The notes under the pieces: generated by a model | Database searches by the model: none | What the model was told of the DNA's origin: nothing | The model's input: only the letters and a program-made list of their open reading frames with translations | Assembly: GCA_964604615.1 (NCBI GenBank) | Contig: CAZRZU010000003.1 | Coordinates: forward strand, 1 to 45,202 | Source of the DNA: an uncultured Oscillospiraceae bacterium | GTDB lineage: Bacteria > Bacillota > Clostridia > UMGS1883 | Length of the DNA stretch: 45,202 nucleotides | Direction of reading: 5' to 3' | Program-made: the position numbers and the translations under genes | Part shown: in pieces, positions 1 through 45,202 of the stretch | How positions within the stretch are numbered: position 1 is the stretch's first letter | Layout of the letters: each line of letters opens with the position of its first letter

Positions 1-88
1 CCTTCTTTCCCGAACCCTTCGCGACTCTTGAAAATTAAGTTTTTCGACAGTCTGAGGAGTTGCTGCAAATAATTTGCAGCAGTCCCTA
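1..88 (-). repeat. Partial, reverse-oriented second copy of the hairpin-bounded element seen in full at 41484-41882; truncated by the window edge
   Basis: The reverse complement of 1-54 aligns by hand to 41512-41567 at about 44 of 56 positions (CAGACTGTCGAAAAACTTA... versus CAGCATGTCGATAAACTTA...; TCGCGAAGGGTTCGGGAAAGAAGG versus TCGCGAAAGGTTCGGAAAAGAAGG). It is preceded by a terminal hairpin at 56-86 (GGAGTTGCTGCAAAT/ATTTGCAGCAGTCCC), in the same position as the 41484-41511 hairpin. Confidence 0.7.
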
Positions 89-91
89 TAA

Positions 92-643
92 TTATTTATC
101 TTGTGATATATCTTTTACAACCTTTTGCACCGTTCCGTAAATGCAGGATTTAATAAGTGAAACAAATTTTTCGGCAGGAATCATGTCCGGTTCAAGAAGC
201 CATTTTTTTATTGCATTGACGAAAGCTTCAGAGAAAAAGGATACATAAAAATTATTGTTTTCATCATCTGCAAAAATATCATAAATGTATTTTTCAACAA
301 CAGGTATCAAAAGATCCTGGAAGTATTCAAAAAATGAGTTCTGACCGTCATATTTTAAAACCTTGCGATAGAATCGTTTGTTTTCTTCAAGATATTTACA
401 TACATCTTGAAGAAAAGAGAACCCGTCTTCATATTTCTTTTCCTTAACAGAAGCAATAAATTCGGTATAATAAATCCAGTTTACCAAGTCGTATTTATCT
501 TTAAAATGATAATAAAAACTCTTCCTGTTCATTTCGCACCTGTTGCAGATGTGTGCTACCGTAATTTTATCAAAGCTCATTTCCTCCATGCTTTCTTTAA
601 GTGCTGCTGCAAGAGCCTTTTTTGTTAAATTTGAATCAGCCAT
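92..643 (-). CDS. TetR/AcrR-family transcriptional regulator (DhaS-like)
   Basis: 183-aa ORF. The N-terminal HTH block KITVAHICNRCEMNRKSFYYHFKDKYDLVNWIY is typical of TetR-family regulators. GGAGG lies 7 nt upstream of the ATG on the minus strand. Confidence 0.85.
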   Translation of the reverse strand: MADSNLTKKALAAALKESMEEMSFDKITVAHICNRCEMNRKSFYYHFKDKYDLVNWIYYTEFIASVKEKKYEDGFSFLQDVCKYLEENKRFYRKVLKYDGQNSFFEYFQDLLIPVVEKYIYDIFADDENNNFYVSFFSEAFVNAIKKWLLEPDMIPAEKFVSLIKSCIYGTVQKVVKDISQDK

Positions 644-689
644 TCTGATGCCTCCTCATAACAAATATCAAGCAAGAGCTTTCTATATC

Positions 690-736
690 AAAAAATGACG
701 GGACCTATCTGCAAAGTGCAGATAAGTCTCGTCATT
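690..736 (-). terminator. Intrinsic terminator inside the 5' leader of the TetR gene (minus strand)
   Basis: About 20-bp stem (plus-strand AATGACGGGACCTATCTGCA 694-713 / TGCAGATAAGTCTCGTCATT 717-736, one mismatch and one wobble). On the minus strand it is followed by a TTTTTT run (695-690). Confidence 0.6.
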
Positions 737-811
737 TAAGATGCAACCGGGATAAATCCGGAATGTCGATAGCATCGCACATTGGTGCTGACTACTCCCT
801 TACTTAGAGAT

Positions 812-840
812 ATTATACTTTATAACAGGGCGAAATTCAA
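812..840 (-). promoter_or_regulatory. Near-consensus sigma-A promoter on the minus strand, about 165 nt upstream of the TetR start
   Basis: The minus strand reads TTGAAT (840-835), a 17-nt spacer, then TATAAT (817-812). Confidence 0.6.
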
Positions 841-920
841 GATGCAAGGGTAAAACACTTTTGGACAATTGCGAATAAATGTCCAAAACGATACAAAGAG
901 TGCGCAAAACATAAAAAATG

Positions 921-948
921 TTGACAAATAAGGAAAAAATGATAAAAT
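921..948 (+). promoter_or_regulatory. Sigma-A promoter of metalloprotease paralog 1
   Basis: TTGACA (921-926), 16-nt spacer, TGaTAAAAT (extended -10, 940-948). It is nearly identical to the block upstream of paralog 2. Confidence 0.6.
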
Positions 949-978
949 TATATTTAAGATTGTTAAGGAGTTGTGCTT

Positions 979-3219
979 ATGAAAAAAGTTTTTTGTTTAA
1001 TTTTAACATTAACCTTAATTTTGACATCAATTACTGCCGGTGCAGTGGGTGTAGTATGGTCGCAAACCACCTTGGAGAAGGGCACCCTTACAGCTACTGT
1101 TACGGGTGTTTCTGATGGTGACAGAATAGTGGTGCGTGTTCTTCGGGACGGTGTGTTCTCAAACCTGAACATGGTATGGGCAGAAGGGGAAGAGGCTGAA
1201 ATTTCTGTTGACATCGCTTCCGGTGATGACGAGGCAAGTATTTTTGTGTGGGAGCAGAATAGTATGATACCCCGGCTTTCCACTGCCGGCATATCTGAAA
1301 TAACAACAGCCGGTATTAAAGATGAAAATGCCCTTTTCAGCGATAACCAGATGGTAAATAATGCAAACGCAGTGGGTTATATGACACTTGATACTCCCCT
1401 TGTGGGTGATTATTCCGTGAGCTTTGATTTAACCGTAAGAGAGGTTGGCGACAATGCCATTATGCTTGGTGACAGCAGCAATGCTACTACACTCGGCTAC
1501 GGTGAATCAAGTGCAATTTTGCAGTTTGCAAACAGCACAAACTTCCAGACAAGACGAGGTGACGGCTCGGGTAGCTACTCCGAAGCAGCTGAAACAATCT
1601 GCACCTTTGAAACAGGAAAGACTTATCACGTTACAATCCAGGGTAATACAACAACAAATACCTACAACGTAATAATTAATGACGGCACAAATCAGTACAT
1701 AAGCAGTACTATGACTGCAAGAACAAATGTAGCAACAGCCATTGACACTATCTATTTTGTAAATAATTCCAAGAATATAACCGAGAGTAACGGATATTAT
1801 ACAAACTACAACTTCTCGGGAACAAGTTTTGAAATTCTCAACGAAGAAACAGTTGAAATCCCCAAGTACGAATACTCAGGTCTGGGTATGTACTACGGCT
1901 TAGAGGTTGTTTCCACAGGCAAGTATGTAAGAGGTAACAACGGTAAGTTGACTGCCGATTATACTTCTGCCTCCGATACAAGCGCAATGTTCCTGCCCCG
2001 TGACTTGGGCGACGGAAGTCATGCCTTCGTGTGCAAAAGCTCCTCAAACCGTATGACAACAACAGGCACAAGCGGGGAACAGCTTACCAGTAGTGCATAT
2101 GTTATGACAAATAACACGCAGCACTGGGTGATGGAAGAGAGCGAAAGCTATTCCGAAACAAACAGAACATATTACTTTAAGCATATTGACTCAGGTAACT
2201 ACGTAGGCTTAAGCGGCACAAACCTTGCTCTTGTTACAAGTGCAGACAAAAAGGAAATCCGCCTTGTACCCGTTGAGGGTGAGAGCCTCCTTTACCAAGT
2301 TTCCAAGACAGACGCATACAATCTTCTTTCCGCAGCACAACGTGAAAGACTTGAGAGTGTTTACGAATCCGTTGCAGGTGACGTATTTGGTCGTTACGGC
2401 GGTACAACTGAGTGGACTCCCAGAATAAGAATGGATAATATGTTCACGGAAATTCTTAGCGGCACTTTAACAGAGGCAGAACAGCTTGCAAAACTTGAAG
2501 AGTTCTTAACAGCCTCCTCAAACGGTTATATTTACGACGGACAGGCGAGCTATCAGACAATCAGCACATCAATCCCCGGAACAGAAGGTCTGTACTGGGA
2601 ACAGGATGAAGGTACGGCGGGCAACTACGACTTCTGGAGCGGTACTTATCTTGATGGTATGCTTTACAAGTATACAATATATGAAGCTGACGGCACAGCT
2701 CAGCAGACAATTAACCTTTATGTTGAAGACCAGTCAACAGCACAGACAAATGCTGCAACATTTAGAGAAGTTCTTTTGAATATTCCTTATGCTTTCCGTC
2801 AGCATTTGACAACAGTAAAGATAAGAAACGACGGAGCAAACTACTATAACGGCGGTGGCGGTGTGCTTTATATCAGAATTAACTGGTGCCCCGATGCAAA
2901 CAATATGCGCAGCACAGTTATTCACGAATTAGGCCATATCGTAGACCAGGCATGCGGCACATGGTCCAACGGAAGTGGCTGGGCGGCAGCAAAGAGTGCT
3001 GATATGTACTCTGCATCAGGCTATGCTAATTCAAGTAACGCAGAAGACTTTGCAGAATTCTGCAGAATGTACTTTGCAGCATACGGTAATCCCGACATGC
3101 AAAAGGGCCTTAAGGTAATTATGCCCGAGCGATATGCATCCTTCGGAAGACTTCGCCAGAATAATCTCGGCGGATGGGGTCTTTGGGAAGATGAATACAC
3201 AACTTACGGATACGAATAA
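979..3219 (+). CDS. Secreted multidomain protein with a C-terminal HExxH zinc-metalloprotease domain (ATLF / M34-like), paralog 1
   Basis: The ORF runs 973-3219. ATG 979 is preferred because AAGGAG at 965-970 lies 8 nt upstream. It has a signal peptide (MKKVFCLILTLTLILTSITAGA). HELGH is at nt 2923-2937, followed about 40 aa later by NAEDFAEFCRMYF, which resembles the HEFGH...EFFAEAF arrangement of lethal factor / PPEP-1-type M34 peptidases. The central region has a LamG-like segment and a QxW-containing beta-trefoil-like segment (NTQHW). Confidence 0.75.
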   Translation: MKKVFCLILTLTLILTSITAGAVGVVWSQTTLEKGTLTATVTGVSDGDRIVVRVLRDGVFSNLNMVWAEGEEAEISVDIASGDDEASIFVWEQNSMIPRLSTAGISEITTAGIKDENALFSDNQMVNNANAVGYMTLDTPLVGDYSVSFDLTVREVGDNAIMLGDSSNATTLGYGESSAILQFANSTNFQTRRGDGSGSYSEAAETICTFETGKTYHVTIQGNTTTNTYNVIINDGTNQYISSTMTARTNVATAIDTIYFVNNSKNITESNGYYTNYNFSGTSFEILNEETVEIPKYEYSGLGMYYGLEVVSTGKYVRGNNGKLTADYTSASDTSAMFLPRDLGDGSHAFVCKSSSNRMTTTGTSGEQLTSSAYVMTNNTQHWVMEESESYSETNRTYYFKHIDSGNYVGLSGTNLALVTSADKKEIRLVPVEGESLLYQVSKTDAYNLLSAAQRERLESVYESVAGDVFGRYGGTTEWTPRIRMDNMFTEILSGTLTEAEQLAKLEEFLTASSNGYIYDGQASYQTISTSIPGTEGLYWEQDEGTAGNYDFWSGTYLDGMLYKYTIYEADGTAQQTINLYVEDQSTAQTNAATFREVLLNIPYAFRQHLTTVKIRNDGANYYNGGGGVLYIRINWCPDANNMRSTVIHELGHIVDQACGTWSNGSGWAAAKSADMYSASGYANSSNAEDFAEFCRMYFAAYGNPDMQKGLKVIMPERYASFGRLRQNNLGGWGLWEDEYTTYGYE

Positions 3220-3222
3220 TAT

Positions 3223-3258
3223 AAAAGGACTTGTTCTGTGAACAAGTCCTTTTATTTG
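3223..3258 (+). terminator. Intrinsic terminator after paralog 1
   Basis: Perfect 13-bp stem AAAAGGACTTGTT (3223-3235) / AACAAGTCCTTTT (3241-3253), loop CTGTG, then a T-rich tail. Confidence 0.8.
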
Positions 3259-3267
3259 CTAAAAAGA

Positions 3268-3295
3268 TTGACAAATAAGGGGAAAATGATATACT
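3268..3295 (+). promoter_or_regulatory. Sigma-A promoter of metalloprotease paralog 2
   Basis: TTGACA (3268-3273), 16-nt spacer, TGaTATACT (3287-3295). The block TTGACAAATAAGGnnAAAATGATA is shared with 921-945. Confidence 0.6.
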
Positions 3296-3303
3296 AAGAG
3301 AGG

Positions 3304-5523
3304 GTGATTACAGTGAAAAAAGTTTTGAGTTTTATATTGCTGTTTTTAATGCTTTTTGCAATAAACGCAAATGCCGCAGAGGTTAAGTGGAGCGAGAATG
3401 TTCTCAGAAGCGGCTCTCTTACCGCACAAGTGTACGGAGTGGAAGAGGGGGACATGGTATCGGTTGCAGTTTATAAAGAAGGCACCCTCGTTTCAAAGGG
3501 TATAAAAATTGCACAAAGCGATGCGGTTGATGTTCCTGTGAATGTTACATCAGGCGATTATGCGAGGGTCTTGGTGTGGGATGAAAACTCCCTTGAGCCA
3601 AAAGCAGAGGTTTCGTCACGTCTGACCCCGGACGGTGTCAGTGACGATGCAATATTCAGCGACAATCAGCAGTCTAACCGTACAGATGCTGCAGCGGGGT
3701 ACAAAACCTTTAATGCAGTTACGGGAGAATATATGATAAAGATAAACATTAACGTTTTTCAAAAGGGCGATAATGCAATCTTAATCGGTGATAGCAGTAA
3801 CGGAACACTTAGTTACGGAGCAAGTTCAGCAATTCTTCTTTTCAACGGAGATAGTTTTGCCGTAAGAAACGGAAACGGAGAAGGCGGGTATACTGCAGAT
3901 GCGGTTAGCTTGTGTCAGGTAGACACAACTAAAACATATGAGGTAGTTTTTAAGGGGAATATAAGCGACAACACATATCAGGTAATTATAACAGAGGGTA
4001 AAAACCGTTATACAAGCGATTTGATGCACGCAAGAACTGACGGAGCAAAGCTTGACATAATTGCACTTGTTTCCAACGGCAGAAATACAGTGGTTAAAAA
4101 CGGCTGTTACTCCAATTTTGCTTTTTACGGGAAAAATCTTAGGGTTATAACAGACCCCGACGATATGGTGCTCGACCCCATATATACCTATGATGGCTTT
4201 GAAGGTCTGTATTACGGTTTAATGGTTGACGGTAAGTATGTAAGGGGCAACAACGGAAAATTAACCTACGACTACGACAGTGTAAAAGATACAAGTGCAA
4301 TGTTCATTCCCCGTGACATGGGCGATGGAAGTCATGCCTTCGTGTGCAGAAGCTCAAATAACCGTATAACCACACCTTCAACAATATTACAGAGCCTTGC
4401 AAGCTCGGCATATGCCGTAAATGATAACAGCCAGCATTGGATATTGGAAAAGAGCGAAAATTACTCGGAGGATAATCTGTCGTATTATATAAAGCATATT
4501 GACAATAATAATTATATCGGCAAGGCTTTTATAGGAAATAATCTTACCTTGAGGCAGGAGAGCGGAAAAGTTGAAGTGACCTTTGTTCCCTTGTATGATT
4601 ATAGTCCGTTGTATCTTGTAAGTCTTACGCAGTCTTATAATATGCTTACCGACAGGCAGAGGTATATGCTTGAAACCGTGTATGAGTCTGTGGCAGGGGA
4701 CATATTTGGCCGTTACGGCGGTTATACTGAATGGACTCCCAGAATAAGAATGGATAATATGTTCAATGAAATCCTTTCGGGAGGATTGTCCGAGTCGGCA
4801 CAGCTTACAAAGCTTAATGAATTTCTGAATGACACAAACGGATTTATATATCTGGGACAGGCAAGCTACGATGAGATAAGCACAGCTATTCCCGGAACGG
4901 AGGGCTTGTACGCAGAGATTGACGGAGGAACAGCAGGCACATACGATTTTTGGAGAGGCACAATGCTGGAAGGCATGCTTTACAAATACAGTATTTATAC
5001 CGCTGAGGGTGAGCTTGAGCAGACAATCAATATTTACGTTCAGAACGACGGAACGGCACAGACAAATGCCGCAACCTTCAAGAGGGTAATTCTGCAGATA
5101 CCCTACATATTCAGACAGCATCTTAAAAACGTGAAGGTGCGAAGCGATAGTGCCAACAGCTATAACGGCGGTGGCAACGATATGTACATAAGACTCAATT
5201 GGGCACCTAATGAAGCAAGCATGAGAAGCACTGTTGTGCATGAGCTTGGTCATATTATTGACACCCAGAACGGAAACTGGTCAACGGGCTCGGGCTGGGT
5301 AAATGCCATGGCACAGGATATGTTTACTCCCTCCGAGTACGGCGCAACAACTAACGCAGAGGACTTTGCAGAATTCACGAGAATGTATTTTGAGGCATAT
5401 ACCTGCAAGGACAGACAGAGAGGACTGGCGATAATTATGCCTGAAAGATATGCATCATTTGGCAGACTCAGAAAAAACAACCTTGGCGGCTGGGGCTTGT
5501 GGGAAGATGAATATACAAGCTGA
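3304..5523 (+). CDS. Secreted multidomain protein with a C-terminal HExxH zinc-metalloprotease domain (ATLF / M34-like), paralog 2
   Basis: 739-aa ORF; the start could be GTG 3304 or GTG 3313. It has a signal peptide. It is collinear with paralog 1 along its whole length. HELGH is at nt 5239-5253, followed by NAEDFAEFTRMYF. Both paralogs end in the same ...IMPERYASFGRLRxNNLGGWGLWEDEYT block. Confidence 0.75.
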   Translation: MITVKKVLSFILLFLMLFAINANAAEVKWSENVLRSGSLTAQVYGVEEGDMVSVAVYKEGTLVSKGIKIAQSDAVDVPVNVTSGDYARVLVWDENSLEPKAEVSSRLTPDGVSDDAIFSDNQQSNRTDAAAGYKTFNAVTGEYMIKININVFQKGDNAILIGDSSNGTLSYGASSAILLFNGDSFAVRNGNGEGGYTADAVSLCQVDTTKTYEVVFKGNISDNTYQVIITEGKNRYTSDLMHARTDGAKLDIIALVSNGRNTVVKNGCYSNFAFYGKNLRVITDPDDMVLDPIYTYDGFEGLYYGLMVDGKYVRGNNGKLTYDYDSVKDTSAMFIPRDMGDGSHAFVCRSSNNRITTPSTILQSLASSAYAVNDNSQHWILEKSENYSEDNLSYYIKHIDNNNYIGKAFIGNNLTLRQESGKVEVTFVPLYDYSPLYLVSLTQSYNMLTDRQRYMLETVYESVAGDIFGRYGGYTEWTPRIRMDNMFNEILSGGLSESAQLTKLNEFLNDTNGFIYLGQASYDEISTAIPGTEGLYAEIDGGTAGTYDFWRGTMLEGMLYKYSIYTAEGELEQTINIYVQNDGTAQTNAATFKRVILQIPYIFRQHLKNVKVRSDSANSYNGGGNDMYIRLNWAPNEASMRSTVVHELGHIIDTQNGNWSTGSGWVNAMAQDMFTPSEYGATTNAEDFAEFTRMYFEAYTCKDRQRGLAIIMPERYASFGRLRKNNLGGWGLWEDEYTS

Positions 5524-5556
5524 GTTTGTGTATTCAGCACTCTGCATTCTGCACTA

Positions 5557-5596
5557 AAAAATAAACCTGCTCATCAGAACAGGTTTATTTTTTTAC
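5557..5596. terminator. Bidirectional terminator between convergent genes
   Basis: AAATAAACCTG ... CAGGTTTATTT hairpin, flanked by an A-run on the left and a T-run on the right. Confidence 0.6.
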
Positions 5597-6834
5597 AGCT
5601 TTTCTTTTGCAATGGAAAGCATCAGCTTAATTCTGTTTTCCTGGTTAACTCTTGTTGCAGAGGGGTCATAGTCAATGGGAACTATATTAGCATCGGGATA
5701 CAGCTCGCGGATTTTACGAACCATACCCTTGCCGCATATGTGATTGGGAAGACAGCCAAAGGGCTGAGCACATACTATGTTTTCATAGCCCATTTTTATA
5801 AGGTCAATCATTTCGCCTGTTAATAGCCAGCCTTCACCCATTTTGTTGCCGTGACCGATAACACCCTGCACACCTTCCTTTGTATGTTCATAGGGCATGG
5901 GAGGAACAAACTGAGGGTATTTTTTAAAGGCTTCTATCATTGCTGTTTCAAACTTTTTAAAGAAATTGAAAAGGAACGAGCAAACAAGCTTTTTAAAGGG
6001 GTTGCCGCCGTAGAGCTTAATGTCTTCAAGGCGGTTGTCAACCTTGAAGAGCATAAATGCCAAAACACCGGGAAGAAGAACCTCGCAGTCCTGACTTGCC
6101 AAAAATTCTTCAAGGTTGTTATTGCCCAAAGAGGAATACTTAACGTAAATTTCACCTACGACACCAACCTTAACCTTAGGTGTTTTTTTAATTTCAATAG
6201 TTGCAAAGTCAGCAACAATTTTGTCCATATTTTCGTAAATTTTCTTGAAAGAAAACCGTTTCTTTGCCGAAAGTGAATCTGCAAGAGAGCTTACATATTT
6301 TGCGTACATTGCGTCTGTTTCGCCTTTGTTGACCTCGTAAGGTTTAATCTGGTTACGGAGAAGCATAAGAACGTCGCCGTATACAAGGCATGCCATTGCT
6401 CTTACTAAAAGTGCGGGAGTGAGGGAAAAGCCGCTGTTTTTTTCAAGGCCTGATAAATTAAGGCTTATAACGGGAACCTGAGGGAAGCCAGCCTTAACCA
6501 AAGCTTTTCTTAAAAGATGTATATAGTTGGAGGCACGACAGCCGCCGCCCGTCTGTGTAATCATAAGAGCTGTCTTGTTAACGTCATACTTGCCTGACTT
6601 TAAGGCATGAATCATCTGACCTATAACCAAAAGAGCAGGATAGCAAGTGTCGTTATGAACGTACATCAATCCGTCTGCTACAACTTCTTCGCTTCGGTTT
6701 TTAAGTATTTCGACCTTATAGCCAAAGGTTCTTACAACAGGTTCAACAATGTCAAAATGAGCTTCAAGCATATAAGGAGCTAATATAGTATAGTCCTTTT
6801 TCATTTCCTTTGTAAATTCAACATGATTAGACAT
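5593..6834 (-). CDS. 2-hydroxyacyl-CoA dehydratase-related protein (partner subunit of the adjacent activase-type ATPase); substrate unknown
   Basis: 413-aa ORF with AAAGGAG RBS. It starts 18 nt downstream of the activase gene on the same strand. Conserved Cys-containing blocks (HNDTCYPAL, TGGGCRASNY, AQPFGCLPNH) are typical of the benzoyl-CoA reductase / 2-hydroxyglutaryl-CoA dehydratase superfamily. Confidence 0.7.
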   Translation of the reverse strand: MSNHVEFTKEMKKDYTILAPYMLEAHFDIVEPVVRTFGYKVEILKNRSEEVVADGLMYVHNDTCYPALLVIGQMIHALKSGKYDVNKTALMITQTGGGCRASNYIHLLRKALVKAGFPQVPVISLNLSGLEKNSGFSLTPALLVRAMACLVYGDVLMLLRNQIKPYEVNKGETDAMYAKYVSSLADSLSAKKRFSFKKIYENMDKIVADFATIEIKKTPKVKVGVVGEIYVKYSSLGNNNLEEFLASQDCEVLLPGVLAFMLFKVDNRLEDIKLYGGNPFKKLVCSFLFNFFKKFETAMIEAFKKYPQFVPPMPYEHTKEGVQGVIGHGNKMGEGWLLTGEMIDLIKMGYENIVCAQPFGCLPNHICGKGMVRKIRELYPDANIVPIDYDPSATRVNQENRIKLMLSIAKEKL

Positions 6835-6852
6835 TTTACTATTTCTCCTTTC

Positions 6853-9744
6853 TTAAAGTGTTGCCAAAAGGCTTCTGAGCCTGATTTTTACAGCACCCAG
6901 ATTTGTGATTTCATCAATTTTAATTTGTGTATAAATCTTATTACCATTTTCAAGAATGCTTCTTACTTCGTCTGTTGTAATTGCATCAACACCGCAACCG
7001 AAACTCACAAGCTGAACAAGGTCCATGTCCTTCTGTTCTGTTACATACTTTGCCGCACGGTATAAACGGGAATGATAAGTCCACTGGTCAAGAACCCCCG
7101 GTCTCACGGGAGGCGCAAGGTGAGAAATGGAATCCTCCGTAATAAGCGCCACGTTAAAGCTTGTGATAAGCTTATCAATACCGTGATTTATTTCGGGGTC
7201 AACATGGTAAGGTCTGCCTGAAAGAACAATAATATGCTTTCCGTCCTTACGTGCCTTTTCGATAATTTCCGCACCCTTTGAGCGAACGTTGGCAAGATAG
7301 TTTTCCCTTTCCGCGTAAGCCTTTTTAGCCGCATGAGTTACGTCCTTTAAAGTAATGGACGGATAACGTGCAGATAAAATATCGTACATCTTTTTGGGGA
7401 AATCCTTCTCACGGTGAATACCGACATAATTGTATATAAAATCAATATCTGCAACTTCGGGACAGTTGGAGGCTATAACCTCGGGATAGTAAGCAACTAC
7501 GGGACAGTTATAGTGATTGTCGCCCATATTGTCGTCAAAGTTATAAGACATACAAGGATAGAAAATCGTCTTGACGCCTTCCTCAACAAGGCTTGCCACG
7601 TGACCGTGCATGAGCTTTGCAGGGAAACAAACCGTGTCGGAAGGAATAGTGGATTGCCCCTTAAGATACAGCTTTCTTGAGGACTGGGGACTCCTTGCAA
7701 CCTCAAAGCCCAGGTCTGTAAAGAAAGTGTGCCAGAAAGGATACATTTCGTACATGTTAAGACCCATGGGAATACCGATTTTACCAAGCTTTCCTTCCAG
7801 AGGAACATAGGAAGACAAAAGCTCGTTCTTATATGCATAAAGATTTAAGCTTTCATCGGGAGATTTCTTTGTAACGGGTCTTTCGCAGCGGTTGCCGCTT
7901 ATGAACTTTCTGCCGCCCTCAAAAGTGTTGATTGTGAGAAGACAGTTGTTTGTACAACCCTTACATTTAACTGTTGAAACAGTGTGCTCGAAGTTTTCAA
8001 GACTTTCCTTAGTTATGATGCTGCTCTTTTCGCCTTTCTTGCTCTTTGCGTAGAGAGCCGCACCGTATGCACCCATAAGTGCAGAAATGGAGGGGCGAAC
8101 CACCTGAACACCCATTTCCTGTTCAAATGCGCGGAGCACAGCATCGTTTAAGAATGTACCGCCCTGTACAACAATTCGTTTGCCCAAATCTTCCTTGGAT
8201 GAGGGGCGGATAACTTTGTAAATGGCATTTTTTACAACACTTGTGGACAATCCTGCCGAAATGTCTTCAACGGTAGCACCGTCTTTCTGAGCCTGTTTTA
8301 CCGAAGAGTTCATAAATACAGTGCATCTTGAACCCAAATCTACGGGTTTTGTGGCATAAAGTCCCTTTTTTGAAAATTCTTCGATATTGTATCCAAGGGC
8401 ATTGGCAAAGGTCTGGAGAAAGCTGCCGCAACCCGAGGAGCATGCTTCGTTAAGATAAATGTTATCAATAGCTCCGTTCTTTATCTTAAAGCACTTCATG
8501 TCCTGGCCGCCGATGTCAATAATAAACTCAACATCAGGCATAAACTTTTTTGCGGCTGTAAAGTGAGCTACTGTTTCAACTATGCCGTAGTCAATACCAA
8601 AAGCATTTTTTATAATATCCTCGCCGTAGCCTGTTACTGCGGCAGCGGCAATCTGAATGTCGGGCTTTTCTTGGTAAATTTGCTTTAAAATATCCAATAT
8701 AACAGGCACAGGGTTACCGCTGTTGGATGAATATGTAGAAAAGAGGATTTCTTCGTCTTCGTTAATTAAAACGGTTTTTGCTGTTGTACTGCCTGCGTCA
8801 ATACCAAGGTAAACCTTACCCTTTGCCTCGGCAAGAGTTTTCTGGTTAACTGTTGCCCTCTTGTGGCGTTGGGTAAACTCCTGGTATTCTTCCTCGCTTG
8901 TAAAAAGAGGGCTGAGGGTGTTAAATTCGCCCTCCGCAGAATACTTTTTAATGCCGTCAATTACACTGTCTATGTCAATAGCCTGATCTGCGCAGATTGC
9001 AGCACCTAAGGCAACATAGTAAAGTGAATTTTCGGGGCATGTGCCTTTCCTGTTCAAAGCTTTGTCAAAAAGGTCCCGAAGAGTGGGGAAGAAGGTTAAC
9101 GGACCGCCAAGGTATACAACGTTGCCCTCGATGGGTCTTCCCTGAGCAAGACCGCCAATCGTTTGGTTTACAACTGCGTCAAAAATACTTGCGGAAATGT
9201 CGTATTTATTTGCACCCTGGTTAAGAAGAGGCTGAACGTCGCTCTTTGCAAAAACACCGCAGCGGGAAGCAATTGTATAAAGCCTCTCGTGCTTTGATGC
9301 ATATTCGTTCATTTCGGTAGGTGTGAGCTTTAAAAGAGTTGCCATCTGGTCAATAAACGCACCTGTGCCGCCTGCACAGCTTCCGTTCATTCTTACCTCG
9401 CAGCTTCCCTGAAGGAAAAGAATTTTCGCATCTTCGCCACCCAGCTCAATAATAACATCTGTACCGGGCAGAAACTTGTTTGCAGAAGCTCTTGTGGCAT
9501 AAACCTCCTGAACAAATGAAACACCGGCACTTTCGCTTATGCCCATGCCTGCGCTGCCCGAAATGGCAAAAAGATACTCTCTGTTTTCAGGAAACTGAGC
9601 CTTTATTTTATTGAGCAATTCAACACTTTTCTCCTTAATCTGAGAAAAATGTCTCTCATAGGAAGAAAAAATAATATTGTTTTCCTCGTTGATTACAACA
9701 CACTTAAGTGTTGTTGAACCTATGTCAAAACCTATACGATACAT
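6853..9744 (-). CDS. Acyl-CoA dehydratase activase-related protein: two BcrAD/BadFG-type ATPase domains plus a C-terminal dehydratase-like extension
   Basis: The ORF extends to 9759. ATG 9744 is preferred because GGAGG lies 8 nt upstream. The actin-fold ATPase signature occurs twice (IGFDIGSTTLK and LGIDAGSTTAK). This is followed by a Cys cluster (CKGCTNNC...GNRCERP) and an extension of about 350 aa. Confidence 0.8.
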   Translation of the reverse strand: MYRIGFDIGSTTLKCVVINEENNIIFSSYERHFSQIKEKSVELLNKIKAQFPENREYLFAISGSAGMGISESAGVSFVQEVYATRASANKFLPGTDVIIELGGEDAKILFLQGSCEVRMNGSCAGGTGAFIDQMATLLKLTPTEMNEYASKHERLYTIASRCGVFAKSDVQPLLNQGANKYDISASIFDAVVNQTIGGLAQGRPIEGNVVYLGGPLTFFPTLRDLFDKALNRKGTCPENSLYYVALGAAICADQAIDIDSVIDGIKKYSAEGEFNTLSPLFTSEEEYQEFTQRHKRATVNQKTLAEAKGKVYLGIDAGSTTAKTVLINEDEEILFSTYSSNSGNPVPVILDILKQIYQEKPDIQIAAAAVTGYGEDIIKNAFGIDYGIVETVAHFTAAKKFMPDVEFIIDIGGQDMKCFKIKNGAIDNIYLNEACSSGCGSFLQTFANALGYNIEEFSKKGLYATKPVDLGSRCTVFMNSSVKQAQKDGATVEDISAGLSTSVVKNAIYKVIRPSSKEDLGKRIVVQGGTFLNDAVLRAFEQEMGVQVVRPSISALMGAYGAALYAKSKKGEKSSIITKESLENFEHTVSTVKCKGCTNNCLLTINTFEGGRKFISGNRCERPVTKKSPDESLNLYAYKNELLSSYVPLEGKLGKIGIPMGLNMYEMYPFWHTFFTDLGFEVARSPQSSRKLYLKGQSTIPSDTVCFPAKLMHGHVASLVEEGVKTIFYPCMSYNFDDNMGDNHYNCPVVAYYPEVIASNCPEVADIDFIYNYVGIHREKDFPKKMYDILSARYPSITLKDVTHAAKKAYAERENYLANVRSKGAEIIEKARKDGKHIIVLSGRPYHVDPEINHGIDKLITSFNVALITEDSISHLAPPVRPGVLDQWTYHSRLYRAAKYVTEQKDMDLVQLVSFGCGVDAITTDEVRSILENGNKIYTQIKIDEITNLGAVKIRLRSLLATL

Positions 9745-9883
9745 TAATGATACCTCCAATCGACAAAACCATTCAAAATATTATACCATTATTTAAAAAA
9801 TGAGTCAATCACAAAACCATACATAAATAAGTAAAGAAATTGTTAATATTCTTTAATAATGCTACAAAAAACAAAATATCGGC

Positions 9884-9912
9884 TTGAAAAATCCTTAAAC
9901 TTGTGTTATATT
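9884..9912 (+). promoter_or_regulatory. Sigma-A promoter for the lepB-rbgA-rnhB-yraN cluster
   Basis: TTGAAA (9884-9889), 17-nt spacer, TGtTATATT (9904-9912). Confidence 0.55.
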
Positions 9913-9941
9913 ACACCATAGTATGAAAAGAGGCTGATTTG

Positions 9942-10517
9942 ATGAACGAGAATATGAATACGGAATATGTTGAAACAGGCAAGAGCATGATTAGGGAAAT
10001 TGGTGAATGGGTGCTGTGCATAGTTGTGGCAGTTGCCGTTGCCTTTTTTATAAAAACGTTTATTATGACCGTCGCAGAGGTTGACGGCGAATCTATGCTG
10101 GACACTCTTCACCATAAGGAAAGGCTCATTACATGGAAATTGGGATATGCTCCCAAGCAGAACGATATTATTATTTTTGAACCGAGAGATTCAGTAAAAG
10201 GAAACAGAAAGTTTTATGTAAAGCGAGTTATTGCTACGGAATACCAGACGGTTGAAATAAACTACGAGGAAAATGCAGTTTATGTGGACGGAATTCAATT
10301 GGAAGAGCCGTATATATATGAGGAAATGCGCGACATAAGCTATAACACGACTGATTATTGGGTGGTACCCGAAGGTCATGTGTTTGTTATGGGCGACAAC
10401 CGCAACAACTCCCGTGACAGCCGCTCTGAGTCTGTAAGCTTTGTAAGTCACGAATCCATTGAAGGTAAGGTAGTTTTCAGATTTTGGCCACTTAACAAAA
10501 TGGGTATAGTTAAATAA
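9942..10517 (+). CDS. lepB: Signal peptidase I
   Basis: N-terminal TM helix, catalytic-Ser box GESMLDTL, and the GDNRNNSRDSR box. RBS AAAAGAGG lies 8 nt upstream of ATG 9942. Confidence 0.9.
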   Translation: MNENMNTEYVETGKSMIREIGEWVLCIVVAVAVAFFIKTFIMTVAEVDGESMLDTLHHKERLITWKLGYAPKQNDIIIFEPRDSVKGNRKFYVKRVIATEYQTVEINYEENAVYVDGIQLEEPYIYEEMRDISYNTTDYWVVPEGHVFVMGDNRNNSRDSRSESVSFVSHESIEGKVVFRFWPLNKMGIVK

Positions 10518-10528
10518 GATTTTTGTGT

Positions 10529-10558
10529 ATGCCTTATCAGTTGATAAGGCATAATTTT
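10529..10558 (+). terminator. Hairpin after lepB (weak terminator or attenuator)
   Basis: ATGCCTTATCA (10529-10539) / TGATAAGGCAT (10542-10552), followed by AATTTT. The U-tract is weak. Confidence 0.4.
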
Positions 10559-10572
10559 CGGAGGTGTTAATA

Positions 10573-11424
10573 TTGAACATACAGTGGTTCCCCGGTCATA
10601 TGACCAAGGCAAAGCGCATGATGGAAGATAACATGAAGCTTGTAGACTGCGTTATTGAAATTGTAGATGCTCGTTGTCCCCTTGCGAGCCGTAATCCGGA
10701 TTTGCCGAAATTATCCAAGGGTAAAAAAACACTTATCATTATAAACAAAACAGATATTGCTGACCCTAACGAAACTGTAAAATGGCAGAACTATTTCTTA
10801 AAGGAAGGCTATCCTTCCGTAACGGTGAGCAGTATAAACGGTAAGGGCATTGATAAGCTCACAAATGCTATCCGTGACCTTATGAAAGAAAAAATTGAAC
10901 GTGACAAGAGCCGCGGTCTTGTTAACCGCCCCATACGTGCCATGGTTTGCGGCATACCCAATGTGGGTAAGTCAAGCTTTATTAATAAGCTCTACGGCAA
11001 GGGTGCCGCAAAGGTTGGCGATAGGCCGGGTGTGACGCGGGGAAAACAGTGGATTACACTACCCGGAGGCATTGAACTTTTAGACACTCCGGGTATTCTT
11101 TGGCCCAAGTTTGAAGACAAGGAAGTTGCCATGAACCTGGCATTTATAGGTTCAATCAAGGATGACGTTTTAGACACGGAAGAGCTGGCGGCAAACCTTT
11201 TAATGAGGCTTTCGAAGGAATATCCCGAGCTTCTCACTGCACGTTATAAGATAGAAATCGGCGAAAACGACAGCATGTATGATCTTTTGGAAAAGGTGTG
11301 CCGTAAGCGCGGTTTTATTTTAAAGGGCAATGAATACGACGGTCTTAGGGGTGCAAGTGTTGTTCTTGACGAGTTCAGAGGCGCAAAGATTGGTAAAATT
11401 ACATTAGAGAAAGTTGGCGAATAA
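10573..11424 (+). CDS. rbgA: Ribosome biogenesis GTPase A (YlqF/RbgA)
   Basis: IQWFPGHMTKA N-terminus and circularly permuted GTPase motifs (NKTDI ... GIPNVGKSSFIN ... DTPG). TTG 10573 is preferred over GTG 10564 because GGAGG at 10560-10564 lies 8 nt upstream. Confidence 0.9.
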   Translation: MNIQWFPGHMTKAKRMMEDNMKLVDCVIEIVDARCPLASRNPDLPKLSKGKKTLIIINKTDIADPNETVKWQNYFLKEGYPSVTVSSINGKGIDKLTNAIRDLMKEKIERDKSRGLVNRPIRAMVCGIPNVGKSSFINKLYGKGAAKVGDRPGVTRGKQWITLPGGIELLDTPGILWPKFEDKEVAMNLAFIGSIKDDVLDTEELAANLLMRLSKEYPELLTARYKIEIGENDSMYDLLEKVCRKRGFILKGNEYDGLRGASVVLDEFRGAKIGKITLEKVGE

Positions 11425-11425
11425 T

Positions 11426-12061
11426 ATGCCAAGGCTTACAAAAGAGCAGGAGGCAGAGCGCCTTAATGCAATGTGGGATATTGAAAAATCTCTTTTTGAA
11501 AAAGGTTATGAGGTCATAGCGGGTGTGGATGAAGCCGGCAGAGGCCCCCTTGCAGGGGACGTGTATGCAGCTGCGGTTATTTTGCCTAAGGGTATCATTA
11601 TCGAAGGGCTGAATGATTCAAAGAAAATAAGCGAAAAAAAGAGAGATGCCCTTTACGATGTTATAAAAGAAAAAGCATTGGCTTGGTCTGTGGCGACAGC
11701 TTCCGTTGAAGAGATTGACACATATAACATTCGCAATGCAACATATATTGCAATGAACAGAGCTCTTTCTGATTTGAAAGCCAAGATAGATTATGTTCTT
11801 ATTGACGGCGACTGTATAATTGGCTGTGAATATGCTCACCAGTGTGTTGTAAAGGGTGACAGTAAAAGTGCATCAATATCAGCCGCGTCAATCCTTGCAA
11901 AGGTTACACGTGACAGATATATGCTCAGTTTAGCCGAACAATACCCACAGTATCAGTTTGAAAAGCACAAAGGCTACGGTACGGCGCTGCATATTGAAAT
12001 GCTTAAAAAGTATGGAGCAAGCCCCGTACACAGAAAAACATTTGTAAAGAAGTTTGTATGA
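11426..12061 (+). CDS. rnhB: Ribonuclease HII
   Basis: GVDEAGRGPLAGDVYAAAV active-site block and DSKK motif. ATG 11426 lies 1 nt after the rbgA stop codon. Confidence 0.92.
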   Translation: MPRLTKEQEAERLNAMWDIEKSLFEKGYEVIAGVDEAGRGPLAGDVYAAAVILPKGIIIEGLNDSKKISEKKRDALYDVIKEKALAWSVATASVEEIDTYNIRNATYIAMNRALSDLKAKIDYVLIDGDCIIGCEYAHQCVVKGDSKSASISAASILAKVTRDRYMLSLAEQYPQYQFEKHKGYGTALHIEMLKKYGASPVHRKTFVKKFV

Positions 12062-12426
12062 TGTTAAAACGTGATATAGGCAACATTGGAGAAGATGTTG
12101 CGGTAAAATTTTTAAAAAAGCAAAAGTATAAAATAATAGAACGCAATTTTAATGTGCCCAGGGTGGGCGAAATCGACATTGTGGCTCGGGATAAGGACTA
12201 TCTTGTCTTTGTTGAGGTCAGACTCCGAAAAGCAGGAAGCCTTGTTTCGCCCTTTGAAACGGTAGACACCTTTAAGCAACAAAGGCTGATTAGGACGGCG
12301 GAATCATATTTAAAGGTCCATGGCTTAAGTGAAGCTTTGGCAAGGTTTGATGTTATTGCAGTAACGCAAAATGATGACGGCAGCCACACGGTTGAAATTG
12401 TAAAAAATGCTTTTGAAAAAAAATAA
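12058..12426 (+). CDS. YraN-family (UPF0102) endonuclease-like protein
   Basis: 122 aa with GEDVAVKFLKKQKYKIIERNF ... GEIDIVA ... LVFVEVRLR, the typical YraN pattern. Its start overlaps the rnhB stop by 4 nt. Confidence 0.85.
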   Translation: MMLKRDIGNIGEDVAVKFLKKQKYKIIERNFNVPRVGEIDIVARDKDYLVFVEVRLRKAGSLVSPFETVDTFKQQRLIRTAESYLKVHGLSEALARFDVIAVTQNDDGSHTVEIVKNAFEKK

Positions 12427-12448
12427 TTGCAATGCTTGTAAAAAAGTA

Positions 12449-12477
12449 TTGCATATTTATTAACAAAGGTGTATAAT
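12449..12477 (+). promoter_or_regulatory. Sigma-A promoter of argD-argF
   Basis: TTGCAT (12449-12454), 17-nt spacer, TATAAT (12472-12477). The -10 overlaps the ORF-track ATG at 12476, which argues for the downstream start. Confidence 0.55.
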
Positions 12478-12499
12478 GTTGCAAAATGGAGTTGATATT

Positions 12500-13672
12500 A
12501 TGAAACTTGAAGAAATTAAATCATGGGATAAAGCGCATTTTATGAACACTTTCGGTGAAAGAACGCCCGTTGCTTTTGAAAAGGGCGAGGGCATGTATCT
12601 TTATACAAACGATGGTGAAAAATACCTGGACATGTTTGCAGGCATTGCAGTGAACAGCTTGGGGTATAATCATAAGGCTTTTACCCAAGCAGTTCACGAC
12701 CAGGTTGACAAGCTTTTGCACACCTCCAGCCTTTATTACATAGAAACACAGGCAAAGCTTGCCCAAAAGCTTACCGAGATATCCTGTGCCGATAAAATTT
12801 ATTTTGCAAACAGCGGCGCTGAGGCTAACGAAGGTGCAATCAAGCTTGCAAAGATTTATTTTTACAAAAAAGGAATTGAGAAATACGAGGTTATAAGCCT
12901 TAAGTCCTCATTTCACGGAAGAACCCTTGCAACTGTTGCCGCAACAGGACAGGAAAAATATCAGAAGCCTTATTATCCTCTTATTCCGGGGTTCAAGCAG
13001 GTTTTAATAAATGATATTGATGCCTTAAAAGAATCAATAACGGACAAAACCTGCGCAATACTTGTTGAACCCATTCAGGGCGAAAGCGGAGTTCATCTTC
13101 TTGATGATGAATATATAAAAGAAGTAAGACGCATTTGCGACGAAAAAGAAATTATACTTATTTTTGACGAAATCCAGACAGGCATCTGCCGTACAGGTAA
13201 AATGTTTGCCTACGAAACATTTGGTGTTGAACCCGATATTTTCACTTTGGCAAAGGCTTTAGGCAACGGTGTTCCCATTGGTGCAGTTTGCGCTAAAGAC
13301 TTTGTTGCAGAGGCATTCCAGCCGGGTGACCATGGCGGTACATTTGGCGGTAACCCCTTGGCGACAAGAGCAGGTCTGGCAGTTTTAGAAGCAATGGAGA
13401 AGGAAAAGCTTGCAGAAAATGCTGAAAAAATGGGCAACTACATAGTGGCACGCGTTAAAAATGAGCTTGGCGAAAGTGTTAAGGAAATTCGTTATAAAGG
13501 GTTAATGATTGGTATTGAACTGTTTGCGCCTGCATCCGATGCAAGGAAAAAGCTTTTTGAAAAGAAGATTCTTGTGGGTGCGGTGGGCAATACTCTCAGA
13601 GTTTTGCCGCCCCTTATTATAACAGAAAAAGAAGCGGATATATTTATTGATGCGTTAAAGGAGATAATATAA
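12500..13672 (+). CDS. argD: Acetylornithine aminotransferase (class III PLP aminotransferase)
   Basis: Class-III aminotransferase blocks (NSGAEANEGAIKLA, DEIQTGICRTG, LAKALGNG with the PLP lysine). It sits next to argF. ATG 12500 has GGAG 9 nt upstream. Confidence 0.85.
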   Translation: MKLEEIKSWDKAHFMNTFGERTPVAFEKGEGMYLYTNDGEKYLDMFAGIAVNSLGYNHKAFTQAVHDQVDKLLHTSSLYYIETQAKLAQKLTEISCADKIYFANSGAEANEGAIKLAKIYFYKKGIEKYEVISLKSSFHGRTLATVAATGQEKYQKPYYPLIPGFKQVLINDIDALKESITDKTCAILVEPIQGESGVHLLDDEYIKEVRRICDEKEIILIFDEIQTGICRTGKMFAYETFGVEPDIFTLAKALGNGVPIGAVCAKDFVAEAFQPGDHGGTFGGNPLATRAGLAVLEAMEKEKLAENAEKMGNYIVARVKNELGESVKEIRYKGLMIGIELFAPASDARKKLFEKKILVGAVGNTLRVLPPLIITEKEADIFIDALKEII

Positions 13673-14592
13673 TGAAACACTTACTTACATTACATGATTT
13701 GACAACAGAAGAAATTAATCAGATACTTGACCTGGCAAAAAAATTAAAGAGCGATTTAAAAAAGGGAATCACACACGAGCCTTTGAAGGGTAAAACCCTC
13801 GGCATGATTTTTTCAAAGTCCTCCACAAGAACCCGTGTTTCCTTTGAAGTTGGCATGAGCCAGCTGGGCGGAAGAGCCATTTTCCTTTCTTCCAACGATA
13901 TTCAGCTGGGCAGAGGGGAGTCTATTTACGATACTGCAAATGTTTTGTCAAGATACCTTGACGGCATTATGATAAGAACATATGCTCAGAGCGATGTTGA
14001 AGATTTGGCAAAGTACGGCACTATTCCGATTATCAACGGTCTTACAGACCTGGTGCATCCCTGTCAGATTTTAGCTGACTTCCAGACCATTGAAGAGTAT
14101 AAGGGCAAGAGAAGCGGTTTGAAGATTGCCTATATAGGTGACGGTAACAACATTGCACATTCTCTTCTTTACGGCAGTGCAAAATTGGGTGTGGATATTT
14201 CTGTTGCATCTCCCAAGGGCTACAACTGCGACGAAGAGGTTGTTGCAAACGCAAAGGACGATGCAAAAAAAACAGGCGCAAACCTTATTCTCACGGAAGA
14301 CCCTATTGAAGCAATGAAGAACGCGGACGTTGTAATCACAGACACATGGTGCTCCATGGGTCAGGACGCAGAAAAACAGGAGAGAATAAAGGCATTCCAG
14401 GGCTATCAGGTTGACAAAGCTCTCTTTGCTCATGCTGCAAGCGATGCAATCTTTATGCACTGCTTGCCTGCATACCGCGGCTATGAAGTGGCAGAGGATA
14501 TTATTGACGGACCCATGAGTGTTATTTTCGATGAGGCAGAAAACAGACTCCATGCACAGAAAGCTGTTATGCAGTTATTGATGAGTGAGTAA
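13672..14592 (+). CDS. argF: Ornithine carbamoyltransferase
   Basis: STRTRVSFE carbamoyl-phosphate motif, HPCQ, and HCLPAYRG. Its start overlaps the argD stop (TAATG). Confidence 0.92.
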   Translation: MKHLLTLHDLTTEEINQILDLAKKLKSDLKKGITHEPLKGKTLGMIFSKSSTRTRVSFEVGMSQLGGRAIFLSSNDIQLGRGESIYDTANVLSRYLDGIMIRTYAQSDVEDLAKYGTIPIINGLTDLVHPCQILADFQTIEEYKGKRSGLKIAYIGDGNNIAHSLLYGSAKLGVDISVASPKGYNCDEEVVANAKDDAKKTGANLILTEDPIEAMKNADVVITDTWCSMGQDAEKQERIKAFQGYQVDKALFAHAASDAIFMHCLPAYRGYEVAEDIIDGPMSVIFDEAENRLHAQKAVMQLLMSE

Positions 14593-14610
14593 AAAGAGGA
14601 TGCTTCAACA

Positions 14611-14657
14611 CTCCCTCCGACTCGCTGAAGGCGAGCCACCTCCCTCTGAGAGGGAGG
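14611..14657 (+). repeat. CTCCCTC / CTCCCTC / GAGGGAG triple-repeat intergenic element, copy A
   Basis: CTCCCTC (14611-14617), small hairpin CTCGC/GCGAG (14621-14635), then CCTCCCTC (14639-14646)-tga-GAGGGAGG (14650-14657). The architecture matches 29909-29954. Confidence 0.65.
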
Positions 14658-14676
14658 CAGAAAGGAATGAAATTTT

Positions 14677-15153
14677 GTGAACAAATATTTTGAAGTGCGT
14701 CGTGCGAGCATGGCGGATGCAGAAGCCATAAAGCAGATAACCTCCGAAGCCTTTGAAAAGTACTGTGAAATGGCGCATCTTGACACAATTGCCGCACTTA
14801 ATGAGTCTATCGAGGACATACAAAAGGACATTGAAGAAAAAATAGTTCTGGTTGCCTATATTGACGACGAAGTTGTGGGCAGTGTAAGAGTTGGGATCAA
14901 CGAAGAAACCATGGAAGCTTATCTCAGTCGTTTCGGTGTGAGCACAAAGTACCAGAACCTTGGCATAGGTAAAGCGCTTATGAACATGGTGGATATTACC
15001 ATGCGCCATAACGGTGTGAAGAGAATTTGTCTTCATACTGCATCTAAGGTGTTCTCACTTGTAAGATTCTATTACGGCAGAGGCTTTTACATTGATTCCA
15101 CAAGCAAGGATAGGGGATATGTAAGAGCGCTACTGGTTAAAGATTATGAATAA
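14677..15153 (+). CDS. GNAT-family N-acetyltransferase
   Basis: 158 aa with a GTG start. Shows the GNAT motif A region RFGVSTKYQNLGIGKALM. The N-terminal VRRASMADAEAIKQI pattern supports the long form. Confidence 0.75.
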   Translation: MNKYFEVRRASMADAEAIKQITSEAFEKYCEMAHLDTIAALNESIEDIQKDIEEKIVLVAYIDDEVVGSVRVGINEETMEAYLSRFGVSTKYQNLGIGKALMNMVDITMRHNGVKRICLHTASKVFSLVRFYYGRGFYIDSTSKDRGYVRALLVKDYE

Positions 15154-15190
15154 ACACAAATCCCTCGGATTAAATCCGAGGGATTTGTGT
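15152..15190. terminator. Bidirectional terminator between convergent genes
   Basis: Near-perfect long palindrome AAACACAAATCCCTCGGATTTAAATCCGAGGGATTTGTGTTT. Confidence 0.8.
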
Positions 15191-17803
15191 TTATTCTAAT
15201 TCAACTGTTTTGACTGTCGTAAGAGGAGTGATTGACTTAATTCCTTTCCAAGCAAACACTTTAACAGATGTAATCTCTTGGCTTGTAAGGTTTGCTTCGC
15301 CTTCCTGAGTAGACACAATTTTAATTAGCTTGCCATCTTCGTCAAAGCCTGCAACAATAAATTGTGAGGAAGCCTTTTCGTTGTAGTCAAATGTTACCTT
15401 AACGTTTTCGCCGTCTCTTACAGCTTCAACATTCATTGTAAAGGACGCATATGTTTCTTCTGCTTCGCGAACGGAGAAGTCGTCGAAATACCAATAGGGG
15501 CCGTTGCCTGTGTTTCCGCCTTCGCCTAACCAACGGAACCAGAAGAGAATGTAGTCTGTGTCGTCTGTTGCTGTAAACACTCTTTCCACGGTTGTCCATT
15601 CTGTGCCGATGAAACCTGCTGATGTTGCTGTGGCAGAGTTTTCGGCATCGCCCTCGTTTGCAACAAGGCTTGTTATGATGTAACCGCCGTCAGCGCCGTA
15701 CTTGTGCTTAACTTTATAGGAAACAATGTATGTCTTGCCGCTTTCAACAGGAACATAGCGCTTAAGGGAGCAAAGCCCGTCTAAACCGTCGTGCCAGTTT
15801 GTGGCAAATGCCCATTTCCCGTCGGGGATAGTAGTTTCAGCCTTTGTGGACACACCGTTGAAAATTCTTTCCGTTGCGCTCACTGCATAGCAGTGGTTTG
15901 TTGTGTAGGGAGAGCCAAACTGTGCGTTTGTCTGAGCGCTAAGCCAGCCTGCTAAGCTGAAGTTACCGTTTTCATCTTCAAATGAGCCGTTTGTCATGAT
16001 GTTTTCACCAACAGCTTTATATGTTTTGAAGTTTCCGAAACGTTCCTTAAAGTCTATTTCAATAATATCGTCATGACCTTTGCCTGTCATGTAGTTAACA
16101 TCAAAGAATGTTCTTTCGTCGTCTTCAAGAGTTGCAGCATAGGGTGAGAAGGTTGTAAGGTGAATTCTGCCTTCTTTTTCGTCAAATTCTGCAAACTTCA
16201 TAAGTGCATTACCGCCGTTGTAAGAGAACTGATAGTCAGCAAGCACACTGTAAACCTTGTGACCGTAAGCATTTGTAAGCTCTAAAACACCGTAGCCGTG
16301 GCTGTGACCGCCTACCATCATGAAAACATTGTCGTAAGCTTTTGCAATGTTCCAGAGTATTTCACCCTTGCTTGAAAGCTTTGTTTCGTTGGGGGCAGTA
16401 TCGGAACAGTTCTGAATGTCGTGCATCATAAGAATAATGGGACAATCGGAATACTGCGACAGAACAGCACGGAGCCATGCAATTTCAGCTGCATCTTCAA
16501 TTTTGTACATGTCTATATATACAAGCTTGTAGGGGAAGCTGCCTGCACTAATATCTGCAACACCGCCGCTTCCCGAGGGGGAATAACCCAGCATGTAACC
16601 GCCTGTGAGCTTATCAAAGCTGCTTCCGGGACCAAAGTATGTGTTATAGTACCAGTAGTTCGCGCCGTAGTTGGTGTCGTGGTTGCCTGCGGGAACAATG
16701 GTTCTTATGCCGCTTTGGGCAATTGTGGAATAGTTTTTACTAATCTGCTCCCACTGGGGTGTTTCCCAATAGTCTTCAACGTTATCGCCGAGAGAAACAA
16801 CAGCTTTTATGTTTGCAAAATCCTTGTTTTCGATAATCCATTCAACAGCTCTGTCCAATACGTCGCCCTTAAACTTTGTTGCGTTCTGTGTATCGGGAAC
16901 AAAAACCATATTGTATCTGCCCTTTGCAGTTTCTTCAAAAGTTGAATTGTCGCCGTATTCACCCATAAATTCCTCGGGGTTGGTAACAATCCAGTCTTCC
17001 TTTGAAAGAGCTGTGTCGGAAATTCTTATTTCCTGAATGTAGCCGCGTGTAAAGCGATAGGGGGTGCCTGAGGAAAGTATTCTTGCACCTATTCTGAATC
17101 TGCCGTCGTTAGGGTCGGCATACAAGCCCTGCATACTGCTTGTTGCCGCATCACGGAAGGATTCACATCCGTTTACAAATGTGCGGATAGACTTGCCGTC
17201 GTTTACAATAACAATGTGATACCAGTTTTCGGCTTTATCCATTGCAACAGACCATACATTGCTCGTAAGAGTGGACTGGTTGTAACGGTTTGCAGGGATA
17301 AACTGTATTTCCTTACAGTTGGAAACGTGAACAACAGTTGTTACACTTTCGCCCTCGGTATCAATAGCACTTGTGGAGCCAAGACGGGAGATAAGGCTTG
17401 TCCAGCGGTCTGCTGTTGTCCAGTCGTCAGGCATTTTGTACAAAATTTCGATTGTGTAGCCGTTAACAAAGCTGTTGGAGTTGATAGGTGCTGAGTCAAC
17501 CGTTACAAAGTCAATGCCTCCGTCTGAAAGGTTGCCGTTTAAATAAATACTGCCGCTATTGTCCACAGATTCATCTGAAAACGAATTTACGGACGCATAA
17601 TTGGAACCGTATGTGCGCATTGTAAGGTCGTTGCCTTTGCCCGAGGCATCGCGGATGACCATACTTCCGGATTCAATTGAACCTGATTTTACCCCGTCGG
17701 AGTTAAACTGCCAGTCTGCAACTGTTGCGGCAGAAACTGTGAGCGGGAGCATGGCAAAGGCTCCGATTGCCAATGCTGTTAAAAATTTTTTAATGGAGAA
17801 CAT
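15191..17803 (-). CDS. Secreted LamG-like + calcineurin-type metallophosphoesterase + CBM-like protein
   Basis: 870 aa with AGGAGGG RBS and signal peptide (...LPLTVSAA). It has an N-terminal LamG-like jelly-roll (ends ...IQEIRISDTALSKEDW), phosphoesterase motifs (VFVPDTQNA, SLGDNVED, AGNHD, MMHD, GGHSHG) and a C-terminal CBM4/9-like domain (NGSFEDENGNF ... YWYFDDFSV). Confidence 0.75.
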   Translation of the reverse strand: MFSIKKFLTALAIGAFAMLPLTVSAATVADWQFNSDGVKSGSIESGSMVIRDASGKGNDLTMRTYGSNYASVNSFSDESVDNSGSIYLNGNLSDGGIDFVTVDSAPINSNSFVNGYTIEILYKMPDDWTTADRWTSLISRLGSTSAIDTEGESVTTVVHVSNCKEIQFIPANRYNQSTLTSNVWSVAMDKAENWYHIVIVNDGKSIRTFVNGCESFRDAATSSMQGLYADPNDGRFRIGARILSSGTPYRFTRGYIQEIRISDTALSKEDWIVTNPEEFMGEYGDNSTFEETAKGRYNMVFVPDTQNATKFKGDVLDRAVEWIIENKDFANIKAVVSLGDNVEDYWETPQWEQISKNYSTIAQSGIRTIVPAGNHDTNYGANYWYYNTYFGPGSSFDKLTGGYMLGYSPSGSGGVADISAGSFPYKLVYIDMYKIEDAAEIAWLRAVLSQYSDCPIILMMHDIQNCSDTAPNETKLSSKGEILWNIAKAYDNVFMMVGGHSHGYGVLELTNAYGHKVYSVLADYQFSYNGGNALMKFAEFDEKEGRIHLTTFSPYAATLEDDERTFFDVNYMTGKGHDDIIEIDFKERFGNFKTYKAVGENIMTNGSFEDENGNFSLAGWLSAQTNAQFGSPYTTNHCYAVSATERIFNGVSTKAETTIPDGKWAFATNWHDGLDGLCSLKRYVPVESGKTYIVSYKVKHKYGADGGYIITSLVANEGDAENSATATSAGFIGTEWTTVERVFTATDDTDYILFWFRWLGEGGNTGNGPYWYFDDFSVREAEETYASFTMNVEAVRDGENVKVTFDYNEKASSQFIVAGFDEDGKLIKIVSTQEGEANLTSQEITSVKVFAWKGIKSITPLTTVKTVELE

Positions 17804-17834
17804 TCAATTCCCTCCTATTATATAATATGTAATA

Positions 17835-17863
17835 ATTATACCACTGCAAAGGTGTGTTTGCAA
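17835..17863 (-). promoter_or_regulatory. Sigma-A promoter for the 870-aa gene
   Basis: The minus strand reads TTGCAA (17863-17858), 17-nt spacer, TGgTATAAT (-10 at 17840-17835). Confidence 0.6.
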
Positions 17864-17924
17864 CAATTTTAAACTATTATAGAAAAACTTGTTAAAATAT
17901 TTCAAAAAATTTTTAAAATTTTAC

Positions 17925-17953
17925 TGTACAAGTGGTTTAAAACATGCTATAAT
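17925..17953 (+). promoter_or_regulatory. Candidate promoter for the 1254-aa gene
   Basis: TGTACA (weak -35), 17-nt spacer, TGcTATAAT (17945-17953). Confidence 0.4.
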
Positions 17954-18007
17954 TATCATATAATTGTGCTCGGTATAGATATACGATGCATTAAGGAGGA
18001 ATTTTAT

Positions 18008-21000
18008 ATGAAAAAAAGTAGGATCATAGCACTTCTTACAGCAGTTGCAATGATCATGAGTGTCGTTCCTGCATATGCGGCAGGCTTCTTTGTTGACGAA
18101 GAAGGCGCTGTATATGAAATGAGCGGAGAAAACCTTGTTTCAAACCCCGGTTTTGAAGAAGGTCTCACAGGTATTACTTCTAATGATGAATATTATGAAG
18201 TATCATCTGAACATGTACATAGCGGTGCATACAGCCTTAAGGCTATTAAGAGTACTAAGGGTGAGGGCGCAATCACAGCTTATTTTGCTGTTGAAGACCC
18301 CGCTGACAGCTACTACCTTTCTTTCTGGTATAAAAACACAGACGTAGTAGCAAGAAGACCCCGTGTAACTTTTGCTTTCACTGATTCTTCAAAAACTGTT
18401 CCCACAGTTGAAGATGATTTTACAGAAATGACAAATGCCTGGATTAAGGCAGGTACTGCATCTAACGACCAGGACATGGCTTATTCCATGGGTGATTGGG
18501 TTCAGTATTCCACAGTTATCAAGGGTACAGGCGAAAGTGCTGCATGTGCATATGTAGTTCTTAACATTTACGGTCTTACAAAGGACAATGCTTATGTGGA
18601 TGACTTCGAAGTTTATGCTCTTTCTTATTCTGATGAATATGGCGATGCTATGACAGATGCCATTGCTGAATGGGGTAAGAAGACTGTTCCCGGAGGTCCT
18701 CTTGCAGGTGTAGGCACACTTAGCCTTCCCCGCGAAGTTAAGGCAGACGGCATCCTGGTGGAATGGACATCTTCCAATGAAGAAATCATCAATGCTGAAA
18801 CAGGCGAGTACCAGTCCGGTGCAGATGAAGAACTTGTTATTCTTACAGCTCGTCTGTACGCAGAAGGTTTGTATGACGAAGTTTATTTTGAATATACATA
18901 TCCCTACATTGTAAGAAGCATGTTCGATCCTTATATTGAATGGATTCAGACAGATGTTTTCAAGCCTATCGGCACAGCTGTAAGCGGAAACATCAATCTT
19001 CCTGCAACGCATTCCATTAAGGGCTATCCCGATGCTGAAATTACATGGTCCTGTTCCGAAGACGGTGTTATTGCGCCCGACGGTACATTTACTGCGCCCG
19101 ACGTTACATGCTATGTTGATCTTACTGCAACAATCACTTGCAGCGGCAGCAGTGCAACAACAACCACTCGTATAAAGGCTATCGGCGGAAACCTCATTCC
19201 CGAAGGTCTGGAAATGTATTATGACTTTGAAACTGCTATCAAGAACAACAAGGTTTACGATAATGCACAGAAGGCATACAATGCTACTGCTGACGGCATA
19301 ACAATTGAAAACGGTTATGCTTCAATCAACGGTACAATTGTTCTTCCTTCCAATTATCCTTCAACACTCACAGGCAGCTATTCTGTTTCCATGTGGGTTA
19401 AGCTTAACAGTGCTATTACAAGCAGCGGTGCAATGTATCGTTTCTTCGACTTTGGTGGCGGTTCATACACATCTCAGTTCTTAAGATACGTTCCCGGTTC
19501 AGGTCAGCTTTCCTTCATGGACCGTGAACTTGCAGGAAACGGCAGCAACTGGGCTATTGACACCACAGCGGATATCGGTAAGACAGGCTGGAGCCTTGTA
19601 ACACTTACATACGATATGGATAACTCTTCCTACGCATATGTAAGAGTTTTCGTTGACGGTGAGGAAGTTGGCAACTCATCCGGTTGCACATACCTTACAA
19701 GATCTATTTATCAGATGAACTCTTCTTCCACTACAGGCTTTATCGGTCAGACTCAGTGGGACAATGCCGATAACCCCGACCTTTACGGTAGCATTGACGA
19801 TGTTCGTATTTACAGCAGAGTTCTTTCTGATGATGAAATTACAACACTCTTTGAAGAAACAAAGCCCATTGTAACAGCTCCCGTAACAATCAAGTTCCAG
19901 GACGTTGAAGGTAACACACTTAAGGACGATGTTACAATTCAGGCAGAAGTAAATACTGATTACGACGTTCCCGCATCATATAAGAGCCTTCCTTCTACAT
20001 CTGACGAATATAATCGCATTACATACACTTATATTTCAAGCAAGAGTATAGATTCTGTTTCTGTATCTGCTGATGCTGAAAACGTATGTATATTAGTGTT
20101 CCAGAAGGAGTATAAACCCAAGAGCGGCAACCTGATTGATAACCCCTCTTTCGAGAGCGGTGTTGACGGTTGGACAAGTAACAACAACGGTACTCTTGCA
20201 ACTGTAACAGGTTGGGTTCGTTCCAATGAACAGGCTCACAGAGGCAGCTGGTCTCTTAAGAGAAATGCTAACGTTGGTAGTGCCGACGCATCTAACTTCG
20301 GTACATATATTCCCATTGAATCCGGTAAGGTTTATTACTTTACATTCTGGGAATACTGTGATTCTGACGTTGCAGCAGGTTCTCATCAGATGAGTGCAGT
20401 TTGTGTTACTGAAAACATGAGCGCAACAAACGACTATGCAAATCACTTGGTACAGTACGGCGGTTATTCCTCTTGGTATAACAATGCCAACGGTGCAACA
20501 CGTGACCCTGCGTATTATTCCGGTTGGACACAGAGAGAATTTGTGTTTGATACAACAGGTGCTACAAATGCAAACTATATCTTTGTTGCTTACGCATGGC
20601 AAGCAGGTTCTGCTTTCTACATCGATGACTTCTATCTTAAGGAAGGTGCTGAGCCTCCCACGGAAGAAGAATTAAACGGCGGTGAAGAAGAGGAAGAGGA
20701 AGACCTTACAAATAAGATTCCCGTAATAATCAACTATGTTGATACAGACGGCAACGTAATTCAGGACGCAGCTACAACTTATGTTGCTAAGGGTGTTAAC
20801 GATTATGTTGTTCCCGATTCCTACAAGAAGGTTGAAGACCTTGTTGAGGGCAGTCTTGTATACAAGTACACATACAATGCTGAGGCAAGTAAGGATACAG
20901 TATCCATCTCAATACTGAGAGATAACGTTGCTACATTGGTATTTGACGTAATTAAGGCAGACAAAAACTCTAACCTTGTTACTGACGGTGGCTTTGAAGA

Positions 21001-21772
21001 TGAGTCGGGCAACTTCAGCTGGGGTACATGGCAGAGTCCCGAAACACAGAACTACTTTAAGGATGTTTGTGAAGGCTGGTTCTATAAGGTAAACCGTGAC
21101 ACTAACGCATCTGCTCTTTACAAGGAGAGCGATATAGAAGCCGAAGACTATGCTCTCGGTACACGTTGGAACGACGGTACAACAGGTCTTTGCTCCATGG
21201 CAAACTTCGTTCCTGTTGAAAAGGGTAAGACATATATCGTATCTTACGATTATAAGCACCAGACAGCAGGCACCGATGGTTCCTACATCAGCACATCTTT
21301 TGTAACAACAAAGAGCATGAGTGCAGGTGCTGCATCCGGCAGCAACATTCCTAAGAATGTTTCCACAGATTGGCAGACAAACACATTCACAATTACTGCT
21401 CCTTCTGACGGTTACATTTACTTCCACTTCTCATGGCTCGGTTCCGGCGGTCCTTCCGCTTCCTCTAACAGCGGTAGCGGTCCCTACTGGTATTTCGATA
21501 ACTTTGAAGTATTGGAAGTAATCACATTCGAAAACAAGATTACTTACTCCGCAGGCTATGCTGAAATCGTAGCTGAAGACGGTACAGAAGGTTACCTTGT
21601 TCAGGCAATGTACGACGAAGAGGGTGCTCTTACAGACGTTACAATTTCTGACAAGCTTACACTCAGCAAGGAAACAGTTACAAGAGTGGCTGTTACAAAG
21701 GGCGCAAAGCTTATGCTTGTTAAGGATTTGACAAGTCTTAAACCCTTGGCTCCTGCAATAATAGCAGAATAA
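18008..21772 (+). CDS. Large secreted multidomain protein (3 CBM4/9-like, 2 Ig-like, LamG, 2 MucBP-like modules)
   Basis: The ORF starts at 17966. ATG 18008 is preferred because AAGGAGG lies 8 nt upstream. It has a signal peptide (MKKSRIIALLTAVAMIMSVVPAYAA). CBM-like repeats begin NPGFEEG / NPSFESG / DGGFEDE. A LamG module ends DDVRIYSRVLSDDEI. Two MucBP-like repeats are present (VTIKFQDVEGNTL..., VIINYVDTDGNVI...), separated by a poly-Glu linker. Confidence 0.75.
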   Translation: MKKSRIIALLTAVAMIMSVVPAYAAGFFVDEEGAVYEMSGENLVSNPGFEEGLTGITSNDEYYEVSSEHVHSGAYSLKAIKSTKGEGAITAYFAVEDPADSYYLSFWYKNTDVVARRPRVTFAFTDSSKTVPTVEDDFTEMTNAWIKAGTASNDQDMAYSMGDWVQYSTVIKGTGESAACAYVVLNIYGLTKDNAYVDDFEVYALSYSDEYGDAMTDAIAEWGKKTVPGGPLAGVGTLSLPREVKADGILVEWTSSNEEIINAETGEYQSGADEELVILTARLYAEGLYDEVYFEYTYPYIVRSMFDPYIEWIQTDVFKPIGTAVSGNINLPATHSIKGYPDAEITWSCSEDGVIAPDGTFTAPDVTCYVDLTATITCSGSSATTTTRIKAIGGNLIPEGLEMYYDFETAIKNNKVYDNAQKAYNATADGITIENGYASINGTIVLPSNYPSTLTGSYSVSMWVKLNSAITSSGAMYRFFDFGGGSYTSQFLRYVPGSGQLSFMDRELAGNGSNWAIDTTADIGKTGWSLVTLTYDMDNSSYAYVRVFVDGEEVGNSSGCTYLTRSIYQMNSSSTTGFIGQTQWDNADNPDLYGSIDDVRIYSRVLSDDEITTLFEETKPIVTAPVTIKFQDVEGNTLKDDVTIQAEVNTDYDVPASYKSLPSTSDEYNRITYTYISSKSIDSVSVSADAENVCILVFQKEYKPKSGNLIDNPSFESGVDGWTSNNNGTLATVTGWVRSNEQAHRGSWSLKRNANVGSADASNFGTYIPIESGKVYYFTFWEYCDSDVAAGSHQMSAVCVTENMSATNDYANHLVQYGGYSSWYNNANGATRDPAYYSGWTQREFVFDTTGATNANYIFVAYAWQAGSAFYIDDFYLKEGAEPPTEEELNGGEEEEEEDLTNKIPVIINYVDTDGNVIQDAATTYVAKGVNDYVVPDSYKKVEDLVEGSLVYKYTYNAEASKDTVSISILRDNVATLVFDVIKADKNSNLVTDGGFEDESGNFSWGTWQSPETQNYFKDVCEGWFYKVNRDTNASALYKESDIEAEDYALGTRWNDGTTGLCSMANFVPVEKGKTYIVSYDYKHQTAGTDGSYISTSFVTTKSMSAGAASGSNIPKNVSTDWQTNTFTITAPSDGYIYFHFSWLGSGGPSASSNSGSGPYWYFDNFEVLEVITFENKITYSAGYAEIVAEDGTEGYLVQAMYDEEGALTDVTISDKLTLSKETVTRVAVTKGAKLMLVKDLTSLKPLAPAIIAE

Positions 21773-21780
21773 CATTATAC

Positions 21781-21812
21781 AAAAAAGCTCCGAAAATTTC
21801 GGAGCTTTTTTG
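21781..21812 (+). terminator. Intrinsic terminator
   Basis: Perfect 15-bp stem AAAAAAGCTCCGAAA / TTTCGGAGCTTTTTT followed by a T-run. Confidence 0.85.
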
Positions 21813-22023
21813 TGTGTAAACGAAAACCACGCAATAGTCGTGTGGTTTCAAAAAGGCTATTGCCGGTGAGTATAAGCTTTATTCGTGAAATATTGCAGAT
21901 TGCAACGGTTATGTCCGTATGGGCGCCAATAGAGCCAAAAACGTGGGGAATTCAGTAAACAAAGGAACACCACTATAAAAGCGTTGCTTCATCTGCCGCC
22001 AGCAGTCTTATGCAAAGGTTGGT

Positions 22024-22052
22024 TTGACAGAGTGCTATATTTATGATAAAAT
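22024..22052 (+). promoter_or_regulatory. Sigma-A promoter
   Basis: TTGACA (22024-22029), 17-nt spacer, TGaTAAAAT (22044-22052). Confidence 0.55.
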
Positions 22053-22090
22053 ATATTGGTATCTAAATTAAAAAAACGGAGATGGACAAA

Positions 22091-22870
22091 ATGAAAAATA
22101 AAAAAAATATTATTAAAATTGTTTCTGTTGCAGCTGTTTTGCTGATTGTGGTCACAATAGTCGCAAAATGCTCTTCTGTGAACATAAAAAAAGGCGATGT
22201 TGTGGCAGCGGACAGTGTTATATCCGCAAGCAATGGATTTGTTTATTACAACGATGCAGATAACAACATATGGTCCAGGAGCATCGATAGCGGTGAAACA
22301 GCAATTTTTGCAGAAGATATGACCCTTCTGGCTACCGATGAAAGCGGCATTCTCGCAACTGACGGTCTTAACTTTACTATATACGACGAAGGCGGTAATA
22401 TAACAGACTCTGTTTCGGGTATAGTGGTTGCTTCAGCTCAGTTAACAAGCGATTACATTTACTACAAGCATATCGACAGCGGATATGTTGTGAGAATAGA
22501 CAGGGAAACTAAAGATGTTGAAGATGCTTTGCCTCTTGAAGTTAACGAGTTTAAGGTGAATGAAAATAAAATTGTATTTACAACAAAAGCCAACAATATG
22601 GTATATGTCTATGACATGGAAACGGGCATTCCCATGGGTTACTTTGGCGACAAGAACATAGGCGATTTTGCCTTAAACGGCAATCAGCTTATATACAGCG
22701 ACCTTAACCAGGGCGGCAAGGTGAGCATATTGGATTTATCCACAGGCGGTGAAACCGAAATAAGAGGTGTGCAAAGTGCAAACTTTACCCACAAGCACGG
22801 CAAGCTGTACTACATTGAAAATGCAAAGGGCAACAGCAAAAAATACGAAATCAAAAATACGGAATTCTGA
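22091..22870 (+). CDS. Membrane-anchored repeat protein (DUF5050-like beta-propeller repeats), function unknown
   Basis: N-terminal TM anchor. Repeated motifs of the form ...(I/L)(Y/V)Y... recur (GFVYYND, DYIYYKH, NKIVFTT, NQLIYSD, GKLYYIEN). ATG 22091 has GGAG 9 nt upstream. Confidence 0.55.
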   Translation: MKNKKNIIKIVSVAAVLLIVVTIVAKCSSVNIKKGDVVAADSVISASNGFVYYNDADNNIWSRSIDSGETAIFAEDMTLLATDESGILATDGLNFTIYDEGGNITDSVSGIVVASAQLTSDYIYYKHIDSGYVVRIDRETKDVEDALPLEVNEFKVNENKIVFTTKANNMVYVYDMETGIPMGYFGDKNIGDFALNGNQLIYSDLNQGGKVSILDLSTGGETEIRGVQSANFTHKHGKLYYIENAKGNSKKYEIKNTEF

Positions 22871-22950
22871 TTGATGTATTATTTTCCGCATTTGTTTTCA
22901 GGGCGGAATGTGAACAATTATTTGTTGGCAGAAAGGCTATGTGAATTGAT

Positions 22951-24075
22951 ATGAACAGATTTATTTTAACCATACCCTGTCCGTTGGGAACAGAGTCCAT
23001 AACGGCTCATCAGATAAGAGAACTTGGCTATGAAACAAGTGAGGTTGTGGATGGCAGTGTGAGCTTTGTTGGTGACGAAGAGGCAATTGCTCTTGCTAAC
23101 GTTAATCTTCGCAGCGGAGAGCGCGTTTTAATAAAAATAGGTGAATTTAAAGCCCTTACATTTACAGAGCTTTTTGATAACGTGAAAAAGCTTCCCTGGG
23201 AAGATTTTATAGGTAAGGACTGTGCTTTCCCTGTTAAGGGTTATTCCTTAAAATCCAAGCTTTTTAGTGTGCCTGATTGCCAGAGCATCATAAAAAAGGC
23301 TGTTGTAAGTCGCCTTAGCGAAAAGTACAATGTGTCCTGGTTTGAAGAAACGGGGGCATTGTACCGTATACAGTTTGCAATAATGAAAGATGTTGTAACC
23401 GTTTATATTGACACCACGGGCGCACCCTTGTACAAACGCGGATACAGAGCAGAAGGTGTGCTGGCACCTTTGAGAGAAACACTTGCTTTCTCTATGATTG
23501 ACGTAAGCCGCTGGAGAGGCGACAGACCTTTTATTGACCCATTCTGCGGCAGCGGTACAATACCCATTGAGGCTGCTATGTATGCTCTTAACATTGCACC
23601 GGGTAAAATGCGCCGTTTTGAATGCGAAAAATGGGACATGTTCAAAAACAACATTTTTAACGATGCCAGGGAAGAAGCTGTTGAAAATGAACAGTGGGAC
23701 CGAGAGGTTAACATTTTTGCATCAGATATTGACCCTGATGCTGTAAGCCTTGCAATTTCCAATGCCAAAAAAGCAGGGGTTGACAAAAAAATAAAGTTTT
23801 TCAGAGCGGATGTAAAAGACGTAAGAGCCTTTAAGGACAAAGGCATTGTTATGTGTAATCCTCCTTACGGCGAAAGACTTATGGACAAAAAGAGTGTGGA
23901 AAGACTGTATCAGACCATGGGAAGAAAATTTTCCGAGTTTGAAAATGCCTCAAAGCTTATTCTCACATCTTATGAAGACTTTGAAAAGTACTACGGTAAA
24001 AAAGCCGATAAAAAGCGAAAACTTTATAACGGAATGTTAAAGTGCAACTTATATATGTATTTCCCCGAGAAATAG
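22951..24075 (+). CDS. THUMP-domain class I SAM-dependent RNA methyltransferase (RlmL/YpsC-like)
   Basis: N-terminal THUMP-like region, SAM-binding DPFCGSGTI, and catalytic NPPYGERL motif. Confidence 0.85.
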   Translation: MNRFILTIPCPLGTESITAHQIRELGYETSEVVDGSVSFVGDEEAIALANVNLRSGERVLIKIGEFKALTFTELFDNVKKLPWEDFIGKDCAFPVKGYSLKSKLFSVPDCQSIIKKAVVSRLSEKYNVSWFEETGALYRIQFAIMKDVVTVYIDTTGAPLYKRGYRAEGVLAPLRETLAFSMIDVSRWRGDRPFIDPFCGSGTIPIEAAMYALNIAPGKMRRFECEKWDMFKNNIFNDAREEAVENEQWDREVNIFASDIDPDAVSLAISNAKKAGVDKKIKFFRADVKDVRAFKDKGIVMCNPPYGERLMDKKSVERLYQTMGRKFSEFENASKLILTSYEDFEKYYGKKADKKRKLYNGMLKCNLYMYFPEK

Positions 24076-24112
24076 AATTTACAGATTGTTCATTCTTTGA
24101 CAAATGCCTTCA

Positions 24113-24141
24113 TTGACAAAAAAGGCAAAAACCTATATAAT
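24113..24141 (+). promoter_or_regulatory. Consensus sigma-A promoter
   Basis: TTGACA (24113-24118), 17-nt spacer, TATAAT (24136-24141). It lies inside the 5' end of the ORF-track call, so the true start is downstream. Confidence 0.65.
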
Positions 24142-24160
24142 AACCTCGGGAGGTAGAGAG

Positions 24161-24985
24161 ATGAAAAAGAAATTGCTTATATTTTTAGGCAGCATATATA
24201 CCATAATAATAGTGGCGGCTGTTGTTGCTACGGTTCACTATTGGTCGTACATAAGCGCACTTGATTGGTCTTTGATAAATATTTCAAATATAAAGGCTGT
24301 GTATCATGGCTTCAATGAGGATCCTGCCGTTACAGCCGAAAAACGCAAAGCTATTGACAGTCAACGTTCAGAAGAAATCAGAAAATATATTGATATGGAG
24401 CTTCGCGAATATACAGAAGAAGAACGACGTCAGATTGAAAGCGGCGAAAAAACAGAAACTGAAATTTTAGCCCAGATTATTTCTGAAAGTGTTGAAAGCG
24501 CAACACAGAACGGCGGCGAAACAGCTGAAGGCAATCAGCCGGAGGGCGACAAGTCGTCAAACGGTGAAGGCAAGGATAACCATTCCGGTGTTGTCAATAA
24601 AAACATAGAAACTGCAGACCAGATAGTAGCACGTCATGTGTCGGCTCTTTATAGTATTCAGGGAGAATTTGAAAGCAGAGTGGCAAGCCTTGCAGCAAGT
24701 GCCAGCAACTGGGTTAAGGCATATAAAAAGGCTCACCCTGAGGTTACCTGGAAGGATGCAAAGGTTGCGGGTGTAAGCTATTTCTCAAAGACTGCTTCAG
24801 CCATTGAAAGCGAGTGCTATGCAAAGGTTGATGCTCAGATTGCACTTTTAATATCTGACCTTAAGGCAATAGGTGCAGATACATCAATTGCTGAAGCTAT
24901 CCGTCAGTCCGCATACAACGAAATGGAAACAAAAAAGACTCAGATAGTTCAGCAGGGTAAGTCAAAGCTTAATAAAAACGATTAA
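24161..24985 (+). CDS. Membrane-anchored hypothetical protein
   Basis: ATG 24161 follows GGGAGG at 24148-24153. It has an N-terminal TM helix, an acidic low-complexity linker and a helical C-terminal region. I recognise no family. Confidence 0.6.
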   Translation: MKKKLLIFLGSIYTIIIVAAVVATVHYWSYISALDWSLINISNIKAVYHGFNEDPAVTAEKRKAIDSQRSEEIRKYIDMELREYTEEERRQIESGEKTETEILAQIISESVESATQNGGETAEGNQPEGDKSSNGEGKDNHSGVVNKNIETADQIVARHVSALYSIQGEFESRVASLAASASNWVKAYKKAHPEVTWKDAKVAGVSYFSKTASAIESECYAKVDAQIALLISDLKAIGADTSIAEAIRQSAYNEMETKKTQIVQQGKSKLNKND

Positions 24986-25004
24986 TAAAAGTTTATTTAC
25001 ACAA

Positions 25005-25043
25005 AACAAAGACCATTTGGGAATTTCCAAATGGTCTTTTGGT
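25005..25043. terminator. Bidirectional terminator between convergent genes
   Basis: Perfect 13-bp stem AAAGACCATTTGG (25008-25020) / CCAAATGGTCTTT (25027-25039), with T-rich flanks on both strands. Confidence 0.8.
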
Positions 25044-25745
25044 TTATTCGGGCGATAAATTTTCGTTCCAGTAAAACAGCTTTACTGTTTTTGTATCGCC
25101 GATTTTTAAGGAAATATGATTTCCGTATGACAAAAGCTCACCTTCATAGGTTCGGGTTTTTGTCAAATATCCGTCGTTGTAGAATGCTATATAAATACGG
25201 CTTTTACCATTATCAGTGGGTGCAAAGTTATCCCAAGAAAAAATTTTAACAACTGTGCCGTCTTCCAATGCAAAGGACAAAACGTTGTTTTTAAACTGTA
25301 CACCTCTGGTGAAATATGATGTAAGTGACGTTAAGGTGGAATCTTCGTATTCTGCAACCTTTAAAATTTGGTTGTATTGCGCAGTTTCGCTCATGGTAAT
25401 GTAAATTTCGTCGTAAACATCTCCGGATTGTACTTTTACTCTCCATTTTCCCTCGGGCCACAGACGGGATTTTACATCTGTTTTTATAACATGCCCGGCT
25501 CTGAACTCTTCTGCCGATAAAGTTATAATGTATTTGCTCATTCCGTTATATCCGTTTTCATAGGGGTAAAATAAACCAAGGGTTACGTTTCCAAAGTCAG
25601 TATCTCCGTATATAACCAAATCTTCCCCCAGAACATGGGTGGAATAGGGATATGGGTCAAGTTTTATGTAGGAATTGGCTGCTCCGGTGGGCACAGCCAA
25701 AGCTATTATTGAAATTATAATAATAAACGAGATAAGTTTTTTCAT
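25044..25745 (-). CDS. Secreted hypothetical protein carrying two copies of the W-[DN]-x-N terminal motif
   Basis: 233 aa with signal peptide (MKKLISFIIIISIIALAVPTGAA). It starts 8 nt after the mgtE stop on the same strand. Contains VKIFSWDNFAPT and ends KLFYWNENLSPE. Confidence 0.65.
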   Translation of the reverse strand: MKKLISFIIIISIIALAVPTGAANSYIKLDPYPYSTHVLGEDLVIYGDTDFGNVTLGLFYPYENGYNGMSKYIITLSAEEFRAGHVIKTDVKSRLWPEGKWRVKVQSGDVYDEIYITMSETAQYNQILKVAEYEDSTLTSLTSYFTRGVQFKNNVLSFALEDGTVVKIFSWDNFAPTDNGKSRIYIAFYNDGYLTKTRTYEGELLSYGNHISLKIGDTKTVKLFYWNENLSPE

Positions 25746-25753
25746 AACGACAC

Positions 25754-27142
25754 CTATAAGCCTAATACCGATGTAGCGACACGGAAATATACAATAAGTG
25801 AAAGCACATCCACAATAGATGTAATAAACGGACTTGCCATAACAGCAGGGTCAAGCTTTATTGCCTGAGCAATCATGGGAAGAGCAGCACCTACAATCTT
25901 TGCTGCCAAAACCGTTATTAAAAGAGAAATGCATATAACCGCATCAACCATAAGGGTGATGTCATAATTGCCCAGAAGCATTCTGTCCACAAGCCATATT
26001 TTTACAAAGCAAGCCAGTGACAAAGCCACACCGCACATAACTGCCGTACATATTTCTTTCCATATAACACGGAAAATGTCTGTGATTTTCAATTCATCCA
26101 AGCTTAAAGCACGGATAATAGTAACCGAGGACTGACTTCCCGAGTTACCGCCTGTACCCATGAGCATGGGAATGTAAGCAATCAGGACAGCTTGTGCCGC
26201 CAATGATTCTTCAAAGCTTGTAATAATCATGCCTGTAAAGGTGGCAGAAATCATGAGGAGTAACAGCCACGGTATACGTGAAAGGAAAAGCCCCCAGGGA
26301 CTCATTTTAAGATAGGGCTTTTCCGTAGGTGTAATAGCCGCCATCTTTTCAATATCTTCTGTGGTTTCTTCCTGCAAAACGTCAATAGCGTCGTCGATTG
26401 TGACAATGCCCACAAGACGGTTTTCTTCGTCAACAACAGGAAGCGCAACAAAGTCATACTTCTGGAGAGCTGTAACAACACTTTCACGGTCATCGGTGGT
26501 TTTTGCAACGATAACGTTTGTTTCCATTATATCTTCTATGATTTTATCGGGCGAAGATGTAAGGAGCATTCGCGCAGTTACAATGCCTATTACAACACGG
26601 TTGTTGTCTGTAACGTAGCAGGTGTAAATAGTTTCCTTTTCAACACCACTGCGGCGTATAACCGCCAATGCGTCGGCAACAGTCAAGGCAGAGTTAAGGC
26701 GCACATATTCTGTTGTCATAATACTGCCGGCAGAATCCTCAGGGTATTGCAGAAGCTCGTTTATTATGTGCCTTGTTTCGTGGTCCGTGTTGCGGAGTAT
26801 TCTCTTTACAATACTGGCAGGAAGCTCTTCTAAAATGTCAACAGTATCGTCCACATAAAGCTCTTCAAAGACTTCTCTAAGCTCAACATCCGAGAAGGTA
26901 TGAATCAAATCCTCCTGCATGTCAGGGTCAATTTCAACAAAGGTTTCAGCGGCTAAATCCTTAGGGAGCAAACGAAAGAAAATAGCTACTTTCTTTTCGG
27001 GCAGCTCCGACATAATTATAGCCAGATCGGCAGGATTCATTTCAGAGATGATGCTTTTTAATTCAGAAAAACTTCGTTCTTTTAACAGCCTTGTAATGTT
27101 TTCTGTTAACTCTGTATCCATAATATCTGTTTCGATATGCAT
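25754..27142 (-). CDS. mgtE: Magnesium transporter MgtE
   Basis: MgtE N-domain, tandem CBS pair, and a C-terminal 5-TM domain with PMLMGTGGNSGSQS and PFITSIVDV blocks. Confidence 0.92.
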   Translation of the reverse strand: MHIETDIMDTELTENITRLLKERSFSELKSIISEMNPADLAIIMSELPEKKVAIFFRLLPKDLAAETFVEIDPDMQEDLIHTFSDVELREVFEELYVDDTVDILEELPASIVKRILRNTDHETRHIINELLQYPEDSAGSIMTTEYVRLNSALTVADALAVIRRSGVEKETIYTCYVTDNNRVVIGIVTARMLLTSSPDKIIEDIMETNVIVAKTTDDRESVVTALQKYDFVALPVVDEENRLVGIVTIDDAIDVLQEETTEDIEKMAAITPTEKPYLKMSPWGLFLSRIPWLLLLMISATFTGMIITSFEESLAAQAVLIAYIPMLMGTGGNSGSQSSVTIIRALSLDELKITDIFRVIWKEICTAVMCGVALSLACFVKIWLVDRMLLGNYDITLMVDAVICISLLITVLAAKIVGAALPMIAQAIKLDPAVMASPFITSIVDVLSLIVYFRVATSVLGL

Positions 27143-27277
27143 ACAATCCCGCCTTTCTTTGTTATTTGCATATTATTGTACCATATTTACGGATTATTGT
27201 CAAAAGAAATAATTTAGTTGAAAAACGGTATATTTAGTGGTAAAATAAATTAGATACATATGCAAAGGAGTATTAAA

Positions 27278-27565
27278 ATGAACGGAAAAATGAAAAAATT
27301 TATAATAGGTGAAATTATAGTCCTGGCCATTGTTCTCTTGCTGTGTGCAGGGTGGATTTTCCCCGCAATTGCGGGGCCGGGAATGCTGCACGTTGCAATT
27401 TCCGTACATACGTTTATGATTGGGCTTACAGCCACAATTTTTTCTTTGATTGCAGTATTTTTAAGAAAAAAGTGGAAGACACATAAAATATATGTGCTTA
27501 TACCTGTTATTTTTACCGTGTTTGGATATGTAATGCAGATTATTGCAAATAATACTAATCTTTAA
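27278..27565 (+). CDS. Small integral membrane protein (3 predicted TM helices)
   Basis: AAGGAG lies 7 nt upstream of ATG 27278. The sequence is hydrophobic. The gene ends 12 nt before the cysteine desulfurase gene. Confidence 0.5.
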   Translation: MNGKMKKFIIGEIIVLAIVLLLCAGWIFPAIAGPGMLHVAISVHTFMIGLTATIFSLIAVFLRKKWKTHKIYVLIPVIFTVFGYVMQIIANNTNL

Positions 27566-27577
27566 GAGGAAGCTGAC

Positions 27578-28690
27578 ATGATATATTTAGATAACAGTGC
27601 AACAACCCCAGTTGCCGCAGAGGCTATTGAGGCAATGAAAGAGTGCATGGAAAACAGCTGGGGCAATCCTTCCAGCACCCATGCTTCGGGAAGAGCAGCA
27701 GGCAAGATGCTTTCTGAGGCACGCAAAAAGGTTGCGGCATACTTGGGCGTAAATGAGAGTGAAGTGTATTTTACCTCAGGTGGCACCGAAAGCGACAACA
27801 TTGCCATCTTAGGCAGTGCCAACATAAAAAAAGGCAATAGGATTGTTACAACAATGATTGAGCATCCGGCAGTTTTAAAAACAATGGAGCATCTTGAATC
27901 AATGGGGTTTGATGTTGTAAAAATTAAGCCCGAAGCTGACGGAAGCATTGACCCCCACAAGGTTATTGCCGCAGTTGATGAAAAAACTTGTCTTGTAAGT
28001 GTGATGCACGTAAACAACGAAACAGGGGCAATTATTGACATAGGTAAAATTGCAAAAGGTGCAAAGGCTAAAAATCCCCGTGCTATGGTGCATACAGATG
28101 CTGTTCAGTCTTTCGGTCATATTGATACAAAGCCTTACGATATGTGTGTGGATTTGATGAGTGTAAGCAGCCATAAAATCCACGGTCCCAAGGGTGTTGG
28201 TGTGTTGTTTATAAAAAAAGGCATAAACGATTTGAAAAAAAGTGTTTTTGGCGGAGGCCAGGAAAAGGATGTTCGCTCCGGAACTGAAAACACCTATGCA
28301 ATAGCAGGCTTTGCAAAGGCAGTGGAGCTTGTTGACCTTAAAGACGGCGAAAGGATTGGTTTGCTTCGCGAAAAAATGAAAAACCAAATCCTTGAAATGG
28401 GCAGAACACATTACAACGGTTGTGAAAAAGCATCTCCTTATATACTCAATATGTCTTTTGAAGGAGTAAGGAGCGAGGTTATGCTTAATGCTCTGGACTC
28501 TAAGGGGATTTGTGTATCAAGTGCTTCTGCATGTGCAGGCGGAAAGCACAAGAGCCATGTGTTGGAGGCTATGGGAATAAAATTTGCGGACAACGCAATC
28601 CGTTTCAGCTTTTCAAGGTATACAACAGAAGAAGATATAACGGAGACAATAAAAGCGGTTAAAGAAGTAGTTAAATTATTCAGAAGGTGA
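27578..28690 (+). CDS. Cysteine desulfurase (NifS/NifZ/IscS type, class V aminotransferase)
   Basis: SSHKIHGPKGVG PLP-lysine motif and the active-site Cys loop SSASACAGG. It lies directly upstream of thiI, as in the Bacillus nifZ-thiI pair. Confidence 0.9.
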   Translation: MIYLDNSATTPVAAEAIEAMKECMENSWGNPSSTHASGRAAGKMLSEARKKVAAYLGVNESEVYFTSGGTESDNIAILGSANIKKGNRIVTTMIEHPAVLKTMEHLESMGFDVVKIKPEADGSIDPHKVIAAVDEKTCLVSVMHVNNETGAIIDIGKIAKGAKAKNPRAMVHTDAVQSFGHIDTKPYDMCVDLMSVSSHKIHGPKGVGVLFIKKGINDLKKSVFGGGQEKDVRSGTENTYAIAGFAKAVELVDLKDGERIGLLREKMKNQILEMGRTHYNGCEKASPYILNMSFEGVRSEVMLNALDSKGICVSSASACAGGKHKSHVLEAMGIKFADNAIRFSFSRYTTEEDITETIKAVKEVVKLFRR

Positions 28691-28695
28691 AATAT

Positions 28696-29874
28696 ATGAA
28701 AGAAATATTGCTCATTAAATACGGTGAAATTATTCTTAAGGGATTAAACCGTAATAAATTTGAGGACATGTTAATTGGTAACATTCGCCGTGCAGTGGGC
28801 GACGGATGGATGGCAAGCATCAAAAAGAGCCAGGCCATTATTTACATTACCCCCGAAGAGGGTAAGGATATTAATGTTTTAGCTGAGAAAATTTCGAAGG
28901 TGTTCGGCATTGTGTCAATAACACGTGCAGGTGTTTTTGAAAAGGATATGGACGCAATACTTGAAAAGGGCAGCGAGTACCTTGTACCTTTTATGGAAAA
29001 CGTTAAAACATTTAAGGTTGAAGCCAAAAGAAGCGACAAAAAGTTTCCATATAATTCGCCTGAAATCTCCCGTCTTATGGGCGGTGCAATTCTTTCAAAG
29101 CTTCACCGCTTAAAGGTTAACGTAAAAGAACCCGATGCAATTATCCGTGTGGAAATCCGTGACAGTGAAGCTTACGTATTTTCTGACAGCTCGGTTATAA
29201 AAGGACAGGGCGGTATGCCTGTGAGAAGTAACGGCAGAGCAACACTTTTAATATCAGGGGGTATTGACTCTCCTGTTGCAGGCTACATGATGGCAAAGAG
29301 AGGCTTGGAGCTTGAAGCGGTGCACTTTACGTCTCCGCCTTACACAAGCGAGCTTGCAAAGGAAAAGGTTGTTAACTTAGCTAAAATCATTGCAGGCTAT
29401 ACAGGCGGATTTACAATGTATGTAGTACCCTTTACCGAACAGCAGCTTGCAATACGTGACAACTGCCCCGAGGAGCATCTGACACTTATTTTAAGACGTA
29501 TGATGATGCGTGTAACTGAAAGAATTGCAAAGAAAAATAAATCCATGGCAATTGTAACAGGCGAGAGCCTCGGTCAGGTGGCAAGTCAGACTATCGAAGC
29601 TTTGGCTTGTACAAATCAGTCTACCGATATGAACATTCTTCGTCCGCTTGTAGGCATGGACAAGGAAGAAATTATTACTATTGCGCGCCGTATAGGTACT
29701 TTTGAAACATCAATCCTTCCTTATGAGGATTGCTGCACTGTTTTTGTACCTAAGCACCCCACAACAAGACCGAAAATAGAAAACATTTTAAAGAGTGAAA
29801 GTAAGCTTGATATGGACTATTGGGTAGAAAAAGCACTTAATGACATGGAATGGATAAGAATTGAGGCGGAATAA
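28696..29874 (+). CDS. thiI: tRNA 4-thiouridine(8) synthase ThiI
   Basis: THUMP domain and PP-loop SGGIDSPVA. ATG 28696 has AAGGTG 7 nt upstream. Confidence 0.92.
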   Translation: MKEILLIKYGEIILKGLNRNKFEDMLIGNIRRAVGDGWMASIKKSQAIIYITPEEGKDINVLAEKISKVFGIVSITRAGVFEKDMDAILEKGSEYLVPFMENVKTFKVEAKRSDKKFPYNSPEISRLMGGAILSKLHRLKVNVKEPDAIIRVEIRDSEAYVFSDSSVIKGQGGMPVRSNGRATLLISGGIDSPVAGYMMAKRGLELEAVHFTSPPYTSELAKEKVVNLAKIIAGYTGGFTMYVVPFTEQQLAIRDNCPEEHLTLILRRMMMRVTERIAKKNKSMAIVTGESLGQVASQTIEALACTNQSTDMNILRPLVGMDKEEIITIARRIGTFETSILPYEDCCTVFVPKHPTTRPKIENILKSESKLDMDYWVEKALNDMEWIRIEAE

Positions 29875-29908
29875 AGGTTTTAATTGAGCGAGTGCCTTAT
29901 TGCAATAC

Positions 29909-29954
29909 TCCCTCACTCAAACCTTTGGTTTGACCGCTCCCTCGAGGAGGGAGC
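29909..29954 (+). repeat. CTCCCTC / CTCCCTC / GAGGGAG triple-repeat intergenic element, copy B
   Basis: CTCCCTC (29909-29915), small hairpin CAAAC/GTTTG (29919-29932), then GCTCCCTC (29936-29943)-gag-GAGGGAGC (29947-29954). It ends 18 nt before the cinA ATG. Confidence 0.65.
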
Positions 29955-29972
29955 CAATAAGGAGTTGGTTTT

Positions 29973-31196
29973 ATGTTAACTGCTGAAATAATTTGCGTGG
30001 GAACAGAGCTTTTGATGGGGCAGGTTGTAAACACAAATGCGGCATACATTTCCCAAGGGGTATCAGAATGCGGCATAGCGGTAAATTATTCCTCCGTTGT
30101 GGGGGATAACCCTCAAAGGCTTGCCGATGCTGTTCGTGTAGCCCTTGACCGCTGTGATATTTTAATTACAACAGGAGGCTTAGGGCCTACCGATGACGAT
30201 TTAACCAAGGAAATTGTATCTGAAGTTATGGGTAAGGAATTGGTTTTTCATAAGCCCAGTATGGATAAAATGCTTGCGTACCTTAAGGAAGCAGGCAAAA
30301 ACATGAGCAGTAACAATGAAAAGCAGGCTTATCTGCCAAAAGATTGTATTGTGCTTGAAAATGAAAATGGGACCGCCCCGGGATGTATTATCGAAAAAAA
30401 CGGCAAATATGCCGTGCTTTTACCAGGTCCGCCCAAAGAAATGAAGCCCATGTTTGAAAAAGCGGCAGTACACCTGAGAAAGTTTTCAGGTGTTATCATG
30501 AAGTCAAGGGTGCTTCGTGTTTTCGGCATAGGAGAAAGCAGAGCCGCAATGCTTCTGGACGATTTAATAAAAGGACAGACGAATCCCACAATAGCACCTT
30601 ATGCAAAGGAAGGCGAGGTCACTTTTCGTGTAACAGCCTCGGGAGAGGATGAAGCAGAGGTTGACGCAATGCTTAACGATATGACAAGCAAGGCATATGA
30701 CAGGATAGGAGACTATATCTACGGTGAAGGGGAATCCAACACCATGGCAAAGGTTGTTATTGAGGCATTGAAGGCAAAGAAAATGACTGTTGCTACCTGC
30801 GAAAGCTGCACGGGCGGACTTATAGGTCAGATGTTAACCTGTGTTTCGGGGGCAAGTCAGGTTTATAGGTTCGGGTTTATTAGTTATTCCAACGAGGCAA
30901 AGGAAGCCCTCGTTGGTGTGAAAAGCGAAACTCTTGAAAAGTACACTGCTGTAAGTGAGAATACCGCCCGTGAAATGGCAGAGGGTGCAAGAGCAAAATC
31001 GGGAGCGGATATTGCTGTTTCTGTTACCGGCTATGCCGGTCCTACCGGGGAAAACGTGGGGCTTGTTTATGTGGGTGTAAGCGATAAAAACGGAACAGAA
31101 GCATATAGATTTATGCAGTCGGGCGACCGTGAAAGAATACGAAAAAAGAGTGCACTCTGTGCTCTTGACATAGTTAGGAGAAGAATATATGGATAA
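29973..31196 (+). CDS. cinA: Competence/damage-inducible protein CinA (MoCF-type domain + nicotinamide-nucleotide amidohydrolase PncC domain)
   Basis: N-terminus AEIICVGTELLMGQVVNTNAAYIS. C-terminal PncC block TCESCTGGLIGQ ... VSVTGYAGP. Confidence 0.9.
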   Translation: MLTAEIICVGTELLMGQVVNTNAAYISQGVSECGIAVNYSSVVGDNPQRLADAVRVALDRCDILITTGGLGPTDDDLTKEIVSEVMGKELVFHKPSMDKMLAYLKEAGKNMSSNNEKQAYLPKDCIVLENENGTAPGCIIEKNGKYAVLLPGPPKEMKPMFEKAAVHLRKFSGVIMKSRVLRVFGIGESRAAMLLDDLIKGQTNPTIAPYAKEGEVTFRVTASGEDEAEVDAMLNDMTSKAYDRIGDYIYGEGESNTMAKVVIEALKAKKMTVATCESCTGGLIGQMLTCVSGASQVYRFGFISYSNEAKEALVGVKSETLEKYTAVSENTAREMAEGARAKSGADIAVSVTGYAGPTGENVGLVYVGVSDKNGTEAYRFMQSGDRERIRKKSALCALDIVRRRIYG

Positions 31197-31656
31197 GATA
31201 GCATCATTTACGGTAGACCATGACTTGCTTGATGAGGGTATGTATATTTCCCGTGTTGACGGAGATATAACAACCTTTGACATGAGATGCCGAAAACCCA
31301 ATTGCGGCGATTATATGGACAATATTACAATGCATTCGGTTGAGCATATGTTTGCCACTTTGGTGAGAAATTCCGCCATTGGTGAAAATGTGATTTATTT
31401 TGGCCCTATGGGCTGCAGGACAGGGTTTTATCTTTTAACCCGAAATGTGGACAAAGACATTGTGTTTGAAGAAACAAAAAAGGTGCTTGGCGCCATCCTT
31501 AACGAAAATACCATGTACGGGCAGAGCCGAAAGGAATGCGGCAACTATCTTGAGCTTGATCTGGAAAAAGCAAAGGTTGAGTGTAAAAGATACCTTGCCC
31601 ATTTAGAGGCTAAAGGTAAAAAGAATGATTTCACATATAAAGGAGATAAAATATGA
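31189..31656 (+). CDS. luxS: S-ribosylhomocysteine lyase
   Basis: HSVEHMFAT metal-binding HxxEH motif and GPMGCRTGFY. Overlaps cinA by 8 nt. Confidence 0.93.
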   Translation: MDKIASFTVDHDLLDEGMYISRVDGDITTFDMRCRKPNCGDYMDNITMHSVEHMFATLVRNSAIGENVIYFGPMGCRTGFYLLTRNVDKDIVFEETKKVLGAILNENTMYGQSRKECGNYLELDLEKAKVECKRYLAHLEAKGKKNDFTYKGDKI

Positions 31657-32339
31657 TCGGCATTATTTGCGCTATGCAGATTGAGATTGATAAAATTAAC
31701 GAGGCTGTTGAAAACAAGTTTACGGAAGAGGTAAGCGGTGTGACCTTTACAAGAGGTACACTTTACGGCAAGGACGTTGTAACGGCTGTTTGCGGTGTGG
31801 GCAAGGTGTTTGCGGCAATCTGTGCCGAAGCTATGATTATAAAATATAATCCGGAAATTATTATTAATACAGGTGTTGCAGGTACACTCACAAACAAGCT
31901 GGGAATAGGAGATGTTGCGGTGTCTTCGGCAGTTGTACAGCACGACATGGACACATCCCCATTGGGAGATCCCGTGGGGCTTTTAAGCGGTATTAATATT
32001 GTTGAAATCCCTGCCGACAAAGCTGTAAGCGACCTTATTGCCGCATGTGTTGAAAAAATGGGTGTAAAGAGTCTCAAAGGTGTGATAGCATCAGGCGACC
32101 AGTTTATAAACAGTGCTGATAAGAAAGATTACATATCAAAAACTTTTGGTGCCGTTGCATGCGAAATGGAAGGCGGCAGCATAGGTCATGTGTGTTACGT
32201 TAATAATGTGAAATTTGCGATTATACGTGCCATAAGCGACGGTGCGGGGGATGACAGCCACATGGATTACCCCACTTTTGCAAAGAAAGCGGCTGAGGTA
32301 AGTGCTGAGGCTGTGAAACATTTTGTTGAAATTGTATAA
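31653..32339 (+). CDS. mtnN: 5'-methylthioadenosine / S-adenosylhomocysteine nucleosidase
   Basis: IGIICAMQIE N-terminus, and CEMEG and RAISD motifs. ATGA overlap with luxS. Confidence 0.92.
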   Translation: MIGIICAMQIEIDKINEAVENKFTEEVSGVTFTRGTLYGKDVVTAVCGVGKVFAAICAEAMIIKYNPEIIINTGVAGTLTNKLGIGDVAVSSAVVQHDMDTSPLGDPVGLLSGINIVEIPADKAVSDLIAACVEKMGVKSLKGVIASGDQFINSADKKDYISKTFGAVACEMEGGSIGHVCYVNNVKFAIIRAISDGAGDDSHMDYPTFAKKAAEVSAEAVKHFVEIV

Positions 32340-32393
32340 AAAAAGCCTCTTTACACAATTGTAATTTAGTTTTAATCAAATTGTAACTTTATA

Positions 32394-32422
32394 TTGATTT
32401 TTAGATAATTGTTTGGTAAAAT
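32394..32422 (+). promoter_or_regulatory. Sigma-A promoter of the nucleoside-type ABC importer operon
   Basis: TTGATT (32394-32399), 17-nt spacer, TGgTAAAAT (32414-32422). Confidence 0.5.
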
Positions 32423-32485
32423 GGGTTGGTAATAATGAGAGATACTCTCAGAATTTAATATTTTATTTTTAGGAGGAATTTTCCC

Positions 32486-33727
32486 ATGAAGAAGTTACTC
32501 GCACTTATCCTTTCATTGGCAATGGTTTTCTCTTTCGCAGCTTGCGGCGGCGAAACAGTTGTTGATGAACCCGCAACAGGTGACGTTGCAAACACAGATA
32601 ACTTTAAAATTGGTGTAATCCTTATCGGTGACGAAAACGAAGGTTACACATATGCTCACATTGCAGGCATTCAGGAAGCAACAGCTTCTCTCGGTCTTGC
32701 TGCTGACCAGATTATCTGGAAGTACTCTATTCCCGAAGATGAATCCTGTGCAGATGCTGCATACGAACTCATTGATGAAGGCTGTCAGCTTGTTATTTCC
32801 AACAGCTACGGTCACCAGTCCTACATGGAAAATGTAGCAAGAGAAGTGTCTGATGTACAGTTCATTTCTATGACAGGTGATACAGCTATGACAAGCGGTC
32901 TTGAAAACTTCTCCAACGCATTCACAAGCGTATACGAATCCAGATACGTTTCCGGTGTTGTTGCAGGTATGAAGATTGCTGAATTGGTAGCTTCCAATGC
33001 TCTTTCCGATGCTAACTACGATGAAAACGGTAACGTTAAAATCGGTTATGTTGGTGCATATCCTTATGCAGAAGTTGTATCCGGTTATACAGCATTCTAC
33101 CTTGGTGTTAAGAGCATAGTTCCCAACGTTGCAATGAGTGTTCAGTACACAAACAGCTGGTTTGACCTTATCGGCGAAAAGGAAGCAGCTAAGGCTCTTG
33201 TAGCTTCCGGTTGCGTAATTATCGGTCAGCATGCTGACTCCACAGGCGCTCCCACAGCAGTTCAGGAAGCAAGCGACAACGGTACAGTATGCTTCAGTGT
33301 TGGTTACAACATTGACATGCTTTCCGTAGCTCCCACAGCTGCACTTACATCCGCTACAAACAACTGGGCTGTATACTATACATATGCTATCGGTGCTGCA
33401 ATGAACGGCGAAAAGATTAACGAATGGTCCGAAGGCTACGAGACAGGTGCTGTTGCTATTACAGACCTGGGTGTTGCATGTGCAGAAGGCACAGCTGAAA
33501 AGGTAGCAGAGGTTGAAGCGGCACTTAAGAACGGTGGACTTCATGTATTCGATACAACTACATTCACAGTAGGCGGCGAAGAAGTTACAACATGCTCTAT
33601 CACAAGCTTTGCAACAGGCGAAGTTGTATTTGACGAAGTTGTATTTGACGGATATTTCCATGAATCTGAATTCCGTTCCGCTCCTTATTTTGAATTGAGA
33701 ATCGACGGTATCACAGAACTCAACTAA
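32486..33727 (+). CDS. BMP-family (PnrA/Med-like) ABC substrate-binding lipoprotein, probably nucleoside-binding
   Basis: Lipobox SFAAC-GG. The periplasmic-binding fold pattern resembles BmpA/PnrA. It is followed by a two-NBD ATPase and two permeases, the canonical nucleoside ABC layout. Confidence 0.85.
   Translation: MKKLLALILSLAMVFSFAACGGETVVDEPATGDVANTDNFKIGVILIGDENEGYTYAHIAGIQEATASLGLAADQIIWKYSIPEDESCADAAYELIDEGCQLVISNSYGHQSYMENVAREVSDVQFISMTGDTAMTSGLENFSNAFTSVYESRYVSGVVAGMKIAELVASNALSDANYDENGNVKIGYVGAYPYAEVVSGYTAFYLGVKSIVPNVAMSVQYTNSWFDLIGEKEAAKALVASGCVIIGQHADSTGAPTAVQEASDNGTVCFSVGYNIDMLSVAPTAALTSATNNWAVYYTYAIGAAMNGEKINEWSEGYETGAVAITDLGVACAEGTAEKVAEVEAALKNGGLHVFDTTTFTVGGEEVTTCSITSFATGEVVFDEVVFDGYFHESEFRSAPYFELRIDGITELN
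33620..33649 (+). repeat. Perfect in-frame 15-bp tandem duplication inside the lipoprotein gene
   Basis: GAAGTTGTATTTGAC occurs twice back to back (33620-33634 and 33635-33649), encoding EVVFD-EVVFD. Confidence 0.95.
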
Positions 33728-33750
33728 TTATCTGAACAAGCATTAAATAA

Positions 33751-33782
33751 AAAGTCAGGGGTAACCTATCCCTGGCTTTTTA
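33751..33782 (+). terminator. Intra-operon hairpin / partial terminator after the binding-protein gene
   Basis: AGTCAGGG (33753-33760) / CCCTGGCT (33770-33777) with one G-T wobble, followed by TTTTT. Confidence 0.55.
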
Positions 33783-33804
33783 ACCTTAATCAGGAGGAAA
33801 ACAC

Positions 33805-35346
33805 ATGACACCGTATGCTATTGAACTTAAAAATATAACTAAGCGATTCGGCGAGGTTGTGGCAAACAAAGGTGTATGCCTTAATGTGAAAAAGGGTGAA
33901 ATTTTATCTCTTCTGGGTGAAAACGGAAGCGGTAAAACCACTCTTATGAATATGATTTCGGGCATTTACTATCCCGATGAAGGGCACATTTATGTAGACG
34001 GTGAAGAAGTCAGTATAAAAAGCCCGAAGGATTCTTTTAAATACGGAATCGGTATGATTCACCAGCACTTTAAGCTGGTTGACGTTTTTACTGCGGCTGA
34101 AAACATTATTTTAGGACTTCCCGGTAAGGCTGTAATCAATAAAAAAAGCATAATAAAAGAGCTGGATGCATTGGCGCAGAAATACGGCTTTGACATTGAC
34201 ATGAGCAAAAAAATATACGACATGTCTGTTTCGGAAAAGCAAACTGTTGAAATTATTAAAATGCTTTACAGGGGTGCCAATATTCTTATATTGGACGAGC
34301 CTACTGCTGTTCTTACACCTCAGGAGACAACAAAGCTTTTTGCAGTTCTCCGTAATATGAGGAACGCAGGTAAATCCATAATTATTATTACCCACAAGCT
34401 CAATGAGGTTCTGGAAATTTCGGACAGAGTTTCCGTTCTCAGAAGAGGCGAATACGTAGGTACGGTGAACACGGAAGATGCTACCGAAATGTCTCTTACG
34501 GAAATGATGGTGGGCGAGAAGGTAGACCTGGATATTTCCCGAGAAGAACCTGTTAATACAAAGAAAACTCTGGTTGTTAAAAACCTTACCTGCACAAACG
34601 CAGAGGGTGTTGTAACATTGGACAATGTATCCTTTGAAGCTTACGGTGGTGAAATTTTAGGTATTGCAGGCATTGCGGGTAGCGGACAGAAGGAGCTTCT
34701 GGAGGCGATTGCAGGCTTACAGCAGTGCAACGAAGGAAGCAGCATTACGTTCTATCCCGACGATGAAGTTAATTATCATGAGCTTATCGGTAAAAATGCA
34801 ATGCAAATTAAAGAGCTTGGTGTATCCCTTGCTTTTGTTCCTGAGGACAGACTGGGTATGGGGCTTGTTGGGACAATGGGCATGGTTGAAAATATGATGC
34901 TCAGAAGTTACCGCGAAGGCAAGTCCATATTTACCGACACAAAAGCACCTAAAGAGCTTGCGGAAACTGTTATGCAGGATTTGGGTGTTGTAACCCCCTC
35001 CGTGCAGACTCCTGTAAGCCGTCTTTCGGGCGGTAATGTACAGAAGGTGTTGGTAGGCCGTGAAATAGCCCTTGCACCTAAAGTTTTAATGACAGCTTAT
35101 GCTGTGCGCGGTCTTGACATCAACACCTCTTACGTAATCTACAATCTTCTTGGAGAAGAAAAGAAAAAAGGTGTTGCCGTTATTTATGTTGGTGAGGATC
35201 TTGACGTTCTCTTGGAGCTTTCCGACAGAATTATGGTATTGTGCGGCGGCAAGGTTTCGGGTATTGTGGATGCCCGTACAACTACAAAAGAAGAGGTTGG
35301 TCTTCTTATGACAAAGAACGGACAGGAGGCGACAGAAAATGGCTAA
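33805..35346 (+). CDS. ABC transporter ATP-binding protein with duplicated NBDs (nucleoside/sugar importer type)
   Basis: 513 aa. The first NBD has Walker A GENGSGKTT, signature sequence and Walker B ILILDEPT. The second NBD is degenerate, with LSGGNVQK. Confidence 0.9.
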   Translation: MTPYAIELKNITKRFGEVVANKGVCLNVKKGEILSLLGENGSGKTTLMNMISGIYYPDEGHIYVDGEEVSIKSPKDSFKYGIGMIHQHFKLVDVFTAAENIILGLPGKAVINKKSIIKELDALAQKYGFDIDMSKKIYDMSVSEKQTVEIIKMLYRGANILILDEPTAVLTPQETTKLFAVLRNMRNAGKSIIIITHKLNEVLEISDRVSVLRRGEYVGTVNTEDATEMSLTEMMVGEKVDLDISREEPVNTKKTLVVKNLTCTNAEGVVTLDNVSFEAYGGEILGIAGIAGSGQKELLEAIAGLQQCNEGSSITFYPDDEVNYHELIGKNAMQIKELGVSLAFVPEDRLGMGLVGTMGMVENMMLRSYREGKSIFTDTKAPKELAETVMQDLGVVTPSVQTPVSRLSGGNVQKVLVGREIALAPKVLMTAYAVRGLDINTSYVIYNLLGEEKKKGVAVIYVGEDLDVLLELSDRIMVLCGGKVSGIVDARTTTKEEVGLLMTKNGQEATENG

Positions 35347-36433
35347 GGATAATCACAAGGATCCTTTTGTAAGAATTGCAAAACGTGATTACATGCCTTT
35401 TTGGAAGGCATTGCTCGTCAGAATTATTGCCATTTTAATTTCTCTGGTAGTGTGTGCAGGTGTAATTTACTTTATTGTAAAAATGAATCCGCTGGAAATT
35501 TATAAAACCATGTTCAAAGGTGCCTTTGGCAGCAACAGAAAAGTGTGGTACACAATCCGTGACATCATGATGCTTCTTTGCATAGGCATAGGTCTTGCAC
35601 CTGCCTTTAAAATGAAGTTCTGGAACATAGGCGCGGAAGGTCAGGTGCTTATGGGTGCTGTTGCAACTGCTGCATGTATGATTTATTTTAAAAATCTGCC
35701 CACTCCGCTGCTTTTCTTGCTCATGGCTGTTACCAGTGTGCTTGCAGGCGCTCTTTGGGGATTACTTCCGGCAATTTTCAAGGCAAAGTTTAACACTAAT
35801 GAAACTCTTTTCACTCTTATGATGAACTACATTGCATTGCAGATAACATCCTTCTGCGTTGCTCTTTGGGAAAACCCCTACGGTTCCAATACGGTAGGTC
35901 TCATAAACTCACAGACAAAAACAGGCTGGTTTCCGTCAATTTTCGGTCAGCAGTATATGCTTAATGTAATTATTGTTATGGCACTTGCGGTTATTATGTT
36001 TATATATCTTCGTAACAGTAAGCACGGTTACGAGATTGCTGTTGTGGGTGACAGTGAAAATACTGCACGTTACGCAGGCATAAATGTTAAGAAGGTTATT
36101 GTGAGAACAATGGTTCTGTCAGGTGCAATCTGCGGTCTTTCGGGCTTTATTGCTGTAAGCGGTGTAAGTCACACTATATCCACCTCTACAGCAGGCGGAA
36201 GGGGCTTTACGGCAATTATTGTTGCATGGCTCAGCAAGTTCAATACTTTTGTTATGATTGCTGTTTCAACCCTTATTGTGTTTTTACAGATGGGTGCAAA
36301 GGAAATTGCCTCAAAGCACGGTCTTAATGAATATGCTTCCGATATGATTACAGGTATCATTCTGTTCTTCATTTTGGGCAGCGAATTCTTTATCAGATAC
36401 CGTCTCATATTCAGAGGTAAAAATAAAGCATAA
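35339..36433 (+). CDS. ABC importer permease (BPD_transp_2 type)
   Basis: 364-aa polytopic membrane protein. Overlaps the ATPase gene by 8 nt. Confidence 0.85.
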   Translation: MAKDNHKDPFVRIAKRDYMPFWKALLVRIIAILISLVVCAGVIYFIVKMNPLEIYKTMFKGAFGSNRKVWYTIRDIMMLLCIGIGLAPAFKMKFWNIGAEGQVLMGAVATAACMIYFKNLPTPLLFLLMAVTSVLAGALWGLLPAIFKAKFNTNETLFTLMMNYIALQITSFCVALWENPYGSNTVGLINSQTKTGWFPSIFGQQYMLNVIIVMALAVIMFIYLRNSKHGYEIAVVGDSENTARYAGINVKKVIVRTMVLSGAICGLSGFIAVSGVSHTISTSTAGGRGFTAIIVAWLSKFNTFVMIAVSTLIVFLQMGAKEIASKHGLNEYASDMITGIILFFILGSEFFIRYRLIFRGKNKA

Positions 36434-36454
36434 TCGCAGAAAGGATAGATTAAT

Positions 36455-37444
36455 ATGACAATTAGTTCTTTAGTTTCTCTTATTCAGGCTGCGGTATGCT
36501 TCGGTACAGTAATTATGTTCGGTGCAGTAGGTGAGATTATTGCAGAGAAATCCGGCAGTCTTAACCTTGGTGTTCCCGGCATTATGTACATTGGCGGTAT
36601 TGCAGGTCTGACAGGCTCGTTCTTTTATGAACTCAATGTGGAAGAGCCTAATAAAATTATATGTGTGCTGATTGCCCTTTTGTCGTGTTTGGCGGCATCT
36701 GTTCTGGCAGGGCTTATTTACAGCTTCCTTACAATAACTCTCCGTGCAAACCAAAATGTAACAGGTCTTACCCTTACAATCTTCGGCAGCGGTGTTGCGA
36801 ACTTTTTTGGAGGCAGCTTAAACAAGCTTGCAGGCGGTGTGGGACAGATAAGTGTGTCAAACACAAGCTCGGCATTTGCAGTTACTTTCCCCTTTGGTAA
36901 GACTATGGGCTATATAGGAAAGCTGCTGTTTTCTTACGGTTGGCTTACTTATGTGGCAATAATTATTGTTATACTTTCTCAGTTTTATATTTCCAAAACA
37001 AGAAGCGGTCTTGCTCTCCGTGCCGTTGGTGAAAACCCTGCAACGGCTGACGCGGCGGGTATCCGTGTTACGAGGTATAAATATCTGGCAACATGTATAG
37101 GTGCTGCCATTTCGGGCTTGGGCGGTTTGTACTATGTTATGGACTACACAAAAGGTACATGGGCAAACGACGGTGCAATAGAGTCCTTGGGTTGGCTTGC
37201 TTTAGCTCTTGTAATTTTTGCAACATGGAAACCTAAAAACGCGGTATGGGGCTCATATCTTTTCGGTGTTCTGTATTGGTGTTATTTCTACATTACAGGT
37301 CTTACAAGAAGCAGTCAGGAGCTTTTCAAAATGCTTCCGTACCTTGTAACGCTTGTTGTTCTTATAATTACAAGCATGCGCAAGAAAAAGGAAAACCAGC
37401 CTCCGGCACATCTGGGCTTGCCTTATTTCAGAGAAGAACGATAA
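36455..37444 (+). CDS. ABC importer permease (BPD_transp_2 type), second subunit
   Basis: 329-aa polytopic membrane protein. RBS GAAAGGA lies upstream. Confidence 0.85.
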   Translation: MTISSLVSLIQAAVCFGTVIMFGAVGEIIAEKSGSLNLGVPGIMYIGGIAGLTGSFFYELNVEEPNKIICVLIALLSCLAASVLAGLIYSFLTITLRANQNVTGLTLTIFGSGVANFFGGSLNKLAGGVGQISVSNTSSAFAVTFPFGKTMGYIGKLLFSYGWLTYVAIIIVILSQFYISKTRSGLALRAVGENPATADAAGIRVTRYKYLATCIGAAISGLGGLYYVMDYTKGTWANDGAIESLGWLALALVIFATWKPKNAVWGSYLFGVLYWCYFYITGLTRSSQELFKMLPYLVTLVVLIITSMRKKKENQPPAHLGLPYFREER

Positions 37445-37448
37445 AACG

Positions 37449-37488
37449 GAAAATGCAGTTGTTTTACGGCAGCTGCATTTTTTTATTG
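37449..37488 (+). terminator. Intrinsic terminator of the importer operon
   Basis: AAAATGCAGTTG / CAGCTGCATTTT 12-bp stem (one G-T) followed by TTTTTTT. Confidence 0.8.
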
Positions 37489-37514
37489 CTTTTTGTTTAA
37501 GAAAATGGTAAAAT
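37486..37514 (+). promoter_or_regulatory. Sigma-A promoter driving the structured leader
   Basis: TTGCTT (37486-37491), 17-nt spacer, TGgTAAAAT (37506-37514). Confidence 0.5.
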
Positions 37515-37519
37515 ATTTT

Positions 37520-37678
37520 TGCGACTCAATTGAATAAAAATCAACATCAGTGTGTATTTTACCAATGGTAAAAATGCATGCTCTATTTTGCATACTGTTG
37601 TTGGTTGTAAAATTCAGTTGAGTCGCGTCAGCAGGGCTATGCATTTTTCGTGCGTAGCGAAAGCTGCGCACTTTTTTG
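37520..37678 (+). promoter_or_regulatory. Candidate cis-regulatory leader RNA (nested three-helix hairpin + terminator), class not recognised
   Basis: P1 GCGACTCAATTGAAT (37521-37535) / ATTCAGTTGAGTCGC (37612-37626). P2 CAACATCAGT (37542-37551) / ACTGTTGTTG (37594-37603). P3 TTTTACC (37557-37563) / GGTAAAA (37567-37573). Terminator GTGCGTAGC (37650-37658) / GCTGCGCAC (37663-37671) plus TTTTTT. An alternative pairing exists between AAAAATGCAT (37570-37579) and ATGCATTTTT (37639-37648). Confidence 0.45.
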
Positions 37679-37693
37679 TTTAAGGAGGAAAAA

Positions 37694-37861
37694 ATGAATA
37701 TCAACAAATTTATACATACTGCTGCAATAGTTATTATTACAATAGGAACTTGGGAAATGTTGGATTGTTTTATGGATAACTTTAATGTGCATAATTTTCT
37801 GTTTTATCTTGTGGTTGCCTTTAGCGGTGTTATAGCCTTGTTTGTTAAAATTGATAAATAA
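37694..37861 (+). CDS. 55-aa hydrophobic small protein (two predicted TM segments)
   Basis: Strong RBS AAGGAGG (37682-37688) lies 5 nt before ATG 37694. The gene starts immediately after the leader terminator and has its own terminator downstream. Confidence 0.45.
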   Translation: MNINKFIHTAAIVIITIGTWEMLDCFMDNFNVHNFLFYLVVAFSGVIALFVKIDK

Positions 37862-37891
37862 AAAATTGGCTTAATAAAGCCGATTTTTTTG
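37862..37891 (+). terminator. Intrinsic terminator after the small ORF
   Basis: AATTGGCTT / AAGCCGATT stem (one G-T) followed by TTTTTTT. Confidence 0.65.
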
Positions 37892-37904
37892 TTTTAATTT
37901 ATGG

Positions 37905-37933
37905 TTGACATTGGAATTGTTTAGTACTAAAAT
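37905..37933 (+). promoter_or_regulatory. Sigma-A promoter of the ABC exporter pair
   Basis: TTGACA (37905-37910), 17-nt spacer, TAAAAT (37928-37933). Confidence 0.6.
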
Positions 37934-37953
37934 AGCCTTTGGAGATGATTTGT

Positions 37954-39696
37954 ATGAAAACAAGCAAATGGTTATTCAAATATATAAAGCCTTATGTTTT
38001 CGGAATGGCTTTTGCGTTTTTACTCACTGTTATAAATACTGTTTTGAGCAACGTAAGACCGTACATTCAAGGCAGAATAGTTGACGAAGTTTTTACAGGT
38101 ATGGACGCATCTCGTCTTACAACATTGGTTCTTGCAATGCTTGTGTCAATTCTGCTTAAGGATATTTTCAGAATTATTGACCATTACATACTTGAAGGCA
38201 CAAGTCAGAAAATTGTAAAGAATATGCGTATAGAGTTGTACAACTCCTTACAAAAGCAGGACTTTAAGTTTTTTGACTCAAACCGTACAGGGGACATTAT
38301 GAACCGTTTGTCCGGTGATATTGACTCTATCCGCCACTTTGTTGCGTGGGTGTTGAACGGTATGATTGAAAACCTCTTTCTGTTCATTACTGCCCTTATT
38401 ATTTTAGGGTCAATCAATTTGCAGCTTACGCTTATCCTTTGCATTGTAACGCCGCTTATTGCTTTAACAGGCATATCCTTTTCAAAAAAGGTTGGTCCCG
38501 CATTCCGTAATGCCCGTGCATGCCTCTCTCAGCTTAATACAGTTGCACAGGAGAACATTTCCGGAAACCGTATTGTTAAGGCTATGGTAAGGGAAAAGTA
38601 CGAGCTGGAAAAGTTTGATAAGGCAAACACAGACTATAAAAATGCAAACATCAATTCCAACCGCATATCACAGAAGTATGTTCCCACACTCAATTTTCTT
38701 GCAAACACTTTAAATGTGCTTGTACTTATCGTTGGCGGCTGGATGGTTATTGCCGATAAAATGACAGTGGGCGATTATGTAACCTTTAACTCCATGAGCT
38801 GGGCGCTTAATTCCCCTATGCGCTCATTGGGCTGGCTCATAAACGACACAAGCAACATGTTGGCAAGTGCCGAAAAAGTAAAGGAATTTTACCTTGCTGA
38901 ACCTGAAATTTACGGTAACAAAGAAGACGAAGACCGTAACAAAAGGCTTGAGGGTAATGTCGAATTCAGAAACGTATCCTTCTCATATGACGGTTCGCCT
39001 GCTTTGGAAAACATCAGCTTTACGGCAAAGCGTGGTCAGACTGTGGCAATTATAGGAGAAACAGGCTCTGGTAAATCCACAATTGCAAATCTCATGTTCC
39101 GTTTTTACGATGCTACAGAAGGTGAAGTTCTGCTGGACGGAATGAATGTAAAGGACATGAGCTTAAAGCACGTGAGAAAGAGCATGGCAATTGCAATGCA
39201 GGACATTTTCCTTTTTTCGGACACTATCGAAGGCAACATAGCCTACGGTAACCCCGAGGCAAGCTTTGAGGAAGTGAGGAGTGCCGCAATTAAGGCTGAC
39301 GCAAACGAATTTATTGAAAAAATGCCCGAGGGCTATGACACCATTATCGGCGAGCGAGGCGTGGGACTTTCAGGCGGTCAGAAACAGCGTATTTCCCTTG
39401 CAAGAGCACTTCTGAAAGACCCCTCCATACTTATTCTTGACGATACAACCAGCGCTGTTGATATGGAAACAGAAAAGTATATACAGGAAATGCTGGGTAA
39501 AGAGTCGGGCAACAGAACCATGTTCATAATTGCTCACCGTATCAGCTCCGTTAAAAATGCCGATTTAATTCTCGTTATGGAAAAAGGCAGAATTATTGAA
39601 CGAGGCACCCATGATGAGCTTGTGGCATTAGGCGGAAAATATAAAGAGGTATGCGACACCCAGTACGGTAATTTTAACGTAAAGGAGGGAGCATAA
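37954..39696 (+). CDS. ABC exporter half-transporter (TMD-NBD, ABCB/MDR type), subunit 1
   Basis: Six-TM domain followed by an NBD with Walker A GETGSGKST, signature LSGGQKQR and Walker B ILILDDTTS. ATG 37954 has GGAG 9 nt upstream. Confidence 0.9.
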   Translation: MKTSKWLFKYIKPYVFGMAFAFLLTVINTVLSNVRPYIQGRIVDEVFTGMDASRLTTLVLAMLVSILLKDIFRIIDHYILEGTSQKIVKNMRIELYNSLQKQDFKFFDSNRTGDIMNRLSGDIDSIRHFVAWVLNGMIENLFLFITALIILGSINLQLTLILCIVTPLIALTGISFSKKVGPAFRNARACLSQLNTVAQENISGNRIVKAMVREKYELEKFDKANTDYKNANINSNRISQKYVPTLNFLANTLNVLVLIVGGWMVIADKMTVGDYVTFNSMSWALNSPMRSLGWLINDTSNMLASAEKVKEFYLAEPEIYGNKEDEDRNKRLEGNVEFRNVSFSYDGSPALENISFTAKRGQTVAIIGETGSGKSTIANLMFRFYDATEGEVLLDGMNVKDMSLKHVRKSMAIAMQDIFLFSDTIEGNIAYGNPEASFEEVRSAAIKADANEFIEKMPEGYDTIIGERGVGLSGGQKQRISLARALLKDPSILILDDTTSAVDMETEKYIQEMLGKESGNRTMFIIAHRISSVKNADLILVMEKGRIIERGTHDELVALGGKYKEVCDTQYGNFNVKEGA

Positions 39697-41471
39697 TGGC
39701 ACGAAATAAATTTGACGTAGATGAAAAACTGGAAAGCCGATTTAAGTTTGATTATTTGAAGAGATTGGCTCTTTATTTGCTCCCTGTTAAAAATTTGATG
39801 TTTATAACCCTTGCGTTTGTGGTTCTTACAAGTATACTCAACATGCTTGCTCCCATGATAACAAGGCATGCAATGGACGTAAGCCTTCCCAACAAGGACT
39901 TTTCAACGGTAATTATGCTGGGATTAGGTCTTCTTTGCATTTACATATTCAATGCAGTAATTGAACGGTTTCGCCTCCGCGCAATGAATATAGCGGGGCA
40001 GAGCCTTGTTGCAGACTTAAGGCGCGACGTGTTTAAAAAGTTGCAGGAATTACCCTTTGACTTTTTCGATTCACGTCCCCACGGCAAAATTCTTGTAAGG
40101 GTAATCAATTACGTTAACTCAATTTCAAACTTAATGACGGGCGGGCTTATTAACCTTATTACAGACTCGTTCACAATTGTTGTAACAATGATTATGATGT
40201 TAACCCTTTCTGTAAAGCTTTCGCTTATTATGCTCTTGGGTGTTGTGTTCTTCACTGCAATTATTTTTATGATGAAAAACAAGCAGAGAAGAGTGTGGCA
40301 GAACTATTCCGCAAAGCAGAGCAACCTGAACGCATACATACATGAAAGTATAACGGGAATTAAAGTTACTCAGTCATTTAACCGCGAAAGAAAGAACAGC
40401 GAAATTTTCACCGAGCAATGCGAAAACGTGCGCACAAGCTTTATGAAAGCTAAAATTATTGATATATGCAACTGGCCCATGGTTGAAACAATTTCAACCC
40501 TTACAACATGTGCGGTGTTCCTTGTGGGCGGCCATGACCTTATTAACGGCGGAAGCATAACCGCAGGTACGGTTATAGCCTTTGTTGGGTATGTATCGCT
40601 TTTCTGGACCCCTGTGCTCAACATATGCAACTACTACAACCAGCTTGTCAATGCGGCTGCATACCTTGAGCGAATATATGAAGTGCTGGATACTCCCGTT
40701 CTTGTTCACGACCTGCCCGATGCGGTTGATGTGGACCACGTGGAGGGCGAGGTTGAGTTTAAAAATGTTGACTTTTCCTATGAAGAGGGCATCAAGATAC
40801 TTGATAACATGTCGTTCAAGGTGAAGAAAGGGGAGACCATTGCAATTGTGGGCCCCACAGGTGCGGGTAAAACCACAATAATAAATCTTCTCACACGTTT
40901 TTATGACATTCAAAACGGAGAAATTTTAATTGACGGAAAAAACATAAGAAGGTTTACTCTTTCCTCTCTTCGCAGAAACGTAGGTGTAATGCTGCAGGAT
41001 ACTTTCATTTTTTCGGGCAGTGTATATGACAATATTCGTTACGGTAAGCTTGACGCAACCGAGGAAGAAATTGAACGTGCTGCAAAGGCTGTTTGCGCCC
41101 ATGATTTTATAACAGAGCTGGAAAACGGATATGAAACAGAGGTAAACGAGAGGGGCAGTCGCCTTTCGACAGGGCAAAGACAGCTTATCAGCTTTGCAAG
41201 AGTGCTTCTGTCCAATCCTAAGATACTTATTCTGGATGAAGCCACCTCAAGCATCGATACAAAAACCGAAAAGGCTTTGCAGGAGGGTATTAACCGTCTG
41301 CTTGAGAACAGAACGGGCTTTGTTATTGCACACCGATTGTCCACCATCAGAAATGCCGACAGAATTATGTATATTGACAAGGGACAAATTAAAGAATGTG
41401 GCACCCATGACGAGCTCATGGAAAAGAAAGGTCTGTACTATAAACTTTATACAAGTCAGTATATGGAATGA
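39696..41471 (+). CDS. ABC exporter half-transporter (TMD-NBD, ABCB/MDR type), subunit 2
   Basis: Walker A GPTGAGKTT, signature LSTGQRQL and Walker B ILILDEATS. TAATG overlap with subunit 1, consistent with a heterodimeric exporter. Confidence 0.9.
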   Translation: MARNKFDVDEKLESRFKFDYLKRLALYLLPVKNLMFITLAFVVLTSILNMLAPMITRHAMDVSLPNKDFSTVIMLGLGLLCIYIFNAVIERFRLRAMNIAGQSLVADLRRDVFKKLQELPFDFFDSRPHGKILVRVINYVNSISNLMTGGLINLITDSFTIVVTMIMMLTLSVKLSLIMLLGVVFFTAIIFMMKNKQRRVWQNYSAKQSNLNAYIHESITGIKVTQSFNRERKNSEIFTEQCENVRTSFMKAKIIDICNWPMVETISTLTTCAVFLVGGHDLINGGSITAGTVIAFVGYVSLFWTPVLNICNYYNQLVNAAAYLERIYEVLDTPVLVHDLPDAVDVDHVEGEVEFKNVDFSYEEGIKILDNMSFKVKKGETIAIVGPTGAGKTTIINLLTRFYDIQNGEILIDGKNIRRFTLSSLRRNVGVMLQDTFIFSGSVYDNIRYGKLDATEEEIERAAKAVCAHDFITELENGYETEVNERGSRLSTGQRQLISFARVLLSNPKILILDEATSSIDTKTEKALQEGINRLLENRTGFVIAHRLSTIRNADRIMYIDKGQIKECGTHDELMEKKGLYYKLYTSQYME

Positions 41472-41483
41472 TGAAAAATTCCC

Positions 41484-41882
41484 AAAGGGACGGCAGAAAG
41501 GCCGTCCCTTTCAGCATGTCGATAAACTTATTTTTAACCACAATCGCGAAAGGTTCGGAAAAGAAGGTTTTCCGAATAAAATAGGCGGGGTTAATAGCAT
41601 TCACCCCACCGAAAGTGCCGATTTTAGGGGGTCGACCGATTAATTGTCATCTACCGTTGGGGACAGTCCCCCTTTGGTAAATCGGGAGACGATTTACCAA
41701 AGAAGACTTGCGAGCCTTTGTTGGGACGGTCCCCTCCGGTCGATTCCTTGCACGAGAAATCGGTACTTTGTTCCACAGAAAAACATTGACAAAAAATATT
41801 GCCCCCGGCAAGATTTTTTGGCGCGTGTCGATTTTTCGACATGCTGAGGGACGGCTGAAAGGCTGTCCCTTTGTCTTTTTGA
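41484..41882 (+). repeat. Hairpin-bounded, internally self-complementary noncoding element (candidate structured ncRNA or MITE-like repeat)
   Basis: End hairpins lie at 41484-41511 and 41847-41870. Perfect 11-nt inverted segments CAGCATGTCGA (41512-41522) / TCGACATGCTG (41836-41846) sit just inside them. Several nested complementary pairs and perfect local hairpins lie between (details in findings). A partial homologous copy is at 1-88. Confidence 0.7.
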
Positions 41883-41944
41883 TTTAACGGGGGTTTGCGG
41901 GCGGATTTCATTTGTTAAAAAAGTTTAAATAAGAGCTTAAATTA

Positions 41945-41973
41945 TTGACTAAAAGCCAAAAAAGTTATAAAAT
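41945..41973 (+). promoter_or_regulatory. Sigma-A promoter of the atp operon
   Basis: TTGACT (41945-41950), 17-nt spacer, TAAAAT (41968-41973). Confidence 0.55.
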
Positions 41974-42008
41974 AGTCAAAATGGTAATTGTATAAACGGA
42001 GAGATATT

Positions 42009-42260
42009 ATGGACAATAAATATAAGCATATGAGAGCGGCGGCGCATCTTACACAATTTGGTCTCAGTATGGTTTCGCCCATTATTTTATGTTTAATATT
42101 TGCTCTTTGGTTAAAAAATACATTTAACATAGGTTCATGGGTTATACTTGTTGCCATACTTCTGGGCGCAGCAGCTTCCTGCATGACCATGTTTAAATTT
42201 ATGAACACCGTTAAAAAGGAAATGGAGGATAGGGACAATGACGAAAAACGTGAAAACTGA
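42009..42260 (+). CDS. atpZ: AtpZ/AtpR-like small membrane protein of the F-ATPase operon
   Basis: About 83 aa with two TM helices (FGLSMVSPIILCLIFALWL..., WVILVAILLGAAAS). It is the first gene of the atp operon. ATG 42009 follows ACGGAGAG. Confidence 0.65.
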   Translation: MDNKYKHMRAAAHLTQFGLSMVSPIILCLIFALWLKNTFNIGSWVILVAILLGAAASCMTMFKFMNTVKKEMEDRDNDEKREN

Positions 42261-42636
42261 TGTAAAAAGAGTTGCAATCGGTAATTTTATTCTGGGAGCT
42301 GTCATGGTTCTTATTTTTGCTTTAGTGGGGTATTTTTCCATTGAGGTTGTATGGGGAGCATTGCTGGGCTGTGCTTATGTTTCCCTAAGCTTTTTATGGC
42401 TTGCAATTTCTGTTTCTAAAAATATTGAAAAAGACCCTAAAAATGCACAGCAAAGGGTGTCGGCAACATATACCTTCCGTCTTATTTGTGCGGCGGCGGT
42501 AATTATTCTTGCAATAAAGGCGCCTGTGTTCAATGCTGTAGCGGCAATTATTCCGCTTTTTTATCAGAGATTTGTGGTCATGTTTGTAGGCAAGATGCGT
42601 ACAAACGCGGACAATAAAGAGGTGGTTAGCCAATGA
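42238..42636 (+). CDS. atpI: ATP synthase protein I
   Basis: 132-aa protein with four TM helices, directly upstream of and overlapping atpB (ATGA). Confidence 0.7.
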   Translation: MTKNVKTDVKRVAIGNFILGAVMVLIFALVGYFSIEVVWGALLGCAYVSLSFLWLAISVSKNIEKDPKNAQQRVSATYTFRLICAAAVIILAIKAPVFNAVAAIIPLFYQRFVVMFVGKMRTNADNKEVVSQ

Positions 42637-43367
42637 ATATAGAAATTACAGGACCTAAAATACTTTTTGAAATTCCCGTGTTGGGAGGCATTAAAATAAC
42701 CGAAACCGTTGTAAACGGTTGGCTGGTTGTTGCGATTATTGGTTTTTTATGTTGGTTTTTAACCCGTAACCTGGTAACGAAAAACCCCTCGAAGAGGCAG
42801 CTTGTGGCAGAAAAGCTTTACTGCATGCTCGTTAACATGGTAGAAAGTGTTATGGGCAAAAAGTGGACAAATTTTTCGCCTTACATCGGAGCACTTTTCA
42901 CCTACTCCTTGTTCGGCTCTCTTTTAAGCCTTACGGGATTGCGCTCCGTTACCGGTGACTTGTCAACCACAGGCGCAATGGCGCTGGTTACAACAGTTAT
43001 GGTTATTGCAACAAACATCAGAACAAACGGTGTTGGCGGCTGGCTCAAAAGCTACACTCAGCCCGTTGCGGTTATAACTCCCATTAATATCATAAGTGAA
43101 ATTGCCAACCCTGTGTCTATGGCATTCCGTCACTTTGGTAACATTGCGGCAGGTATTGTTATAACAAGCATTATATACGGTGCGTTGGCGGCGGCAAGTA
43201 ATATGATACTTGGGTGGATTCCCAATGATTTTATTGCAAACATTCCCATTCTGCAGGCAGGTATACCTGCTGTGCTGTCAATTTATTTTGACTTGTTCAC
43301 AGGCTTTTTACAGGCATATATTATCTGTATGCTGACAATGGTAAATGTCTCCTCGGCAGGAGAATAA
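42633..43367 (+). CDS. atpB: F0F1 ATP synthase subunit a
   Basis: Conserved stator arginine block NPVSMAFRHFGNIAAG, plus operon position. Confidence 0.92.
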   Translation: MNIEITGPKILFEIPVLGGIKITETVVNGWLVVAIIGFLCWFLTRNLVTKNPSKRQLVAEKLYCMLVNMVESVMGKKWTNFSPYIGALFTYSLFGSLLSLTGLRSVTGDLSTTGAMALVTTVMVIATNIRTNGVGGWLKSYTQPVAVITPINIISEIANPVSMAFRHFGNIAAGIVITSIIYGALAAASNMILGWIPNDFIANIPILQAGIPAVLSIYFDLFTGFLQAYIICMLTMVNVSSAGE

Positions 43368-43389
43368 GCTGAGATTTTAATTTTTTTAA

Positions 43390-43686
<297 letters not shown>

Positions 43687-43704
43687 TCTTAAAGGAGGAT
43701 ATCC

Positions 43705-44214
43705 ATGGAGCAGTATTTATCGTTTGTTACATTGGATACATGGACTCTCATATTCACTTGGGTCAACCTTTTAATATTGTTCTTCCTTGTAAAGAAGCTT
43801 TTCTTTAAGCCTATGCAAAATATGCTCAATGCCAGAAATGCCGAAATAGAGGCAGATTATGCAAAAGCAAAAGAAGCTCAGGACGCAGCCGATAAAATGC
43901 GTGCTGAATATGAAGAAATGATGGAAAATGCCGAGGACTCCGCATCGAAGATTGTTTCAGATGCTGTTGCAAGTGCGTCGCTTAGGAGCAATGCAATTGT
44001 GAAAGAGGCAGAAGAAAAGGCTGCCAACATGATTGACAGAGCACAGAAAAATATTGATGCACAAAAAACCAGCGCGCTTATGGAATTAAAAAGCGAAGTG
44101 TCATCAATGGCTGTTGATATTGCAAAGAAGATTATCGAAAAGGATATTGACAAAAATGACCACGAAGAGCTTATCAACAAGGCATTGGAAGGTTTAGGTG
44201 GCTCAGATGAATGA
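43705..44214 (+). CDS. atpF: F0F1 ATP synthase subunit b
   Basis: Single N-terminal TM helix followed by a long charged coiled-coil, plus operon position. Confidence 0.9.
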   Translation: MEQYLSFVTLDTWTLIFTWVNLLILFFLVKKLFFKPMQNMLNARNAEIEADYAKAKEAQDAADKMRAEYEEMMENAEDSASKIVSDAVASASLRSNAIVKEAEEKAANMIDRAQKNIDAQKTSALMELKSEVSSMAVDIAKKIIEKDIDKNDHEELINKALEGLGGSDE

Positions 44215-44740
44215 GAGAATAGCATTGTATTCTTCCGCCCTTTATGATGTAGCTGTTGAATCAGCTTGTGAAAAAGAGGTTTATGAAAGCCTTGTGTCGG
44301 TTAAAGAACTTTTTGCCGAGTATAAGGACTATGTTAAAATTTTATCCTCTGCGTCTGTTGCGTACGAGGAAAGGGAAAAGCTTATTGACGATGCCTTTTC
44401 AGGCAGGGTTCATCCCTTTGTGCTCAATTTTATAAAAATACTTGCAAAAAAGAAAATTTGCGAGATATTTTCTCCCTGCGCAAATGAGTTTGAAAAATCC
44501 TATTTCAGGGACAAACACATTGAGCATGCCACTATAACTACGGCAGTTGAACTCAGTGAAGAAAAGAAAAAGGATATTGCCAAAAGGATATCTCTTGCCA
44601 CAGGGTGCGAAATCATACCGGAATTTTTGGTGGACGAGGGTATTCTGGGAGGCATTGTTATTGAAACAGAAAAAACAAGCATTGATGCTTCCGTAACAGG
44701 CAAGCTTGAATCAATCAAGAGACATATAAGCAAAAATTAA
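44207..44740 (+). CDS. atpH: F0F1 ATP synthase subunit delta
   Basis: OSCP/delta-like (IALYSSALYDVAVE ... IDASVTGKLESIKRHI). ATG 44207 overlaps the atpF stop (ATGAATGA); the ORF-track start is GTG 44198. Confidence 0.85.
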   Translation: MNERIALYSSALYDVAVESACEKEVYESLVSVKELFAEYKDYVKILSSASVAYEEREKLIDDAFSGRVHPFVLNFIKILAKKKICEIFSPCANEFEKSYFRDKHIEHATITTAVELSEEKKKDIAKRISLATGCEIIPEFLVDEGILGGIVIETEKTSIDASVTGKLESIKRHISKN

Positions 44741-44758
44741 CCGATGGGAGTGATAGGT

Positions 44759-45202
44759 TTGCGACTTAATTCGGATGAAATTGCAAGCATCATAAAGGAA
44801 CAAATTAAAAATTATTCAGATAAAATAACCCAGAGCGAAACAGGCAGAGTTATCGAAGTGGGTGACGGTATTGCCACCGCAACAGGACTTGACAACTGCA
44901 TGGCAAACGAGCTTGTGGAATTTGAAAACGGCGAAAAGGCAATGGCTTTAAACCTTGACGAGGGCACTGTAAGCCTTTGTGTTCTGGGCAGTGATGCCGG
45001 CATTAAGGAAGGCAGCCTTGTGAAAAGAACAGGAAGGGTTGTTGAAGTTGGTGTTGGCGAGGCTCTTATTGGCAGAGTTGTAGATGCCTTGGGTCAGCCC
45101 ATTGACGGTAAGGGCGAAATAAAATACGAAACATACCGTCCCGTTGAAGTTAAGGCGGCAGGCATTATTGAAAGAAAAAGTGTTTCTGTGCCTTTAAAGA
45201 CA
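44759..45202 (+). CDS. atpA: F0F1 ATP synthase subunit alpha, 5' fragment (continues past the window end)
   Basis: TTG 44759 follows GGGAG at 44746-44750. The translation (M)RLNSDEIASIIKEQIKNY...GRVIEVGDGIATATGL...VGEALIGRVVDALGQPIDGKG is the canonical alpha-subunit N-terminus. The frame stays open to 45202. Confidence 0.93.
   Translation, partial: MRLNSDEIASIIKEQIKNYSDKITQSETGRVIEVGDGIATATGLDNCMANELVEFENGEKAMALNLDEGTVSLCVLGSDAGIKEGSLVKRTGRVVEVGVGEALIGRVVDALGQPIDGKGEIKYETYRPVEVKAAGIIERKSVSVPLKT

Follow-up and report, generated by a model that had tools for sequence, protein, structure and literature searches.

We found that positions 41484-41882 of the window (the whole 45,202-nt stretch of DNA analyzed here) contain one copy of a mobile repeat that is non-coding and dispersed in uncultured gut Clostridia/Oscillospiraceae. 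The insertion target of this copy is the terminator of an ABC exporter gene, and the two hairpins that bound the region are the exporter's own intrinsic terminator, doubled as a 26-nt target-site duplication. The element is probably a non-autonomous, MITE-like transposon that chooses terminator hairpins for their structure and duplicates the whole hairpin. It is short and non-coding, has terminal inverted repeats and locus-specific duplications, and occurs as dispersed copies alongside empty sites (coordinates in Table 1). An earlier, sequence-only reading had proposed a new structured RNA, with a MITE as an alternative; the mobile-element alternative was right in kind, and the target-site duplications and empty-site alleles that it named as marks of a MITE were both found.

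Table 1. Features of the two element copies and their surroundings, in window coordinates.
Feature	Positions	Strand	Basis or remark
Second element copy, 5' end only, cut by window start	1-54	-	Similarity and R1 match
Terminator hairpin of TetR-family gene	55-85	-	Directly adjoins 5' end of second copy
TetR-family gene	92-643	-	Pfam TetR_N, TetR_C_8
ABC exporter, upstream host gene	39696-41471	+	Pfam ABC_membrane, ABC_tran
Left host terminator hairpin, proximal copy of target-site duplication	41486-41511	+	T-tract broken by element (TTT, then CAGCATG)
Element proper, MITE-like non-coding repeat, 335 nt here	41512-41846	+	Family covariance model R1
Left terminal inverted repeat CAGCATGTCGA	41512-41522	+	Perfect complement of 41836-41846
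P1 hairpin GTTCGGAAAA-GAAGG-TTTTCCGAAT	41553-41577	+	Helix 2 of family alignment
P2 hairpin, conserved AATCGCATT-type loop	41584-41610	+	Helix 3 of family alignment
P3 5' arm AAAGTGCCGATTTTAGGGGG	41612-41631	+	Helices 4 and 5; pairs with 41746-41769
Optional apical module at P3 tip, ~114 nt	41632-41745	+	Absent from most copies
P3 3' arm with conserved internal loop, CCTT-GCACGA-GAAATCGGTACTTT	41746-41769	+	
P4 terminator-like hairpin, TTGCCCCCGGCAA then GATTTTTTGG	41788-41822	+	Helix 6
P5 terminal hairpin GCGTGTCGA-TTTT-TCGACATGC	41823-41846	+	Helix 7, 96.7% paired
Right terminal inverted repeat TCGACATGCTG	41836-41846	+	Inside P5
Right host terminator, distal copy (41847-41872) with intact T-tract TTTGTCTTTTTG	41847-41882	+	Terminator-like
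atp operon promoter TTGACT-17-TAAAAT	41945-41973	+	Beyond element, unaffected by it
First atp operon gene, ATPase_gene1 family	42009-42260	+	Beyond element, unaffected by it

The element proper matches the family covariance model R1 over its full length (184.6 bits, E 1e-49) and is 87-97% identical to copies in loci L041, L072 and L075. The core measures ~225-245 nt, and most other copies are 200-243 nt long; the window copy reaches 335 nt because the optional 114-nt apical module is present. Its terminal inverted repeats, already seen as perfect 11-nt inverted segments on first reading, are complementary at 11/11 core positions and stretch to 16 nt at 94% complementarity, and those of the family consensus, whose left end reads (C/G)AGACTGTCGA, match at 9/11. 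The end motifs are (C/G)AGACTGTCGATAAAC and TCGACACGCTG. The outermost conserved bases of the family are (C/G)AG...CT(G), with TGT 5 nt further in at either end, and a GTGTCGA motif is repeated at both ends in the family comparison. The element lacks a promoter and any credible conserved ORF: as the sequence-only reading had judged, the ORFs listed in the gap can be set aside, since they cover the optional module and unique flank that other copies lack.

Abutting both ends of the element, 41486-41511 and 41847-41872 form a 26-nt direct repeat with 24/26 identical positions (92%), and the exact bounding-hairpin pattern occurs at two places only in the window, against 0 expected. The end hairpins had been recognized before as direct copies of each other, which stands, but they had been counted as part of the element and are instead duplicated host sequence. 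Terminator calling on the + strand classed the distal hairpin copy as terminator-like but not the proximal one, and the first 8 nt of the tails contain 2-3 T at proximal and 5-7 T at distal copies. The right hairpin (41847-41872), with its T-tract, would act as the functional terminator for a joint transcript of exporter plus element. The same arrangement recurs in the family. Duplications of the six complete copies (the window copy and five others) measure 24, 26, 26, 27, 28 and 33 nt, atypically long for a MITE; their sequences differ from locus to locus, and each spans the local terminator stem-loop, so that the six canonical insertions each sit on a different one. The two copies of the duplication agree at 24/26 positions in the window, 27/27 in L072, 25/26 in L046, 25/28 in L019, 24/24 in L017 and 33/33 in L069. 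Two truncated copies have flanking repeats of 62-66 nt, three copies (L076, L043 and L041) have no recognizable duplication, and no fixed motif is common to the left flanks.

Further copies, which the sequence-only reading had suggested counting, were found within the window and beyond it. The window contains a second copy whose 5' end is 80.7% identical to 41511-41567 over 57 nt (E 5e-9) and matches R1 model positions 1-54 (41.9 bits, E 1e-9). A genome pattern scan returned 62 matches, comprising 12 true relatives and 50 chance matches; the relatives, of which 4 are incomplete or truncated, come from six Clostridia/Oscillospiraceae MAGs, where they occupy unrelated housekeeping contexts, and at least four pattern-matching copies occur in one Oscillospiraceae MAG and at least four in one Clostridia MAG. 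Host assemblies include CAZNIC01, JBJDXJ01, JAFSGW01 and JAFUOO01. Nine of the 11 scorable copies run in the direction of the upstream gene, while the copy in L017 is intact, has a perfect 24/24 duplication and runs antisense to both neighboring genes. Empty orthologous ABC-atp junctions were found in three related lineages (L078, L080-L083 and L084), where the stop codon of the ABC exporter is followed by one terminator and then the atp promoter. Orthologues at these sites share 88-90% protein identity and their terminators differ in sequence from the window terminator; no exact empty allele with an identical hairpin sequence was recovered. The MAG with empty site L082 carries the element elsewhere (L069).

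The region is strongly structured, and its fold stability is far above chance. RNAfold gave -172 kcal/mol for the + strand of 41484-41882, against -116 +/- 6 in dinucleotide shuffles (z = -9.2), which answers a check put forward with the first reading; the - strand gave -163.6 kcal/mol (z = -8.8). Each pairing proposed earlier was found at the same coordinates, including a perfect 13-bp central hairpin (41672-41684/41690-41702), a 9-bp side hairpin (41554-41562/41568-41576) and a long-range stem, here delimited as 41612-41624/41757-41769. The description of the region as rod-like holds for P3 and the apical module, which together form a long nested rod, but family comparison resolves the element as a whole into a multi-stem fold, P1-P5. 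P1 is 100% paired in 8 copies, with one compensatory pair and a closing G·U pair invariant in 8/8. P2, with one C·A mismatch in the window copy, has compensatory changes in 7/12 pairs and exists in three stem versions (GGCGGGG/CCCCGCC, GGAGCCG/CGACTCC and GGCAGGG/CCCTGCC). P3 is 100% paired, with 5 compensatory pairs and two invariant G·U pairs. P4 is called terminator-like on both strands and has at least two interchangeable versions in the family, the alternative being GACCTCAAAG...CTTTGAGGTC.

These stems, P1-P5, are maintained by compensatory substitutions, with the + strand favored. Across copies, 95.8% of cells in the internal stems are paired, compared with 40-57% in controls whose 3' partner was slid by 1-3 columns, and 20 pairs have changed on both sides, compared with 9.1 +/- 1.7 in shuffles; 0/500 shuffles reach any measure. 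An asymmetry of G-T pairs had earlier been read as a sign of selection on a + strand fold, and the family agrees: read on the + strand, it has 36 G·U cells and 5 A·C cells, and its consensus fold reaches -80.2 kcal/mol on the + strand versus -60.7 on the - strand. Covariation, put forward earlier as a further check, is thus strong in the family. Three G·U pairs are invariant in the family, and invariant unpaired segments lie beside the covarying stems. Strong interior conservation and covariation are unusual for a MITE, which should need its ends alone, and we know of no MITE mechanism that requires a covarying core.

The insertion footprints suggest how a MITE-like transposon of this kind might move. 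A transposase supplied in trans, probably a DDE enzyme, would recognize the inverted repeats of terminators by their cruciform or hairpin shape and not by sequence, and gap repair would leave the entire stem-loop copied to both sides of the insertion. With the duplication ending at the feet of the stem, the proximal copy would lose its T-tract, and as a consequence the upstream gene would be read through into the element; the transcript would gain a structured 3' extension, with its end at either P4 or the distal copy of the terminator. One reason why the fold is conserved may be that propagation requires it in cis, whether as RNA or as top-strand DNA, and the + strand RNA of the element may have a role. 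Since no transposase was found, we infer the catalytic mechanism from insertion footprints alone. No autonomous partner or transposase was present in the window, in the 8-kb loci of the relatives or in plasmid, phage and viral collections; the neighbor genes of the copies are unrelated housekeeping genes with no transposase among them; and the fetched loci and the window yielded no extra element ends. Several findings count against this explanation: duplications of variable length (24-33 and 62-66 nt) are not expected of a rigid transpososome, symmetric cruciform attack does not predict the co-orientation bias (9/11), and the covarying interior, the three copies without duplication and the lack of an exact empty allele also weigh against it.

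Some of these findings would also fit mobility that depends on RNA, in which the read-through + strand RNA is itself active, either templating a reverse transcriptase supplied in trans, in the manner of a SINE, or serving as a scaffold for a recombinase. Conservation is RNA-like, with invariant unpaired segments beside covarying stems; the three invariant G·U pairs and the preference for the + strand, the co-orientation of most copies, a duplication length that varies as in target-primed insertion, and an element with no promoter of its own behind a proximal terminator without a T-tract all point the same way. We nevertheless consider this explanation unlikely. The element has terminal inverted repeats and no A-tail, the 3' flank and terminator of the donor locus are not carried to new sites, the antisense copy in L017 is intact with a perfect duplication, G·T pairs are tolerated in folded single-stranded DNA too, and neither Rfam searches nor the window and the loci of the relatives showed a signature of a reverse transcriptase or ribozyme. 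It agrees with the terminator-targeting transposon on all points but the intermediate. Taken further, the element might be a bacterial counterpart of SINEs or an RNA-scaffolded transposon, whose disabled proximal terminator forces transcription and whose P1-P3-core RNA is an obligatory intermediate or cofactor; this would explain the covarying interior, the sense bias and the variable duplication length, and we regard it as distinctly unlikely.

Very improbable, in our judgment, is a single-stranded-DNA remnant of the IS200/IS605 (PATE) or REP-like kind, moved by an HUH tyrosine transposase that recognizes hairpins on the lagging-strand template. Such an origin would fit the strand-specific fold, the P5 hairpin at the right end, the GTGTCGA motif at both ends and the choice of a hairpin as target, and orientation bias could follow replication direction. 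However, IS200/IS605 elements are not known to duplicate their target or to carry terminal inverted repeats, and their insertion point lies 3' of a fixed tetra- or pentanucleotide. In the present family, the six complete copies are flanked by duplications of 24-33 nt, there are terminal inverted repeats, the left flanks have no fixed motif in common, and Rfam gave no match to IS605-associated RNAs or HEARO. The IS200/IS605 version of the earlier mobile-element proposal is likewise contradicted by the inverted repeats, the target duplications and end hairpins that are host terminators differing per locus.

The window copy taken by itself, with its very stable fold, its position between two operons and no ORF, could be read as a functional RNA of this single locus, acting as an sRNA or regulating the ABC exporter or atp operon in cis. 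This is exceedingly unlikely: the element is missing at the same junction in three related lineages, which have a single terminator followed by the atp promoter, it is found in unrelated contexts elsewhere, and it lies upstream of the atp promoter with a terminator in between. A link of the element to atp operon or ABC exporter function fails, and the new structured RNA of the sequence-only reading, as a single-copy gene, is refuted by the empty orthologous sites and dispersed copies.

We give almost no credence to a degenerate group IIC intron or a fragment of another known terminator-seeking retroelement. Group IIC introns are read-through-dependent ribozyme retroelements of >600 nt with domains I-VI, and according to Robart, Seo and Zimmerly (2007) they reportedly enter sites directly behind the stems of intrinsic terminators, in sense orientation; the insertion points directly 3' of terminator stems, the sense orientation of most copies and the read-through dependence resemble this. 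The element, however, is too small (225-335 nt), lacks an intron signature (Rfam searches relaxed to E <= 10 showed no group II intron domain), and has target duplications and terminal inverted repeats, neither of which is known from group IIC introns. CRISPR-like mini-arrays, DGRs, integron attC sites and Xer/dif sites were rejected, as the repeats are locus-specific host terminators and there are no associated genes.

Among described elements, the bacterial MITEs (Correia elements, RUP/BOX/SPRITE, bcr1 and QMITE; reviewed in PMC10969869) are likewise small, non-coding, intergenic and dispersed, with terminal inverted repeats, direct repeats, truncated variants and transcripts predicted to form very stable stem-loops. 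Their duplications are 2-10 bp, whereas the element duplicates a whole host terminator hairpin of 24-33 nt; its interior, and not just its ends, is conserved with compensatory changes; and no parent IS is known. In target choice, the basis of our comparison, the element resembles IS1272/TnSha1 of the IS1182 family, Firmicute elements that target inverted repeats or terminator hairpins without a sequence consensus (PMC4923244) and often lie just downstream of genes. These are 1.9-3 kb long and encode a transposase, unlike the non-coding element; TnSha1 inserts in both orientations, whereas the element family is orientation-biased; and they delete or replace the stem-loop without duplication, whereas the element duplicates it. 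Such duplication is the outcome of pathway b in a published cruciform model, which would duplicate the whole stem-loop and was proposed, not observed (PMC5678879). The IS1202 subgroup of the IS1202 family has unusually long direct repeats of 27-28 bp (bioRxiv 10.1101/2022.12.17.520857), a range that the duplications of the element (24, 26, 26, 27, 28 and 33 nt) overlap, but here the length follows the hairpin instead of being fixed. The ends of IS1202 start with TGT (left end T-a/g-T), whereas those of the element are (C/G)AG...CT(G) with TGT 5 nt inside, and hairpin targeting has not been reported for the subgroup. PATEs and REP/REPIN sequences are similarly short, non-coding and hairpin-rich with strand-specific structure, but they have a fixed short target motif and neither duplication nor terminal inverted repeats, and the end hairpins of the element are host sequence.

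[quoted passage not shown] The element family provides six natural footprints of that outcome. It also suggests a route by which a mobile element can be transcribed and can remodel the 3' ends of transcripts, the proximal T-tract lost and the distal one kept, with the genes unharmed; each host mRNA would gain a structured tail of 230-340 nt. The covarying core may be a sign that transposition includes a step in RNA or single-stranded DNA. In genomes of gut Clostridia, such elements could be taken wrongly for new structured RNAs or for terminators in tandem.

Database searches agreed with the expectation that no Rfam family would match. Rfam release 15 gave no match in the whole window at gathering score, and searches at E <= 10 on the region and E <= 1 on 8 short copies gave sub-threshold matches only, which we took as chance. 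These include a c-di-AMP riboswitch on the opposite strand, with 12-24 bits (best on the element 23.9) against the 38 required. Scans of viral contigs yielded 0 matches each for the central hairpin, the P1 pattern and the left-end pattern; the sole viral-contig match to the pattern for the inverted-repeat pair (L005) is a GC-rich coding region, unrelated on alignment, and blastn of a short copy against plasmids and phages found no match. A metagenome scan with the central-hairpin pattern returned nine matches to the 29-nt hairpin only, all unrelated; the pattern was poor in hindsight because the central module is optional. A look-up of the TetR gene beside the second copy, made to recover that copy in full, returned no record; its terminator and the adjoining copy are laid out just as at the ABC exporter.

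In short-read assemblies, such elements cause breaks at terminators. Logan metagenome contigs with identical flanking genes break inside the element, at 41546 and 41745, positions that coincide with stretches common to other copies and with a border of the optional module, whose right end is 41745. An invertible switch behind these breaks was rejected, as the breakpoint sequences are not complementary. The apical module consists, in order, of the palindrome GGGGACAGTCCCC, the 13-bp hairpin with a GGAGA loop, AAGACTTGCGAGCCTTTGTT and the palindrome GGGACGGTCCCC. It is missing in 9/12 relatives and present among them only in L041 and L075; a diverged solo copy lies inside a terminator stem in L017 (4835-4935).

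The region at 41484-41882 is structured far beyond chance, with a predicted + strand folding energy of -172 kcal/mol against -116 ± 6 in shuffles (z = -9.2) and a - strand energy of -163.6 kcal/mol (z = -8.8). Its sequence is as described in the sequence-only reading, and a repeat search recovered bounding hairpins that repeat each other directly over 26 nt (41486-41511 and 41847-41872, 92% identical), inner inverted segments with a perfect 11-nt core (94% over 16 nt), a perfect central hairpin of 13 bp, a side hairpin of 9 bp, and a long-range stem pairing 41612-41624 with 41757-41769. That it belongs to no Rfam family also held, as the whole window gave no match at the gathering score and the region at E ≤ 10 gave only matches that we took as chance.

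The feature is not, however, a single-copy RNA gene, since it has a second copy in the window and 12 dispersed relatives. The second copy, diverged and incomplete because the window start cuts through it, occupies positions 1-57 on the - strand (80.7% identical to 41511-41567, E = 5e-9, blastn of the region against the window) and directly follows the hairpin at 55-85 that terminates a TetR-family gene (92-643, - strand). A pattern conserved between both window copies yielded 62 matches in genome contigs, among which blastn and a covariance model identified the 12 true relatives: four in one Oscillospiraceae metagenome-assembled genome (MAG; 87-100% identical), which is probably of the same species or genus as the window, four in the Clostridia MAG LOHA14_bin.007, and one in each of four ruminant-gut Clostridia MAGs, all per-genome numbers being lower bounds from one exact-pattern scan. 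Neighboring genes are unrelated and housekeeping (DegV, aminotransferase, ThiF, SecDF, MFS, alpha-galactosidase, a GIY-YIG protein), with no transposase among them, and no match was found in plasmid and phage collections or viral contigs. Logan contigs encoding exactly the same flanking proteins break inside the element, one (L001) ending at 41546 and two from different samples (L002, L003) beginning at the same base, 41745; this is the expected effect of a repeat on de Bruijn assembly, and the element fragments short-read assemblies at terminators.

For each copy, the two 110-nt flanks of the element were aligned with each other. Complete copies are abutted exactly at both ends by a direct repeat that differs in sequence at each locus and spans the local terminator stem-loop from foot to foot (see table, where L numbers denote loci fetched from other genomes or assemblies). 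These repeats are target-site duplications, and the bounding hairpins, which the sequence-only reading had taken as part of the feature, are duplicated host terminators outside an element at 41512-41846 (+ strand). Two aberrant copies (L075, L059) have longer repeats that extend into the upstream gene and take in the end of its coding sequence (3'), and a short microhomology, CTTTAT/CTTAT, is present at the L075 junction; this points to template switching and not to insertion of the normal kind. The same flank alignment found no direct repeat at three copies (L076, L043, L041).

Features of the element and direct repeats flanking its copies
Feature	Position	Description	Direct repeat (identical nt)
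Left inverted repeat	41512-41522	(C/G)AGACTGTCGA, then A/T-rich leader	
P1	41553-41577		
P2	41584-41610		
P3	41612-41631 with 41746-41769	long stem, conserved internal loop GCACGA	
Optional central module	window 41632-41745; L017 4835-4935; L041 836-944; L075 7229-7325		
P4	41788-41822	resembles a terminator; two or more interchangeable versions of the sequence	
P5	41823-41844	terminal hairpin whose 3' arm contributes to the inverted repeat on the right	
Right inverted repeat	41836-41846	TCGACA(C/T)GCTG	
Window copy			24/26
L072 copy			27/27
L046 copy			25/26
L019 copy			25/28
L017 copy			24/24
L069 copy			33/33
L075 copy	7111-7418	aberrant, without P4, P5 and right repeat	61/62
L059 copy	1934-2265	aberrant, without left repeat	65/66

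Empty sites came from contigs fetched after a protein search for orthologues of the upstream ABC exporter. A strain with 98% protein identity (L077) shares the window's insertion, whereas the element is absent from three lineages at 88-90% identity (L078; L080-L083; L084), in which the stop codon is followed by one terminator with its T-tract and then the atp promoter. One empty site (L082) and one copy (L069) come from the same MAG, a genome with the element elsewhere. The target-site duplications and the empty sites in these orthologues mark the element as mobile DNA to which the hairpins do not belong. The empty sites also refute an RNA specific to this locus. In one lineage (L079 4306-4533, 88% protein identity), an HTH gene and an LRR protein take the place of the atp operon after the exporter, so synteny at this junction is not universal. 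The left terminator copy of L077 (4285-4318) has a flipped 6-nt loop, CTTTCA versus AGAAAG and TGAAAG in the window (41484-41511, 41847-41872). The palindromic stems around it are identical, and the change resembles a small inversion of the loop.

The layout in the table derives from an alignment of eight short copies (A3) and a covariance-model alignment of the window copy. Most copies measure 200-243 nt; that of the window reaches 335 nt through an extra 114-nt module at the P3 tip, common only to this copy, L041 and L075, and made up of two GGGGAC-N-GTCCCC palindromes around a 13-bp hairpin (GGAGA loop) and a conserved CTTGCGAG stretch. In another MAG (L017), a diverged version of the module occurs alone on the tip of an ordinary terminator stem, with two compensatory pairs in its hairpin. 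The module may constitute a small unit in its own right, structured or mobile, that settles in the tips of hairpins. Since the module sits on the P3 tip, the "rod-like" shape noted earlier applies to P3 plus module, whereas P1, P2, P4 and P5 are local hairpins. The inverted repeats of the window copy are perfectly complementary, with CAGCATGTCGA at both ends, and those of other copies (left CAGACTGTCGA, right CAGCGTGTCGA) agree at 9/11, so both ends of the window copy have changed. A comparison of P4 (A3 columns 191-231) in the window, L072, L019, L017, L076, L043, L046, L069 and L059 revealed at least two unrelated versions swapped among copies: the first (GACAAAAAATATTGCC...) bears a TTGACA hexamer and, on each strand, a T-run, the second reads GACCTCAAAG...CTTTGAGGTC, and a third occurs in L059.

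The internal stems covary among the copies. RNAalifold on A3, whose eight sequences include some closely related ones, predicted 64 pairs, 20 of them with compensatory changes. A separate count over the pairs found changes on both sides in 20, versus 9.1 ± 1.7 in shuffles; 95.8% of cells were paired, compared with 87.8% in shuffles and 40-57% when the 3' partner was slid by 1-3 columns, and none of 500 shuffles reached any of the structure measures. The signal in P4 is partly module replacement rather than point compensation. P2 has three stem versions around an almost constant loop, and the window copy is an intermediate state, its C·A mismatch corresponding to a U-A pair in L041. The earlier argument from G-T pairs for + strand folding likewise gained support: G·U cells outnumber A·C cells by 36 to 5 in the A3 structure, a total that includes three G·U pairs invariant in 8/8 copies, and the consensus energy is -80.2 kcal/mol on the + strand versus -60.7 on the -, a comparison that favors the + strand somewhat as the structure was predicted there, although an independent - strand fold is still clearly poorer. 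These data support selection on the interior for a + strand fold, which could act in RNA or in folded top-strand DNA alike.

The element matches MITEs in being short and non-coding, in its terminal inverted repeats and locus-specific target duplications, and in having dispersed copies and empty sites in relatives; it does not fit Rfam families, PATEs or group II introns, and its ends differ from those of IS1202. Long direct repeats have precedents among IS elements. Direct repeats of IS1182 elements span 0-60 bp and those of IS1634 are long and variable. The IS1202 subgroup generates repeats of 27-28 bp (bioRxiv 10.1101/2022.12.17.520857). IS1272/TnSha1 (IS1182 family) share the element's choice of target, terminator hairpins without sequence consensus, but delete the hairpin (PMC4923244, PMC5678879), whereas the element duplicates it. 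Literature searches found no matching element. What appears new is a MITE family whose insertions duplicate an entire terminator and whose structured core is unusually constrained; being a MITE is ordinary, and the insertion footprint and unexplained covariation are noteworthy.

The best-supported model is a non-autonomous transposon moved in trans by a shape-recognizing enzyme. This enzyme would recognize terminator inverted repeats by shape, the 3' ends of the element would be joined at the target hairpin, and gap filling would then duplicate the whole stem-loop, an outcome drawn as pathway b of the IS1272 model (PMC5678879). The model leaves three features unaccounted for, namely conservation of the interior, the bias in orientation and repeats of variable length, and these lend a small probability to an RNA-dependent element, SINE-like or RNA-scaffolded. 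The alternative offered by the sequence-only reading, a MITE or an IS200/IS605-type element, was right as to mobility (dispersed copies, duplications, empty sites), but the single-stranded IS200/IS605 mechanism is contradicted by the target duplications and terminal inverted repeats. The element also cannot be a group IIC intron, as it is too small, lacks ribozyme domains and is flanked by duplications.

The orientation bias consists of 9 of 11 scorable copies running in the same direction as the gene just upstream; the two antisense copies are L043 and L017, of which the latter is intact and has a perfect duplication. Because the duplication ends at the stem feet, the proximal hairpin abuts element sequence, with 2-3 T in the next 8 nt, and the distal copy retains its T-tract (5-7 T); on the + strand of the window, only the distal copy was called terminator-like. 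The upstream transcript would be expected to read through into the element and end at P4 or the distal terminator. Past that terminator comes the atp promoter (41945-41973), which empty sites share, and this argues against a regulatory link to atp. Elsewhere in the window, two adjacent long + strand ORFs (973-3219, 748 aa; 3304-5523, 739 aa) had no Pfam match at E ≤ 0.001. In L017, the 472-aa ORF at whose terminator the antisense copy inserted is preceded by a T-box leader match at 1409-1671 (+; 80.9 bits, short of the gathering score, 93).
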